Below the pieces are notes generated by a model. That model was not told where the DNA came from and made no database searches. It worked only from the letters and a program-made list of their open reading frames with translations. Source: Rebecca billardiae RCC1528 (taxonomy: Eukaryota; Protista; Haptophyta). Taken from it: a stretch of 64,000 bases of DNA. A program made the translations under genes and the position numbers. This document shows positions 1-64,000 of this stretch, piece by piece. How positions within the stretch are numbered: position 1 is the stretch's first letter; every line of letters begins with the position of its first letter. The DNA is taken from the NCBI GenBank assembly GCA_965240325.2, contig OZ251244.1:248001-312000 (forward strand), given 5' to 3'.

Positions 1-925
1 AATATGAGCTTGATCATTCATTAATGATAAGTTCTGGCCTCCATCTGGTTAGCCTCTGATATCACGGTATTCTACGCTCAGCGTCGATGAATACACGCAT
101 ATGCTGCTGTATTTTGAGCTCACATATTCGTCACAGTTGGTCCATTTTGAGCGCTATGATCGGCCTGAATATAGCGGCTCAGCTTTTGATATGGTCCTTG
201 GCTATCATACCAATTACTGCCAGCGACCAGCTCGACCAGCTTGGATGCCTTGGAAGCCTCACGTCAGGCGTGCACTGTGCAGCCTGTAGGAAGCCTCGCC
301 GCGGCAGGCAACACGATGTTGGGCGATGCAAGCTCCTCGAGCACACGCTGGAGCGTAGTGGAGAGCCCGTCTTGGGCACACGCAACGCGTGCGATGCTGC
401 ATGCGCATGAGCACGCGCGCACAAGCTGCTAGGCTAATGGTCCTCAAGCTGCCGCACAGCGGTCCCGTCGCGGAGACATCATCGTCACAGAGCGGTCGGA
501 CTACGACTGAAGGCGCCTACAGTCACAGGCTGACACTTACTCTTCTAGGACGATGGATCGCGTGCTGACTAGTCACGCGAGACGCCGGACACCCGCCGCA
601 GGCCATACGCCAGCCCGCGGCGCAGGCCCATTCCGCGATCGCGACCGTTCCGCGGGACCACAGGCACAAGCCGACAGCGCGGATGAGTGAATGACCGGCC
701 CGCCGCCGTCGAGTTGATCATACAGTACTAAAGTATGTCCGATATTCCGAAATCCGATAATAATCTGAATCGTGAGCCGCGCGCCGCTAGTCTGCCACCG
801 CTACCAGCGCCCTGGCTGACGAGTTGTGTGTACCGTACGAGGCATCGGAAGCGCGGCATCGCACGTCGAATCAGCATCAGCAGGCTCACGGCCAGCCGTG
901 CGTGCCAGCCCGCGGCGCGCGCTTA

Positions 926-3273
926 TTATGATGGCGGCTCGGGATGCGGCTCGTCGGCGGGCACCGGCATCATTGGCGCGTCGCGCGGCGCAGACGATGC
1001 GGGCGCACGAGGCGTTCGCGTCGGCGGCCCATGGGACCGCGCGTCGTCGCCGCCACCGGGTGCTGCCGCGCGCGTCGGTGCGGTGATGGGCATTCCGCCT
1101 CCGCCAGCCTGGGCTGCTGCCGCGGGCTCGTCGTCGGCATCGCCGCCGACCGCGGCGTGCGGCGCGGCGCGCGGCGCGGGCTCGTCGGGCGCACCCGCCT
1201 CGGGCTGCTTGCTGTCGAGCGCGCGCGGCATGCACAGCGTGAGCGCCGCGGTGAGCGCGCAGCACAGCGCGACCACGACAAAGACGGCAAAGCGAGACAC
1301 GCCGCACCCGGCCGGCGCGCGCGCGCTCCCGCCGCCGTGCGCGAGCGTGTCGGCTGCGGCCGCGCGCGCGGCCGCGGCGGCGGCGCCGCCGCCGCTGCTC
1401 ACCGCCACCGCGTCCGGGTCGTCCCCGCCGCCCGCCAGCGCGGCCTCCACCGCCTCCTCGGCCGCCTCCGCGCGCACGGCCCCGCTGATGGACCACGCAA
1501 ACAGCGGCGCGCCCGCGGCCGGACCCGCCGCCTTGGCGAGGGCGGAGACGACGGTGGCGACGCCGTTGGCGGTGCCGCGCTTGGGCGCGGGCACGGAGTT
1601 GTTGATGAGCAGGAACATCACCGTGAAGCCCGACGTGGCGACGAAGGACTTGACGTTGAGCGCGAGCACGAGACACAGCCACAGGAGCGGGGGGACCGCC
1701 GCTGGGCCGGGCGGCGGCGCGGCCGACGGCAGCAGTGCCTGCGTCGCAGGGATGGCAAGGGCGGCGACAACGCCGGCCAGCGCGACCACGCGCAGCGTGA
1801 CGCGCGCCCCGAGCGCCCTTGTCAGCGCCGGGAACACCGCGAGCTGGAACAGCACGAGCGGCGGCCCCGTGAGCGCGGCCGCGCTGCCGATCTGCGCCGC
1901 GCTAAAGTCGAGGCAGCCGAGCGCGTACAGCGCGTAGGTTTCGTCAAGCATCAGCTGGGCGAGGGACCACACGCCGTACGGCGTGAGGACGACGAGGAAC
2001 GGGAGGGCGAGGTACCAGCGCGCGGCGGGAGGCGCGGCCGCGGGAGGGCCGCCGGAGCCGCCGCCCGAGTCGTCGCTGTCACTGCCGCCGCCGCCGCCGC
2101 GGCCGCCGCCGCCGCCGCCGCCGCCGCGCGCGGACGGCTGCGCGGCGTCGGCATCCGCGGCCGCCGCCGCAAGCTCGTCCTCCTCGGCGCCCTCCTCGGC
2201 CGTGCCGCCAGCGTCGGCGGCGGCGTCGCCCAGCACGCCAAGCTGCGTGTACGACGCCTTGCCGCCGCCGCCCCCGCCGCCGCTCCCGCCATCACCTTTG
2301 CCGCCGCCGCCGCCGCCGTTGCGCGCTCCGCTGGCCGCGCGCGCGCGGCCGCGCGGGCGGCGCGCGCGCCGCCTCGCCGCGTGCGCCTCCGCCACCGCCG
2401 GCAGCGACTCGGGCAGGCACGCATGCGTGAGCAGTGCGCACCCGCCCGCGATCGCGCTCAGTGCGAGGCAGGGCAGCAGGTACGGGAACAAAGCGAAGAG
2501 GCGCACTCGGCCGAGCGCGCCCAGCCGACCGGACGGGCGGGCGAGCCAGCCGCCTAGCACCGGACCGACCGCCACGCCCACGCCCCACGTCGCGCCGACG
2601 AAGCCCATCGCGCGCGGCTGGTGGCGCTCGGCGAAGAGCTCGCCCACGAGCACCTTCGCCGTGCCGGGGATCCCGCCTCCCAGCAGCCCCATCGCCACGC
2701 GCGCCGCAATCGCCTGCGGCAGAGTCCGGCTCAGCCCGAGCAGCACGGCGGTCGCGGCGATCCCGCCGTTGCCCCACACCATCACGGGCTTGCGCCCGCG
2801 CACGTCGGAGAGCCAGCCCCACGGCACGGCCGACACCGTGCGCCCGAGCATCATGCCTGCGCGCCACACGCAGCGCAGGGCGGCACGGGGTGCGTTGCAC
2901 TCTCCAACGCCCGTGCTCCCCAGCGCGTCGGGTCGCGCGCGCGCACGCCGCGCACACCGGCAGCGATGTAGCCCGCCCAGTACCCCGCCTCTGCCGCCGC
3001 GCAGCCCGTGATGTCCATCACCATCCAGCCGACAAACGCTGCGCGCGCGAGAGAGAGGGAGATGGGGGGAGGGGGCTGGCCGGCAGCGCTGAGCGATCCG
3101 CGCGCTCGAGAGCCGCACGGTGACGCACGGCATCGCGGCGCGTGGCGCGCACGGAAGACGAGGGTGAATGACGCGGAGTTGGCGAGCAGGTCGACCGCGA
3201 CGAGCAGCGCCAGCCCGAGCGGGAAGTCATCCTCGTCGGAGGCAGCGCCTCGAGCGTGCTGATGAGCCGCCAT
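926..3273 (-). CDS. MFS transporter (ZIFL/Tet-like), 3 exons: 3273-3153, 3038-2958, 2856-926
   Basis: The spliced protein reads FTLVFPFVGWMVMDITG...AGYWAGYIAAGMMLGR...WGWLSDVRGRKPV (MFS motif A), followed by multiple TM helices and KRGTANG. GT-AG introns keep the frame. Confidence 0.88.
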
Positions 3274-3352
3274 GCTGCCCGTGCAATCCCTATGTATCAT
3301 TCGTCGAATCGTCGTCAAGACGTCACCGTGGAGACGACGAATCGACGATCGG

Positions 3353-3510
3353 TTGGCGGCGGCCATCGGTGGCGAGCCTTTGGGCGTCGTGGGCAAGACG
3401 CTCACGGCGCTGCTCGTCGCCGACCAGTACGAACGCGCGCTCTTCGTCGTGCCGCGGGGCTCGATCGACGCCTGGTACACGACTGCGCGCGACTGCTTCC
3501 CTGGGCGCGG
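3353..3510 (+). pseudogene. Degenerate SNF2-type helicase N-terminal fragment
   Basis: GEPLGVVGKTLTALLV...ALFVVPRGSIDAWY...CFPG resembles SNF2 motifs I/Ia (DEMGLGKT...LIVVPxSxxxW...FxP). No downstream helicase motifs follow. Confidence 0.4.
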
Positions 3511-3843
3511 CGTGCGTGCCGTGTGCGAGGCTCGCATGGCGCCGCTTCCGACTCCATCGCGCGAGCGCGTATCACGACGATATCGGATTACGGATGATCC
3601 TACGAGTCTGTACGGCAGTGTAGTCGTAGCCGTAGACGAGTCCGCCCGCGGGCTCGGGGCCGGTGGCGGTATGGCAGTAGTGGCACTGACTCAGTCGTGG
3701 GCCCCGCGCCGTAGGCCACTAGGCCGGACACAGGCGGCAGCATTCATGAGCAGGGCGGGCCGCGCACGTCGTCTTCGACGGGCCCGGACGCCAGCAGTGC
3801 TCACTCAGCAGCGGGGTCACCGCACGGATCATCTGCGTCGTCG

Positions 3844-5148
3844 TCATCGCCGTCGACGCCGCCGCGTGAGGTGCCCGCGCGGCTCCCCGTGCAGCGCAGC
3901 ATACGAGTCCGGTGGGCACACGATCAGCCGGTTGTACGGCGTCTGCGGGAGCGGGCTGCCGGGCTGCCAGTCTGCTGGCAAGGCCCGGCCTGATGACCTC
4001 TCGCGCCGTTGCCGCTGCTTCCGGACGGCGTCCTCGCGCCGCTTGAAGAGGTCCGCTGGGAGCAGCCGCTGCATCAGCGCCCAGTCCTCTCCGCCCGGAC
4101 TCCGCTGCCGCTCGCACCCCCTCGTCCCCTTCTCGACGTACTGCACGCGCTGGAGCGGGCTGCAGCAGTAGTGTGGCGTGTGGTCGAACGGCGCGTAGCA
4201 CATCATGTACACCTTCAGCAGCTTCTCGTCGACCATGTGGAAGTTGCACGCGGGCGGGAGCACCTGCGGCATGCAGCGCATGCGCCAGAGCGCGCCCAGC
4301 TTCTCCCACGCCGCCATGTACACGTCCATCGCGGCGGAGGTGCCGACGGCGCTCTGGTCGCTCACCATGGCGGCCGGCCACGCGCTGCTGTGGAAGAACG
4401 GGCGCGGCTGGGCGGCCGGGTCGCGGCCGTGCTCGAGCACGCGGCGGATGGCGCGGACGAAGGTCGGGTACGTCGGGTGCGCGCAGCCGAAGTCGGGCCG
4501 CACCTTCGCCACCGCGTCGTACCGCCGCCCCATCGCCGCCTCCGCGCTGCGCTTGGCGCGATAGCACTGCCACACCTTGCGCGTGTTGGGCAGCGTCGAG
4601 CCGTAGTGCTTCGGGTTGTTCTCGAAGAGCTTGTACGGCAGCTCGACGCCGTGGAAGGCGCGCGAGACGTTGGGGGGCATCTGCTCCACGCGCACGTGCC
4701 GCAGCCTCGGGCCGTACAGCGCGTGGAAGTCGGCGCGCAGCTCGGCGCCCGTGTCGTCCGCGCGCAAGCGCAGCCGCTCGCGCCTCGACACGCCCACGCG
4801 CGTCCACGTCTCGACGAAGATGTCCGCGTCCCACGCCGAGTTGTTCAGCACGTGCGTGCGGAAGTTGGGCAGGAAGTCGGCGATGTGATTCCGGAAGAGG
4901 CCGACGATGCACACGGCGATCAGCGGCTTGGCCTCGGCGCCGCCAGCGCCGGGCGCGCCCATGGCGGCGCGGTGTGCGGCCGCGCTCCGAGGCTCGCCGG
5001 AGGCGCCGGCAGTCCAGTCCTCCGCCGAGAACGAGGCTGCCGCGTCACGCGCCGCGCCCAGCGCAGACGCGGCATGCTCCAACGCGAGCAATCCTGCGAG
5101 CCACCACGGGACCGCCAACGACCTCGTCCGCGATGCATATTCTGCCAT
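3844..5148 (-). CDS. Membrane-anchored putative glycosyltransferase-like protein (IAVCxxG.R / YDxVxxxRPD / SDQ family)
   Basis: N-terminal hydrophobic anchor plus motifs IAVCIVGLFRN, DIFVETW, YDAVAKVRPD and SDQSAVGTSAAMDVY. Single ORF with ATG at 5148. Confidence 0.65.
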   Translation of the reverse strand: MAEYASRTRSLAVPWWLAGLLALEHAASALGAARDAAASFSAEDWTAGASGEPRSAAAHRAAMGAPGAGGAEAKPLIAVCIVGLFRNHIADFLPNFRTHVLNNSAWDADIFVETWTRVGVSRRERLRLRADDTGAELRADFHALYGPRLRHVRVEQMPPNVSRAFHGVELPYKLFENNPKHYGSTLPNTRKVWQCYRAKRSAEAAMGRRYDAVAKVRPDFGCAHPTYPTFVRAIRRVLEHGRDPAAQPRPFFHSSAWPAAMVSDQSAVGTSAAMDVYMAAWEKLGALWRMRCMPQVLPPACNFHMVDEKLLKVYMMCYAPFDHTPHYCCSPLQRVQYVEKGTRGCERQRSPGGEDWALMQRLLPADLFKRREDAVRKQRQRRERSSGRALPADWQPGSPLPQTPYNRLIVCPPDSYAALHGEPRGHLTRRRRRR

Positions 5149-5330
5149 CGTGCCGGCCGGGGCCGCCGGCAAATCGTCCGGTCGTCACTCGTCGAGCATG
5201 CAGTTTCATTCTTAAACGAGGACCTGCCTGAGCTGTGTGCGTCTCTTAATTCTTAGTAGGATAGAGATTGGCGGCGGACGCGATCATCGATCAGCGAACG
5301 ACGATGCTGAGTCACTCTGCTGAGTCGGCG

Positions 5331-8300
5331 CTACAAGAGCGTCTGCTGGCTGAACGGCACCTGCTGGTCCGCGTCCGCGCCGCTGGGAACGCCTGCCGCC
5401 ATCGTCGATGATGCGGGCGCGCCGCCGCCATCTGCGTCGGCCCCAGCCGGCCGCTCCGCGGCGCCGTCGGCCGGTTGCGCCGCAGAGCTGGCGCGCGCGG
5501 CGGGTGGCCAGGTGCGCTGGGCGGCTGCGGCTGCCGACGGCATGGCACTCGCTGCGGGCGGCGGCGTGGGGGCGGCGCCTTCGACCGCCCAGCGGGAGCG
5601 CAGCGCACGCACCGCCGACGCGTGCGCCCTGCCCTCCAGCTCAGACGGCTCAGCAGGCTCGGCACCAGCCTCCCGACCCACCGCTGCCGGGTGCGCCAGC
5701 GCGGGCGGCGCGGCGGCCGTGGCGAGCGCGGCCGGCGGCGCCGCCGCGCGGCCCGCCACCGCGCCGGCGCCCGGCGCGCCGGGCGCGGGCGCAGGCGCAG
5801 GCGCCTCCACCGCCGCCGCCGCCGCTGGCTCGAGCCGCGCCGTCCCGCGCGCGGCCTCTGCGCCGCCGCCGCCCGCGCCCGTCACGCCAGCCACCGCCAC
5901 CCCGCCGCCCGGAGCGGGCGCGCCCGGCGGCAGTGGCGCGTCTGCGCACGCGCACGCCTCCGGCTGGGCAGAGCCGCGCTGCTGCGAGTGCGCCGAGTGC
6001 AGCGACTCCGCCAGCGGCGAGGGCGCGCCGCCCGCCGGCTGGGGCGAGGCGGCAGCGCCTGCTGCGTGGGTGTCAGGCGCAGCGCCGGGCGCGGAGGTGC
6101 CGGCGGCGAGGATGGCGGCGGCGGCCTTCGCCGCGACGCCCGCCGCACCTCCTCCGCCCAGCCGGCCGCTCGGCGCGTCCGCCGCCCCCTCCTCCTCCCC
6201 CTCCGCCTCGGGCACCCGGCCTGAGTGCATTGGCAGTGTGAGGGTGGGCGGCCCGCCGAGCGCCTCGAGGGCGGGCGAGGCCTCGGAGCCACTCGAGGGC
6301 TGCACGCGCACGCACAGCGCGCGCTCGCCCGCCGGCGCGCGCTCGCACCATGTGCGCTGCTGCTGCGGCGGCTGCTGCGGCGGCTGCTGCCCGGCCGCGC
6401 TCGCGTCGCCGTGCGCCGCGTGAAAAGACGCGCGCGGCGGCGTCCACGCGTCGCGCGGCGGCCCTGCGCTCGCCGCTGCGGGGAAGGCGGCGGCGGCGGC
6501 GGCGGCGGGCGGCGGCAGCGCGCCGCGCCCGCCGGCGCGCGCTGGCGGGCACCACGGCGGCGGCGGCAGCGCCACAACCGCCGCCTCATCCGAGGCCGCC
6601 GCGCCGCCGTCAGCGCGCCGCGCGCCCAGCGGTGCGGCCGTGCTCGCGCCCGCGCCCGTCCCCGCCTCCGCGCCCGCAGCTCGGGCGGGCAGGCGGCCGT
6701 GTGCCGTGGCGGCGGCAGCGGCGGCGCCCGTGTCGCGGCCGCCCGCGCTGCGCGCCGCGCCCGCCGCGCCAGCCACGCGGCCGAAAAAACCACCGCCGCA
6801 GCCGCCGCCGCCGCCAACGCCTGCTGCCTTGTCGCGCGCGGCGTGCTTCAAATCGGCAGGCGCGGCGCCGCCCGCACGCCCGCCGCCCGCCGCGGCGTCG
6901 GGCCGTGCGCGCGTGCGCCAGTAGTGCAGCAGCCCGGCGCCGCCCGCGCACATGGCCAGGGCGCACACCACCACGCCGAGCCACGGCAGCGCGGGCGTGG
7001 GGGGCTCCGCAGCGCGCAGGGGCTCGAGCGCAGCCATCGGCAGCGGCGGCGGCGGCGCGGGCGGCGCGCTCGGCGGCGCCGGCGCCGCGCAGCCCGGCGC
7101 GCACTTCTCCCAGCGGCTGTCCCAGGGACGGCTCGGGTCCTCGTCCACGACGCACCAATCGTACGTGGCCCACTCGCGCGAGCAGCCGCTGAAGCGGTAG
7201 CCGCGGTACGACCAGCTGGGCAGGCAGCGCCGGCCGCTGAGCGTCGCGCGCGCGCACTCCGCTCCGGAGCCGAGGGTGACACAGCCCGCGCGGCACCTGT
7301 CGACGCGCACGCGCACGCGCGCACGCAGAGCAGGGGCGGGCGGGCGAGAGGGCGGGGCGTCAGCGCCACTCCGCTGGGCTCGGCGCGCCGGCCGCGCTCG
7401 CACGCGGCCCCCCATGCGCGCCCCCCCGCGCGTGCGCACCCGACCCCCTACCCCGAGCCCTCACCGAGCGCGCCGCCCTCCCCCGCGCGTGCGCGCGCGT
7501 GCGCGTGCGCTCACCGACCCCACGCCCTAACCCTACCCCGTACCCCTACCCCCGCGCGTGCGCGCGCATGTGCGCTCGCCACCCCCACGCCCTAACCCTG
7601 CCCCCTACCCCTACCCCCGCGCGTGCGTTGCGCTCACCAGCCCCACGCCTGCCGGCTGCGCGTCTGGCACCACTCGCGCCCGACAAAGGAGCCTGCCGAG
7701 ACGCACTGGTGCATCGTGGCGCCCTTGTACGTCCACGTGTCGAGGCAGCGCATGCCCCAGTCCGTCATGCGCTGGCACCGCCGCTCCGCCGGCTGCGCCG
7801 CCGCGTGCGGCGGCGGCGGCGGCGGCGACGCGCCCGCCGTCTCGTCCGCGCCGCGCCTGCACGCCGCCGGCAGCGCCGCGCAGTAGTCCCACGCCGTGGC
7901 GAGGAGCGGCGCGCGCGCGCGCGCGGCGTGCGCGGCGTCCGGCGCGTCCGGCGGCCCCGCCGCACCCCCGCCGCGCGCCGCCTCCGCGTCACTGTCCGCC
8001 TCCGCCGTGGCCGTGGCGCACCACTCCGCCCGTCCAAGGTGGGTGGAGCAACCTCGGTAGATCACGCCGCCAAACTGCCAGCGCTCGAGGCAGCGCGCGC
8101 CGGACTTGGCGAGGCGCGGGCAGGTGCGCGGCGCGTCCTCCGCGCACCCCGCCGCGCACATCCCCCAGCCGCCGCGCCAGTCGCCCGTGACGGCCGTGAC
8201 GCACCACTCCTGCCCCGGCACGAACGAGTTGTTGCGCGTGCAGCCGGCGTACGCGGCGCCCTCGAAGGCCCAGCGCGGGGCGCACTCCTGCCCGTCGGTG

Positions 8301-8365
8301 GTGACGCGCGTGCACGCGCCCGTGAGCGCCAGCACCGCCGCGCCCGCGCCCGCCGCGAGCAGCAT
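5331..8365 (-). CDS. Type I membrane protein with four fibronectin-type-II-like Cys/Trp repeats; exons 8365-7638 and 7296-5331
   Basis: Signal-like N-terminus, four repeats of C-R-x-x-x-G-x-x-C-x-x-x-W-x-[FY]-x-G-x-x-x-x-x-C...W-C...W-x-x-C, a TM segment (PWLGVVVCALAMCAGGAGLLHYW) and a low-complexity tail. The GT-AG intron 7637-7297 joins TG|G to give WGWC. Confidence 0.75.
7440..7620 (+). repeat. Intronic degenerate telomere-like repeats (CCCTAA/CCCTAC)
   Basis: ccctaaccctaccccgtacccctacc and cctaaccctgccccctacccctacc lie inside intron 7297-7637. Confidence 0.7.
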
Positions 8366-8725
8366 CGTCGGCGTGACGGCCGGCCCGCCGCCTGGAATGG
8401 GGCGAGAGACGACGAGGGCGGCCGCAAGACGGCAGAAAGGGGCGGCTGGCAGAGCAGACGGCAAGGCCGGCCGTTTCCTGCTGCACACCCGCGCAGCGGC
8501 GCAGGCGCACTGGCAAGTCACCTCGTCCTGTGCTCGCTGAGTCGCTGACGACTGTGAGTGTGACGATTGACTCCGTTAACAGCAAGCGCGCCCGAACCGA
8601 TCCGCGTGCCGCGCTGTCAAGGCGCGCGGGCGACGACTACCGCCATCACCGCTCATCACACGACGACGGCGCACTACAGTGTGTAGTTACGACGACGCTG
8701 CGCTCGTCGCCGTCGGCTCATACTA

Positions 8726-9361
8726 CTAATGCCCACGGCCGAGCAATGGGACCGCGTCAGCATGAGCAGCCGCAGCGCCGGCTCCGCGCCTCTCGAGCAC
8801 ATAGTACTTCTGGTTCGGGCTGTACCGCTTGCTGCGCCAGTGCACGCCGACGCCGCGGCCCTTGATGTGCGTGTACACGCGGCCCTCGTCGCTCAGCGCG
8901 AACCCCGCGCACTCGCGCCCGAACAGCCCCCTCCACTCCTCGTCCGTGCGGAACACGCCCTGCGGGTCGTGGATGCGGTTGATGCGCTGCGCGAGGGAGT
9001 TTCCCGGAACGGACAGGTCCTCGATGACGAGGATGTAGCGGCGGGCGACGCGCGCGGCCTCGCGGAGCAGCGCGGGCGTGTGCGCCGCCGCGTGGTGCAG
9101 CACCGACATGAACGACACCGCGTCGAACGAGCGCGCGCCCTCGGGCAGCCGCTCGCCGTCGAAGAAGTGCACGCGCAGCGGCGAGCTCACAATCTCGGCG
9201 CACTGGTACGAGTGCGCGATGTCGTACGCGACGACGCGCACGCCGTGCCGGGCCATCAGCCACGCGTCCAGGAAGCCGTGCCCCGCGCCCACGTCGAGCA
9301 GCGCGCTGCCCTCGCGCCACAGCCCGGGCACGTGCATCTGCGACTCCAGCGCATACCGCAT
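8726..9361 (-). CDS. Class I SAM-dependent methyltransferase (start uncertain; frame open to at least 9508)
   Basis: Motif I LLDVGAGHG, VVAYD, LPEGARSFDAVSFMSVLHH and LLREAARVARRYILVIED. Confidence 0.85.
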   Translation of the reverse strand: MRYALESQMHVPGLWREGSALLDVGAGHGFLDAWLMARHGVRVVAYDIAHSYQCAEIVSSPLRVHFFDGERLPEGARSFDAVSFMSVLHHAAAHTPALLREAARVARRYILVIEDLSVPGNSLAQRINRIHDPQGVFRTDEEWRGLFGRECAGFALSDEGRVYTHIKGRGVGVHWRSKRYSPNQKYYVLERRGAGAAAAHADAVPLLGRGH

Positions 9362-9567
9362 GTGCGCTTTGAATGAGATGAAGTCAAAGTACGGCTGGTG
9401 GAACTCGCCGCGCAGCCGCGGCGTGGTGCCGAGCGAGTCACGGCGCGGAGGACCAAGAACTTCCCGAGGCTTTGAACTTGTTTTTTCAGTCCCACACTCC
9501 CACCCCACCCGTGCTCGTCGGACCGTGCCGCCCGCCTACGCACGGCGCAGTGGCCCCCCCACGCCTG

Positions 9568-10623
9568 CTACTTGTGCACGAACGCGACGCGCGCTTCGCC
9601 CTGCTCCCCGCCGCCGCCCTCGTGCGCGCCGAAGCGCGAGTGCAGCGGCGGCCCCGTGAGCAGCCGGCCGAAAGGGCGGAAGTAGGTGTGGCCGATGCCG
9701 TTGAACGCCGGCGTGTTGGCGTTGGCGAAGCCGCCCGAGCGCGCGTCGGCGCAGCCCATCGCGCCGAGCGCGAGGCACAGCGCCAGCCGCACCACTGGGC
9801 ACCGCCCGCCGAGCACGCCCGGATTGAGCAGCCGGCCGGAGCTGCGCACCGCCGCCTCCACCGCCGCGGCATCAAAGCGGCGCGGCGCAAACGCGCCGCC
9901 GCCGAGCAGCGCGCGCAGCTTGGCGAGCGCGCGGTCGGCGCGCGCGTCGGCGCCGTCGTCCAGCCCGATCCGCTCCGAGCCGACGAGCAGCGCGTCCGCG
10001 CGCGCCGCGCCGCCCAGCACCTCGTGCGGCGGCGCGGGCACACGCACGTCCGCGCCGTCCGTGAGCGCGCACAGCGTGCCGGTCGGCGGCGGCGCGGCGA
10101 GCAGCTCGGAGAGGGCCATGGCGTAGCGCACGTCGTTGTTGGAGAGGGTGCCCTCGTTGGGCACGCGGACGAAGCGCACCACGCCCGGCACCGCGTGCGC
10201 CGCGACGAACCCCTCGGACAGCGCGTCGTGGAACACGAGCGCCTCAGCCATCCCCGAGCGCGCGCCGCCGAGCGCGAGCACGGATTCGTACCACGGGCGG
10301 ATGAAGGAGAGCTGGTCGGGCAGGGGCTGCGCGTGGTCGGCCTGGGGCTGGGGCTTGGTGGTGAGGTACGTCGTCATGAGCAGCGTCGAGTTCGCGCGCG
10401 CGGGCTCGGCGCTCGCGCGCACGCCGTCCGCGTGCGCGGCGGCGCAGCGCGGCCACGGGTCCGCGCACGCGCGGCTGCGGCGCGCGAAGCGGAGGAGGAA
10501 GGCGAGCCACGCGCCGAGGGCGAGCGCGGCGGCGAGGCGGAGCAGCCATCGCGCCGCCGACGGCCGGCGCCGCTCGCGCCGCGCCGCGCCGCGCCCCGCC
10601 GGCCGCGCGAGCGGCAAAAGCAT
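9568..10623 (-). CDS. Type II membrane glycosyltransferase-like protein
   Basis: N-terminal TM segment (WLLRLAAALALGAWLAFLL), then TTYLT, PWYES, LVFHD, SNNDVRY, LTDGADV (DxD-like), LNPGVLGG and C-terminal FVHK*. Confidence 0.65.
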   Translation of the reverse strand: MLLPLARPAGRGAARRERRRPSAARWLLRLAAALALGAWLAFLLRFARRSRACADPWPRCAAAHADGVRASAEPARANSTLLMTTYLTTKPQPQADHAQPLPDQLSFIRPWYESVLALGGARSGMAEALVFHDALSEGFVAAHAVPGVVRFVRVPNEGTLSNNDVRYAMALSELLAAPPPTGTLCALTDGADVRVPAPPHEVLGGAARADALLVGSERIGLDDGADARADRALAKLRALLGGGAFAPRRFDAAAVEAAVRSSGRLLNPGVLGGRCPVVRLALCLALGAMGCADARSGGFANANTPAFNGIGHTYFRPFGRLLTGPPLHSRFGAHEGGGGEQGEARVAFVHK

Positions 10624-10729
10624 CGCCTAGCGCACGTGGGCTGCCATCGTGTGGAGGCACCCGCCCGTCCAGCCGGAGCGCGGGGCGGCGCATGTTGAAG
10701 ATTTGAACGGGCGGAGGCTGCCCAGCAGG

Positions 10730-11306
10730 ATGGCCGACTCGGCGGACGACCAGCGCGTCGTGCAGACGTACGCGGACGCGCTCGCGCAGCTGGACGTGCT
10801 CCGCGCGTCGGCCGAGGTGGCGCGCTCGTCTGCCTCGAGCACCCGCCTTGCGCCCGTCGGCGCGCCCAGCGCGCGCGCCGGCCTGCGCCGCGCGGCGGAC
10901 GCGGGCCTCGCGCTGGCAGCTGAGCTGGAGCCTTGGGCGGCCATCGTTCGGCTGCTGCTCGCGCGGTTCGCGCGCGAGCGCGGCGTGGCGGAGCGGGTGG
11001 AGGCGGAGAACGACGCGCGCGAGCGCTCCGCCGTCGCCGTCGTCGAGGCCTCCGGCGACGCGCTGGACGCCCTCGGCGGGCTGAGCGATGGCGCGGAGCA
11101 CGAGGCGGCGGCGGGCGGCGCGCGCGCGGCCGCGGCCACGGCCGCGGCGCAGCGCGGGGTGTACGAGCTGGGCGTGCTGCTCGACGGCTGGCGGGCGGAT
11201 ATCGCCGCCGCGCGCGCCGCCTTCTCCGCCGTGCGCGCCTCGCCCGACGCCGCCCCGGCCGCCGACGCGCCGCCACCACCCGAGCGCGCGCTCGCGGCCG
11301 ACGCGC

Positions 11307-11343
<37 letters not shown>

Positions 11344-13031
11344 GCTCGACGAGGCTCGCGAGCTCGAGCGCGAGGCGGCGCGGCGGCAGCGCCGCGTGCT
11401 CGAGCGGCAGCCCGATGTCGGCCGCGCGCTGCTGCGCGCGCTGCACGCGTGCGCACGCGTGTGCGGGGAGCTTGCGGCTGACGGCGGCGTGCCGCCGTCG
11501 CCGCCCGCGCGCGGCGCGACCGCCGCGCGGACGGCCGCGGCGGCCGCGACGGCGGCGGAGGCGGACGCGGCGGTGCGCAAGGCGACGCAAGTGCTCGGCG
11601 CGTACTGCGCGCTCCTCCGCGCGCACGCCGCCGCGCTGCCGCGCGCCGCAGGCCGCGAGGACAGCGGGCCGTCGTTAGCCGTGCGCGCGGCGGCCGCCGG
11701 GCGCGGCGCGCTCGCGCCGCCGCCCGCGCCGGCGGCGCGCGCCGCCGCGGCCAAGGCGGCGGGCGCGGGGCCGCCCGCGGCGCTTGTCTCGCTGCTGGCT
11801 GCGCTCGACGAGCGCGCGCGCTCCGAGCGCCACGGGCGCGACCTCGCCGAGTGGGGCGCGCCCATCGGCGCCCGAGCGCAGCAGCTGCTCAGCTGGTTGC
11901 GGCAGCGGCAGCAGCAGCCGCAGCCGCAGCCGCAGCAGCCGCCGCAGCCGCAGCCGCAGCCGCAGCCGCAGCCGCAGCCGCAGCCGCAGCCGCAGCAGCA
12001 GTCGCAGCAGGGGCAGGGGGAGCCGCCGCCGCAGCCGCAGCCGCAGGGGACGCAGCAGCCAGGCGTGGCGGCGGCTGGCGACGCCCCCGTGGCCGCCAGT
12101 GTCGACGGCGGCGGTGCGGGCGGTGCGGGCGGTGCGCCGGTCGCCGCGCCTTCGGCGCGCACGGCGCGGCGTCTTGTCGGCGCACTGGCAGCGGAGGCGG
12201 CGCTGGAGCTGCTGCCGGCAGCGGCGGAGGCGGAGGCGGCGGCCGCGCGGGGTGGCGCGGAGGGCGACAAAGGGGAGCGCGGCGCCGGCGCCGACGCGGC
12301 GCTCGCGGCCGCGGCTCGCATCAGCGTGGCCGAGCTGCGCGCGCGCGCGCGGCTTGCTCACAGCCGGCGCACCGTTGCAGCAATGGCCGCCGTGGCAGCC
12401 ATGGCCGCCGCCGCCGAGCCCTCGGCCGGCGGCGTGGTGCGCGCGCGCGACTGGGCGGCGGTGTGCGCGCGGCGGGAGTCGGAGCTCCGCGCGGCGCTGG
12501 GGCTGGAGGGGGCGGAGCGCGCGGAGGACGAGGGCGGGGCCGCGGGCCACGCGCGCCCGTGGTGGGGCGAGTGGAGCGCCGCCGAACTCGACGAGGTCTG
12601 GGCCGCGTGCGTCGTCGCCGCGCCGCCGCTGCCGAGCGGCGGCGGCGGCGGCGCGGAGGGCGGCGGCGCGGAGGGCGGTGGCGCGGAGGGCGCGCTGCTG
12701 TCCGTGCGCGCGCTCGGCCGCGCGGCCGAGCACGTCGCGGCGTGTGTCGCCGAGGCGCGCGCGCTCGACGCGCTCAGCGCCGCGCTCAGCGCGCTCGCAC
12801 CCGCCGGGCCGCCGCGCCGCGCCGCCGCACCGTCCACCGCCGCCGCCGACGCCGCCGACGCCGCCGCCGCCGCGGACGCCGCCGCCGGCGGGGGGCCGGC
12901 CGCCTCTGCGCTGCGCTGGGAGGAGCCGCTGGGCAGCGCGGCCAACATGCGCGCGCTCGCCGCCGAGATGGGCGCGGCGGACGCGTGCGCGCTGCCCTTC
13001 GCCCTCGGCGCGTGCGCGCGCGTGCGCACGC

Positions 13032-13068
<37 letters not shown>

Positions 13069-14177
13069 GGATGAGGCCGCCGCCGGCCCGGCGCTGCGTG
13101 AAGTGTGGGCGGCGGTGGCGGACGCGCGCGCGGACCTGGGCGGCGCGCAGCCGCTGCGGCTCGAGCTGTGCGAGCTGCGGCTGCGCGCGGCGGTGCTCGC
13201 CGTCCCCGGCGTGCGCTGGGTGAGCGTGGGCCTACTACTTAGCGGCAGCCATGCTGAAGGCAGCCATGCTGAAACGCCCGCGGCGGCGGCGGGGGCGGGC
13301 GGCGGCGCGGGCGGCGCGGGCGCGCGCGCCGCGCGTGCGCGCGGCGGTGCGGAGGGTGTCGTCGCGCCCGCGCCGCCGGCATCGTCGGCGGCCGCGCGGG
13401 GCGCGGCCGCCGGCGCGTCTGCCCTGGGCGGTCGCGTCCTCGCCACCTCGCGTGTCGTGAGCGCGCGTGGCGGCGGTGGCGGCGGCGCCGCCATCGCCGG
13501 CGGCGGCGGCGCGGCGGGTGGCGCGGACGGCGCGCGCCCGCGCGCCGCCGGCGCAGCGAACGCGCTCGCGCCCGCCGCTCCCATCGAGCTGCGTGCGCCG
13601 TACAGCGCGGACGGCGCGGAGAACGGCGTCGCGCTCCTCCCGCTCCGCCCGGACACGCCCGCCCCGCCCCCCGCGGCGGCCGTGCCTGGCACGCTCGCGG
13701 CTGGCGGCGGCGGCGCGGCGGCGGCGGCGGCGGCGGCGGGCGGCGGCGCGGGCGGCGCGGGCGGCGCGGCCGAGCGGGCTGCGCTGCGCGCCGCGCTCGC
13801 GCGCGCCGCGGCCGACCCGGGCGCGTCCGCGCTCGCCGTGGTGCTGTACGCGGTGAACGAGCCGCGCCCCGCGCCCGGCTCCACGCCCGCCTCCCCGGAC
13901 GCCGCCGCCTCGGCCGCCGCACTGCTGCCATCCTCGCCGCAGCCGGCCGCAGCCGGCGGCGGCGCGCCGCCGCGCGCCGCCGCCTCGGCCGCCGCCGCCG
14001 CCGCCGCCGGCTCGCGCGTGCCCGTGGCGGTGGCGCAGCTCTCGCTCGGCGAGCTGGCGGCACCGACGGCGGAGCACGCGGGCGCGCGCTCGGTGCTCGT
14101 CGAGCTCGAGCTCGAGCCCATCGGCGCCGACGCCGACGGCGCGCGCGGCGCGGCGCGCGGCGGCGCGCGCACGGCGC

Positions 14178-14209
<32 letters not shown>

Positions 14210-16275
14210 ATCGCAGCGCGCGTGGCGGCGGCCGCCGGCGCAGACGCGCCCGCCGGCGCGGGCGGCGCGATGGACGCGCAGGGCGAGCCCGGCGCGGGCG
14301 TCGGCGTGGTGGGCACCGTGCTGCTCGAGATCGGCCCGATCGCACAGCTCGTGCGCGCCGCGCCGCGCCTGCCACGCGCGGAGGCGGCGGAGGCGGCGGC
14401 GGCGGCCGCCGCGGCCGCGCGCCGCGCGGGCGGCGCGGGCGGCGCGCCGATGCCTGCGCTGGCGATGGCGGTGGAGCGGCTGCGCGCGCGGCGCGCGACG
14501 CTGTCGGCCGCGCGCGTGATGCAGCGCTGGGTGCGCGCGCACCAGCGCCGCTCGCAGCTCGCCGCCCTCGGCCGCACGCGCGGCGGTGCGGAGGCGGCGC
14601 GCGCGGCGCTCGGCGCGGCCGCGCGCGCCGCGCCAGTCACGCCCGCGCGGCGCGCGGCGGAGGGGCTGCGCGCGCTCGGGCGCGCGCTGGCGCCGGCGGA
14701 GGTGGCGGCGGGGCGCGTCGCGCAGCTCGGCGCCGCGCTGCAGCTGCAGCTCAGCGCCACGCAGTACGCGCAGCAAGCGGCGCTGACGCCCGGCGGCGGG
14801 GTGGCCGAGCGCGGCGCGGGCCGCGGCGGGCGGCGCGGCGGCTCGGCCGCGGCCACGCCGCGCGGCGGCGCGGGCTGGGAGGGCGGCAGCGCGGCAGGCG
14901 GTGCGCTGGGCGGCGGCGGCACGTGGGGCAGCCTGCCGCTCACGCCGCTCGACGCCGCCCCGCTCGGCGCGCCGTGGGCCTCCGCAGACGCCCAGCCGCA
15001 CGACTCGGCGGCGCGCGGCGCGGCCGCGGCGGGCGGCGCGGCGGGCGGCGCGGCGGGCGGCGCGGCGGAGGGCGAAGGCGGCAGCGGCGGCCTGCTGCCG
15101 ATGCTGCGCGGTGCGCACGCGGAGGTGGCGCGGCTCGAGGGGCAGCTGCGCGGCGCGCGGCTCGACGCGGGCTTCCACGCCTCCGAGGCCGCGCGCATGC
15201 GCGCGCTACTCGTCGAGAGCGCGCGCGCGCAGTCCGCGCTCGCGCGCGTGGCCATCGGCGCGGACGCGGACGGCGCGCGCGCGCCGGAGCTCGAGCTGCG
15301 CGCGGCGCTCGCGGCGGTGCAGCGCGAGAACAGCGCGCTGGTGGACGCGCTCGGTGCGCGCGCGCCGCCGCGCGCGCCGCGCGCGCCCGCTGGCGGCGGC
15401 AGCGCGTGCGCCCGAGCGCGCGCGCACGCGCTCATCGCGCGCCGCCGGCCGCTTGCGGCTGCTGCGGCCGCTGCTGCGCTGCTGCTGCTGCTGCTGCTGC
15501 CGCCCCTGTTGCCCCTGCGCCTACCCGTGCGGCTGCGCTGCTGCTGCTGCTCCTACCGCGGCTGCCGCGGCTGCTGCCGCTGCCCCTGCTGCCCCTGTTG
15601 CCGCTGCCACTGCGCACCCCCGCCGCTGCCCCCACCGCCGCTGCCCCTGCTCCCACCGCCGCCACCGCCGCCGCCGCCGCCGCCGCCCTCCGCCACCGCC
15701 GCTGCCGCCTGTGCAGCGGAGGGCTCTGAGCGCAGCAAGGAGCTGCACGCGCGGCTGGCGGACGCGGAGGCGCTGGCGCCCGTGGCGGGCTCGGCGCCCG
15801 GCGCACCCGGCGCGCTGCCCAAGGCGGCGCAGCGCGAGATCGCCTCTCTGCAGGCGGCGTGGCGCGCGGCGCGCGACGGCGAGAGGGCGGCGCGCGCCGC
15901 GACGACAGCCGCCCTTGCAGAGGGCGCGCGGCACCGGCACTCGCTGGAGAGCAAGGTGGAGGCGAAGGAGGCCGCGCTGCGCAAGTGCGCGCCGCCGCCG
16001 TGCGCCGCGCGCGCCGCCGCGCCGCGCCGCCCGCCCGCCCCAAGACGGGCGCGGCACACACGCCGCGCTCGCGTCATCGCGCGCAACGTCCAAACTCGCC
16101 GCCGCCGCGGCGCGCGCGCAGGCTGCGGATGGAGAACGTGCGGCTCGCGCGCGAGCTGGAGGAGACGAAGCAGCGCTCGAACGCCATGCTCTTGAAGACG
16201 GCCGACGCCTCGAAGCGCACGGAGGCCACCATCACGCGGCTGGAGGGGGAGCTGCGCGCGCGGCCGGGCGGCTGA
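10730..16275 (+). CDS. Large Ala/Gly-rich coiled-coil protein with an IQ motif; introns 15354-15716 and 15985-16121
   Basis: Long ORF with IQ-like SAARVMQRWVRAHQRR. The spliced C-terminus is coiled coil (KEAALRK|LRMENVRLARELEETK). A PQ repeat lies at about 11910-12060. Confidence 0.65.
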
Positions 16276-16597
16276 GGCCCGCCATTCCTGCCAAGCCAGC
16301 CTCCGCCTCCCCGGAAGACAGTCCGGTGTTCAAGCTGATGCGGTAGGTAGTCCGGCGCTCCCAGGTTCGACCGAGGCCTCGTTGACACGACGGTCGCTGC
16401 TCGGGCCGTCGGGCGGCGGCTGATCAGATTCATGAGCCGAAACTAGCTATTGGGGTCGTTGCGCCTCCCAATAAGCAATCGAGCGACGAGCGTTCCATTT
16501 TGGGCCCTAAACCCCCAACCACCGCCCACTGCAAGGCAGGGCCGCGGTCGGACAGCTGCCCCCCTCGTTGCCTCCTCCTGGCAAGCCGCGGGCGAGC

Positions 16598-17083
16598 ATG
16601 TCGTCAGCCTCCGCGCTCAGCGGCGCGATGCACGCGCTGGCGGACAACGCCCTCGTCGCGAAGCTCATGCCCGGCCGTCGGCTCCAGATCGACGCGTCCG
16701 ACGTCGAGTCCTTCGACCCCAACTCGATCGAGACGATCATCATCTGGGCGGTGCTGCTGCTGCTGCACCTCCTCGTGATCGCGGCGTTCTGCTGCTGCGA
16801 GCGGCCGATGGCGGACCCGCAGCGCGCGATGGAGCTGAACATGAAGTCCGCGCCCGCCTCCTCGCGCAACTCCGCGCGGGACGACGACCGCTCCGCGCGC
16901 GACGACGAGCAGGACGACGACGACGAGTACGACGACGACAACCAGACGCGCTACTCGTCGATGCCGTCGACGCGCGGCGGCCCCAGCACCGGGCGCTCGG
17001 CGGCGACGACGAACCGGACGTCGTACTCGCTGGGTGACGCGGTCGAGGACGAGATGACCTCCGACCGCTCGTACAGGTTGTGA
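16598..17083 (+). CDS. Small single-pass membrane protein with a juxtamembrane CCC and an acidic tail
   Basis: TM segment IIIWAVLLLLHLLVIAAF followed by CCC, with strong GC3 codon bias. Confidence 0.65.
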   Translation: MSSASALSGAMHALADNALVAKLMPGRRLQIDASDVESFDPNSIETIIIWAVLLLLHLLVIAAFCCCERPMADPQRAMELNMKSAPASSRNSARDDDRSARDDEQDDDDEYDDDNQTRYSSMPSTRGGPSTGRSAATTNRTSYSLGDAVEDEMTSDRSYRL

Positions 17084-17651
17084 GTGCCGCGCGGGGCAGT
17101 GCGCTGCCGCATCGGAGGAGGACAACGGCGTCAGCACCGGCGCCGGCGACGTGAAGCAGCGGCGCCACTGCGCGGCGCCGTCCACGCGGCGCGCATGCAC
17201 GGCCCGAGCGGGGCGGTCGGCGTGGACCCCGTCTGCGTCCGCCGCCTGACATGGTGGTCGCAACAACGTCGGCAGCAGCCGCGGCACTATGCGGTGGCCC
17301 GGGCTGAGCCGGCCGATCGGACGCCGGGCTAGCCGTCAGTCGACGCGTCGTGGGAAGTGACGAGGGACTGTTTCATACGAAGTGTAGACTCATTCTATGA
17401 TTTCACGACGCAGGTAGGACGACGCGGGTCTCCTGATTCGTCGGCGGCAGTGTCCGATCGTCGACACGAAGTCGGCGTGTATCACTGTAGTTCTGGCGCG
17501 GACAATTATAACCAAAAAGAAGTCGAGTCGCGATCGTGTCACGATTCGACAGTCACGTACAGTTTACTAAGAATAAGAGACGCACACAGCTCAGGCAGGC
17601 GAATTCGCTTTCACGCGGGTCGCGGGCAGCGGGCTTGGGCGCTCGGCAGCA

Positions 17652-18338
17652 ATGGCGACGACGAAAGCGCACGTCGAAATCCAGTACTGCGGGTGTGCGC
17701 CGCCGAGCGGGGGCGGCCGTGGCGCGCGCTGTGCCCGGCGCGAGCGCACGCGCGGCGCGCCGCCCTTCACCCGTGCGCGGCACCCCGCCGCTCCGCGCGC
17801 GCAGCGGCTGAGGGTACGACCGTTACTTCCACGCTCTCAAGGTGCGCGCTCTGGCGGCGCAGCGCTGGCTGCCGCGCGCGGCGCTGGGGCCGGACCGAAG
17901 CACCGCGCGGCGCGAGGCGCGCCGCGGCCTATCCGAACTCAGACGCGTGCCGCGCGCCGCCCGTGCGCACGCCGCTCGGCGCAGGCGCGCATCTTCAACG
18001 CGTTCGGCGCGAGCGTGGACGTGCGCCCGCGGCGCGACCCGGGCACGACGGGCAACTTCGAGGTGCGGCTGCGCGGGCACGAGCCGGAGGAGCTGATCCA
18101 CTCGAAGCGGACGCGGCAGCAGGGCAAGTGCGCGTCCGACGCGGAGGTGCAGGCGGTGCTCTCGCACATCCGCTCGCACCTCACGCGCGCCGAGACGGCG
18201 GCGCACAAGCGCAAGCGGCCGGCGGCCGACCCGGAGCCGGCGCCCAAGCTGAGCAAGGCGGCCGCGCCCGCCGCGAGGGAAGCCGCGGCGCCGGCAGCGG
18301 ACGCGCCCGCAGCGGAGACCCCCGCGTCGGCAGACTAG
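17652..18338 (+). CDS. SELENOW: Selenoprotein W / Rdx family; exons 17652-17692, 17805-17841, 17985-18338; Sec-UGA at 17809-17811
   Basis: The spliced protein is MATTKAHVEIQYCGG-U-GYDRYFHALKARIFNAFG...PGTTGNFEVRL...LIHSKR. It has the CxxU motif, GxFEV and LIHSK typical of SelW, and a SECIS lies downstream. Confidence 0.9.
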   Translation: MATTKAHVEIQYCGCAPPSGGGRGARCARRERTRGAPPFTRARHPAAPRAQRLRVRPLLPRSQGARSGGAALAAARGAGAGPKHRAARGAPRPIRTQTRAARRPCARRSAQARIFNAFGASVDVRPRRDPGTTGNFEVRLRGHEPEELIHSKRTRQQGKCASDAEVQAVLSHIRSHLTRAETAAHKRKRPAADPEPAPKLSKAAAPAAREAAAPAADAPAAETPASAD

Positions 18339-18485
18339 TCGCGCTGCGCAGCAGAGAGGCGGGCTCGGATGCCGGTCCGCAGCCCCGCCGGAGTAGTTAC
18401 CCGCTTGGCCCGCGAGGGCCGAGGCGGGCGGCCGGCCGATGGCCTGTCAACCGTGGCCCTGCTGGCGTGTGAACCCGCGCGCATC

Positions 18486-18536
18486 ATGACGGACGAGGCG
18501 TCACCCGCGTTCGCACAGCGGACGCTTCGTCCTGAC
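18486..18536 (+). promoter_or_regulatory. SECIS element (AUGA core, 12-bp helix II, ACC apical bulge)
   Basis: ATGAC 18486-18490, then GGACGAGGCGTC (18491-18502) pairing with GACGCTTCGTCC (18521-18532, one G.U), then TGAC 18533-18536. It lies 148 nt after the stop codon. Confidence 0.85.
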
Positions 18537-19107
18537 CACACGCGCGACGCGCTCCAAGCCTGGGCCTGGCCGTGGTGCCGGCCATCGCTCTTTGACTTTC
18601 CTGTAGTCTTTATTTAATTAATTGTACCTCCTCGGTGCTACTCAACTTGGATACAACTTGGATACAATGAGTAGTTTTCGATGCAGCTAGTAGATTCGTT
18701 CATACCGATCAAGCAGGTGAAGCAGCGTGTTTGATGTGCTTTCAATGTTCATTAAGGCACGATGATGAATAATATTGAAGCTGGAGAGCTGTTGGCGTTC
18801 ATCGTCAGGGCCCGTGAATGGATACAAATCATCAGCAGCAGGGCTGGAGGCTTCGGCCGCCCGTCTGATCACCCGGAGCCCGTTATAAAGGGGAATTTAA
18901 AAGTGTTTCCTGACATGATGAAGACGGGGCCTGACGGGCAGCGATATCCCCATATTGGCCGTACCCGCCAGATGGGTAATCACACAAACCTCGGGAATCG
19001 GCCAATATAATCCAGGCTAGGAGCACAATCTTTGGTCGTCGCTCCGCGAAGACGCGCGGGCGGGAGGACTGCGGTAGCGGTGCACGGGGCGCGCGCGGTC
19101 CGGAGCC

Positions 19108-22100
19108 ATGCCGTGGCGGCGGCCCGGCCTCGTGATCATCTCCGACCCCGGGCCCGATCCAGATGACGCCAAGTGCGCTGCGCGCGCGCGCGCGAGACGC
19201 GCCCCCGCGCGACGCAGCTTGCCTGCCGCCGCGCGCTGTGTCTGTGAGACACACCCACGCACACACACACCAGCTCGATGGCTCATCCCCGGCGCGCACA
19301 CACTCGCGCGCGCGCGCGGTCTGGTGGGTGCAGGTGCATCCTCGTCGCGGCAGTGCTGCACACGCTGCGTCGGCTGCGCCTCCTCTGCGTCGTGTGCAAC
19401 GGCGGCGGGCAGGCGCGCGAGCGCGCGACGCTCGCGCGCTGCCTTCTCGACCACCTCGGCGCGCTGGACGTGCCGGTGGGCGTGGGCTCGCAGGGGTTGG
19501 CGTGCGCGGGCCAGCCGCACGAGTACGCGCTCGACGGTTTCGACGCGGTCGAGCCCGCGCGCCTGCACCACGGCGCCGACCTGCTGCTGCGCGTGCTGCG
19601 CGCCGCGCGCGGCCGCTCGGTGGACGTGCTGTGTATCTCGTCGCTGCGAGATCTGGCGGACGCGTGCGCGGGGCACGCGGGGCTGGTGGTGGCGAAGGTG
19701 CGCCGGGTGGCGGTGCAGGGCGGGCTCACGCCCGACCCGAGCGCGAGGCACGGCTACGTGCCCGACACCAGCGTGAACAACGGTGCTGCTGCGCTGCGCG
19801 TGCGCCGCGCGCGGCGCCGGTCTCGTGCGCGCCGCGCGCACCGCGGCGCTGAGCGGTTCCCCGCGCGCGCGCGCTCGCCGCGGCGTGCAGGCTTCGACAC
19901 GGACGCGGCGGCGGCGGTGTACGCCTTCTGCTTCGAGCGCCGGCTGCCGCTCACCGTCGTCTCGCGGCACGCGGTGCCGATGCTGCCGATGCAGCTCGCC
20001 AAGTCGTTCGCGCAGCGCACCGAGTGCCCGGTGATGCGCTACCTGGCGGACGCGCAGTTCCTCGGGCTGGAGGGGCTGTGGCAGAAGCTGTGCGCGGGCA
20101 AGCTGCCCGCGCGCTGCACCAAGCAGTGGTACTTCGAGACCTTCTGCGGCGTGGGCGCGGAGGAGTTCCGCGCGAGCGGCTACGCGCAGCTCGACGCGTC
20201 CGCCGCCATCGTGCAGCACCTCAACGGGTGCGTGGGGTTAGGGGTAGGGGTAGGGTTAGGGGTAGGGGTAGGGTGCGGGTGCGTCCCATCGTGCAGCACC
20301 TCAACGGGTGCGTGAGGGTTAGGGGTAGGGTTAGGGGTAGGGTTAGCCAGCCGGTGCGCGGGCCGTGCGCGCGCACGCCCACACGCAGCCCCCCACCCCC
20401 CTCCGCCTGTGCGCGCGCGCATGCGCCCGCCCCGCCCCGCAGGTACATCAAGCCGTACGACGTGTGCGCGCTGATGGCGCTGCTGCCAGGCCGGCTTGCG
20501 GAGGTGGTGCGCGCGTGCGGGCAGCAGGCGGTGGTGGGCGGCGCGGCGCACACTCTGCTGCTCGAGGGCGCGCGCCCGCTCCCCACGGAGGTCGTGCTCG
20601 AGCTGCTGCGAGACACCTACCACGAAGTGGTGCTGCTCACGCGCGCCCGCGCGCAGGGGCGCGGGGCGGGCGCCGCGGCCGGCGGCGGCGGCGCGCGCGG
20701 CCGCGCCCGAGGCCGCGAGCCCGCGGCGCGCGGCCGCGGCCGCGGCGCCGGCGCGGGCGGCAAGGGCGCGTCGCCGCCGCCGCCGGACAGCAACATGCTC
20801 GAGCTCGGCCTTGGGCGCGGGCCCTCGAAGCAGCTCGGGCGCTGCGCGTCCAAGCGGAGCGCGGCGCACGCGGCCGCGGCCGCGGCCTCGCTCTCCGCGC
20901 CGCGCGCGCGCCCGCCGCCGGTCACGCGGCTGCCCGCGCGGCCCGGCGCGCGCGGCGGCGCCGCCGACGGCGCGGCGCCGCCGGCCGCCGTGTCAAGCCG
21001 TGCGCCGCTCAGCGCGCTCGCCACCGAGGCCGCGATCGGCTCGGCGCTGCACCACGCCGTCGAGCGCCAGCGCTTCATCACGCGCGCGACGCTGGGCGCG
21101 GGCGTGTGCCTCGGCCTCGGCTGCGCCGTCGCGTACGTAGCCGACGGCGCGGTGTCCGCGGGCTCGGCGGGACAGTCGGCGGCGGCCATGGTGGACTCCG
21201 ATGGCGCGTACGCGCTGCGCGCCTTCCTCTACTACGTGGGGGTTGTGGTGGGGGTGCTGCTGTGCGGCCTCTCGGCGCAGCCCGTGGCAGCGCACCGCGC
21301 GCGGCTGCGCGCGCTGCTGCTGCTCTTCGCCCTCGGCGCCGCGGCGGTCGGCGCCGTCCACTTCCTGCCCGACCTGCTGCGCGCGGCGCGTACGGCGCCC
21401 GAGGCCTACGACGGCCCCCACGTGCGCGCGGACGCGCTCGCGCGCGGCGGGCGCGCGCGCCGGCCGTACTGGCGCTCCGTCTGGCTGTGGCACCGGCTGT
21501 ACCGCACGCTCGAGTACACGATCCTCGCCGGCCTCGGCGGCGCGGCGCTGCGCCGCCACTGGGCGTCCGCGCGCGGGATGGTGCGCGCGTTCTGGCGGCT
21601 GAGCGGTCTGTGGCTCGTGGCGCAGACGGCGGGTGACGCACACACGCTGTACCGCGCGCTCGAGGCGCGCCTCGACGCGCACGGCGCGCAGCAGCCGTGG
21701 CAGCGCCCGGCGCACGTGGCGATGCTCTGCTGCACCGCGCTCGCCGCCGCTCTCGTGCTCGGGCCCGGCTTCAGGCGGCGCGCGCACGCGCTCATCGCGC
21801 GCGCGCACGCGGCGGGCGGCGCGCGCGCCGCCGCGGACGGCGCGGGCGGCCTGCTGCCGCTGGTGGCTGGGCTGGTCGGCTTTGGCGCGGCGCAGCGCGG
21901 CGCGACCGAGCGCCTCCCCGCCGAGCTCACCGCCGAGGCCGCGCGCTCCTTCGCGCCGGAGGAGCTCGACGATATCTCGCTCGACGAGATCGCGTTCGCC
22001 TGCCCGCTGCGGCACCCGCCGGGCGCGGCGCCGGACGGCGGCGACGGCGGCGGCGGCGGGGGCAGCGAGCGCGCACGCGGCCGTGGCGCGTGCTTGGGCG

Positions 22101-22907
22101 CGAGCCCTCACAGCGCCGCCGCCGCCGGCAGCGGCAGCGGTGGCGGCGGCGGCGCGGTGGCTGCGCGCGGCTCGGCCGTGCGCACCGAGCGCGCGCGCGG
22201 CGCGGCAGAGGCGGCCGGCGCCGCACCGACCCCAACCCTAACCCTAACCCTAACCCTACCGCACCCGCAATTCAACAGACGCGCCGCCGCCTCGCCCTCC
22301 GCGCCGCCTGGCCGCGGGCACGGGACGCCCGCTGCCGCCGCGTGGGGCGGCGCGCGCGGCAGCGCGGACGCCCGGGCCTCGGCCGCCGCCGCCGGCTCGC
22401 CGCCGCACGCGCCCGCCCCCGCCTCCCTCGCTGTGCCGTGCGCCGGCAGCCCGCCGGGCGCGGCCGCTCCGAGCTCACCGCTCGCGTTGGCCGGCAGGCG
22501 GTGCAGCAGGCTCTCCGCCCGGGCGTCGACGGTGGGCTGCTACGATGACGGCGCGGCGCGGCTCGCCGCCGCCTCGCCGCACGCCGGCCGGCTCACCGAC
22601 CGCCAGCTGCGCCGCGCGGTGGAGCCGGCGTCCTCCGCGGCCGCCTCGCCCGCGCGGCCGCGCGCCGCGGCGGCCGCGTCGCCCGCGCGGCCGCGCGCCG
22701 CGGCGGCCGCGCCGCTCGCTGCGGCGGCGGCGGCCGCCGCCGCCACCGCCGAGGCGGGCGACGACGGCGGCGCCGGCGCGGCGCGCGAGGAGTGGCCCGC
22801 GCGCCCGGCCGCGGAGGCGGAGAGCGCGCCGCCCGGCGCGCAGCCGAGCGCGCCGCCGGCCGCCGCGCCCGGCGGCGGCGGCGGCGCGGCCGCGCAGCGG
22901 CGGACCT

Positions 22908-23003
<96 letters not shown>

Positions 23004-23818
23004 GCAGCAGCCTGAGCCGGCCGCGCGACGACTCGTCGGTGAGCTTCGGCTCGGCGAGCGGCAGCAGCTCCGCCACGCCCGCCGCGCGCGCCGCCGCGCC
23101 CGCCGTCGCGCCGTGCGACGCGTTCGTGCTGCACAGCCCCGAGGACGATCCGGAGCAAAAGCGCATGGCGCTGCGGCGCTGGGCGCGCGCGTTCGCGCGC
23201 GCGCACGGCCGCCGCCCGCTCGTGTGGCTCGACGCGCTGTGCGCGGACCCGTCGCTGCTCCCCGCCGAGCTGCTCGAGCACGCGCCGTGCTACCTCGCCT
23301 GGAGCGCGCGCCTCCTCGTCCTCGCAGGGCCGCGGCTGCTCGACGACTTGCGAGCGGTGTGTGAGCTGGCGGTGTGGGGCGCGCTCGGCGGCGCGGCGGC
23401 CGACGTCGACGTCGAGCTGCTGCGGGGCGGCGGCGGGTGCGGCGGGTGCGCGGAGGCGGGCGCGGCGGTGGTCGCCTCGTTCGACGCGTTCCACGTCATG
23501 CACGCGCGCTGCCCCGTGCCCGAGATGCTCGGCCGGCTGCGCCTCGGCGTCGAGCTGGCGGGCGGCGGCCAGTTGAACGTGGCCGTGCGCGCCTTCCTGC
23601 CGACGGTCAAGGCGGCCGCGGAGCGCGCGCGCGGCGGCGGTGGTGCGGAGGAGGGCGCGCGCGCCGCCGAGCCGCACGCGGCCGTGCCGCCCGCCGACGG
23701 CGCCGCCGACGCCGACGCAACCGTCACCGCCGCCGCCGCCGCCGCGGGCGCGTCGGAGCGCCGCGTCGCGCTGCCGGCCGGGACGTCCGGCGAAACGGCG
23801 CGGCGACGAGCGGAGTGA
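19108..23818 (+). CDS. Nucleoside-hydrolase-like domain + about 6 TM + C-terminal TIR-like domain; exons 19108-19172, 19334-19782, 19891-20227, 20443-23818 (possible extra intron near 22090-22278)
   Basis: The NH part has LVIISDPGPDPDDAK, VPVGVG, VQGG, NNGFDTDAAAAV and KPYD. Hydrophobic helices lie at about 21090-21760. The TIR part reads CDAFVLHSPEDD...VWLDALC...LLVLAGP...AVCEL (about 23114-23610). Confidence 0.78.
20235..20346 (+). repeat. Intronic GGGTTA/GGGGTA telomere-like repeats interrupted by a duplicate of the exon end and donor
   Basis: ccatcgtgcagcacctcaacgggtgcgtg occurs at 20206 and 20286, each followed by (GGGTTA/GGGGTA)n. Confidence 0.85.
22910..22999 (+). repeat. (GGC)n coding microsatellite (poly-Gly)
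   Basis: About 30 consecutive GGC codons. Confidence 0.9.
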
Positions 23819-24225
23819 CGCGCGGCGCGGGGCCGGCGGTGACGCCGGCGCTGACGCGGCGGCCGAGAGAGTAGAGGCGCGTGCTGAGCGCGGGTCAGAG
23901 GCCGCCCCTTGTGCTGCTTGCTTGGGCTTGACGTGGCATTAGAACCTTCGGCGTGCAGCACATTAGCCGCCATCGTTCGTTCCTCGTTCTGATTAGAAAT
24001 CGTCCGGACCACGCGCCGTCGAAACGCGAAACCAACTCGGGTGCGCAACACCGGACCGCGGGCGGTTTCCCTCGAGCTCCTCTGCGCGGTAGATATCAGC
24101 AGGGCGGCTGCGGGCAGCCCGCGCCAGGTGGTGAGCAAGGCAGGCCGCGCACCGCGCAGCGGCGGCGCCCCTCGCGGCCGCGCCCCGGGCTCGCTCGGCG
24201 CGCGCGCGGGAGCGAGCGAGCAGCC

Positions 24226-24873
24226 ATGTACTCGGAGCTCGACGCGAACGCGCGGCGCAACTCGGCCGCCCCGGCGGGCGGCCTCGGCGGCGGCGGCGGC
24301 CCCGACGGTGTGAGCTCGATGGACGCGCTCAGCACGCGCCTGAACGCGACCTTCTCGAAGGAGCCGGTGGCGGTGCCGAAGGGCTCGCAGGTGGAGCAGT
24401 GCTCGTGGCTCGAGGAGTTCTTCAACTTCCTCTCCGCCGCGGGCCCCGCCGCGCGCCTCGACTGCGCCGTGCCCGACACAGTCGTCTTCAAGTACCAGCG
24501 GCCGATGACTTGGTTCTACTGGGACGAGATGGCGGGGGGGCACCGGCTGCCGCTCGGCGAGGACGGGGGCGGGGGGGCGCTGCTGGGCGGCGTCACGCCC
24601 GCCGCGCGCCCACCCCGCCCGCCGCCCGCGCCGGCGGGCTCGACGGCTGCGCTCGCCGTGCCCGGCTTTGGAGGAGGCGTGGCGGCGGGCGGCAGCGGCA
24701 GCGCGGGCGGCGGCAGCGGCGCGCACACGCCGACGCCGCGCTCGGCGAGGCGCGGCGGAGAGGAGGAGGCGGAGGGCGGCGCCGGCGTGCGCGCCGTGCC
24801 GGGCGAGCCCACGCCCGCGCTCAACGCCACCGCCGGCAGCAGCGGCGGCGGCGCCGGCGGCGGCGCGGGCGGC

Positions 24874-24917
<44 letters not shown>

Positions 24918-27900
24918 GGGCGGCGGCGTGTACGGCGCGCTGGTGCGCCACCCGGACTCGGTGCTCGCGCTCACGGCGAAGGAGATCCACGGCGGCTTCT
25001 GCGCCCCCGTCGACGTCGCGGGCCGCCGGCACACCAGCGACATTGTCGCCTACTACGTGCGTGCGCGCTAGCCCTAACCCTAACCCTAACCCTAACCCTA
25101 ACCCTAACCCTAACCCTAACCACGCCGGTGGCAGGGGCACACACCGCGCCGCGCCGGCGCGGCCTCACCGCCGCGCCCTCCGCCCCGCCCCAACACGCCA
25201 CAGGTGCGCACCGCGCGCGACCGGTACGGCGACGCCGTCCCCACCATCGAGTACTTTGACGAGATCGGGCTGCGCGACTTTCTGTACCACCGCGAGACGG
25301 GCGACAACGGGATCCTCCAGCGCTTCGTCGACCCGCACGGCGAGTGCAACAACCTGATACGCGTGCAGTGGACGGCGCACGTGTGCGCGATCCACCTCTG
25401 CAAGAATCGGTGTGTGCGCGCGCGCGCGCGCGGCCGCCGAGGGGGCCGCGCAGCGCGTTGGGCGGGCGTGGCGGCCGGGCGGCCGCGCCCCGCCGGCCGC
25501 GCCCCGCTGCGCGCGCGCGGCAGCCAGCGCGCTGGCGCGCGGGCGCGGCGCGGCGCCCTGTGCTGACGCCCCCCCTGCCCACGCCGCGTCCGCGCCCGCG
25601 CCGTGCAGCCACCCCTACCGCGAGCGGCGGTACGCACCGCGGCAGCGGGCGTCAACCTTCGACGCGGAGGAGGTGCGCGCGCGCGCGTGCGCGTGCGCGC
25701 GCGGGGATGGCCGCGCCGCGCCCTCGCCGCCCGCCCACCCGCGCCCCCACCCGCGCCCCGCGTCACAGGTGCACAAGTGGCAGCACTCGATGGAGCGCGG
25801 GCCCACGCGCCGCCGCATCAAGCTGGCCACGGAGCGCGTGCTCGCCGCGGTGAAAGGGCAGCTGCTCTCGCGCTACGAGCTCGTCTCCGCGGTCTTCTAC
25901 TTCAAGCTGGCGGCGGGGCGGCGCTCCGAGGATGTGGCGATGGCGCAGGCGGGCGTGGCGCTCGGCGGGGGCGGCGGCGGCGGCGCGGGCGGCGCGGGCG
26001 GTGGCGGCGGCGGTGGCCTGGACAACAAGCGCACGCTGCCCGGCCGGCTGCAGTCCGAGCTGCTGCTGCTGTGGTGCCAGGTGCGGGCGTGCGCGGCCGT
26101 GCGTGTTTTGCGGTGCTGGGCGCGCGGCTGTGGCGCCGCCGCGCGCCGAGCGAGCGAGCGCGCGCGTGCTGCGCGCACGCACACACACCCTGCGGCGCTG
26201 CGCTGCCTGGCACAGCGCACCAACCCTAACCCTAACCCTAACCCTAACCCCCACGCGCGCGCAGGGCATCAAGCTGCGCAACCGGCTCTCGGACCGCGTC
26301 AACATCCCGGTGCCGCCCACCGGCCTGGTGGCCGTGGACCCCTCCTTCTCGCGCCAGTCGGTCGTGCCCTCCTCGTATTTCCGGTGCCCCGTCTGCGGCA
26401 CCGTGGCGGACTCCGCGTCGCAGTACGGCGTGCCGGCCAAGCTGGTACTGCAGCACTTGCGGCAGATGGGCGCGGAGGACCGGCCGACGCTGCGCCGGCT
26501 GCTGCTCTCGCTCGGCGGCACGCCCAAGGAGGGTGCGTGTGCCCGTTTCCCCCTGAGACCCCTTCCCGCCGGGCGGCCGCGCAGCGGCCCAGCCGCCACC
26601 GCCCGCCGCCGCGCGCGCGCGCGCTCACGCGCGCGCGCCCTGTGCGCGTGCGCGCGCACACTACGCACGCGCGCGCACGCCACGCGCCGCGCACAGGCAT
26701 GCGGCGCGTGGCCAAGCGGCAGCTGCCCACGTACGTGCTCGAGCAGATCTTTGCCAGCGCGCAGGAGGGCGGGGGCGCGGGCGGCGGGGGCAGCGGGGGC
26801 GGCGCGGAGGGCGCGGGCGGCGCGGCGGCGGGCGCGGGCGCGGGCGGCGCGGACGGCGCGGACGGGCTCGGCGGCGGCGGCGCAGAGGATGAGGTGGCGG
26901 CGAGCTGGGCGGTGCGCGCGCTGCCTGCCGCCCAAGCGAGCGCGCCGCCCCGATGCGTGGCGCGCGCACGCGCGGCGGGGGCGGCAGCCAGCGCGTCACG
27001 GCACCACCCTGAGCCACCGCGCGCCGCCGCCCCCGCCGCCCCCGCCTCCGCCCCCGCCGCCTCCGCCGCCTCCGCCGCCGCCTCCGCGCCGCGCGCACCA
27101 CTTGGCCTCCCCCGGACTCGCGGCCTCTCCCGGACTCTCGCCGCCCGCCCCGGACTGTTGGGCCGCGTGCTGCGCAGGTGGACGCGTTCGACGAGCTCGC
27201 GCACCTGGCGGGCGGCGCGCGGCAGCGCGCGGCGGGCGCGCCGGCCTCGCCCGGCGCGGGCGCGGAGGGCCGTGCGCCCGGCGCCGCCGCGGCCGGCCGC
27301 GCGCGCGGCCGCGCCGGCGGCGCCGGCGGCGCGGGCGCGCGCGGCGCGCGCGGCGGCGGCGGCGCGCGCTCCGCCGGCGGCAGCTTTGGCGCTGGCGGCG
27401 GCGGCGCCGGGCTGGGCGGCGCGGGGCCGCAGACGCAAACGCTCATCAACCCTTTTACTGGCAAGTCCATCAACATTGGCGCGCACGGCGGCGGCGCGGG
27501 CGCGGACGGCGGCGCGGGGCGCTCGGCTGCGCTCGGCCTCGGCGGCGGCGGCGGCGGCGCGCTCGGCGGCGCGCGCGCGCTCTCGGCGAGCCACAGCCGC
27601 GGCTCTGCCGGCGGCGGCGGCGGCGGCGCGCTCGGCCCGCCGAGCCCGGCGCGGCCCGCGGGCGCGGCGGCGGGCGGCGGCGGCGCGCTCGCACATCGCG
27701 TGGCCACCGCGCCCGCCGGCGCGCGGCGCGGCGCGGCGCCGTGGCACGCGCCGGCCGACGGCGCGGCCGACGGTTACGCCGACCGTTACGCCGACCGTTA
27801 CTCGGAGGACTGGTCGGGCTCGAGCTCGGAGTCGGGCGACGAGCGCCCCGGCTCGGCGCAGCCCAGCGACGCGGGCTCCTGGCGCAGCCGCCACCCCTAC

Positions 27901-29830
27901 TCGCGCGGCGGCTTGGCGGCGTCGCTGTCGGGAGCGCACGCGCCCGGCATGCCGTCGTCGCGCGCCGCGGCGGCGGTGACGCTTGCCAAGACGGCCGCCT
28001 CGGACCCGGCGGTGGCGGCGCGGCTCGAGGTGCGCGCGCGATGGCGGCGGGCGCGCGGGGCCGCGCGCATCGAGCGCGTGCCCACGCCCCGGCTCGCGCA
28101 CGCCGCCGCCTCGACGCGCGGCGGCGCCGCCGTCGCGCCACCCGCCGCGCGCGCGCCGAGCGCCCGGAGCGACGGCGGCGCCGCCGCCGCGCGCGCGCCG
28201 CCCCTCTGCTGGGCCGCGCGCGCGCGCGCCTTCCCCCAACCGACCGCCTGCCTCCCCTCCGCCCCGTTGCCCTCCACGCCACCCGCCCCGTGTGTGTGTG
28301 CGTGCGTGCGTGTGCGCGTGTGTGCGCGTGTGTGCGTGCGTGTGCGTGCGTGTGCGTGTGCGTTTGCGTGTGCGCGTGCGTGCGCGTCCGCTGCCGCCGC
28401 CGCCTTCTCAGCTGATCGACGACCGGCTGGAGGACGACGTGGAGGAGACGGCGTTCCGGCTGCTGCTGCACGCGGACCTCTCGCTCACGCCCGGCCGGTA
28501 CAAGCGGCTGCGCGACACGGCGGACCCCGCCTTCCTCGCCGCTGAGCTCAACATGTGCGCGCGCGCCCACTGCGGTATCATGCGCGCGCCCACTGCGGCA
28601 CCGCCGCCCCGCCCGCGCGGCGAGCGCGCACGCCGGCTGCCGAGCACGGCCCGCACGCGCGCTCACCCCCTCCGCCTCCCCCCGCGCCCACACACACCGT
28701 ACCCACCTCTACCCGCATTCACCCGCCTGCACCCACCTCTCCCTAGGTGCATGAACTGCCTGCTGCGCTTCATGGACACCGTCTCCTCCGAGCACCTGGC
28801 GCTGCGCCGCTCGCTGTCGGCCGCGGGCATTGTGACGGCGGGCGCGCGCGGCTACTGCTGCTCGGCGCAGCACTATGAGAAGGAGGTGTGTGCGCGCGGG
28901 GGCGCGGGGCGGGGTGGGCGCGGTGGGCGGCGGTGCTGCTCCTGCTGCTGTGCTGTGCCTGCGGCCGCTGCTGCTGCATGCACCGAAGCCCGCGCAAGCG
29001 CTGGCGCCCGCCTTGCCATGCATGCACGCACGCGCGGCGCGGCGGGCAGCGCACACGCGGGGGCGCCACGCCGCGCGCGCGCACACTCACGGCGCGCGCG
29101 CACCCCCCGCTCCCGCGCGCAGCTGCACAAGTGCGACAACGTGTACGACGCGTACAGCTCCGGCCGGCACTCGCAGCCGCCCACGCCCCAGATCTCCTTC
29201 GTCTCCGCCGCCTCGGCCGAGGCCGGCGCGCGGCCGCGCGCGCGCACCGCGGCCGGTGCCGCGCGGCCGCGCGCCGCGCGCGCGGCCGGCGCGCGCGGCC
29301 GGCGCGGCGCCGACGGCGACGAGGCGGGCGCGCCTGCCGGCGCGCCGGCGGCGGAGGGCGCGCCCGCCGCGCGTCGCGGCCAGTCCGCGCCGCGTCCGCG
29401 CGAGCGCAAGGGCTCGCTCCTCGCGCAGTCCGCGCTCGCCAGCACGCCGGAGGCCAAGCTGGCCGAAGCGCGCTCAGCCAAGCGCGAGCGGCAGCGGGAC
29501 GCGGCGGTGGTGGTGGCCGCGGCGATCGCGAGCGGGCGGGGCCGCTCGTCCGCCGCGGTGTTCGACCGGCTCACCGGCGGCGGCGGCACGAGGGGCGGCG
29601 CCAAGGGCGCCGCCGCGCTCCCGCCGCTCGGCAACGGGCCGCGGCCGACCACCGCCGACGCGGCCGGCGGCGGCGGCGCGCCTCGGCCGGACGGCACGCT
29701 GGGCGGCGTGGGCGGCGGCGGCTCGCCCGACCCCGAGCGCGGCTGGTGGAAGAAGTCGTCGTACGCGCACGTCGCCGTCGGCGCGCACGCGCCGCGGCAC
29801 GCAGGCGCGCGGGCCCCGTCGTCGCCCTGA
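24226..29830 (+). CDS. Uncharacterised multi-exon protein (about 10 exons) with C-terminal Cys motifs
   Basis: Frame-consistent GT-AG introns at 25057-25203, 25410-25608, 25673-25768, 26081-26264, 26533-26696, 26894/26912-27177, 28030-28411, 28555-28746 and 28886-29122. Globular segments include VPDTVVFKYQRPMTWF and IEYFDEIGLRDFL...GILQRFVDPHG. Cys motifs: CPVC, CMNC, CCSAQH...HKC. Confidence 0.75.
25072..25122 (+). repeat. Intronic (CCCTAA)n telomeric repeat
   Basis: About 8 perfect CCCTAA units in intron 25057-25203. Confidence 0.9.
26222..26250 (+). repeat. Intronic (CCCTAA)n telomeric repeat near the 3' splice site
   Basis: About 4.5 units ending 14 nt before the end of the intron (CAG at 26262-26264). 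Confidence 0.9.
28290..28386 (+). repeat. Intronic (GT/GC)n microsatellite
   Basis: gtgtgtgtgtgcgtgcgtgcgtgtgcgcgtg... in intron 28030-28411. Confidence 0.8.
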
Positions 29831-31054
29831 TTGATGGCTGATGGCGTCCGTTCTCGTGATGACCGCGGTGATCACCGCCCGCCTTGGGCTTGATGTGGAT
29901 AGTCCGCCGGTCCGGGACTCGCGGGCGGACCGGGCGACGCCGTCACTCGTCAGTAGGGGGTCCAAGCCAGCAGCCCACCGATTGGTGATGATATTTGACA
30001 ACCATGCCCGATGCCCCGATAGATATGTAGTAGGCGTCTGATGAGCGTGGCGCCGTTGCCGCGGAGTCACCCCGTCTAGGCGCGCCGCGCGGCGCGCGCG
30101 CGCGGCGCGGCAGCGCAGCACCCGCACTGCCGCGCCACCGCAGTTCTGCAAGGCCCATCGAGGCGCACGGCGAGGCGCGCGTCGATGCAGTCGTCGCTGC
30201 GCACGGCCGCTCGGGCACGACGGTGCGGCAACGGCACGCACCACGGATGGCCCACCGGTCTGCAGGCGGCGGCTGCTGCAGGCGCGGGGCGAGCGGCGCA
30301 GGGCACATTGGCACAACCTGCACGGCGTAGACTTGCAGCCGTCGCTGAGCAGGCAACCCATCAGGCACGACGTGGTACGAGCGGCTCGCGTTGGTGCGCA
30401 TGTTGTGTTGTGCAGCTCGCGCCGGCGGGCACGCACCTCCACGATGGCGTCGCGCGCCGCGGGCAGCGCGGGTGACGGCTCGAAGGCCGTGCCCGTTGAC
30501 TTGATGACGTAAGCCAGCGCTAGACGAGTAGTAGTCGGGCATTAGTCGGCGAGCGGGTGGCTTATGGTAGGCTTGTGGTACGAGCTTCTCCATCAGGCCG
30601 TTCGTGCACGTCATCTGATGCGGTTGCGGCTGCTTGATCGCCGCCACGTGCCGCTAGATCTCCGCCAGATCGGCGCAGTACCTCGCGATGCCGACGATGG
30701 CATCTGGCGCTGGGTTTGGCGGCCAGGCCCGCGGAGCTGATCCTCGTCGCGCACGCGTGTGCGAGCGCGAGTGCCGGCAGCGTCGTCGAGCCACGCCGGC
30801 TGAGCGCCATTCTGCGTGTCGCGCGCGGCCTTCGCCTCCTGCAGCAGCGCGCTCGTTCACGTCATACTCAATCGTGTGTGCTGAGCGCACGCGGAGCGGC
30901 GGCGAAAGTGTCGAACCGCTGGGCGCTGGCTAGAGCAGGAACGGCGACTCGGCGAGTAGACGACGATTTGGCCGTCGGCGACTCGGCGTCGCTCGTCGCA
31001 AGGCACTGGCTCGGCCAGTCTGGACTGCGAGAGCCCGCCGCCACAGCGCGCCCG

Positions 31055-31573
31055 ATGGCTACCTTTAACTTTGGGCCCGCCTCGAACGACACGGATGAAT
31101 GGGTGTTCGGAGCCACGCGGCCCGCCGGCGCCTCGGCAGACCTCAACAAACCCGGCGCCATCGACCCGGCAGGGCCCGAATTCACGGCGTGGATGGCACT
31201 GATGAAGGAGAAGGGCGTGAAACACGTGGTAAGCCTTCTCAAGGAGGAAGAGCTCACCTACTTTGCGCCTCCAGGTTACGCAGCCGCCCTGCGGGACGCG
31301 GGATTCGTTGTGACGACAACGCTTCTGACTCAGGTGGACGAGGTACATGCTGCGCTGAAAGCTGCTCAGACCGCGGGGGAGAAGGTAGTCTTCCATTGCG
31401 TGGGTGGTGAACACCGCACGGGCAATGCCCTCGCTCTGGCACTCACGCTGCGTGGGCACAGCGCCGAGGAGGCATGCGCCACTGTCCACGAGGCATCCGC
31501 TGCCAAAGGTGTCTCCCGACACGCCGACATGGCCAAGGTCGCAGATCTGGCTGGTCAAGTCGCGCAAGGGTGA
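31055..31573 (+). CDS. Dual-specificity / tyrosine phosphatase (CX5R), intronless
   Basis: P-loop VVFHCVGGEHRTG and GVKHVVSLL. The N-terminus FNFGPAS...VFGATRP resembles prokaryotic DSPs (from recall, not searched). Confidence 0.85.
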   Translation: MATFNFGPASNDTDEWVFGATRPAGASADLNKPGAIDPAGPEFTAWMALMKEKGVKHVVSLLKEEELTYFAPPGYAAALRDAGFVVTTTLLTQVDEVHAALKAAQTAGEKVVFHCVGGEHRTGNALALALTLRGHSAEEACATVHEASAAKGVSRHADMAKVADLAGQVAQG

Positions 31574-31745
31574 GTGGACCTTTGTGGATGACTGCAGGCT
31601 CCTGGTTACTGATATCGCAGCAGAAGCGGCAAAATCAGCTGACTCACACATCACGGCGTCCATCATACGGCATCGTCAGCAGTCACGGTCGTCATCGTCG
31701 GCCCGGGACGGCGCGCCGAGAAAGTCTCGGACGGGCTACGTCCGT

Positions 31746-34506
31746 ATAACTCACTCGGTAGACCCACATGAGAGTAGATTGAGGTGGGGGCCGCGTTGAT
31801 AAACGCGTGAGGTGACTAGGTCACACCCCCGAAGCCGTCCAGGATGCGACGCCGACCAGGAAGGACTCGCCGATGCATTCGAGCAACTACGCCGACAGAA
31901 GCCGATGACCGCCTAGACGCCGAAGAGGAAGTACTCGATGGAGCACGTAGACCGCAGGCGCTGGCAGCCGACGCCCCCCCCCAACGCAAGTTTGGGCAGA
32001 GCGCGGCGCCGCAGGAGGCAGAGGCCTCGAGGGCCTCCACCCCCCCGACACCGCGCGCACCCAAGGCCATGCCCACCCAGCAACCAGCAGGGTGGGAGGG
32101 CAGGGAGAAACAACTCCCAGAGGAGGAGCAGCCACCAGCGCAGCGGTGACCAGAGCAGCCACGCCGGCCGCCGCGCCGCGGGTGCAGCCAGCGAGCGCGG
32201 CCGCACCCAGACGCGCATGGCTTGCCAAGCTGCTGAGCCAATCCAGGCCCGCGCCCAATCCGGGCCTGGCTCGGCTTGACGACCGGAAAACCTCCAGGCA
32301 GCCGGACCCTGGCTGCCAGCCCGCCCTCATGAGGGCTACCGGTGAGTTATACCCGCATAACCGAGCGGTTATACAACCATAACTCACTCGGTAGACCCAC
32401 ATGAGAGTAGATTGAGGTGGGGGCCGCGTTGATAAACGCGTGAGGTGACTAGGTCACACCCCCGAAGCCGTCCAGGATGCGACGCCGACCAGGAAGGACT
32501 CGCCGATGCATTCGAGCAACTACGCCGACAGAAGCCGATGACCGCCTAGACGCCGAAGAGGAAGTACTCGATGGAGCACGTAGACCGCAGGCGCTGGCAG
32601 CCGACGCCCCCCCCCAACGCAAGTTTGGGCAGAGCGCGGCGCCGCAGGAGGCAGAGGCCTCGAGGGCCTCCACCCAGAAGGAGGTGTGGAATGCCACACC
32701 CCGCAGGGGTGGTGGCCGGGGGCCCGAAGAGGCCGAGGCCGCCGAAGGGGTAGCGCGAGGACCGAAGGCGGCAGAGGCCCAGAGGGGCTCCCCGCAGGGT
32801 TGTATGAGTAAGGACGATCCAGACGGCATGAGACAGTGGGCACGAAAACATGCGCGGCGGCGGCGGCGCAGGCGGGAAGCAGGCGCGAGACACGCACGCG
32901 TAGCGTCAGATAAGGTAGCAGGTCGCATCCCACACACAGCAGTGCACGGCAGACTGCAGAGGAGGCGGCAGAGAAGGAGAGAGCAGCACCCACCCGCCAG
33001 GCGATGAAGGCAAGCGAGACTGCGAAGCGTGAGAAGATTGCAGACGGGGACGCCTGGGAGCGGTTCCCAGGCGCCCCCATCGAAAGCAGAGCATGAGAAG
33101 ATTGCAGACGGGGACGCCTCGAAGCGGTTCCGAGGCGCCCCCATTGAAAGCAGAGCATGAGAAGATTGCAGACGGGGACGCCTCGAAGCGGTTCCGAGGC
33201 GCCCCCATCGAAAGCAGAGCATGAGAAGATAGATTGCAGATGGGGACGCCTCGAAGCGGCTCCGAGGCGCCCCCATCGAAAGCAGATAGAGCATGAGAAG
33301 ATTGCAGACGGGGACGCCTCGAAGCGGCTCCGAGGCGCCCCCATCGAAAGCAGAGAGCAAGCAGGGCAGGTGCACGAGTGGAGAGAGCGAGGGCTGAGGG
33401 CGGCCTACCGCCGACGCACACGCACCTGGAAGAAACAACTCCCAGAGGAGGAGCAGCCACCAGCGCAGCGGTGACCAGAGCAGCCACGCCGGCCGCCGCG
33501 CCGCGGGTGCAGCCAGCGAGCGCGGCCGCACCCAGACGCGCATGGCTTGCCAAGCTGCTGACGGCATGAGACAGTGGGCACGAAGACATGCGCGGCGGCG
33601 GCGGCGCAGGCGGGAAGCAGGCGCGAGACACGCACGCGTAGCGTCAGATAAGGTAGCAGGTCGCATCCCACACACAGCAGTGCACGGCAGACTGCAGAGG
33701 AGGCGGCAGAGAAGGAGAGAGCAGCACCCACCCGCCAGGCGATGAAGGCAAGCGAGACTGCGAAGCGTGAGAAGATTGCAGACGGGGACGCCTGGGAGCG
33801 GTTCCCAGGCGCCCCCATCGAAAGCAGAGCATGAGAAGATTGCAGACGGGGACGCCTGGGAGTGGTTCCCAGGCGCCCCCATCGAAAGCAGAGCATGAGA
33901 AGATTGCAGACGGGGACGCCTCGAAGCGGTTCCGAGGCGCCCCCATCGAAAGCAGAGCATGAGAAGATTGCAGACGGGGACGCCTCGAAGCGGTTCCGAG
34001 GCGCCCCCATCGAAAGCAGAGCATGAGAAGATAGATTGCAGACGGGGACGCCTCGAAGCGGCTCCGAGGCGCCCCCATCGAAAGCAGATAGAGCATGAGA
34101 AGATTGCAGACGGGGACGCCTCGAAGCGGCTCCGAGGCGCCCCCATCGAAAGCAGAGAGCAAGCAGGGCAGGTGCACGAGTGGAGAGAGCGAGGGCTGAG
34201 GGCGGCCTACCGCCGACGCACACGCACCTGGAAGAAACAACTCCCAGAGGAGGAGCAGCCACCAGCGCAGCGGTGACCAGAGCAGCCACGCCGGCCGCCG
34301 CGCCGCGGGTGCAGCCAGCGAGCGCGGCCGCACCCAGACGCGCATCGCTCGCCAAGCTGCTGAGCCAATCCAGGCCCGCGCCCAATCCGGGCCTGGCTCG
34401 GCTTGACGACCGGAAAACCTCCAGGCAGCCGGACCCTGGCTGCCAGCCCGCCCTCATGAGGGCTACCGGTGAGTTATACCCGCATAACCGAGCGGTTATA
34501 CAACCA
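31746..34506. mobile_element. Two head-to-tail copies (31746-32378, 32379-34506) of a non-autonomous Helentron/HINE-like element
   Basis: Both copies start ataactcactcggtag. Both end with the subterminal inverted copy ctaccggtgagttata, the hairpin ATAACCG-AG-CGGTTAT and acaacc. No TSD is evident. The longer copy has internal tandem repeats and an internal duplication (32822 vs 33560). Confidence 0.6.
33031..34156 (-). repeat. 64-bp hairpin-forming tandem repeat, 5 copies (33031-33355) + 6 copies (33769-34156)
   Basis: Unit GAGAAGATTGCAGACGGGGACGCCTCGAAGCGGTTCCGAGGCGCCCCCATCGAAAGCAGAGCAT. Confidence 0.9.
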
Positions 34507-34893
34507 CGACGACGTAGTCGTACGCGCGAGTACGACTGCGGCGCGCTGCTCGACGAGTCGACGACGACGACGGGCGGCACATCAGAACTTACCGGCGGCC
34601 GGCACCGCGAGTTCCACTTCCAACGATCGCGCAATGTAGTTACTACCGCCTGCGCTACTTACGCAGCGAGCATACGACTAAATAACGTACTACGCACTAC
34701 GTATAGTTACCGTATCAGAGTATACATGATACGGATGACTGCATCATATCGTCATATTATTAAATATATATATATATGACCGCGTTCCGCGGTCCTTTTC
34801 TGCATAGAATCAACGCAGTTGGGGGCCCGCGGTGGCCGTGCAATCGCGGCTCTCCGCCGTAGTGGCAGTTCGCCAGTTGAAGTCGGTTCTGAG

Positions 34894-35986
34894 CGGATAT
34901 CCCCCTGCAACAGAGTAGGACTCAGTCCTATGCCATAGGACAAGATCACCAGAGCGCCAGCGCCTCAGTTCTGCGCGTACGATCATCGGTGTGGCTATAT
35001 CGTACACACAACTCAACCGGCTATTGACACACACCGTCTCCGCCTGCCGCCACTGCTACAGCGATCGGGCGCGCGCGCGCGTACGCGCGCGCGCGCGCGC
35101 TCGGTTGTGGGACAACCGGCGTCCAGGGACGGCCCCACAACCAGCACATGACAGCGTCAGTTGCTCGCCCCTGGCAGCCGAGCGGCGACCCTGGGCACGG
35201 ACAGCGCAGGCGAGTGCTCGCGCCGGATGCCCGCGCCACCGCCCGCACCGCCGCCCACGCCGCCAGGCGCGTTGCTGCCCGTAGCACACCGATTCTGGGG
35301 CGGGGCGAAGAGAGGGCAACCGCCATTGTGCGAGCGGCCACGGACCTCCCACGATGGTGGCAGCCGTCCTTGTGGACGATGAGCCCACGAATCCAATAGC
35401 GTGCGGGTCGAGCGTCGCGTAAATCGACTGCGGCACACGCATGGCGTGTCTACAGGTGCGATACCATCCACGCACGCGACATGGCAAGATGTTCCGGCTA
35501 CCTCCGAGGCTTGCTCTACATGCGCGCCGATGCTCGATCGCAACCACCTGACGACGCGAGAGACCCGCAGCAGCTTGCGCGCGCAGCCCCGGCGTGACGT
35601 ACAATGCCATGCTTGGCGAGGACCAAAACGCATTGTGGATGAACCTCATACGGCTCCGGTCGAACACAGTGAACCACGATGTGTGAGCATCAAGCTGGGT
35701 GTCATCTACAAGTGCCACATGGCGGTCGGCGTTGCCGCCGTGGAGTCGCAAGGCGGCAACGACCGCGACGGCTTCACGCGCTCCATCCGTGGAGCCCAAA
35801 ACATGCGGTGGTGGTCGAAAATCACAACAAGCTCGCCCTGGCGGATGGTGGCGACACTGCTACCGACCCCTAGGTGCAGTCGTACCATTCGGCAATATGA
35901 GAAAATGTCGTCTACTGAGTCGTCCCTGTGGCTGTCCTGTGGCATAGGACCCAGTCCTATGGCACAGGACAGCAGTGGGATATCCG
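34894..35986. mobile_element. Non-autonomous TIR DNA transposon (1093 bp, 4-bp TSD TGAG)
   Basis: Termini CGGATATCCC...GGGATATCCG with imperfect inverted similarity over about 50 bp. TGAG occurs at 34890-34893 and 35987-35990. Confidence 0.7.
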
Positions 35987-36125
35987 TGAGATGACTGAAG
36001 CTATTATTAGTCCGACCGTCGCCCTGCCTGCGCGACCGCGAGACTCATTCACACTTCACACAATCACAGCAGCGGACCTGAGACCGCACCCGGCACCGGT
36101 CGTCAAATCGGACGTCCGTCTGACA

Positions 36126-36273
36126 ACTAGCTGCCAAATGTCCAACTGGCTGATCAGCTCGGATCCGACCCGTCCGCGATCGTGCCATCGGCATCGGAAT
36201 TACTACTAGTAGCTGCCAAACTGTGTCCAACTCTGGCTGATCAGCTCGGATCCGACCCGTCCGCGATCGTGCC
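36126..36273. repeat. Imperfect direct duplication of about 60 bp
   Basis: tagctgccaaa(c)tgtccaact...ggctgatcagctcggatccgacccgtccgcgatcgtgcc occurs twice. Confidence 0.8.
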
Positions 36274-36662
36274 GAGTGAGTCGTGCCGCGGAGCTCGGAG
36301 TACTGAAGGAGTCGGGTGTGACAGCAGGGTGCTTTAGCGCTGCGGCCCGTGCCAGCCAACGACCAGACGTACTCTGGCCACTTGACCCGTTGCACGGGTG
36401 AGTGACCGTACGCCCTGCCTAGTGCCTACCGCGCGCGCCGCGCGACCGGCGACTCGGGGTGATGGAGAGCGGATGGCGACAGCAGCAGCAGTCCTCATGA
36501 AGACGATGAAACTGGCGGCACGGGTGCACGAGGTGGCAGGCGAAAGCGCGCCGACGAGACCGCATTTGACACACCTGAGCCGCACGCGCGTGCCGTCGCC
36601 GACGGCCGAGCGGCGAGCGCTGCAAACGCGCAACCGTACCGCGCGCGCCACGACGGCGCGGC

Positions 36663-38267
36663 ACTAGCTGATGCAGGCCGTACTCAGCCGGCACTGCTTC
36701 TGCGATCATGCGCCACGGTCGCAGCTGACTGCGTGAGCAGCAAGCGGGAGGCGGGTCCGGAGGCACGTGCAGGCGCCGTCCCGCATATCCGCCATCGCCC
36801 ATCGTGCCGGGGCACGTCACCTCCCGGACGATCCGGATGTGGCCCAGTCCGGACGTCACGCGATCCGGGAAGACGAGTACGATTCGCTCGTAACGAACCG
36901 TTACACTAATGTCACGGCCAGGCTCACGTCCCGTCCATCGATTACTTATGGAATCAGCTGGGCGCGCTCTTTTTCGGCCTAATAGACCTCTCTATGCGAT
37001 CTCAAAAACTCGAAACTCGGTCTCCGCCAGCCCTAAAAATCGCCCCCCGTCCCTGACTTTTTTTCCGCCGCCCCCCGTCCCTTTTTTCTTGATCAAAGAT
37101 CTTTTTGAAACGTGGTTCGGGCCCGCTGCGCTGGTGCGGGCTCCACGCTGCGCGCTCCGCCCTGCACCGCGGGCCATAATGAATTATTTAATTCATTATA
37201 TTGATATGATATATTTAACGACGTGGCAGCATCGGACAAGCGTCAGGCTCAGAGTGCAACAGACACATAGAATGCGTCCGCGCCTTCCGTCCAGGTCAGA
37301 CAGTGCGCCACCCGCAGCCCTGCCCCCCTACGGGAGCGGGGCCGGGATGGACTATGGAGCACCGCCTCGGCCTGGGGCANNNNNNNNNNNNNNNNNNNNN
37401 NNNNNNNNNNNNNNNNNNNNNNNNNNNNNNNNNNNNNNNNNNNNNNNNNNNNNNNNNNNNNNNNNNNNNNNNNNNNNNNNNNNNNNNNNNNNNNNNNNNN
37501 NNNNNNNNNNNNNNNNNNNNNNNNNNNNNNNNNNNNNNNNNNNNNNNNNNNNNNNNNNNNNNNNNNNNNNNNNNNNNNNACTAGCTGATGCAGGCCGTAC
37601 TGCCGGCACTGCTTCTGCGATCATGCGCCACGGTCGCAGCTGACTGCGTGAGCAGCAAGCGGGAGGCGGGTCCGGAGGCACGTGCAGGCGCCGTCCCGCA
37701 TATCCGCCATCGCCCATCGTGCCGGGGCACGTCACCTCCCGGACGATCCGGATGTGGCCCAGTCCGGACGTCACGCGATCCGGGAAGACGAGTACGATTC
37801 GCTCGTAACGAACCGTTACACTAATGTCACGGCCAGGCTCACGTCCCGTCCATCGATTACTTATGGAATCAGCTGGGCGCGCTCTTTTTCGGCCTAATAG
37901 ACCTCTCTATGCGATCTCAAAAACTCGAAACTCGGTCTCCGCCAGCCCTAAAAATCGCCCCCCGTCCCTGACTTTTTTTCCGCCGCCCCCCGTCCCTTTT
38001 TTCTTGATCAAAGATCTTTTTGAAACGTGGTTCGGGCCCGCTGGTGCGGGCTCCACGCTGCGCGCTCCGCCCTGCACCGCGGGCCATTACTGTACTGGTC
38101 AGTGGAAACATTATATTGATATGATATATTTAACGACGTGGCAGCATCGGACAAGCGTCAGGCTCAGAGTGCAACAGACACATAGAATGCGTCCGCGCCT
38201 TCCGTCCAGGTCAGACAGTGCGCCACCCGCAGCCCTGCCCCCCTACGGGAGCGGGGCCGGGATGGAG
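36663..38267. repeat. Near-identical duplicate (36663-37379 vs 37580-38267, continuing at 46312) flanking an assembly gap; probably two haplotypes
   Basis: The same sequence of about 700 bp lies on both sides of the N-run with a few local indels. Confidence 0.8.
37380..37579. other. Assembly gap (200 N)
   Basis: Run of N. Confidence 1.
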
Positions 38268-40730
38268 TAGGGGGTCCATCTGATTAAATCGAGTTTTGAT
38301 TTCTTTTCTTTTCCTTTTCAGAACTTGTTCGGCGTGTTTTCGCGATCGGCAGATTCCAAATCCGCGCTCGGCTCGGCCCGGCGCGGGAGCGGAGCTCTGA
38401 ACGGGGTCGGCAAGGCTGATGGCCCTCGTCGACGGCCGTCCGCTCGCCATTGGGCGCGCCCACATCGGCGCAGGCGCCTCGCCGAGCGACTCGGTGGACA
38501 CGGACACGTAGCCACGGTTCGTGTGGACCGGGCTCTCGCTGGGAGTCGCTGGCCAAACGACGCTCGTGCTTCATCATTTGAATCTGCGTGCTCGACGTGT
38601 GCTGCTCGCGACCAAGGAGCGCGTCCTGGGAGCACGTGCAGGAGAGCAATACGGAGACGAACATGCGCAATATGGTGGGATGGGCATCGACAACGACTGG
38701 ACACTGTCTCCTTCCCCACCCGTCGCTGCCATCTCGCCCTCGGACGTGCCCGCGACGCCTCTGCCGCAAGGGCCAGCTGCCGCCGACCAACTTGCGGACC
38801 GCTGTGCCGGGCATGACGAGGTCCAGGGCGCGGCAGATGATGATGCACGCGTGCCCATGGGTGTGTGCGACCCGCCCGAGGTCCCTGCCGGCACCGCCGA
38901 GGGGCTCGCCTCCTCCGCGGACGGCCTCGACTGTGAGCAACCGTGCAGGCCCGAGCTACGGCCTGACGTCAACGTCAGCGCGCAGCAGCTCGAGGAGACG
39001 GCGGTGGCGGCGCGCGCCATCCACGTGCTACAGCCTTCGACCAGCTGGCGCGTGGCCGGCACTCGCCCGCGGTACGCATCGGTGCTCGACTTCATGCTCC
39101 TCGACCTCCTCCGCACGCTCGTGGTCTCGTGGAGCTCATGCTTGAGAACTTGAAGAAGCACAAGCCGTTGGTCAGAGTGTTCACCCCTGCGTGCGCCCAG
39201 ACCGCGCGCGACGGTCGGACGAAGAAGCCCAAGGCGCTCACGCTCGTCTGCGTGGATGCGCTCGGCATCTCGTTGCGCCACGACTCGCCGCGGCTCGAGG
39301 TGATCGGCATCTGGCTGATGACCGTGCACAGGTGGTGGAAGGGCAAGCACGAGGACATGGAGCGCATCCTGAGCCGGAAGCAGGGCGCGTCGGCGGCGGA
39401 GAGGAAGGCGGAGCTGGATGTCGACGACACGTCGCTGGGCGCCGGCGACGACAGCTGCCCCTTCCGCGACCTCTACTCGCCCCCCGACGCCAGCGCGCCG
39501 CGCGCGTCCGCAGCAGGCCGCGTGCAGGTGCAGCTGCACGAGCAGCGCGTGACTCCTGCTGAGCACGCGATCATCTTGGAGCAGCAGGTGCGCCTGACGG
39601 AGCAGCAGGTGGAGCTGAACTCGTCGCGCAAGGCGATCGCGCGCGCCGTCGCCGACGCTGCGCGCGCCAGCTTGCGCGCCAACGCAACCGAGCGCAGCGC
39701 GCGCGGGGGCACAGATCGAGCTGCGGCCGAGCGGGCTGCCATGGCTGCCGACTGCGCCGAGTTCGAGCGCGAGAGGAGAGCGCCGGAGCTCGAGGGCGAG
39801 CGCGCGGCGAAGCGCGCGCAGTCCGCCGCAGTACTGGTGGACCGGTGACGCCCTCGCGTGGGCTAGGGTACGACGAACGGCGACGACGCCGGTGACACAG
39901 AGCACGGGCACGGAAGTCGCCGAACGGACCGCGGCAAGCTCGGCGGCGGCGACTGCTAGTCTGCGCACGCAAGCCTCGATGGCGGAGGACTCTCTCACGA
40001 CTATGGGGATGGTGGCATGCTCAGAGGTGGGCTTGGTAGTGTGCTTCGGCACGCAGCCCGCCGCCCGCATCAGGTCCGTCCGGGCCTGCTGCGGCACGGT
40101 TCGACTTCGAGTGGCATGAGCCCGCGGTCTCCGCGCGGCGGCGCGGCCTATTCGGATGACCCGGCACGAATAGTGAACAAGGTACCCCCATATTGACAGC
40201 ACCCTGAATATATATTTAAAACGCACCCGCTTTATATGATAAACGGGTAGACATGCGCATATATACGGGTACGTGTCTCTAATTAAATGGGTAACATGCT
40301 CGATCTTGGAGTAGTTTTTCCTCGCCCTCTACGCGCACTCATCGTGCCTTCTAAAAATCAGCAATTATTGGGATTACCGCAAGCTCCGAGCGTCTCGAGC
40401 CCTGCTAAAAGCTCACCGCGCACGACAGGACGGACGCCACCGCGAGGATCACATGCCTCGCGATCTCATCAGCTCTCAAGCCTCTGAACCTGGCCCTTAT
40501 TTCCGGCGCTCTTGCGCCGGGCCAAAACAGCGATCGAGCTCCGATCGCTCCTGGGCTCGGGGCGGTAGTATCATCGCCGTGCCGACTTACCCAGATTTTG
40601 CCGCGATCAGCCAATCGGCGATCGCACCGTCCGTCCTGTTGCCGCTCAACTTTGTACCACTGCTTCTCGTCCATGTCCGGTGCTGCTCACCTGCTTTCCT
40701 TGGACAAATCCAGTGTACCAGCATGACGCC

Positions 40731-40950
40731 CGCGCTGCTCCGCGCTGCTCCGCGCTGCTCCGCGCTGCTCCGCGCTGCTCCGCGCTGCTCCGCGCTGCTC
40801 CGCGCTGCTCCGCGCTGCTCCGCGCTGCTCCGCGCTGCTCCGCGCTGCTCCGCGCTGCTCCGCGCTGCTCCGCGCTGCTCCGCGCTGCTCCGCGCTGCTC
40901 CGCGCTGCTCCGCGCTGCTCCGCGCTGCTCCGCGCTGCTCCGCGCTGCTC
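40731..40950 (+). repeat. (CGCGCTGCTC)22 minisatellite in the LTR
   Basis: Direct count. Confidence 0.95.
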
Positions 40951-42658
40951 CGCGCGCTCCGCGCTGCTCCGCGCTGCTCCGCGCTGCTCCGCGCTGCTCC
41001 GCGCGCTCCGCGCTGCTCCGCGCGCCCCGCGCTGCTCCGCGCTCCCGCGCCGCTGCGCCCGCGCTGCTCCGCGCCCGCGCCGCTGCGCCCGCGCTGCTCC
41101 GCGCTCGCGCGTCTGCTGCCGCGCGCGTCCTGGACGCGCGCGCTGCCAGCCACTGCTCCGCAGCAGCTGCTGCCGCCGGCCCGCCTGATGCGGCGCCAGC
41201 CCTGACACCCCAGCGGCAACGCCATCTGCTGAGATGCGTGCCCCAGACTGTGCCAGTTCATCCGCACTGCTGCTCTGCAGCAGCTGCGCCGCCGGTCTGC
41301 CTGCTGCAGCACCGGCCCTGACTCACCGCCGGCGACGCCATCTGCTGAGATGCGCGCCCCTGGCCTCGTCAGCTCAACACCCCCCCTCGACAGCCATAGC
41401 CGCGAGCGAGTAGCACCGCTCATCGCGCGCGCGTCGGGTGTCGCACACCATGATGGCGTCGACGTGCCACTCAAACGTAGCAGCGTCGTCCGTCGCCTTC
41501 GTCATGATGTCGGCGTGGTACATTGACCTCACGCCACGTACTCCGCCTCCGTCGAGCTCAGCTGGGCCATAACCTGCAGCCCGCTGCTGTGCCACGACAC
41601 CGGCGATCCATTGTAGAAGACAATGATGCAGCCACCCGTCGACCTCCACCCGGATTCCCCTGGGTTGTTAGACCAAACAGAGTCACCCAAAGTGAGCAAG
41701 TCGTCGAGCTCGTCAATCTCCGCGCGCTGGACCAACGCCTTGTCCGCGTCGGTCAGCCTCGCGCGCGCCGCTGCCTCTGGCAGCCGTATCCGCGTGCTCG
41801 CGTTCGTGCCGAATCGCTCGAGCCCGCCATCGATCGCCTCTGCGACCCGCGGCAACCCGCCCGCATCTGCGCGGCGGTCCCGCGCCAAAGTTGCGCCGGT
41901 GGTATCTCATACCACCAGTGCGACTGCGCCCATGGCGCGCCCGCACCGCCCCGATCGCCGGCCTGCGGCATCGGCGGCTGTGCGCCCGTGCGCCCGCGCT
42001 GCTGCGCCCGCGCTGACCCGCGCCCGCGCTGCTGCGCCCGCGCACCTGTGCTACGCGGCGGCCCGCCAGCATCTGCTGCGGCCCCGCGCCGGGATTCCGT
42101 CGGCGGGATCCGACCCTGCCGACCCAGGCTGTGTCGCTGACGCGCCTGCTCCGCCACGCCCGCCCTGCGGCGTCGGCGTCGACGGCTGTGCGCACGCGCT
42201 GCTGCGCCCGCGCGCTGTTCCGCGCCTGCGCTGCCGCGCCCGTGCGCTGTTCCGCACCTGCGCTGCCGCGCCTGCGCGCTCCGCGCCCGCGCTGCTGCGC
42301 TCGCGCGCTGTTCCGCGCCCGCGCTGCTGCGCCCGCGCGCTGTTCCGCGCCCGCGCTGCCGCGCCCGCGCGCTGTTCCGCGTCCGCGCTGCCGCGCTCGC
42401 GCGCCGACGCCGACGCATCTGCGTCGCCGTCGTTCCTGACGTCGAACTCCGTCGCGTCGTCGTCACCGGCGTCGGCCGGCGGCTCGCCGCCGTCGCCGTC
42501 ATCGTCCTGCGCCGCGCGGCGGCCCGCCAGCATCTGCTGCGGCCCCGCGCCGTGATTCCGCCGGCGGTATCTGACCCTGCCGACCCGGCTGCGTCATCGA
42601 CGCGCCTGTCCCGCCACGCCCGCCCTGCGGCGTCGGCGTCGACGGCTGTGCGCCCGCA

Positions 42659-43110
42659 CTGCTGCACCCGCGCTGTCCCGCGTCCACGCTGCTGCGCCCG
42701 CGCCCCGACGTTGACGCATCTGCGTCGTCGTCGTACCCGACGTCGAACTCTGTCGCGTCGTCATTCCCGGCGTCGGCTGGCTGCTCGCCGCCGTCGCCGT
42801 CATCCGCGCCCGCGCTGCTGCACCCGCGCTGTCCCGCGTCCACGCTGCTGCGCCCGCGCCCCGACGTTGACGCATCTGCGTCGTCGTCGTACCCGACGTC
42901 GAACTCTGTCGCGTCGTCATTCCCGGCGTCGGCTGGCTGCTCGCCGCCGTCGCCGTCATCCGCGCCCGCGCTGCTGCACCCGCGCTGTCCCGCGTCCACG
43001 CTGCTGCGCCCGCGCCCCGACGTTGACGCATCTGCGTCGTCGTCGTACCCGACGTCGAACTCTGTCGCGTCGTCATTCCCGGCGTCGGCTGGCTGCTCGC
43101 CGCCGTCGCC
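42659..43110. repeat. 156-bp tandem repeat x3 inside the Copia element
   Basis: Units start at 42661, 42817 and 42973. Confidence 0.85.
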
Positions 43111-45010
43111 GTCCTCGTCCTCACCGTCGGCGTCACCGCCGACCGGACGATGTCCGCCGCTTACCGCGGCGCCGTCACCATCACCCACGTACGCGCCACC
43201 GTCAGGTGCGCCCAGCGACGAGTGCCCCCCCTCGACCAGGTCGGTCTCGTCGATGCGTACGTCACGCAAGTGAAGAGACGTCCGTCGTCTACACGACATA
43301 CGTACCAGAGTACGTTGAAGCCACGGAGCTGCTCCGCGCGCGGCGCGCGCTGATCGCCGCCGCCGCTGCCTCCTCCGCCCTCGCAGCCAGTCGGTATCTC
43401 TCCGCCGTCTTGGCCGCCGCCACGATCCCCGCCGTCGCCACCGCCGCCTGAGCCAGGCGATGAGCTTCGTGCGTGGACGTGTGGGTGCCGCCGCCACCAC
43501 CGGGCGTACGACCACCTGGTTCGGTGCGCCCAGCGCCGCCGAGCCACTGCCGCGCGCTGCTGCGCGCACACACGCCGCACCGGCGTCCTGCGCCGTGCGT
43601 GTGCTTCCGACGCCTCAGCGTCGGGTCCCCACCTGCCGCCGAATGATCTCGGCCCGCAGCATGGAATCGAGCTGAACCTCCCGGCGTGGGCCGAGTGCCA
43701 TGCACTGCCCCGCCGTCACCCCGCACTCGCGCCTTGCGCGCGCGCGGATACCGCGACTCAAAGATCGCGCCAGCGCCGCCGTCTCGGCGGCACTGCCAGC
43801 TGCGCCTCGCGTCAGCTGCAGACGTAGTCTCGGCACCGCTGCGCCGCCCCGTCATGATCCCGCGCTCGCGCCTCGCGCGCGCGCGATTCCCGCGACTCAA
43901 CAGTCGCGCCAGCGCCGCCATCTCGGTGGCACTGCCAGCTGCGCCTCGCGTCAGCTGCCGGCGTAGGACCAGTGCCAAGCACTGCCCGCCGCCGTAACGG
44001 CGCTCGTGTCGCCAGATTCCACCCGGACGATTCCGATAGATCCGGGTGTGCCAACCGCCGGACCTGTGTCCAGTCCGGTCGTGCCAGCCGTGCCAGCCGG
44101 ACCGCAAAACCCAGTCCAGCTGCCAGCCGCCATCCGGTGCCCTAGACCACCGGACAGGTTGATGAGCCAGCCCCTCCGAGTAGATCGCCGAGCCCGCCGT
44201 CGCCGCCGTCAGCTGCCGTGCAGCCACCCGGCGCTCGGGGTGCGTGCTCGCGCCGATCGTGCCAGTAGCGCTGCTCAGTCATCCGCCGCTGCACGCAGTA
44301 GTTCTCCTGCACCAGCTGCATCCGCTCAGATCCAATCGTGAGCTTCCGGGAGGCTGTCGTGTCGGGCTCATCACCGACAGGTACTGTTCCTCCCAATCGA
44401 CGCGAAGTTCCGCGTCCGGGCCATGCGCGGAGATGATGCCGATGATCCCTGGCATCGTAGCGCCATGCCCCATCGAGAGCGTCGCCAGTTTGCCCGCGCT
44501 CTCGGCCAGGAACCTCTGCTGCATTCCATGCGACGCCAGAGTTCCTCGTTCCGCCCATCCTGCAACCGCGGCCGCTCGTGCCCATCAGCCCAATCGATGA
44601 GAAAGGACAGTGCGGACAACTCCCTCCCTGGGGTTGCTGCGCGCATATTGGGATTACCGCAAGCTCCGAGCGTCTCGAGCCCTGCTAAAAGCTCACCGCG
44701 CACGACAGGACGGACGCCACCGCGAGGATCACATGCCTCGCGATCTCATCAGCTCTCAAGCCTCTGAACCTGGCCCTTATTTCCGGCGCTCTTGCGCCGG
44801 GCCAAAACAGCGATCGAGCTCCGATCGCTCCTGGGCTCGGGGCGGTAGTATCATCGCCGTGCCGACTTACCCAGATTTTGCCGCGATCAGCCAATCGGCG
44901 ATCGCACCGTCCGTCCTGTTGCCGCTCAACTTTGTACCACTGCTTCTCGTCCATGTCCGGTGCTGCTCACCTGCTTTCCTTGGACAAATCCAGTGTACCA
45001 GCATGACGCC

Positions 45011-45570
45011 CGCGCTGCTCCGCGCTGCTCCGCGCTGCTCCGCGCTGCTCCGCGCTGCTCCGCGCTGCTCCGCGCTGCTCCGCGCTGCTCCGCGCTGCTC
45101 CGCGCTGCTCCGCGCTGCTCCGCGCTGCTCCGCGCTGCTCCGCGCTGCTCCGCGCTGCTCCGCGCTGCTCCGCGCTGCTCCGCGCTGCTCCGCGCTGCTC
45201 CGCGCTGCTCCGCGCTGCTCCGCGCTGCTCCGCGCTGCTCCGCGCTGCTCCGCGCTGCTCCGCGCTGCTCCGCGCTGCTCCGCGCTGCTCCGCGCTGCTC
45301 CGCGCTGCTCCGCGCTGCTCCGCGCTGCTCCGCGCTGCTCCGCGCTGCTCCGCGCTGCTCCGCGCTGCTCCGCGCTGCTCCGCGCTGCTCCGCGCTGCTC
45401 CGCGCTGCTCCGCGCTGCTCCGCGCTGCTCCGCGCTGCTCCGCGCTGCTCCGCGCTGCTCCGCGCTGCTCCGCGCTGCTCCGCGCTGCTCCGCGCTGCTC
45501 CGCGCTGCTCCGCGCTGCTCCGCGCTGCTCCGCGCTGCTCCGCGCTGCTCCGCGCTGCTCCGCGCTGCTC
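45011..45570 (+). repeat. (CGCGCTGCTC)56 minisatellite in the LTR
   Basis: Direct count. Confidence 0.95.
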
Positions 45571-48371
45571 CGCGCGCTCCGCGCTGCTCCGCGCTGCTCC
45601 GCGCTGCTCCGCGCTGCTCCGCGCGCTCCGCGCTGCTCCGCGCGCCCCGCGCTGCTCCGCGCTCCCGCGCCGCTGCGCCCGCGCTGCTCCGCGCCCGCGC
45701 CGCTGCGCCCGCGCTGCTCCGCGCTCGCGCGTCTGCTGCCGCGCGCGTCCTGGACGCGCGCGCTGCCAGCCACTGCTCCGCAGCAGCTGCTGCCGCCGGC
45801 CCGCCTGATGCGGCGCCAGCCCTGACACCCCAGCGGCAACGCCATCTGCTGAGATGCGTGCCCCAGACTGTGCCAGTTCATCCGCACTGCTGCTCTGCAG
45901 CAGCTGCGCCGCCGGTCTGCCTGCTGCAGCACCGGCCCTGACTCACCGCCGGCGACGCCATCTGCTGAGATGCGCGCCCCTGGCCTCGTCAGCTCAACAG
46001 CAATTCCACCGTAATTTTATTTGGGCGGGTTGCAACGGTTATGAATAAGTATGTTCGACGATATACCGTCATTTAGCCGCCATAACAAGTCGTTGACGTT
46101 TGGCTGAATCTGTATGTGACACAGTGGCGCAGCTGGCGCGCGCGCACGACCGCGTGACGGCACGCGGAGTCGGTTTTGCGTGCTTCTGACGGCTGGGCTG
46201 GGTTCCGGGACATATTTGTGGGTGCCTTCGCGAGCGCCTCGCTCGTCAGACACCTAAATCGCATAGTTGTCGAAAATCACAAATCAGTGGGCTGCTGTCA
46301 TGGACCCCCTAGATGGAGCACCGCCTCGGCCTGGGGCACGCGGCGGCGACGGCGATTGAACTTTCTTCAGGAATGCGCACCAGAAAAAGCCTTAACAACC
46401 CGCTGGAGATTCGCCGTCAAATCTCGAGCCGGCCCGCCACTGGCGGAAACGCCACGATGCGGGCCTTCTTCCTCGTCGACCGCACGTGCGCTCTCGCGAT
46501 CGTGCGACGAGCTGCGGGCAGATCGACCCGCTCTTCCTGATCGGATGCCGATATCACTCTCAGGTGCGCCAGCTCGCGAGCACGCACCTTCCTCCTCGCC
46601 GCGCTCGCCGAGCACGAGCCGATCTGCAGCAGATGTGCAAGGAGCCGCATGTGGCCTTCCTCGCGCGCGCGGCACGGCTGCACACAAAAATCGTTAGAGG
46701 GCACTTCTCCGCGCATTCTACATTTTCATTTTGGGGAAAGAACGCCTGAACTGCACAAAAAGTGCCCTCTAACGCTTCCGCTCCTCGCCGTTGCGTGCAC
46801 GCGCAAAGGAGCACTGCAAAGGGTGCGACTGGGAGCATTCCTTCTCCCGGGCGGCCACCACGGCCTCGGAGGTGGTGAGGAACGCGTCGGCGACCACGGC
46901 GTGGACCACCTCCGTCGCGCCGGACACTCCGGTCGCCCCTCGCCGGACTCCATCCTCGCTGCGCGCTGACCGTTTGCCGAGCGGGCTGCCCCGCCGCCTG
47001 CCCGACGTGTGCCCGCGTGGTGACACAAGATGGTCGAAGGCGTGGCAGCGCGGTGGTGCGTGCGATCGGGGGACCCCACCTGAGCTACGACACGGGCGCG
47101 CGCGCTCGTCCGTGCTCATCACGGTGGTGGACGCGCGCGTCACGCGCTCGTCGGCTGTCGCGCGCTGACTGACCGTTGGGCTGCATTTTGGTGTCTGCGG
47201 CGGCCACAGCTCGCCGGTACGGGCCCTATGGTGGCAGCGAGTGGTACGCGGCGTTGTACTAGGTCTGCGCACGCCACGCACGACGCTCGGCAGGCTCGCC
47301 CTCGGACCATTGGCTGAGCCCTACTCGCCGCGCGCGCCGCGCGCAGCAGCCGCTCGGCAGCTGCTCCGGGCGCGAAGCGCGCCCCGCGCGCTGCACGTGG
47401 GCGCGACGAGGTGGTGTAGCGAGCGTGCGCGAGTGTGTGCGCGTGATGGGCACCACCATGGCGCTACTTGCCATGCACATCTGCCTCTCGCCACGCCTTC
47501 GACACGATAGCTGCGACTGCTGCTCGGAGGTGCGCTCGAGCGCTCGCACACGTTTGAATCTGGGCTCGGTGGCGACCGCGTGGGCGAGGGGCAGCGCGGT
47601 GCACGGTGGCGGAGCGCGTGCGGAGCGGAGCCTACACCTCCTACACGCTCCATCCAGACACATCGCGCATGCTCGCGCGACCTCCTCGGTCCATCACGCA
47701 CGCGTGCGCGCGCGAGCAGGTTTGCAGCTGCCGGGCGCGAGCACGGCGCGCCGCGTTGGCGCGCGCGCACCGATACCCGTGCGCAGCTCGACGAGCGAGC
47801 GCGGTGTGTTTCGATGCGTATGGGGAGGCTCGAATTTACGCGCGCGCACGCGCCGGCCCTCGCCGCCCCTTCGCTCGCCCACGCCTCATCTGCGCGCTTG
47901 GCGTTTGCACGCAGCTGCTCATCCTTTCCAACACGTGCACAAACGAGCAGATGGCGCTGGGCGAGGTCGATTGGTGCGTCAGATATTCGGCAACGACCAG
48001 GCCCGCTTGTGTGCCGCCGCTCGTGCTACTCTCGACGACCACCTCTGGCTCGGTCGCGCGCACGAGGCTGCTCGCGGCCGAATCGTGCCGTGTACCGTCA
48101 AGCTGTACCGTGCGCGGCGAGGCGCATTCAGACGTCGGCGTGGGCTGGCATGCAATCGGCCAACAATCAGCGTCGACGAACGAGCATGTCGCGAGCATGG
48201 TTTGGCCCACTTCCTGGCGCGCACGAGCCGCTCCAAGGCGCGCAAGGGCGCATAACAGCCGTCGTGGCCGCCGACCCCATCTTGGGCCGCGCGGGTTGTT
48301 AAGGCTTTTTCTGGTGCGCATTCCTGAAGAAAGTTTAATCAGCATTTTGCCCGTTGCATACCACGTCGTTA

Positions 48372-48495
<124 letters not shown>

Positions 48496-48560
48496 GCATC
48501 CGTGCTACAGCTGAGTCGTCGCAGCGGCCCGCCTGCCCACGGCACCGCTCAGGGCTCCGC

Positions 48561-51267
48561 TCACCAGTCGTCGCTGCCGCCCTGCTGCTCGTCGCGCAGG
48601 TCGTCCTCCTCCTTGAAGAGCGGCATGCGCATTCCCCCCGACTCCTCGACGGGCCGGCCCGCGCGCATGGCGTCGGCGAGGCGGGTGGCGACCGTCTCGA
48701 GCCGCGAGAGCGCGGCGCGCTCCTCCTCCTGCACGCCGGGCAGCGCGCGCGCGCGCGGCAGGAAGCTTCCGAGAACGTTCGCCACGAGCTTGCCAAACTG
48801 GCGTCCGTACGCGCGCGCGAGCGGCGCGCCCGCCGCCTCGAGGAACGGCGCGAGCAGCACGGCGGAGACCTTGCGCGGCGGCTGGTTGAGCAGGCGGGCG
48901 AGCCACGCCCACGCGGCGGGCAGTCCGGTGCGCCTGCCGCCGTCCGGACGGCCGATTGGGATGGGCCCCTTGGCCGTGGCGGCGGTGGAGCAGTTGGAGC
49001 AGAGCTCGTGGGGGCCTCGGTCTGTGCACGCGCACCCTGCGGGCGGGCGCGCGCGGAGAGAGGCGCGGCGGTGGAGGCGCGCGGCGCGTCAGCCGGCCGG
49101 CCTCGCCGTGCACTCGCTGCGTGCACGCGCGCCCCGTGCGCGTGCCTCCCGCCTCCGAACGGGCACACGCGCGCGCGCGCGCGCGCGCGAGCGAGCGGCG
49201 CGCGGCGGCTGGGTGGGTGGGCGCGTGGCACGCGGGGTCGGGTGGCGCGGCGGCCTGGCGGCGCGCTTGCGCGCACCGAGGTCAAAGTCGATCCGGGCGC
49301 CGGCGCAGAGCAGCGCGGCGTGCAGCGCGGCGTACGCCGCCATCCGGTTGAAGTACTTGTCCTTCGCCTCCATCACCGCCGCCGCGCCCGGCCGCGCGGG
49401 CCGTATCGTTTGATACCCCAAAGATTCCTTCCAGCTCGCGTCTGACTGGCCGGCGCCGCGCGGCGGGTAGCAGGGCACCGTGTACGCGCACGCGTGGTGC
49501 AGCTCGGCGAGGGTGGCGCGCCAGAGCGCCGCGCCGAGCTCGCGCGGGAGCAGGTCCGCCACGCCCGCCACGAGCAGCCCGAGCGGCGCCGCGGCCGTCG
49601 GCGCCTTCTCGACGAGCACGGCGCCCTGGCCGACCACGCGCCGAGCGAAGTAACCGACGTGTAACGGCACCGGACTGGCGGGCAGCGGGTCGCCGGGCTC
49701 GGAGGCGGGCTCGGCGGGGCCCGCCTCGGGCGCGGGGACCGCGCGCAGCGCGGCGGCGACCTGCAGCGTGCGCTCGAAGATCACCTGCGCCGCACGCGCG
49801 GCGCGCGGGCGGCGCGCGCGGTGTGGGCGCGCGCGCGGCAAGCGGTGCGGTCGCGGGCTCGCGGCAGCCGGCGGCGGCGCGAGCGGGCGCGGCGCGCGCG
49901 GCGCGCGCGAGCGGGCAGCACAGCGCGCCGCGGCGCACCTTGTGCACCCTCGCCACCTGGTTCACGCGCAGGCTCAGCTCGCGCACGCACCGCGCCACCT
50001 CCGGACCGCCCCGGCCGTCGCCGTGACCGCCGCTGCCGAGCGCCGCGCCGAGTGCCGCCACCAGCCTTAGCGACGCGTCTCGCTCCGCGAGCAGAGATGG
50101 CTCGGGCGTGCGCGTGACGGCGGTGCGCGCGGGCGGCGGCGCGCCGCCCGCGCCGACGGCGCCGCCCGCCTGCGCAGCCGCGCCGCCGCCCATCGGCGCC
50201 GCGCTCGCCGCCGCCTCGGCCGCCGGCCGCGCCGCGGCGGCGCGCGCGGCCAACACGGCCACGTGGGTCTCGCGAGCGCCGGCCGCTACGGCCGCGTCCG
50301 CGGCGGCGGCGAGCGCGGCGGCGTCGGGCGGCGGCGCGGCGGCGAGCGCGGCGTCGAGCGCGCGGAGCGCGCCGAGCACGCGCCGCGCGTCCGCCACCAG
50401 CGTCGGCTCGAGCGGCTCGGTCGCCGCGGCGTGCGCCGCCACCGCCGCCTCGAGCGCGCTCGCCACCGCCCCGCCGGCCGCGCCGGCCGCGCCGGCCGCG
50501 CCGGCCGCGCCGGCGGCGGCAAAGTCGGGGCCTGGCGCGTCGGGCGCGGGGACGCCCTTGCACGCGGCGTCGAGCGCGGCGCGCAGCGTGCTCGCCGCCT
50601 CGATCCGCAGCTTGCGCAGCGCCGTGCTCGCGCCCTCCACCTCCGCGCCCGCCAGGCTAAACGCGCGCGCGCCCGCGAGCGCGGCTTCGAGCGCGCGCGC
50701 GTCGCGGCCCGCGCTCGCGGCGCGCAGCGCGGCGCGCGCGCGCTCGAGGGCGGCGGCGCGCTCCTCGTCGGCGCGCGCGGCCGCCGCCTGGCGCGCCGCC
50801 GCCGCCTCCGCCGCCGCCGCCGCCGCCGCCGCCGCGCGCGCGCGCGCCTCGCGCTCGCGCTCGCGGCGCGCGCGCTCGCGCGGCGCGGCCGCGGCCTCGG
50901 CCGCCTCCTCGGCGCGCACGGCGGCGAAGAGCGCGTCGGCGGCCTGCGCGTGCGCGAGCGCGTCCGAATCGAGGTCCGCGGCCACGCGCCGGCGCGCCGG
51001 CTCCGCGCCGCCCGCGCCCGCGCCGCGCGGCGGCGTGCGCTGCGGCGCCGGGCCGTGCGGCCGCGAGTGCGAGCGCGAGAGCGCGGCCGCGCGCGGCGAG
51101 AGGAGCGCGTCGGCGGCGAGCGCGGCGGCGGCGGCGGCGATGGCGGCGGTGGGCCGCGGGAGCGCCGGCTTGAGCCCGCCCTCCTCCCACCCGCCGCCGC
51201 CGCCGCCGCCGCCGCCTCGGCGCGCGTCGGCGGCGTCCTCGCGCTCGTCGTCGAGCGTGATGCGCAT
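48561..51267 (-). CDS. GLE1: mRNA export factor GLE1; exons 51267-49939, 49784-49277, 49021-48561
   Basis: Coiled-coil N-terminal half, then GLE1 domain motifs [40 protein letters not shown] and [21 protein letters not shown]. Confidence 0.88.
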
Positions 51268-51310
51268 GGCGGCCGAGCCGACAAGCGCCCGGTCGCAGTG
51301 CATCAAGTGA

Positions 51311-54300
51311 CAGTCCGGGTCAAGTGCACGCTTCGCGAGATCTGAGCCTCGCGATGGCGTCGGCCGGGATGCGGCCCCGCAGCCGACGCCCCTCGGCGGA
51401 GGGGGCGCGGCGCGGCGGCGCGAGCGAGGAGGCGGCGACGAGGTGCGCGCCTGCACGCACCGGTCGTGTGTGGCCCTGCTCCGCGCCTCCGCGGCCAAGC
51501 AGCTGCACTCCCTCGCCCGCCCGCCCGCTCGCGCGTGTGGCGTGCGCGCGCGGGGCGGCCGCGCACCCTCGCGGGGTCGCGCGCGCGTGGCACGGCCGAG
51601 GGCAGCCAGGCGGGCGCCGCGCGTGGGGGCCGTGCGTATGACCCCAAGAGCCATCGCGCGCGCCCGGGCCACCGAGCCGGATACGGCCGCGTTGCGATTT
51701 CCGCAACCGCCAGACACGCGCGTGCTCAGAACGGCGCCCCTCGGCCCCGCGCGCGCGCGCGACGCGCGCGCAGGGCGAGGGAGCGCCGCAGGGGCTGTTT
51801 CTGGCGCGGGCAAAGAGGGGCAGGTATAGCTGACTGCCACCATCTCTTCTGACCTGGCGGTGACGGTGGCAGGCTCGGCAGCGAGCTCGGCGGTCGGGTC
51901 GGCGGCTGTGCTGATGGCGGCGATGATGGTAGAGGGCTTGGTGGCGGAGATGTAGGCAGTGACGGTTGCGGGCTCGGCGGCGGGCTTGGTGGCGGCGACG
52001 TAGGCGGTGACAGTGGCGGGCTCGGCGACGGGCTCGGTAGCGGCGACGGTATGCAGCTGACCCGCCACCCACGGCCCGCGGCCGACGGGCCGCTTGCGGC
52101 TTGGCGGATGGCCAGAGAAGCAGACGGCCGGGCAGTCTGGGCGGCAGCGAGGGTGGTGGGGATGGACGCGGGCTCGGTGGCGGAAGCGGCAGAGGCGGGC
52201 TTGATCAGCGGGCTCGCGCGGCGGCTAGCATGGCTGGTTCGGCGCTGGCGATGGCGGTGGGAAGAGTCTGAAGGTCAAAGCCTCCTGGCCGGAGTAGCTC
52301 CGCGGGACTCCCTGCGTCACCACGGGAGGGCTGAGTTCGTGAGGGAGATCGATCGGCGTCATCACCAGGCGGTCGATCTGGTAGATCGAGTTCCACAGCA
52401 GGAGCTGACGCCGCATGTTGCATATTAGCAGTCACGTAACGACAACCGTATAGTAGCCGTCTACTATCGCGGCTGCATCACTATCGTCGCGTCATCGTCA
52501 TAATATCATTATTTTTATTCGATCGTCTCGCGGCCCGGCAGCGGGCAGCATCCTCAGGCTCAGCTTCACAGTCGGCTGACGACTTGGCAATCAATCCTTG
52601 ATAGATTGCGGTCCTTCGGCTGCGAGTGCCCGGCCAGCGCGCCCGGGGCCTGCTCCTGACGACACGCGACCTGAGACTGCCTGCCTGAGGCTCATGATGC
52701 TTATAATATTGCCGCATCCGAATGTTGGAGGCGCCCAGTGCGTGACGGCCGGTCGTTCTAGATAGATCCGCCGCACTAAGGCCGCACGGCCGGCCGCGGG
52801 GGTTCATTGCCATTGGGCCCGGCGGTGCGGGGCGGCACTGCCCGGCTGCCCACTGCTGACCCGAGGTCGCTCCGTCACGCGGCAATTTCAGGGATGCAAT
52901 TCGCGCGGGCGTGGCACGGGTCTCTGCCCGCGCGGCATGCAGGATGAGGTAAGGCTGCCTGATGTGACTGACGTGGACCACTGACCAGGCCGCGGGAGCG
53001 CAGTATATCGCTGACGCATCCCAGCAGAAACTTCAGGGGAACCCGACAATGACGGACTACTGATATGCTTCCACTGTAGCAGTGCTGCTCTACTTGCTCG
53101 TCATGAAGATCGACGACTCGTCGTGATCACTCGAGTCGTCAAGTGATAGTGATACGGACACCATATAGCCATCGCAGCACGCGCCGTTGCCGTTCGAATG
53201 CAGAATAAGTCGCACATTGTCCTGCTGCTGACGGAGCGCATACGGTACTGAATGGCTGCTGCCGTGCAGCATGCAGTAACGTCTGGTGCAGTAATTAGCA
53301 ACAGCCAGCACAGCAGGAGCTCAGATTGTGATGCTGGTACGCCGTATCATCAGCGCAGGCGCTTGTCCAAGTTGATGCTATTACTCGTCAACCGCGTCCT
53401 ACGCGGTTGACGAGTAATAGCCCGTGACGAACTCTGCTGACGATGAGTCACGACGATGAATAGCAGGGCGGATGATGATGCTGCTGTGATCCGTACTCGT
53501 ATAGGGATCTACGACACTTACAGCTAGCTACTCATGACGATCGGACAACGCTGGCGGAGCACTAGCAGCCTACGGTCGCTGAGTAGTCTAAGTCAGTTCA
53601 TCAAACTCGACCAGACTGGGCAGCGACGACCATCCCTCTCACGGACTCAGCCTTACTGAGGTGACGCAGCCATCCCGCAGAGCCCTGCTTCAGCATGTCC
53701 GGGCATCGGTGAGCCAGAGCCAAGCGGGTGGCCCGTGCGACAACATGGCAGCGTCAGCACCAACACCCAGAGCTTGGCCGCGCTGTGTCACCGCAAAGCT
53801 CTGACCGAGAGCGACAGTGACGCGGCGATCCCGCCGCCGCGCCGCCGCCTCAGCCGTCTCACAGCCCGTCTTCGTCGGGCCGCCGAACCGTCCACCGAGC
53901 CAGCCACCGGTCTCCACCATCACTGAGCCACCGCCCGCAGCAGTCTACGTCCCGGCCAAGGCGCAGGCATCGGCCCGGCGTTTGAGCCTGCCAGCACGCC
54001 GGCCAGCGCTCTGATGCCGCGCGTCCTCGATACTGGTTGCCGAGCTGTCGCGCTGCCGTGCCCGGCAAGACACGTGGATCCGCTGCCGAGCATTCACCAG
54101 CCTCCGAACCCGCGCACGCCTCCGACCGGGGCATGCATGCACCGTCGATCTACCCAGCCGGAAGCAGCTCGACAGCCCCGCTGTGTGGCGCGCCTGCCGG
54201 TACGTCCGCTGCCTGCTCGAGGGCGAGCGCGCACCGCCTCACCTGTCGACCACGACAGCACGCCTCGCGTGCACACTCTGACGGCGAGGCCCGGGATCCG

Positions 54301-55332
54301 GGCGGGCGATGGCACTACCCACGCCTCCGCCAAGTCTCGGCCTGGCCGAGGGGCGCAACACTGGCCGAGCCCTTGGCCCGGCGCGCCGCCGCCAGCCTGT
54401 GCTGACAAGCCCAAGCCGTGCGCGGCAGGCATGCACGTGAGAGCGGCGATGGGCGGCGTTGCGCGGCGCCAGGAGGGCCAGGGGCATGTCAGACTCGACT
54501 CCGCCGCGTCGCGCGCGGCCAAGCGCGCGCTCTGCACTAGGGACGCGCGACGCGAGGCGGGCGCTGCGCACGCACGCGGCCATCCCGACCAGCGTCAAAC
54601 GGGCGGCGCCAGCGGAGGGAGGTGGTGTCGTCAGACGAGAGCACCTCCCTCCGAACGAGAGCGCCTCCCAGTGGGAGGGACGTGCTCACGAGTACGAGTT
54701 CGGCTGTGCGCACTCTGTTCGCGCCGGCCGGCGGCGCACGGACAGACACACAGATCACGTCGGCTGGCAGCCAGCCGCTCTCTGACCAGGTCAGAAGAGA
54801 TGGTGGCAGTCAGCTGTACCTGCCCCTCTTTGCCCGCGCCAGAAACAGCCCCTGCGGCGCTCCCTCGCCCTGCGCGCGCGTCGCGCGCGCACGCGGGGCC
54901 GCGGGGCGCCGTTCTGAGCACGCGCGTGTCTGGCGGTTGCGGAAATCGCAACGCGGCCGTATCCGGCTCGGTGGCCCGAGCGCGCGCGATGGCTTTTGGG
55001 GTCATACGCACGCCCCCCGCGCGCGGCGCCCGCCTGGCCGCCCTCGGCCGTGCCACGCGCGCGCGACCCCGCGAGGGTGCGCGGCCGCCCCGCGCGCGCA
55101 CGCCACACGCGCGAGCGGGCGGGCGGGCGAGGGAGTGCAGCTGCTTGGCCGCGGAGGCGCGGAGCAGGGCCACATACGACCGGTGCGTGCAGGCGCGCAC
55201 CTCGCCGCCGCCTCCTCGCTCGCGCCGCCGCGCCGCGCCCCCTCCGCCGAGGGGCGTCGGCTGCGGGGCCGCATCCCGGCCGACGCCATCGCGAGGCTCA
55301 GATCTCGCGAAGCGTGCACTTGACCCGGACTG
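51311..55332. mobile_element. Foldback-type element with 547-bp TIRs (51311-51857 / 54786-55332) and a 3-bp TSD (TGA)
   Basis: The arms are reverse complements with roughly ten substitutions and no indels. TGA lies at 51308-51310 and 55333-55335. The interior has no transposase. Confidence 0.8.
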
Positions 55333-55342
55333 TGAGTCAAGG

Positions 55343-57952
55343 ATGGCGGCGGCGCGCCGCCCGCGTGGACGGCCTGCGTGGCGGCAGCTTGCGTGGCCCG
55401 CGCTCGCCGCGGCGTGCGCGGCGTGCGCGGCGCGCGAGTGGGCCCGCCGGCACGCGTGCGCCTCCGCGGCTGCCACGCTCGACCGCCTCCGCCGCGCCTG
55501 GCCGGAGGAGCCCGCCGCCGTCGCCGACGCGTTGCGGCCGGCGCTCGGGGCGCTCGCGCGAGGCGCGTCGCGCGCCGAGGTGCTCGCGCACGTGGTCGGC
55601 GCGGCGGGCGCGCGGTGCTGCGCGCGCGATGCATCGTGCGCCGCGCTCGAGCCCCACGCCGCCATGCTCTCGGCGCTCGAGCTCGCGCACGACAGCCTCG
55701 TGCGCCCGCGACGGATCGCGCTGCGCGCCGCGCGCGGAGCTCCGCCGCCGCGCGTCGTCGTCGTCGGCGCCGGGCCGGCGGGCGCGCCGGCGGCGCTGCT
55801 CGCGTACCGCGAGGGCGCATCGGTGACGCTGGTCGAGCGGCGCACCGCCTTCACGCGCCAGGTCTGGTTCGATCTCGAGCCGCCGCCCGAGCCGCTTGCA
55901 GGCGGCGGCGGCGATGGCGGTGGCATGAACCGCCGCGGCAGCGGCGGCGGCGACGGCGGCGGCGGCGAGTGGAACGCGCAGGCGCTGCTGCGCGCGTGGG
56001 GCTTCTTCGAGGCGGGCGCGCCCCACGTGCCGGACGAGGGCGGCTCTGGCGTGCGCAGCGTGCAGTGCCGCACCCTCGAGGCTTATCTGCTGCTGCTCGC
56101 TGTCCTGCTCGGCCCCGCGCCCGGACTCTCGACGCCCGGACTCGCGCCGCCCGGACTCGCGCCCGGACTGGCGGGCGGGGCCGAAGGTGCCGCCGGGGCG
56201 AGGAACGGGGCACCCGCCGCCGCCGACGCGCCGCGCCATGGTGCCGAGGGCGCCGGCGGGAGCCTCCGCACGCGCGTGGGCTGGCGGTTTGTGCGCGTGT
56301 GCGCGCGCGCGGGGCAGCTGGTGGCCGTGTTGGCGCCGAGCGGGGCGCTGCGCCCGCGAGAGGGCGGGACGGGCGGTGGCGCGGCTGCCGACGCCGCGTG
56401 GGCGCCCCCCGCGCCTGAACGACCGGAGGACGACGAGGAGGAGGAGCTTGGGCCCGGAGCAGCACCCGGAGCAGAGCTGACGGCGCGCGCGTGCACCGCC
56501 TCCGAGGCTGCGGCCGTCGACGTCGAGGCTCTCTCCCTCAACCCCAACCCTATCCCCAACCTCGACGGCGCAGAGCCGACCCCGCGCCCCGCCCCTGCGC
56601 CGGACGCGCCGCCCGGCCCCGGCGCCGCCCCCGGCGCGCTGCTCGCCGTGCGCTTCGACCTGCTCGTGGGCGCGGACGGGCCGCGCTCCGCCGTGCGCCG
56701 CGCCGCGGGCCTGGGCTGGGCCGAGCGCTCGAGCTTTGAGGTGGCAGGCGGCGCGGTGCGGCGCTCGGAGCCGCAGCTGTCGCAGGCGAGTCTGAACCTC
56801 GCCCTGGCCCTCGAGCCGAGCGGTCGGTGCCCGCAGCCCAGGCGCGTCGGGCCCGCCGAGGCGCGGCAGCACGCGGGGGGCGGCGGCTCCCCGGGCCTCC
56901 CGCCCACCAGCGCGCGCGCTCGGGACGACGACGCCAGCGTCGAACCAAAGCGCATGGCGGGGGCGCCTCCGCAGCCGCGCGCCGCCGCCTCGCCGCCGGC
57001 GCGGCCGGTGCCGCCCGAGGTGCCGCCGCATGCGGTCTCGTTCGAGGTGCCCGGCGTGTCCCTCGCGTTCAAGCGGCTGTTCGAGCCGTACTGCGAGCTG
57101 CAGCTGCTGCTCGAGGAGCCGCTCGGAGCGCGGCTGCTCGCGGCGCAGCGTGCGGCCGAGGCGGCCGAGCGCGCGGCAGCGCCGCACGGCGGCGGCAGCG
57201 GTGGCAGCTTGGTGGCCGGCCTCGCGCCGCCTGTGCTCGAGCTCGCGCGGCGCGTGGCCGCGCGCGTGCTGGCGTCACCCTTCGAGGACGTGCCCGCGCT
57301 CGCGGCCGCGCTGCGCCCGCGCGACGACGGGCGCGGCGTCGACGCCTCACTGCTACGGCTACGCGTGCGGAGTGCAGACGCGCCGGGGCGGCTGCTGCGC
57401 GCGCCGCGCCGCGCCGACGGCGCCGATGGCGCGGCCGCGCTCGCGGTGCTCCGCGGCGACAGCCTCGTGAGCGCGCACTACCGGCTCGGGATCGGCGTGA
57501 ACCGCGCGTTCGAGGCGCTGGCGCCGCTGCACGCGCTCCTTGCCGAGCTCGCCGCTGATCTGAGCCATGCGCCGGCCCGCGGCGCCGCCGCGCGCGGGCT
57601 GAGCGCCGCTGGCGCGCGCCGGGCGCTGCGCGCTTGGGCGCACGACGCCGGCGGGCGCGCGCGCGCCATGGAGGCGACGCAGCTCGCGCACATCTACTTC
57701 GAGGCGCGGTGCGGCTTCCTCGTGCTCGGCGGGGACGTGCTCAGGCGCGTGGAGGGCGCGGCCGCTGCCGACGGCGGCGAGGCGCGGGCTGCGGGTTTGC
57801 AGAGCGTGACGGACGAGGAGCTGCGCGCGCTCGATTGCGCCGCGCCAGAGTACCGGCGGCAGCAGCGACGCCGGCAGCAGCCTCAGCTGGGTGGCATGGG
57901 TGTTGAGGGGGGCGACGCGGAGGCGGCGCCGACCGATTCGACGAGTGACTAA
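55343..57952 (+). CDS. FAD-dependent monooxygenase (MICAL-MO-like)
   Basis: Rossmann motif RVVVVGAGPAG...VERRTAFTRQVW, DG motif FDLLVGADGPRS and GD motif LRGDSLVSAHYRLGIGVNRAF. Confidence 0.82.
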   Translation: MAAARRPRGRPAWRQLAWPALAAACAACAAREWARRHACASAAATLDRLRRAWPEEPAAVADALRPALGALARGASRAEVLAHVVGAAGARCCARDASCAALEPHAAMLSALELAHDSLVRPRRIALRAARGAPPPRVVVVGAGPAGAPAALLAYREGASVTLVERRTAFTRQVWFDLEPPPEPLAGGGGDGGGMNRRGSGGGDGGGGEWNAQALLRAWGFFEAGAPHVPDEGGSGVRSVQCRTLEAYLLLLAVLLGPAPGLSTPGLAPPGLAPGLAGGAEGAAGARNGAPAAADAPRHGAEGAGGSLRTRVGWRFVRVCARAGQLVAVLAPSGALRPREGGTGGGAAADAAWAPPAPERPEDDEEEELGPGAAPGAELTARACTASEAAAVDVEALSLNPNPIPNLDGAEPTPRPAPAPDAPPGPGAAPGALLAVRFDLLVGADGPRSAVRRAAGLGWAERSSFEVAGGAVRRSEPQLSQASLNLALALEPSGRCPQPRRVGPAEARQHAGGGGSPGLPPTSARARDDDASVEPKRMAGAPPQPRAAASPPARPVPPEVPPHAVSFEVPGVSLAFKRLFEPYCELQLLLEEPLGARLLAAQRAAEAAERAAAPHGGGSGGSLVAGLAPPVLELARRVAARVLASPFEDVPALAAALRPRDDGRGVDASLLRLRVRSADAPGRLLRAPRRADGADGAAALAVLRGDSLVSAHYRLGIGVNRAFEALAPLHALLAELAADLSHAPARGAAARGLSAAGARRALRAWAHDAGGRARAMEATQLAHIYFEARCGFLVLGGDVLRRVEGAAAADGGEARAAGLQSVTDEELRALDCAAPEYRRQQRRRQQPQLGGMGVEGGDAEAAPTDSTSD

Positions 57953-58467
57953 GCGATTGCAGCTCGTCGGCGCCATGGGCGCGGGCAACAAGACGGATAC
58001 GGTGGCGCGCGTGGTCCTGACGGTCGCGCCGGGTCTGGCGCCAGCACGCCACGGATCGTCGAAGCGGAGGTTATAGGTGCTTCACTGCTTTCCCGACCGT
58101 CGCTCCGTCGCGGGCGCGTCGGCCGCGTCGGCTAACATGCTGATTTAGTGATTTGTCCCGACATCCTGGATTCCGGACGTCGGGAAGCGGGAACTCAAGC
58201 CGCGCTGCAGGCTTTCCCGCCCTTTCGGCGGGCGCTCGCTCGTCAACCGTCAAATCGTCGCGGTCCCGGATTGAAATCCATTGGTCCCGGCTCGAGACCG
58301 CGATAATATCGAAGAAAAGGCGCGCGGAGCCGCGGACCGGGCGCGCGCGCCGACGCGAGCTCTCGCTGCTCCGTAGTACTACCGCGAGTGCAGCTCGCGT
58401 CCTCGACGCTCGTCGGTGCGCCCGCCGGGCTCAGCCGCTGTCGCAGCCGCACGCTCGTCTCGGCTCG

Positions 58468-60207
58468 ATGGCTCCAAGCGCTGCCTCGGCGCTGCTCACC
58501 GAGGCGAACACTCGCGCGTCGAAGCTTGTTCATCGCGCCGAGCTCGACGTCGAGGCGCTGGAGACGCTCCTCACCGCGCTGCGCACTCAGCCTCCGGACA
58601 ACGAGGCGATGATCGTGGCGCTCGTCCCGTTCTGCGTCGAAGACAAACCTCGCGTGATCCAGTGGTCGCTCGTCGAATCGCAGGCTTTGCCGGCGCTGGT
58701 GCAGCTCCTCGTGCCTGAGCGCACCGCCGAGCTGCAGCTGGCTGCCATGACGGCCATCCTCTCTCTGTGCAGGATGTTCTCCATGTCCGACCTCGTGAGC
58801 GTTGGCGTCATCCGTTTGCTGGTATCGCTGCTGGGCTCGGCCGAGGAGTGCATGCAAGCCCGGGCAGCACGCCTGCTCGGCTGTGCTGCCGGAAGCTCAG
58901 GTTGGGAGGTGGAGATCGCTGCGGCGGGCGTCAGCATGCAGCGGCTCATCCCGCTGCTGCGCTCTGCAGACGAGATGGCGCAATGCGATGCAGCGCATGC
59001 CATCGGCTACTTCAATGGGACGGCCGCGCTGCAGGACGGCCGCGCTCTGGACGAAGCCATCCCACTGCTCGTGCAGCTGCTGGGGTCTGCCAACGCGCGC
59101 GTGCAGCATGGGGCAGCACGGACCATATTCAGGGTCGCTACCGAGAATCGAAGATACCACTCGTCATTGGTGAATCTGGACTTCTGCGAGCGCGTGGTGC
59201 AGCTGCTGCTTGCCACGTGGGAGGGCTCTGGCCACGATACGCTGTCTCTCTACGCAGTGGACAAAGCGTGTGCAGCGCTGCAGTCTATCCTCCGCGTCGA
59301 TGTGCATCGTTGGGTATGCGACAGGATCGCGGGCACGCCTGGGCTTGTCGGCGCGCTGATGTGCATGGCGCACGGCCCGAAGGAGAAGGCGAGGCGCGTT
59401 GCTGATTCCCCGCCGCAGGGGTTGCTCGAAGCCCTGCTCCTCCACGCCATCAAGGACGTGCGCCGCACTGCGCTCGCCGCAGCGGGCGCGTCGCACGCGC
59501 AGCTCGCCCGCAGCGAGGCCGAGTCGCGTCTTGCGCATGCGCGGCTGCATGCGAAGCTGTGCTCCCTGGCCGATGCGGTGGGCGAGCCCATGCGGCAGCA
59601 CGACGTGGTGCTGCAGTGTGCGGACGGCACCGAGCTGGGCGCAAGCCGGCTGCTGCTCGCGCGGCACTCCGAGTACTACGAGGCGCAGCTGGGCGGCGGG
59701 CTGGCGGAGGGCGGGCAGCGCGAGGTCCGGGCCGACCCCGCCTTCTCCTCGGCGGCGCACGAGGCGCTGCTGCGCCAGCTGCACTCGGCGGGGGAGGCGC
59801 CGCTGCCGGCGGAGTCGTCGGTGCTGCTCGAGCTGCTGCGTCTGACGAACAAGCTGCAGCCGCCAACGCCGCCAGTGGCAGCAGCTGCGGGCTCGGAGGA
59901 CGCGCCTGCCGCGCACGCCGAGGCCAACGTGCTGGCGGGCGTGGCGCGCCGGTGCGAGGACGCGCTGCTGGCTGCTCTGGACGTGGACAACTGCCTCGAC
60001 CTGCTGCGGCACGCCAAGGCGGCGGGCGGGTGTGCTCGGCTGGTGGAGGGCGTGCGCGCGCTGGCGAAGGAGCAGATCAAGGCGATCCTCAAGCAGGAGC
60101 GCTGGGCCGCTTTCAAGCGCGACGACCCGGTGGAGGCGTGCGAGCTGATGGAGGCGCTGGCCGCCGACTTTGCGGACGAGCGCGCGTCCAAGCGGCAGCG
60201 CGCGTGA
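58468..60207 (+). CDS. Armadillo-repeat + BTB/POZ protein (copy 1), intronless
   Basis: ARM repeats (ALPALVQLL, AIPLLVQLLGSANARVQ), BTB HDVVLQCADG...ASRLLLARHSEYY, BACK-like LDVDNCLDLL and a terminal NLS-like SKRQRA. Confidence 0.85.
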   Translation: MAPSAASALLTEANTRASKLVHRAELDVEALETLLTALRTQPPDNEAMIVALVPFCVEDKPRVIQWSLVESQALPALVQLLVPERTAELQLAAMTAILSLCRMFSMSDLVSVGVIRLLVSLLGSAEECMQARAARLLGCAAGSSGWEVEIAAAGVSMQRLIPLLRSADEMAQCDAAHAIGYFNGTAALQDGRALDEAIPLLVQLLGSANARVQHGAARTIFRVATENRRYHSSLVNLDFCERVVQLLLATWEGSGHDTLSLYAVDKACAALQSILRVDVHRWVCDRIAGTPGLVGALMCMAHGPKEKARRVADSPPQGLLEALLLHAIKDVRRTALAAAGASHAQLARSEAESRLAHARLHAKLCSLADAVGEPMRQHDVVLQCADGTELGASRLLLARHSEYYEAQLGGGLAEGGQREVRADPAFSSAAHEALLRQLHSAGEAPLPAESSVLLELLRLTNKLQPPTPPVAAAAGSEDAPAAHAEANVLAGVARRCEDALLAALDVDNCLDLLRHAKAAGGCARLVEGVRALAKEQIKAILKQERWAAFKRDDPVEACELMEALAADFADERASKRQRA

Positions 60208-60622
60208 TTCCGCGCGACTTCGATGCTGCTGAGCTGATAATAATGATCGTCGAATGAGTGCTTGCTTCAGCAATATAGTTATTCTGTAGCAGTAGCTCAG
60301 CCTGATTAGCCGCGGCGATGTTTCCGGCACAGTGGCAAGGGCGGACTCAGTCTCGGACTAGCAGACTACTAGAAGAGTCGTTGCGGGGGCTGCCCGGACA
60401 CAGTGTGACACCCCGGCTGGTGACAACTGATGAACGATGACACCAGCGGCTGCCAGCCGGCCCAAGCCCAGCGACCAACCGTCATCCACAAGCGGCCCGA
60501 CGAGTGCGACGCGCGGGCGTAGCTCGCTGCAACACACGGCAAGTGCAGCTCTCCTCCCCGACGCTCGTCGGTGCGTCCGCCGGGCTCAGCCGCTGTCACA
60601 GCCTCTCGCTCGTCTCGGCTCG

Positions 60623-62389
60623 ATGCATCCGAGCGCTGCTTCGGCGCTGCTCACCGAGGCGAGCGCTCGCGCGTCAAAGCTGGTTCATCCCGTCAAGCTC
60701 GACATCGAGGCGCTGGAGACGCTCCTCACCGCGCTGCGCGCTCAGCCTCCGGACAACGAGGCGATGATCGTGGCGCTCGTCCCGTACTGCACCGACAAGG
60801 CCGCAGACGTGGCCTATCGCGCGATCGTCAAATCGCAGGCTCTGCCGGCGCTGGTGCAGCTCCTCGCGCCCGAGCGCACCGCCGAGCTGCAGCTGGCTGC
60901 CATGACCGCCATCCTCTCTCTGATCACTTTGGCGTCTCGTCTAGTGATGCTTCGTGCGCTCACAGAGTCTGGCTTCATCCCGCCCCTGGTGTCGCTGCTG
61001 GACTCGGCCGAGGAGTGCGTGCAGGCCCGGGCAGGACACCTGCTCGGCTGTGCTGCCGGAAGCTCAGGTTGGGAGGTGGAGATCGCTGCGGCGGGCGTCA
61101 GCATGCAGCGGCTCATCCCGCTGCTGCGCTCTGCAGACGAGATGGTGCAATGCGATGCAGCGATTGCCATCGGCTACTTCGATGGGGCGCCCGCGCTGCG
61201 CGACGGCCGCGCTCTGTCCGAAGCCATCCCACTGCTCGTGCAGCTGCTGGGGTCTGCCAACGCGCGCGTGCAGGAGAAGGCAGCATGGGCCATATACAGG
61301 GTCACTGTCGAGACCGAGGATAAGACGTACCAGAAGGAATTGATGGCGAATGGCTTCTGCGAGCGTGTGGTGCAGCTGCTGCTGGCCACATGGGACGAGG
61401 GCTCCGACCAGGGTATGATGTCGATCACTGCAGTGGACACTGTCGGTACAGTGCTGCAGGCCATCTTCAGCGATAACGACGATGCGCATCGAGAAGCAGT
61501 TGCGAGCACGCCTGGCCTTGTCGGCGCGCTGCTGCGCATTGCGCACGACCCCGATGAGCAGAAGGTGGCTTCGCGCTTTATGGGCTTCTCCGCGCAGGAG
61601 TTCCACGAGGCCCTGCTGCTCCACGCCACCGAGGACGTGCGCCGCTGTGCGCTCGCCTCAGCAGCCGAGTCGCTCGCAGAGCTCGCCCACAGCGAGTCCG
61701 AGCTGCGTGCCAAGCTGTGCTCCCTGGCCGATGCGGTGGGCGAGCCCACGCGGCAGCACGACGTGGTGCTGCAGTGCGCGGACGGCACCGAGCTGGGCGC
61801 GAGCCGGCTGCTGCTCGCGCGGCACTCTGAGTACTACGAGGCGCAGCTGGGCGGCGGGCTGGCGGAGGGCGGGCAGCGCGAGGTCCGGGCCGACCCGGCC
61901 TTCTCCTCGGCGGCGCACGAGGCGCTGCTGCGCCAGCTGCACTCGGCGGGGGAGGCGCCGCTGCCGGCGGAGTCGTCGGTGCTGCTCGAGCTGCTGCGGC
62001 TGGCCAACAAACTGCAGCCGCCAACGCCGCCAGTGGCAGCAGCTGCGGGCTCGGAGGACGCGCCTGCCGCGCACGCCGAGGCCAACGTGCTGGCGGGCGT
62101 GGCGCGCCGGTGCGAGGACGCGCTGCTGGCTGCTCTGGACGTGGACAACTGCCTCGACCTGCTGCGGCACGCCAAGGTGGCGGGCGGGTGTGCTCGGCTG
62201 GTGGAGGGCGTGCGCGAGCTGGCGAGGGAGGAAGTCAAGGCGATCGTGAAGCAGGAGCGCTGGGCCGCTTTCAAGCGCGACGACCCGGCCGAGGCGTTCG
62301 AGCTGATGGAATTCATGGCCGTCGATTTGGCGGACGAGCTCGCGTCCAAGCGGCAGCGCATCCTTGATATGGCGGTACGACGCTCTTGA
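60623..62389 (+). CDS. Armadillo-repeat + BTB/POZ protein (tandem paralogue, copy 2)
   Basis: Same architecture as copy 1, and the BTB region is almost identical to it. Confidence 0.85.
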   Translation: MHPSAASALLTEASARASKLVHPVKLDIEALETLLTALRAQPPDNEAMIVALVPYCTDKAADVAYRAIVKSQALPALVQLLAPERTAELQLAAMTAILSLITLASRLVMLRALTESGFIPPLVSLLDSAEECVQARAGHLLGCAAGSSGWEVEIAAAGVSMQRLIPLLRSADEMVQCDAAIAIGYFDGAPALRDGRALSEAIPLLVQLLGSANARVQEKAAWAIYRVTVETEDKTYQKELMANGFCERVVQLLLATWDEGSDQGMMSITAVDTVGTVLQAIFSDNDDAHREAVASTPGLVGALLRIAHDPDEQKVASRFMGFSAQEFHEALLLHATEDVRRCALASAAESLAELAHSESELRAKLCSLADAVGEPTRQHDVVLQCADGTELGASRLLLARHSEYYEAQLGGGLAEGGQREVRADPAFSSAAHEALLRQLHSAGEAPLPAESSVLLELLRLANKLQPPTPPVAAAAGSEDAPAAHAEANVLAGVARRCEDALLAALDVDNCLDLLRHAKVAGGCARLVEGVRELAREEVKAIVKQERWAAFKRDDPAEAFELMEFMAVDLADELASKRQRILDMAVRRS

Positions 62390-62682
62390 GTTCATCTCGG
62401 CCATCCGTTGCTCAGGCATGCGGTGCCCCGTCTTCGATCCGGTGGGCACTGTTCGCCCAGGTCTGCTGGCGCCAGAGCCCGGACATATGCGCATGCATGC
62501 CCGCGTCACGTCGGCGGATCATCATTCGCGCGCATCAGCCGCCGCCTACTTGCTGTCTGATAATGTCTGGTCGCTTCCGGCGCGGACCTGTCGTATATAT
62601 AAAAATATAATAAGACTACGACTGTACTACTAGTTATATACGACGATGATGACAGTTTATTGACACCGCGTATGACGATATA

Positions 62683-63812
62683 TCGCCAGGCGCGGCGTGC
62701 GAGATGGCTCCAGCCAAGCTCGTCCTGCGTCGCCGGCGGCGGCGGCTCGCACGCGGGTGGCGCGTCGCGTGCACCGACCAACATCTTTCGGCAACTCGGC
62801 GGTAAGCAACGCTCCGCATCGCGCCCCCTCGCGCTTCGGGCCACCGCCTCTTCTCTCTCTGTGTGCGTGCGCACCCTGTGGCTCTTCCGCACCCGCCCCG
62901 ATCGCACCGTTCCCTCTTCGCCACATGCCTCCTCCTCCGTGGGTGCGCCCCCACGCGGATCGCTGCTCCATCTCTCCCGCCCTGCCTCGGGATCGCCCCG
63001 GTGCCAACGCCAGCCGGCTCCTACACAAGGACCGCTGGCGGCACACCGCGCGCCGGGCCCCGTGCGCACCCGCGGGCCATTCACAGCATCCGCAAAGGCC
63101 GTCTAGCCTTCTCCTGCTTCCGCAGCGCCGCGCCTCGGGGCCGGCTGCCTGCTATCTCTCCTATTCGGGTTCCGTCTCACTCGCACTGCCCCACCTGCCC
63201 AGCCCCCGCTGGCCGGCCCTCGTGCGTGCGCGACTCACACGTGCCTTGCCCCCTTTCCTTCCCATCACTCAATGGGATTCTCCTCCACGCGGTGCTCCCC
63301 AACACACCATGAAACGGGATCACTCACGCACCGCGTCTCGTCGACGGCGAGCGGCATGCCCACCGCATCTGCTGCCGCTCGCCAAGGCATGAGGACACGT
63401 AAATCCCACTGAGTAGGAACACACGCAGCCGCCTCGGCATCGACATGCCAGGCGGCGTGCCCACCTTCGGCCAGCAGTTGGCGTCGGCGTTCACGAGGAC
63501 GGCTAGACGTGGGGTTATTGGTACAATAACTGATTGTCTAAGAGGACGACAAGAACGCCGGGCGCCAGCGCCGCTCATCAGCCACATCGCCCTCTACCAG
63601 ACCATCGCCTCAAAGGGCGCTGCTCCCGGACAAACAGTCTGTCCGGGTTGTTCTGCCGCCCAGGAGATCGATTTCCGGCGCCGGCCTCTGCCGCCTGCTT
63701 CGCCAGGCGCGGCGTGCGAGATGGCTCCAGCCAAGCTCGTCCTGCGTCGCCGGCGGCGGCGGCTCGCACGCGGGTGGCGCGTCGCGTGCACCGACCAACA
63801 TCTTTCGGCAAC
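62683..63812. repeat. 113-bp direct repeat (62683-62795 and 63700-63812), probably part of a mobile element
   Basis: Identical tcgccaggcgcggcgtgcgagatgg...catctttcggcaac. Confidence 0.75.
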
Positions 63813-64000
63813 CCGCCCACCCAGGGCCCGTTGGTCTGGTGCTCGGGCGGCGGGATCACAACACCCGCCGTCCGACCGCCCGGTCTTGCGGCGCTGCACT
63901 TAGGGCTCATGTGACCCCCTGCCTCCCAACACGATTGGGTTTTTCAGGTTAGGTCCCCAGCAGTGCTGCTCCCGGGCGGTCAGGTGGAGGTTCAGTCGAC

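Follow-up and report, generated by a model that had tools for sequence, protein, structure and literature searches.

A predicted haptophyte membrane protein joining a HopQ1/XopQ-like hydrolase domain to a TIR-fold domain

Does a single haptophyte gene fuse a domain of nucleoside-hydrolase fold to a TIR domain, and what could such a protein do at a membrane? The question is raised by a locus of Rebecca billardiae RCC1528 located at positions 19108-23818 (+) of the window, the 64,000-nt stretch that was analysed (contig OZ251244.1, positions 248,001 to 312,000). Directly supported are the gene structure, the identities of three protein modules, the conservation of their fusion and the conservation of catalytic and ligand-contact residues. 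Enzymatic activities, substrate, topology and biological role (immunity or self/non-self signalling) are what we infer. The reading favoured here, to which we give an even chance, is a polytopic membrane protein whose cytosol-facing domains make and break a TIR-derived signal of the ADP-ribose type.

Gene model and relatives with the same domain order

The locus is read as one four-exon gene with GT-AG introns, and its spliced open frame would encode about 1,408 aa (Table 1). The predicted protein starts with a domain of nucleoside-hydrolase fold and ends with a TIR-fold domain; between them lie a conserved membrane block of six helices and then a long linker of low complexity. All three splice junctions are supported by relatives: The spliced N-terminus aligns gap-free to 10 full-length proteins, and four pieces of the window are matched by family HMM A2 at profile positions that adjoin exactly (4-24 for exon 1, 23-172, 172-286 and 285-346). 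Removal of intron 2 restores the spacing of NN.FD..AA; its junction is gap-free against relatives, and HMM positions 172/172 adjoin. The first-pass annotation, made from the sequence alone, had listed a motif N..D..AA..V, which is present as NN.FD..AA..VY and arises only when intron 2 is removed. The other features that it named, SDPGPDPDDA (19141-19170), PYD and the Glu codon GAG, also lie where it placed them. GC3, calculated as codon-position GC, is 0.94-1.0 across all three domains and 0.76-0.92 in the introns. Together with 1,138 relatives of the C-terminal domain (E<=1e-3, exhaustive protein search), this contrast argues against sequence features that arose by chance. Intron 3 holds a duplicate of the exon-3 end with its donor, and also telomere-like GGGTTA-type repeats.

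Table 1. Features of the locus; coordinates refer to the window
Feature	Position	Strand	Remarks
Exon 1	19108..19172	+	Met1 to first two bases of codon 22; ATG and GT donor read directly
Intron 1	19173..19333	+	161 nt, GT..AG; no codon periodicity
Exon 2	19334..19782	+	first half of HLP hydrolase domain; HMM A2 positions 23-172
Intron 2	19783..19890	+	108 nt, in frame, without stop codon
Exon 3	19891..20227	+	second half of HLP domain; lid residues L234, W251, F256
Intron 3	20228..20442	+	215 nt; read directly, junction supported by relatives' alignment and HMM
Exon 4 (or exons 4 and 5)	20443..23818	+	open frame to TGA stop at 23816-23818
PYD motif (P288, Y289, D290)	20453..20461	+	Y289/D290 = XopQ Y398/D399; D290 = HopQ1 D384
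Six-helix membrane block	21080..21772	+	residues ~497-727; conserved hydrophobic blocks, alternating loop charge
Post-TM6 conserved motif	21851..21976	+	consensus LAPLLGFGS..ER.P..L..EA..F.PV; among most conserved columns of alignment A3
Candidate extra in-frame intron	22090..22506	+	417 nt; alternative 22090-22278, 189 nt; inside low-complexity linker 2
TIR/HET-like domain	23111..23626	+	residues ~1174-1345; AF2 model, structure and profile matches
Glu1258 (GAG)	23363..23365	+	start of helix alpha-C, TIR catalytic Glu position

Exon 4 comprises the end of the hydrolase domain, linker 1, the six TM helices, linker 2 and the C-terminal domain. Its GC3 is at least 0.94 except between 22094 and 22450, where codon periodicity is lost. 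The candidate intron in linker 2 contains CCCTAA repeats, and GT..AG pairs whose length is divisible by three are present. Such an intron would leave the domain content unchanged.

The DNA at this locus has about 80% GC, and each of the six frames contains long ORFs. In principle, the gene proposed here could be mimicked by two adjacent genes, or by a pseudogene, if an open frame had joined the parts by chance, and the linker region without codon periodicity would fit such an artefact. We consider this very improbable: The membrane block and the TIR domain lie in one frame with GC3 >=0.94, the catalytic motifs are all intact, and transcript-derived relatives have the same domain order.

At least 15 proteins, each representing a cluster at 50% identity, have this order. 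Among the carriers are the MMETSP transcript P0025, the cDNA-like JGI contig P0043 (3,281 nt with a single ORF of 969 aa) and the genome-annotated protein KAJ1636960.1 (NCBI) of Pavlovales sp. CCMP2436. Since both transcript-derived and genome-annotated relatives share the fusion, we dropped a two-gene reading. The earlier claim of a single gene is thus probably correct, judged from the gap-free junctions, the abutting HMM pieces and these relatives. The search for the same fusion in other proteins, which the first-pass annotation had recommended, was successful. Its statement that no protein with this architecture had been described agrees with our literature searches, as no published account of the fusion was found in the literature that could be searched. 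Public databases do contain proteins of this architecture, as unnamed 'hypothetical protein' entries.

The N-terminal domain and its active site

Judged from its profile scores and the motifs it shares, the N-terminal domain belongs to the HopQ1/XopQ-like protein (HLP) clan and is not a canonical inosine-uridine nucleoside hydrolase (IU-NH); its fold is deduced from sequence matches to solved XopQ structures. Profile A2 matches XopQ (4kl0/4p5f/7jlu_B) at E=1e-40 over positions 8-331 of 347, whereas canonical NHs reach 2e-11 or weaker and align with the first half only (positions 11-183). Exon 3 matches the same three structures, and exons 2-3 of the window itself match XopQ at 7e-10. A tblastn search of 72,556 plasmids returned hopQ1/xopQ genes only, with an identity of about 26%. 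The Pfam model IU_nuc_hydro (PF01156) gives 23.2 bits for exon 2, below its cut-off of 34.2. Full-length relatives score 27-43 bits against this model, in a match confined to profile positions 5-200 of 297. A scan of bacterial and archaeal genomes with family peptide patterns confirmed no relative; it is uninformative on bacterial HLPs because the patterns are too specific to the algal family.

In the Crithidia IU-NH, a His precedes the C-terminal Asp. The residue preceding D290 is not His but Tyr, as in the LYD of HopQ1/XopQ. HLPs are defined by the calcium motif DXXXDXDD in place of DXDXXXDD (PMC11685791, PMC6019455). Exon 1 carries this non-canonical motif as D13-P-G-P-D17-P-D19-D20 (D13, D17, D19 and D20 at 19144-19167), which aligns to DPNKDPDD of HopQ1/XopQ. 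Motif type and profile scores are the grounds on which the canonical reading was rejected. Hence, of the IU-nucleoside hydrolase initially proposed, the nucleoside-hydrolase fold stands, but an ordinary N-riboside-cleaving enzyme does not.

The pair D17 and D290 aligns to D120/D399 of XopQ and D105/D384 of HopQ1, whose mutation inactivates these proteins. Y289 and D290 are invariant in 17 of 17 aligned relatives, and the full catalytic set (DXXXDXDD plus YD) is invariant in the window copy and the same number of close relatives. The XopQ contacts with ADP-ribose L345, W361, F366 and Y398 (adenine lid/phosphate) are conserved as well (17/17 relatives). The phosphate contact Y311 aligns to Leu in the window copy, which leaves room for a substrate other than 2'cADPR. 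According to a single source, a 2026 preprint, the TIR product 2'cADPR is a substrate of XopQ, which splits its O-glycosidic bond between the two riboses and yields ADPR; within the HLP clan this hydrolysis is reported for bacterial members only. Earlier reports proposed a cytokinin precursor and 2',3'-cNMPs as HLP substrates.

Conserved ligand contacts would also be expected if the HLP domain were mainly a sensor. Its ligand could be an ADP-ribose-type nucleotide from another source, for example from a virus or from further TIR proteins of the cell, and binding would switch on the TIR/HET-like domain with NAD+ depletion or cell death as output. Such an arrangement would resemble ThsA (ligand-binding domain plus NADase) and SARM1 (regulatory domain plus TIR). 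In two divergent members, P0056 and P0111, the catalytic Asp residues are lost, whereas fold and fusion are kept. Furthermore, a core of TM block and TIR domain also occurs without the HLP domain, which in this respect behaves like an add-on input module. By contrast, the invariance of the catalytic set in the window copy and all 17 close relatives is the pattern expected of an enzyme rather than of a pure binding domain. We regard the sensor as unlikely and retain an HLP domain that acts as a hydrolase as the preferred reading.

The membrane block and the C-terminal domain

An alignment of 24 sequences contains exactly six conserved hydrophobic blocks, in agreement with the roughly six TM helices noted in the first-pass annotation. 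Loops 0, 2, 4 and 6 are net positive, which by the positive-inside rule corresponds to N-in/C-in. With the topology assigned from hydropathy and charge counts, six conserved helices and these loop charges would place the HLP and TIR-like domains both on the cytosolic side. The earlier proposal of a common membrane side, derived from an even helix count, is thereby probably sustained. The membrane module is present in 57 of 206 fetched proteins. ESM Atlas returned for this block only unnamed transmembrane clusters with scores <=0.86, and Pfam found zero matches in ten long TIR-like relatives that have no HLP domain. Word-index protein searches with two parts of exon 4, the membrane region and the C-terminal region, found nothing; these blanks mean little, since low-complexity words probably interfered by filling the candidate lists.

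According to its model, the C-terminal domain is a TIR fold and belongs to a divergent TIR/HET-like family. The alignment-based AF2 model has a pLDDT of 93 and was used instead of a single-sequence AlphaFold model, which was discarded (pLDDT 44). The best 13 of 48,161 PDB representatives are TIR domains (Z 8.2-10.0, 108-139 residues aligned). In Foldseek the top 32 rows are all TIR domains, at E 5e-3 or weaker. The family profile matches the TIR domain of TLR15/TLR2 (PDB) at E=0.003 and also that of SIGIRR. Pfam TIR, TIR_2 and related models do not match the window copy at E<=1; among 110 relatives, TIR_2 matches 23 (best 6.9e-6) and TIR matches two. Pfam HET (PF06985) does not match the window copy either and finds 10/110 relatives weakly (best 6e-4), and the nearest ESM Atlas cluster is named 'heterokaryon incompatibility domain'. 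Therefore, the TIR claim holds with respect to the fold, the domain itself being a divergent TIR/HET-like one that Pfam TIR models miss. The structure searches that had been recommended thus match TIR for this domain, and for the N-terminal one the NH fold was matched through XopQ sequence profiles.

Glu1258 aligns with the Glu of the family motif LWCxxEL and of the TLR motif WCxYEL. It is the Glu in AVCEL for which the first-pass annotation had proposed the catalytic position, and this assignment agrees with our alignment. In the window copy, WC of WCxxEL is replaced by RA. Of 110 family members, 79 have the Glu and 28% lack it; among the HLP-fused members, 5/19 are without it. With about a quarter of members devoid of this residue, TIR-like catalysis appears not to be universally required.

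In a second alternative, the chemistry of one domain would be independent of the other. The TIR/HET-like domain would be a non-enzymatic adaptor or oligomerisation module, comparable to the adaptors of animal TLRs or to what has been suggested for fungal HET, and the substrate of the HLP domain would be an unrelated riboside, processed at the membrane. By motif (WLDxLCxD) the domain is as near to HET as to TIR, 10 of 110 relatives match Pfam HET, the Glu is missing in more than a quarter of members, and enzymatic activity of HET is not established. Against this, the fusion is kept across many paralogues, the Glu is retained in 72-74% of members, and the one activity of the HLP clan described in the preprint acts on a TIR product. 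We assign to this alternative the same low probability as to the sensor and continue with a protein that both makes and removes a nucleotide signal.

A possible maker and breaker of a nucleotide signal and its known counterparts

In the proposed mechanism, the six-helix block would presumably bring about oligomerisation and in this way activate the protein. NAD+ would then be cleaved by the TIR-type domain, giving a nucleotide that derives from ADP-ribose and is of the 2'cADPR kind. The HLP domain of the fusion may hydrolyse this product, or a related nucleotide with a ribose-ribose linkage, to linear ADP-ribose. The same protein could thus produce a local signal and also terminate it, or define the threshold for it. 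Two options had been offered in the first-pass annotation, coupled NAD+/riboside depletion and synthesis and turnover of a nucleotide signal. The cleavage of 2'cADPR reported for XopQ, together with the HLP identity, favours the latter, and depletion appears the weaker option.

More broadly, and more doubtfully, it can be hypothesized that haptophyte TIR/HET enzymes make endogenous 2'cADPR-type signals, that the fusion family is a self-limiting membrane maker-breaker and that the six-helix block is an activating sensor or a nucleotide-controlled pore. If so, XopQ-type effectors would copy a eukaryotic enzyme that natively switches TIR signals off, and the fusion would serve as a natural 'Rosetta stone', evidence that ties HLP enzymes to TIR signalling beyond land plants and bacteria. 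The biochemical role of XopQ/HopQ1 has been obscure for two decades, and destruction of 2'cADPR is only now proposed; a conserved HLP-TIR fusion far from land plants provides independent genomic support for a functional link. In addition, it offers a directly testable system: Do algal TIR/HET-like domains make 2'cADPR-type molecules, and do the cells have an 'off-switch' of their own? Answers could shed light on the activity of HET domains and on haptophyte immunity or self-recognition.

In Rel/SpoT, GGDEF-EAL proteins, CD38 and TRPM2, a nucleotide messenger is both produced and degraded, or is sensed, by a single polypeptide; TRPM2 combines a block of six TM helices with an enzyme fold that binds ADP-ribose. 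These are analogies and not homologies, as none of them uses an HLP or a TIR domain. The type III effectors XopQ/HopQ1/RipB of plant pathogens (PDB 4KL0, 4P5F, 7JLU_B) align with the algal domain over its whole length and share with it DXXXDXDD, the Asp pair and the four contacts named above. In contrast to them, the algal gene is eukaryotic and intron-bearing, its identity to them is about 26%, the Y311 equivalent is Leu and the hydrolase activity is predicted. Furthermore, in the alignments made, the N-terminal secretion region of the effectors has no counterpart in the algal protein, whose domain is instead fused to the six-TM block and the TIR/HET-like domain.

An algal HLP clade of heterokonts and haptophytes with members from Emiliania, Aureococcus and Thalassiosira has been described (Front Microbiol 2018, PMC6019455). 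It belongs to the same clan and has the same non-canonical motif as the window protein. There, sequences were trimmed to the NH-like domain, TIR and transmembrane regions have 0 mentions each, and the pavlovophyte fusion family is not described.

With the catalytic TIRs (plant RPP1/RPS4/RUN1, SARM1, bacterial ThsB/SpbK/AbTir) the C-terminal domain has in common the fold, the order of secondary structures and the Glu that starts alpha-C, whereas the family residues D26, W38, P50, WLD, C58, D60, G107, F141 and N170 are not TIR consensus. Fungal HET (PF06985) and its non-fungal homologues share three similar motif blocks with the algal family; a solved HET structure for comparison was not found among the structural matches. 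HET homologues in Haptophyceae and a remote HET-TIR homology have been reported (Dyrka et al., 2014). In Gephyrocapsa huxleyi, multi-TM/receptor-like TIR proteins with a response to viral infection have been described (New Phytol 2025, PMC12489294). The alga belongs to a different haptophyte class, and the authors report no additional enzymatic domains in these proteins and do not mention HLP. Like the window protein, they come from a haptophyte and carry N-terminal TM helices followed by a C-terminal TIR domain with the Glu.

Gene structure and recurrence of the fusion

The GC content of the window is 56-85% (2-kb windows) and all six frames contain long ORFs, so an open frame alone proves little. 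The gene encoding the fusion of an HLP (HopQ1/XopQ-like protein) domain, a membrane block and a TIR/HET-like domain was read from the sequence as four exons, which join to a frame of 4,227 nt (1,408 codons). Two independent checks support the splice junctions at the sequence level. The spliced N-terminus gave a gap-free alignment with ten full-length relatives across all three junctions. An HMM built from relatives only and run against the six-frame translation of the window yielded four pieces (profile positions 4-24, 23-172, 172-286 and 285-346), whose profile positions abut exactly. The same type of HMM search found no second HLP or TIR-like gene in the window. Once intron 2 is removed, the NN.FD..AA motif regains its canonical spacing; if retained, this intron would add 36 Arg-rich residues in the middle of the hydrolase motif NN.FD and leave the frame intact. 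Third-position GC is 0.94-1.0 over the hydrolase, membrane and TIR parts vs 0.76-0.92 in the introns. Because the end of exon 3 and its GT donor are duplicated, intron 3 has two alternative donors. One stretch of the second linker loses its codon periodicity (GC3 above GC2), and in-frame GT..AG pairs exist there. This means, a further intron is possible there, and the domain content would be unchanged either way.

Features of the gene and its surroundings (window coordinates)
Feature	Position	Strand	Remarks
Putative selenoprotein W gene	17652-18540	+	upstream neighbour with SECIS element, from the first reading of the sequence
Exon 1	19108-19172	+	GT-AG border
Exon 2	19334-19782	+	GT-AG borders
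Intron 2	19783-19890	+	108 nt, in frame, no stop codons
Exon 3	19891-20227	+	GT-AG borders
Exon 3 end and start of intron 3	20206-20346		last ~30 nt of exon 3 and GT donor repeated almost exactly at the start of the intron, set between GGGTTA/GGGGTA telomere-like repeats
Exon 4	20443-23818	+	GT-AG border, end of frame
Candidate intron, longer form	22090-22506		in-frame GT..AG pair
Candidate intron, shorter form	22090-22278		in-frame GT..AG pair
Stretch of second linker	22094-22450		codon periodicity lost
CCCTAA repeats	22230-22257		four repeats, in second linker
33-nt direct repeat	22640-22705		ASPARPRAAAA encoded twice, linker before TIR-like domain
(GGC)n microsatellite	22910-22998		run of ~34 glycines, linker before TIR-like domain
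Glu of AVCEL	23363-23365		motif of TIR/HET-like domain

Among the best 150 matches to the C-terminal domain, 22 also carry an HLP domain (18 at E<1e-30). In at least 15 of them, which are complete or almost so, the HLP domain comes first, followed by the membrane block and the TIR-like domain. Their sources include an MMETSP transcript (P0025), JGI/Logan contigs of 3-4 kb and the NCBI entry KAJ1636960.1 (Pavlovales sp. CCMP2436). One relative, P0043, looks as expected of cDNA: its 3,281-nt contig holds a single ORF of 969 aa between short flanks. Another, P0017, has introns, since its 935 aa are spread over 3,402 nt of genomic DNA. An artefactual gene model is unlikely, as the transcript-derived relatives speak against it. 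Thus, the fusion gene proposed in a first-pass annotation was confirmed by junctions and recurring domain order, and the same fusion was found in relatives. Pavlovales sp. CCMP2436 and Diacronema lutheri are the sources of the named relatives with an HLP domain. Since none of these relatives exceeds about 60-65% identity to the window protein in the HLP domain, the window protein is a distinct paralogue or that of another species. The D. lutheri protein KFE25_005066 (P0157, 855 aa) comprises HLP domain and membrane block and ends 20 residues past the block. Either its gene model is truncated or the protein naturally lacks a TIR domain.

The N-terminal HLP domain

The N-terminal domain matches Pfam IU_nuc_hydro with 23 bits, below the cut-off of 34.2. 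Against solved structures, exons 2-3 matched best XopQ (4KL0, 4P5F, 7JLU_B; E about 1e-9) and not canonical hydrolases. A profile of twelve relatives matched XopQ over the whole domain (E=1e-40), whereas canonical hydrolases were found at 2e-11 or weaker and over the first half of the domain only. A tblastn search with the domain of one relative against 72,556 plasmids returned seven records, all hopQ1/xopQ (~26% identity, 88-91% coverage). HLPs are defined by the calcium motif DXXXDXDD instead of DXDXXXDD (PMC11685791; PMC6019455). In the window protein, this motif is D13-P-G-P-D17-P-D19-D20. An ordinary N-riboside hydrolase (IU-NH) was rejected based on this motif and the XopQ-leaning profile and structure matches. 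Of the IU-nucleoside-hydrolase-like N-terminus originally annotated, the hydrolase domain stood and its assignment had to be changed to HLP; the earlier interpretation is thereby partly supported and made more specific.

Functional residues were mapped using the natural HopQ1 and XopQ sequences from the plasmid records. Asp mutations that inactivate XopQ (D120, D399) and HopQ1 (D105, D384) have been described (10.64898/2026.06.15.732069, 2026 preprint); the aligned equivalents in the window protein are D17 and D290. Likewise, L234, W251, F256 and Y289 correspond to L345, W361, F366 and Y398 that contact ADP-ribose in XopQ (Roq1-XopQ preprint). The window copy and 16/16 aligned relatives share the Asp pair and the four contact residues without exception. 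XopQ Y311 is not conserved, with Leu at the aligned position. Taken together, XopQ matches, calcium motif, Asp pair and ligand contacts identify the domain as an HLP that appears catalytically complete by its residues. In one main rival explanation, the HLP domain senses a ligand and thereby controls a TIR/HET death effector. Two members of the fusion family, P0056 and P0111, have degenerate HLP motifs (PYG and PYA vs PYD, Asp cluster lost) and, judged by these motifs, look like pseudo-enzymes that kept the fold. In the window copy, every motif is intact.

The membrane block and the TIR/HET-like domain

By hydropathy, the window protein has six segments, four of them strong and two weaker, and most relatives have five or six. 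An alignment of 24 membrane blocks displays exactly six conserved hydrophobic blocks, in agreement with the about six TM helices initially noticed, the sixth being followed by a conserved motif. An iterated profile showed that 57 of the 206 proteins fetched share the ~300-residue block as a homologous module, which in each case precedes the TIR-like domain. An HLP domain is missing from some of them (P0008, P0013, P0014, P0109, P0117 and P0079), although some may be 5'-truncated. Such HLP-less forms suggest that the core module consists of membrane block and TIR domain, to which the hydrolase was added N-terminally. Loops 0, 2, 4 and 6 carry a positive net charge (+1.3 to +3.1), whereas loops 1, 3 and 5 range from -1.1 to +0.3. 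The positive-inside rule, a heuristic applied here to the loop charges, therefore predicts an N-in/C-in topology with both soluble domains in the cytosol, i.e. on the same side of the membrane as previously proposed.

The C-terminal domain of the window protein has no Pfam match. An exhaustive HMMER search detected 1,138 relatives at E<=1e-3, of which 316 reach E<=1e-10. An AlphaFold model based on a 110-sequence family alignment reached pLDDT 93 and pTM 0.88. The top 32 PDB rows of a Foldseek search with this model were all TIR domains, at E of only 5e-3 or weaker. In an exhaustive comparison with 48,161 PDB representatives, the first thirteen matches were TIR domains, among them RPP1, SpbK, SARM1, RPS4 and MyD88 (Z 8.2-10.0, 108-139 residues aligned), followed by nucleoside 2-deoxyribosyltransferases. 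Hence, the annotated TIR-like domain holds at the level of the modelled fold, without a Pfam assignment for the window copy. The family profile matches the TIR domains of TLR15/TLR2 and SIGIRR at the beta-C/alpha-C motif (E=0.003-0.016). This motif reads LWCxxEL in the family consensus and LRAVCEL in the window protein, where the Glu noticed at the outset aligns with the family Glu. A second main rival considers the TIR/HET-like domain a non-catalytic adaptor. The Glu is found in 79 of 110 family members and retained in 14 of 19 HLP-fused relatives. Pfam matches among the 110 relatives are TIR_2 in 23 and, weakly, HET in 10, and the nearest ESM Atlas clusters are 'heterokaryon incompatibility' and 'TIR' fragments from Haptophyta. 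This mixed signal fits the published remote homology between HET and TIR and the HET homologues in Haptophyceae (PMC4986451).

Proposed function and comparison with known proteins

Many plant TIR domains make 2'cADPR as their chief product. XopQ and HopQ1 reportedly cleave the ribose-ribose O-glycosidic bond of this nucleotide highly efficiently and specifically, yielding ADPR (10.64898/2026.06.15.732069). The most economical reading of the window protein is that of a maker-and-breaker at the membrane: The TIR-type domain would synthesize an ADP-ribose-type nucleotide, and the attached HLP domain would break it down. We infer this because the HLP domain retains its catalytic and ligand residues, the TIR Glu is likewise retained, the two domains are predicted to lie on one side of the membrane and the fusion occurs in many paralogues. 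The finding, with its putative function, is of high interest to the TIR-signalling field.

Whereas the parts are known, their combination appears to be undescribed in the literature searched (PF01156, TIR, cADPR, fusion, haptophyte and HET topics), which contained no description of an HLP/TM/TIR architecture, as had been supposed from the sequence. Database entries are designated 'hypothetical protein' or 'IU-nucleoside hydrolase domain-containing protein' only. The XopQ preprint does not mention eukaryotic homologues or fusions (10.64898/2026.06.15.732069). An algal HLP clade has been published; the analysis was confined to the NH-like domain and made no mention of TIR or transmembrane regions (PMC6019455). 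In Gephyrocapsa huxleyi, multi-TM TIR proteins respond to virus infection; in contrast to the HLP fusions, they were described without extra enzymatic domains (PMC12489294).

Follow-up and report, generated by a model that had tools for sequence, protein, structure and literature searches.

A tandem array of 64-bp palindromic units in Rebecca billardiae is a likely passenger of a young Helitron2-like non-autonomous transposon

Our data place an array of 64-bp palindromic units from the genome of Rebecca billardiae RCC1528 inside a dispersed, non-coding element of 2.76 kb. These units are probably the central tandem repeat, likely carried as a passenger, of a young non-autonomous rolling-circle transposon of the Helitron2/Helentron type (HINE-like). 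The element and its termini, its copy number, the pattern of its insertion sites and its standard five-unit array can all be read directly in the genome, and comparison of the end sequences supports their assignment to the Helitron2/Helentron (HINE-like) type. We analysed a 64,000-nucleotide stretch of contig OZ251244.1 (positions 248,001 to 312,000; hereafter the window), for which an original prediction had proposed a hairpin selected in single-stranded minus-sense RNA or ssDNA and carried by a rolling-circle-like element.

Results

TRF detected two arrays of the 64-bp unit (Table 1), one with 5.0 copies (90% matches) and one with 6.0 copies (93% matches), separated by 408 bp. A repeat search placed the 11 in-register copies at start-to-start spacings of 64, 64, 68, 68, 474, 64, 64, 64, 68 and 68 bp. 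The original prediction was right about the eleven units but described them as one array at 33031-34156, slightly inside the true limits of 33026-34157; they form blocks of five and six because the surrounding part of the element is tandemly duplicated. This internal duplication (740/804 bp) is private to this locus and also accounts for the greater length of the long unit here than in other copies, and another locus (L028) carries an independent 396-bp duplication. Across the genome the standard array has five units (31 of 33 arrays), and a second subfamily of the element also carries the array.

Each unit is 64-68 bp long and is dominated by a 39-nt near-perfect palindrome. Aligned on the minus strand, the units read CTGCTTTC-GATGGGGGCGCCTCGGA-ACCGC-TTCGAGGCGTCCCCGTC-TGCAATCTTCTCATGCT, and the unit alignment bears out the predicted minus-strand hairpin of 17 consecutive pairs, with G.U wobbles at pairs 11-45, 16-40 and 24-32; on the plus strand these three positions hold A.C mismatches. 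The 25-nt linkers between hairpins are as invariant as the hairpins themselves. An earlier suggestion that the units are guide-like precursors fails on these identical spacers, and we rejected a CRISPR-like repeat-spacer array, which needs variable ones. A G-quadruplex reading was rejected on anatomy.

Table 1. Coordinates of the element and its parts in the window.
Feature	Position	Strand	Basis or remark
Whole composite non-autonomous Helitron2-like element, short and long unit head to tail	31746..34506	+	Dispersed 99-100% identical copies on many contigs
Short unit, 634 bp: module A (31746-32042), 60-bp link, module B (32103-32379), which has a 3' end of its own	31746..32379	+	Repeat families D3, D4
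5' asymmetric terminal inverted repeat (ATIR), ATAACTCAC-T-CGGTAG	31746..31761	+	Begins at the element's first base
Long unit, array between modules A and B	32380..34506	+	2127 bp here; ~1326 bp in other copies
Internal tandem duplication, first copy	32822..33561	+	Self-BLAST; L001-L010 have one copy
Array 1, hairpin units a1-a5 (five, 64/68 bp)	33026..33355	-	TRF, repeat search, unit alignment
Internal tandem duplication, second copy, one more 64-bp unit	33560..34363	+	96-99% identical to first
Array 2, units b1-b6 (six): array 1 duplicated, with one unit added	33764..34157	-	TRF, repeat search, unit alignment
3' ATIR, CTACCGGTGAGTTATA, 28 bp from the 3' end	34463..34478	+	Sequence comparison of ends
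3' terminal palindrome ATAACCG-AG-CGGTTAT, then ACAACCA to end	34484..34499	+	Read from sequence

The short and long units of the element meet at ...ACAACCA/TAACTCAC... (32379/32380). Homology between loci stops at 34506 everywhere and at 31745/6 in full-length copies, so that the 3' end is constant and the 5' end variably truncated; truncation points of the short unit in other loci are 31984, 32000, 32003, 32060 and 32068. The two ATIRs are reverse complements save for a 1-nt bulge. An alternative hairpin (GTTAT/ATAAC) overlaps the 3' palindrome, where DNA folding gives an alternative pairing that is thermodynamically weak (z -1.5). Folding of the 5' end yields only a weak hairpin, with a 4-bp CTCA/TGAG stem and a 2-bp inner stem. 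No Pfam domain was found in any ORF of the element on either strand; long ORFs occur on both strands because the T-poor plus strand makes stop codons rare on both.

The family comprises about 55 composite copies in a GC-rich, 72-Mb genome. Genome-wide, 107 sites match the 43-nt 3' end exactly (0 for the reversed control), and the 64-bp unit has at least 200 matches on more than 25 contigs. Successive 3' ends mostly lie ~1325-1390 bp apart, and loci range from singletons and dimers to short-short-long trimers and long-long tandems. Orphan 3' ends without a nearby array match are far fewer than array-bearing composites. Fetched copies are ~99-100% identical, with 38 variant events over 977 non-array sites, and the family is very young and probably recently active. 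The mutation spectrum of the copies, polarised to look for a bias between strands, is sparse (six G>A events versus four C>T). We found no match in exact-pattern scans of metagenome contigs for relatives, and no relatives of this genome in the genome collection.

We compared the element with the defining features of Helitron2 given by Bao and Jurka (2013; PMC3627910). Its 5' ATIR lies 0-1 bp from the 5' end, within the 0-2 bp typical of Helitron2, and its 3' ATIR, within the typical ~20-30 bp of the other end, stands directly upstream of a hairpin, here short and weak. No direct repeats were present in the flanks of 17-18 junctions, and a T stands before the element in 11 of 16 cases and after it in 12 of 18, against a genomic T content of ~16%; in the examined junctions, this agrees with Helitron2 insertion at T/TT without target duplication. 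The 5' truncations with a constant 3' end and the tandem units follow the same pattern. A short central tandem array between terminal modules, frequent but not obligatory in HINEs, is likewise present, and such arrays, mostly of five or fewer monomers, have been described in non-autonomous Helentrons (PMC7492417; PMC4067079). Together, these features uphold the proposal of a rolling-circle-like carrier. The weak 5' hairpin counts against the Helitron2 assignment, which expects a 5' hairpin involving the ATIR. Canonical Helitron1 was rejected: it requires 5'-TC, CTRR-3' and A/T insertion, whereas this element begins with ATAAC, ends with ACAACCA and has T/T flanks.

The genome encodes RepHel proteins with an RGS-type motif (RGS-L-H-V-H). 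Following the suggestion that an autonomous partner might carry the same array, we examined five PF14214 (Helitron_like_N) loci, 20 kb each, by BLAST down to word size 7, fuzzy motif scans and a covariance model. Among these five loci and 13 PIF1 hits, we found no RepHel partner sharing the termini, and the covariance model detected no hairpin resembling the 64-bp unit in the five RepHel loci. Neither the five loci nor the PIF1 hits fell inside any element that bears this 3' end; set against the positions of all such ends, one PIF1 hit lay 4 kb from an orphan end, outside the element. That these loci and hits yielded no partner with shared termini or array counts against the Helitron2 explanation.

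RNA folding of the hairpins gave -32.3 and -38.4 kcal/mol on the minus strand (z -5.6 and -5.9; 0 of 200 shuffles as good), and -23.8 and -30.0 kcal/mol on the plus strand (z -2.8 and -3.5). Every segment of the element, not the array alone, folds more stably on the minus strand, a consequence of an element-wide plus-strand composition of 24.5% A against 9.6% T. The apparent minus-strand specificity of the hairpin, G.U on one strand and A.C on the other, is probably a by-product of this A-rich, T-poor composition. The extreme skew itself counts against our preferred explanation, a passenger array in a Helitron2-type element, which gives no origin for it. Deamination of ssDNA was rejected as its source, since it predicts a T-rich transferred strand and the presumed transferred (plus) strand is T-poor. 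Searched at the gathering score, Rfam returned no match in the whole window; an E-value scan of the element turned up only miRNA look-alikes below threshold that extend across adjacent units (21-33 bits versus cut-offs of 51-90), which we judged to be chance.

The sequence variants originally reported are all present at their reported positions: CCTGGGA/TCCCAGG in units a1, b1 and b2, a U.G to U-A change at 33241 in a4, and a broken terminal pair (G-C to A.C) in a2. Loop changes also occur (A26G, G29A). A check for covariation found two-sided change in one of the 17 pairs, representing a single event; this count was equalled in 364 of 500 shuffles, and the uncompensated form of the C-G to G-C swap persists in subfamily 2. 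With this one double change and no Rfam match at threshold, the data do not support a conserved structured RNA. The CCTGGGA/TCCCAGG variant has a right arm exactly complementary to its left and loses the neighbouring G.U simultaneously, and these three linked changes are the pattern expected from templated copying. Template switching is documented to create seemingly compensatory changes (Monttinen and Loytynoja, 2022; PMC8794818). As in that work, clustered changes bring the two arms into exact complementarity and selection is not needed, whereas here we infer the mechanism from the three linked changes and recurrent wobble repair.

Recent stem variants have no strand bias: about two to three speak for the minus strand (C17T and A35G stay paired on that strand alone), and two for the plus strand (G9A, found in 13 units, and T31C stay paired on that strand alone). 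Variants are no less common in the stem than elsewhere, and four to five of those in the stem disrupt pairing. Changes that keep the pair are somewhat commoner than expected (~7 of 11 stem variants versus the ~29% expected if transitions and transversions are equally frequent; rough, hand-counted binomial p ~0.02) because the 11-45 wobble is repaired recurrently. This excess could reflect selection for the hairpin instead of templated repair. With a single covariation event, no strand bias and an element-wide folding advantage, our data do not support selection of the hairpin in a minus-sense RNA or ssDNA; they match the scenario that the original prediction had set against it, in which covariation is not significant and arm-to-arm conversion produces the variants. 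Apparent strand-specific compensatory evolution can arise here from one event plus compositional skew.

Discussion

We propose that what moves is a head-to-tail composite, made up of a 634-bp short unit and a ~1.3-kb long unit with five hairpin units. The array may have arisen, and may still change, by slippage or unequal exchange; the copy in the window would have gained one unit and the 740-bp duplication, and the duplication in L028 would be independent. The 39-nt palindromes would stay complementary through template switching or templated repair between arms, processes intrinsic to palindromic DNA, and not through selection on an RNA. The array would most likely be passenger DNA, copied when RepHel supplied in trans mobilises the ends. 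The constancy of five units and the array's presence in the second subfamily count against a passenger.

These two observations speak for the array as a cis-acting DNA module, a reading we consider unlikely: five phased palindromic sites, putatively bound as duplex or cruciform by a host factor or by accessory DNA-binding domains of the transposase, would make recruitment more effective or control rolling-circle transposition. The palindromic sites are repeated at a fixed phase (64 bp corresponds to about six helical turns), recurrent changes restore complementarity at pair 11-45, and array-bearing composites far exceed orphan 3' ends. However, the five RepHel loci contain nothing unit-like, a family this young should show constant unit number and sequence even with no selection, and HINE central repeats vary freely between families (PMC7492417). 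We regard it as distinctly unlikely that selection maintains the array, whether it serves as a phased platform for binding or forms hairpins or cruciforms that act as a signal in rolling-circle transposition or its silencing; in that case wobble repair, constant unit number and strand skew would be functional signatures and not neutral palindrome dynamics. Quite improbable, in turn, is a minus-sense transcript or ssDNA that folds into tandem 17-bp hairpins and is processed or bound, as small-RNA precursors, decoys or replication signals, with selection acting on the strand. Wobbles that pair on the minus strand only, stable hairpins (-32 to -38 kcal/mol, z ~-5.7), one compensated swap, of which an uncompensated form survives in subfamily 2, and the minus-only pairing of C17T and A35G would fit such a molecule, but the covariation is one event, G9A and T31C pair on the plus strand only, the folding advantage is compositional and extends along the whole element, Rfam holds no family at threshold, and the array, with its identical linkers, is not guide-like. 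A 17-bp stem is also short for Dicer-type processing. Finally, Helitron transposition reportedly displaces the plus strand in the case of Helraiser, and by this analogy the single-stranded intermediate here would be the plus strand, carrying the A.C mismatches.

The identity of the host element can also be questioned. On the minus strand the composite is formally laid out like split direct repeats, A-x-B-A-...-B, resembling the A1-internal-B1-A2-B2 of DIRS/Ngaro-like retroelements; it also lacks target-site duplications, and none of the RepHel loci examined shares its ends. We nevertheless think it highly improbable that the host is a non-autonomous element of that kind, or of another non-Helitron class. 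The number of units ranges from 1 to 3, unlike the fixed architecture that a circular intermediate generates, truncation affects one end at many positions and leaves the other constant, the 15-nt asymmetric terminal inverted repeat and downstream palindrome stand in exact Helitron2 geometry, and insertion sites are T-flanked.

A Helitron2-type element has close architectural parallels. Chlamydomonas reinhardtii Helitron-1N1_CRe and -1N2_CRe (PMC3627910) share the 5'-terminal ATIR, its 3' counterpart located upstream of a hairpin and 20-30 bp short of the end, T-adjacent insertion without target duplication, 5' truncation and surplus 3' ends, and their unit of ~650 bp resembles the 634-bp short unit. 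The likeness drawn here is architectural; in our element the 5' hairpin is weak and the element is a short-plus-long composite with a five-unit palindromic minisatellite. HINE/DINE-1-like elements (Thomas et al, 2014, PMC4067079), including Pacific oyster Cg_HINE (Vojvoda Zeljko et al, 2020, PMC7492417), share two flanking modules, subterminal inverted repeats, a 3' palindrome, T-rich or TT targets and a short central array, mostly of five or fewer monomers, that the element spreads genome-wide. In contrast to the 140-180 bp monomers of Cg_HINE, those here are 64 bp and dominated by a near-perfect palindrome of 39 nt; the host is a unicellular eukaryote with a GC-rich genome and not an animal, and we saw no microsatellite module.

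The element is an ordinary new member of a known transposon type, and explaining its striking hairpin array as transposon cargo chiefly tidies annotation. We know of no biochemical study of Helitron2 elements; if the array does act in cis, it would offer a rare handle on Helitron2 recognition. Our analysis defines a young, probably recently active Helitron2-like non-autonomous family in a GC-rich eukaryote. With its nearly identical copies, truncated 5' ends and tandem units, this family is a reasonable natural system in which to study rolling-circle transposition in algae.

Array organization and hairpin structure

A repeat search of the window found eleven unit copies in one register. In a minus-strand alignment of these units, each consists of an 8-nt linker, a 17-nt left arm (GATGGGGGCGCCTCGGA), the 5-nt loop ACCGC, a 17-nt right arm (TTCGAGGCGTCCCCGTC), and a 17-21-nt linker. 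The arms pair at 17/17 positions on the minus strand, with G.U wobbles at pairs 11-45, 16-40, and 24-32 that are A.C mismatches on the plus strand, as the original prediction described. Every variant that it listed was also found: CCTGGGA/TCCCAGG arms in three of the eleven units, G45A at window position 33241, G9A in one unit, where it breaks the terminal pair, and changes at loop positions. The prediction of an eleven-unit array was right in unit number, but tandem duplication has divided the units into two blocks, the second larger by one unit. This internal duplication (740/804 bp) is private to the window copy and doubles the array; another copy, at locus L028, carries an independent duplication with other breakpoints. 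Because of these two independent events, the array region seems duplication-prone.

Predicted RNA folds reach -32.3 and -38.4 kcal/mol on the minus strand (z -5.6 and -5.9), versus -23.8 and -30.0 kcal/mol on the plus strand (z -2.8 and -3.5). With DNA parameters the gap shrinks, to -15.4 and -18.9 versus -13.4 and -16.1 kcal/mol. We found no matching Rfam family.

Coordinates of features in the window and at related loci of the same genome
Feature	Position	Remark
Module A, first copy	31746-32042	followed by a 60-bp link
Module B, first copy	32103-32379	
Module A, second copy	32380-32675	followed by ~1 kb of internal sequence containing the array
Array block 1	33026-33355	64-bp unit, 5 copies (TRF)
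Array block 2	33764-34157	same 64-bp unit, 6 copies (TRF)
Module B, terminal copy	34230-34506	
Internal duplication, window copy	32822-34363	32822-33561 repeated as 33560-34363
Duplication at L028	L028:1020-2449 (G000:C5:159923-162986)	~396 bp
Second long-unit subfamily	L005:88-1210, L027:9-974	
RepHel loci (L011-L025)	G000:C7:282420, C13:616682, C23:65118, C33:783174, C39:342498	open frames of 2600-3640 aa
Telomere-like arrays	20235-20346, 22229-22258, 25068-25121, 26222-26250	
Tandem-repeat regions	40730-41105, 41989-43113	10-bp repeat, 38 occurrences

The array belongs to a dispersed composite element

The 72-Mb genome (41 contigs) contains at least 200 unit matches, spread over more than 25 contigs. 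When the 7 kb around the array were compared by BLAST with ten fetched loci, a dispersed element emerged. It shares 99-100% identity with window 31745-34506 and consists of a 634-bp short unit and a ~1326-bp long unit joined head to tail. Its 43-nt 3' end is matched exactly at 107 genomic sites, versus none for a reversed control. These ends lie mostly in pairs 1325-1450 bp apart, and therefore correspond to about 55 composite copies, along with some trimers and long-long tandems; about a dozen of the 3' ends are orphans. No Pfam domain was found in any of the element's ORFs, and long ORFs occur on both strands because the plus strand is T-poor. Searching metagenome contigs by exact pattern returned nothing.

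In a second long-unit subfamily, a patch upstream of the array is replaced, spacing is 64 bp throughout, and 69 bp resembling a degenerate half unit follow the array; the B module of its L027 member is a ~10% diverged mosaic. These differences suggest that long-unit subfamilies exchange modules by recombination.

Elsewhere in the window (G+C 56-85%), very GC-rich sequence is interspersed with short telomere-like arrays (GGGTTA/CCCTAA and variants) in interstitial positions; together with the base composition, they mark the genome as eukaryotic. Further downstream, the 10-bp repeat CCGCGCTGCT occurs along with tandem repeats of higher order, nested at periods of 14, 16, 32, 156, and 457 bp, and GC and AT skew are strongly negative in this region.

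Termini and insertion sites resemble those of Helitron2

The element starts at its left terminus with ATAACTCAC-T-CGGTAG. The reverse complement of this sequence, CTACCGGTGAGTTATA, occupies 34463-34478, which leaves 28 bp to the right terminus; downstream of it come the palindrome ATAACCG-AG-CGGTTAT and a final ACAACCA. Helitron2 as defined by Bao and Jurka has the same terminal geometry and inserts beside T without target duplication (PMC3627910). Here, no target duplication was found at 17-18 junctions, and T directly precedes the element in 11/16 cases and directly follows it in 12/18. Truncation points at the 5' end differ by locus (31984, 32000, 32003, 32060, and 32068) and the 3' end is constant; Chlamydomonas Helitron2 families are likewise truncated at the 5' end and have an excess of 3' ends (PMC3627910). 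Tandem repetition of whole Helitrons is also known (PMC7492417). A weak point of the match is the 5' hairpin of Helitron2 type, which is only weakly present. The original prediction of a rolling-circle-like carrier was correct, the host element being best read as Helitron2/HINE-like.

The TC...CTRR signature of canonical Helitron1 is absent. Read on the minus strand, the A-x-B-A-...-B layout of this element could also fit a DIRS/Ngaro element, a reading disfavored by the truncations and by unit numbers that vary between copies.

Three copies (L001, L036, and L040) have a (TA)n microsatellite immediately next to them in the 3' flank, and many further flanks are locally AT-rich in this ~70% G+C genome, suggesting that insertion targets AT-rich islands.

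Candidate mobilizers

Five Helitron_like_N loci, all with very long open frames, are present in the genome. Their Rep motif reads EDQxRGSLHVH; according to Thomas et al., S at this position is diagnostic of the Helentron type (PMC4067079). Across 8.3 kb, the copies on C7, C13, and C33 share 99.8-99.9% identity. At its ends (TGACGCACAAC... / ...GCCGCTGCCTCAAC), the ~11.2-kb RepHel element is unlike the non-autonomous family. Neither the element's termini nor unit-like hairpins were found in the five loci, and no PIF1 match lay inside an element bearing the 43-nt 3' end; the autonomous, array-carrying partner suggested originally was therefore not found among them.

Strand asymmetry and hairpin variation

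The element's plus strand is 24.5% A, 31.2% C, 34.8% G, and 9.6% T, with the same trend in every module. Its AT skew of 0.44 is the window maximum (median 0.06), and an 11-kb autonomous Helitron of this genome lacks such a skew. Because the plus strand is A-rich and T-poor, the U- and G-rich minus strand forms the more stable predicted RNA fold in every segment of the element.

Predicted RNA folding energies (kcal/mol) by strand
Segment	Minus	Plus
Left flank, outside the element	-271	-273
Module A	-134	-105
Link and module B	-192	-164
5' part of long unit	-282	-267
Array	-193	-159
Post-array	-106	-90
Terminal module B	-181	-158

Under composition weighting, the probability that all three wobbles fall on the minus strand is roughly 0.3. 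Wobble direction is expected from composition and provides no evidence for a minus-sense single strand. The polymorphism spectrum among copies (six G>A events, four C>T) is too sparse to reveal an ongoing bias. In Helraiser, the nicked, displaced strand runs from the 5' end to the 3' hairpin; by analogy, the plus strand would be the displaced single strand of this Helitron2-like element.

We sampled 164 units from 33 arrays and 150 covariance-model matches, and counted covariation on the alignment of the latter (20 distinct sequences, 500 shuffles). Two-sided change occurred in 1/17 pairs, a level reached by 364/500 shuffles, so the compensatory covariation predicted originally comes down to a single event. 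This event, C-G to G-C at pair 22-34, is linked to T32C, which converts the adjacent G.U to G-C, and in the resulting variant the inner seven right-arm bases, TCCCAGG, exactly complement the left-arm CCTGGGA. Such a form would arise if one arm changed and arm-to-arm templated copying then made the other its exact complement; template switching is documented to yield apparently compensatory changes (PMC8794818). Unit 1 of the second subfamily has TCCCAGG opposite CCTCGGA, with a C.C mismatch, and may represent an evolutionary intermediate or a recombinant of neighboring units.

Recent stem changes are without strand bias: C17T (9 units) and A35G keep pairing on the minus strand only, and G9A (13 units) and T31C on the plus strand only. 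By hand count, stem variants (~12-13 events per 170 position-specific sites) are at least as dense as non-array variants (38/977), and four to five break a pair. Pair-preserving changes account for ~7/11, against an expectation of ~29% under equal rates of transition and transversion (binomial p ~0.02, a rough, hand-counted value). This excess arises because pair 11-45 was repeatedly converted from G.U to Watson-Crick (T11C two or three times, G45A twice), and is equal for either strand. It hints at constraint, and is as compatible with biased palindrome repair as with selection. With a single covariation event and no strand bias, strand-specific selection on the hairpin, proposed originally for a minus-sense RNA or ssDNA, is not supported. 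A cis-acting role of the array at the DNA level is conceivable, although we consider it improbable.

Non-autonomous Helentrons of the HINE/DINE-1 type have two terminal modules, subterminal inverted repeats, and a 3' palindrome, and a short tandem-repeat array often sits between the modules (PMC4067079; PMC7492417). In the oyster, most arrays contain no more than five monomers (PMC7492417), and 31/33 arrays of the present family have five units. Less usual here is the short, 64-bp monomer, which is mostly one palindrome. The best explanation is a young, non-autonomous Helitron2/HINE-like transposon whose central tandem repeat is the hairpin array.
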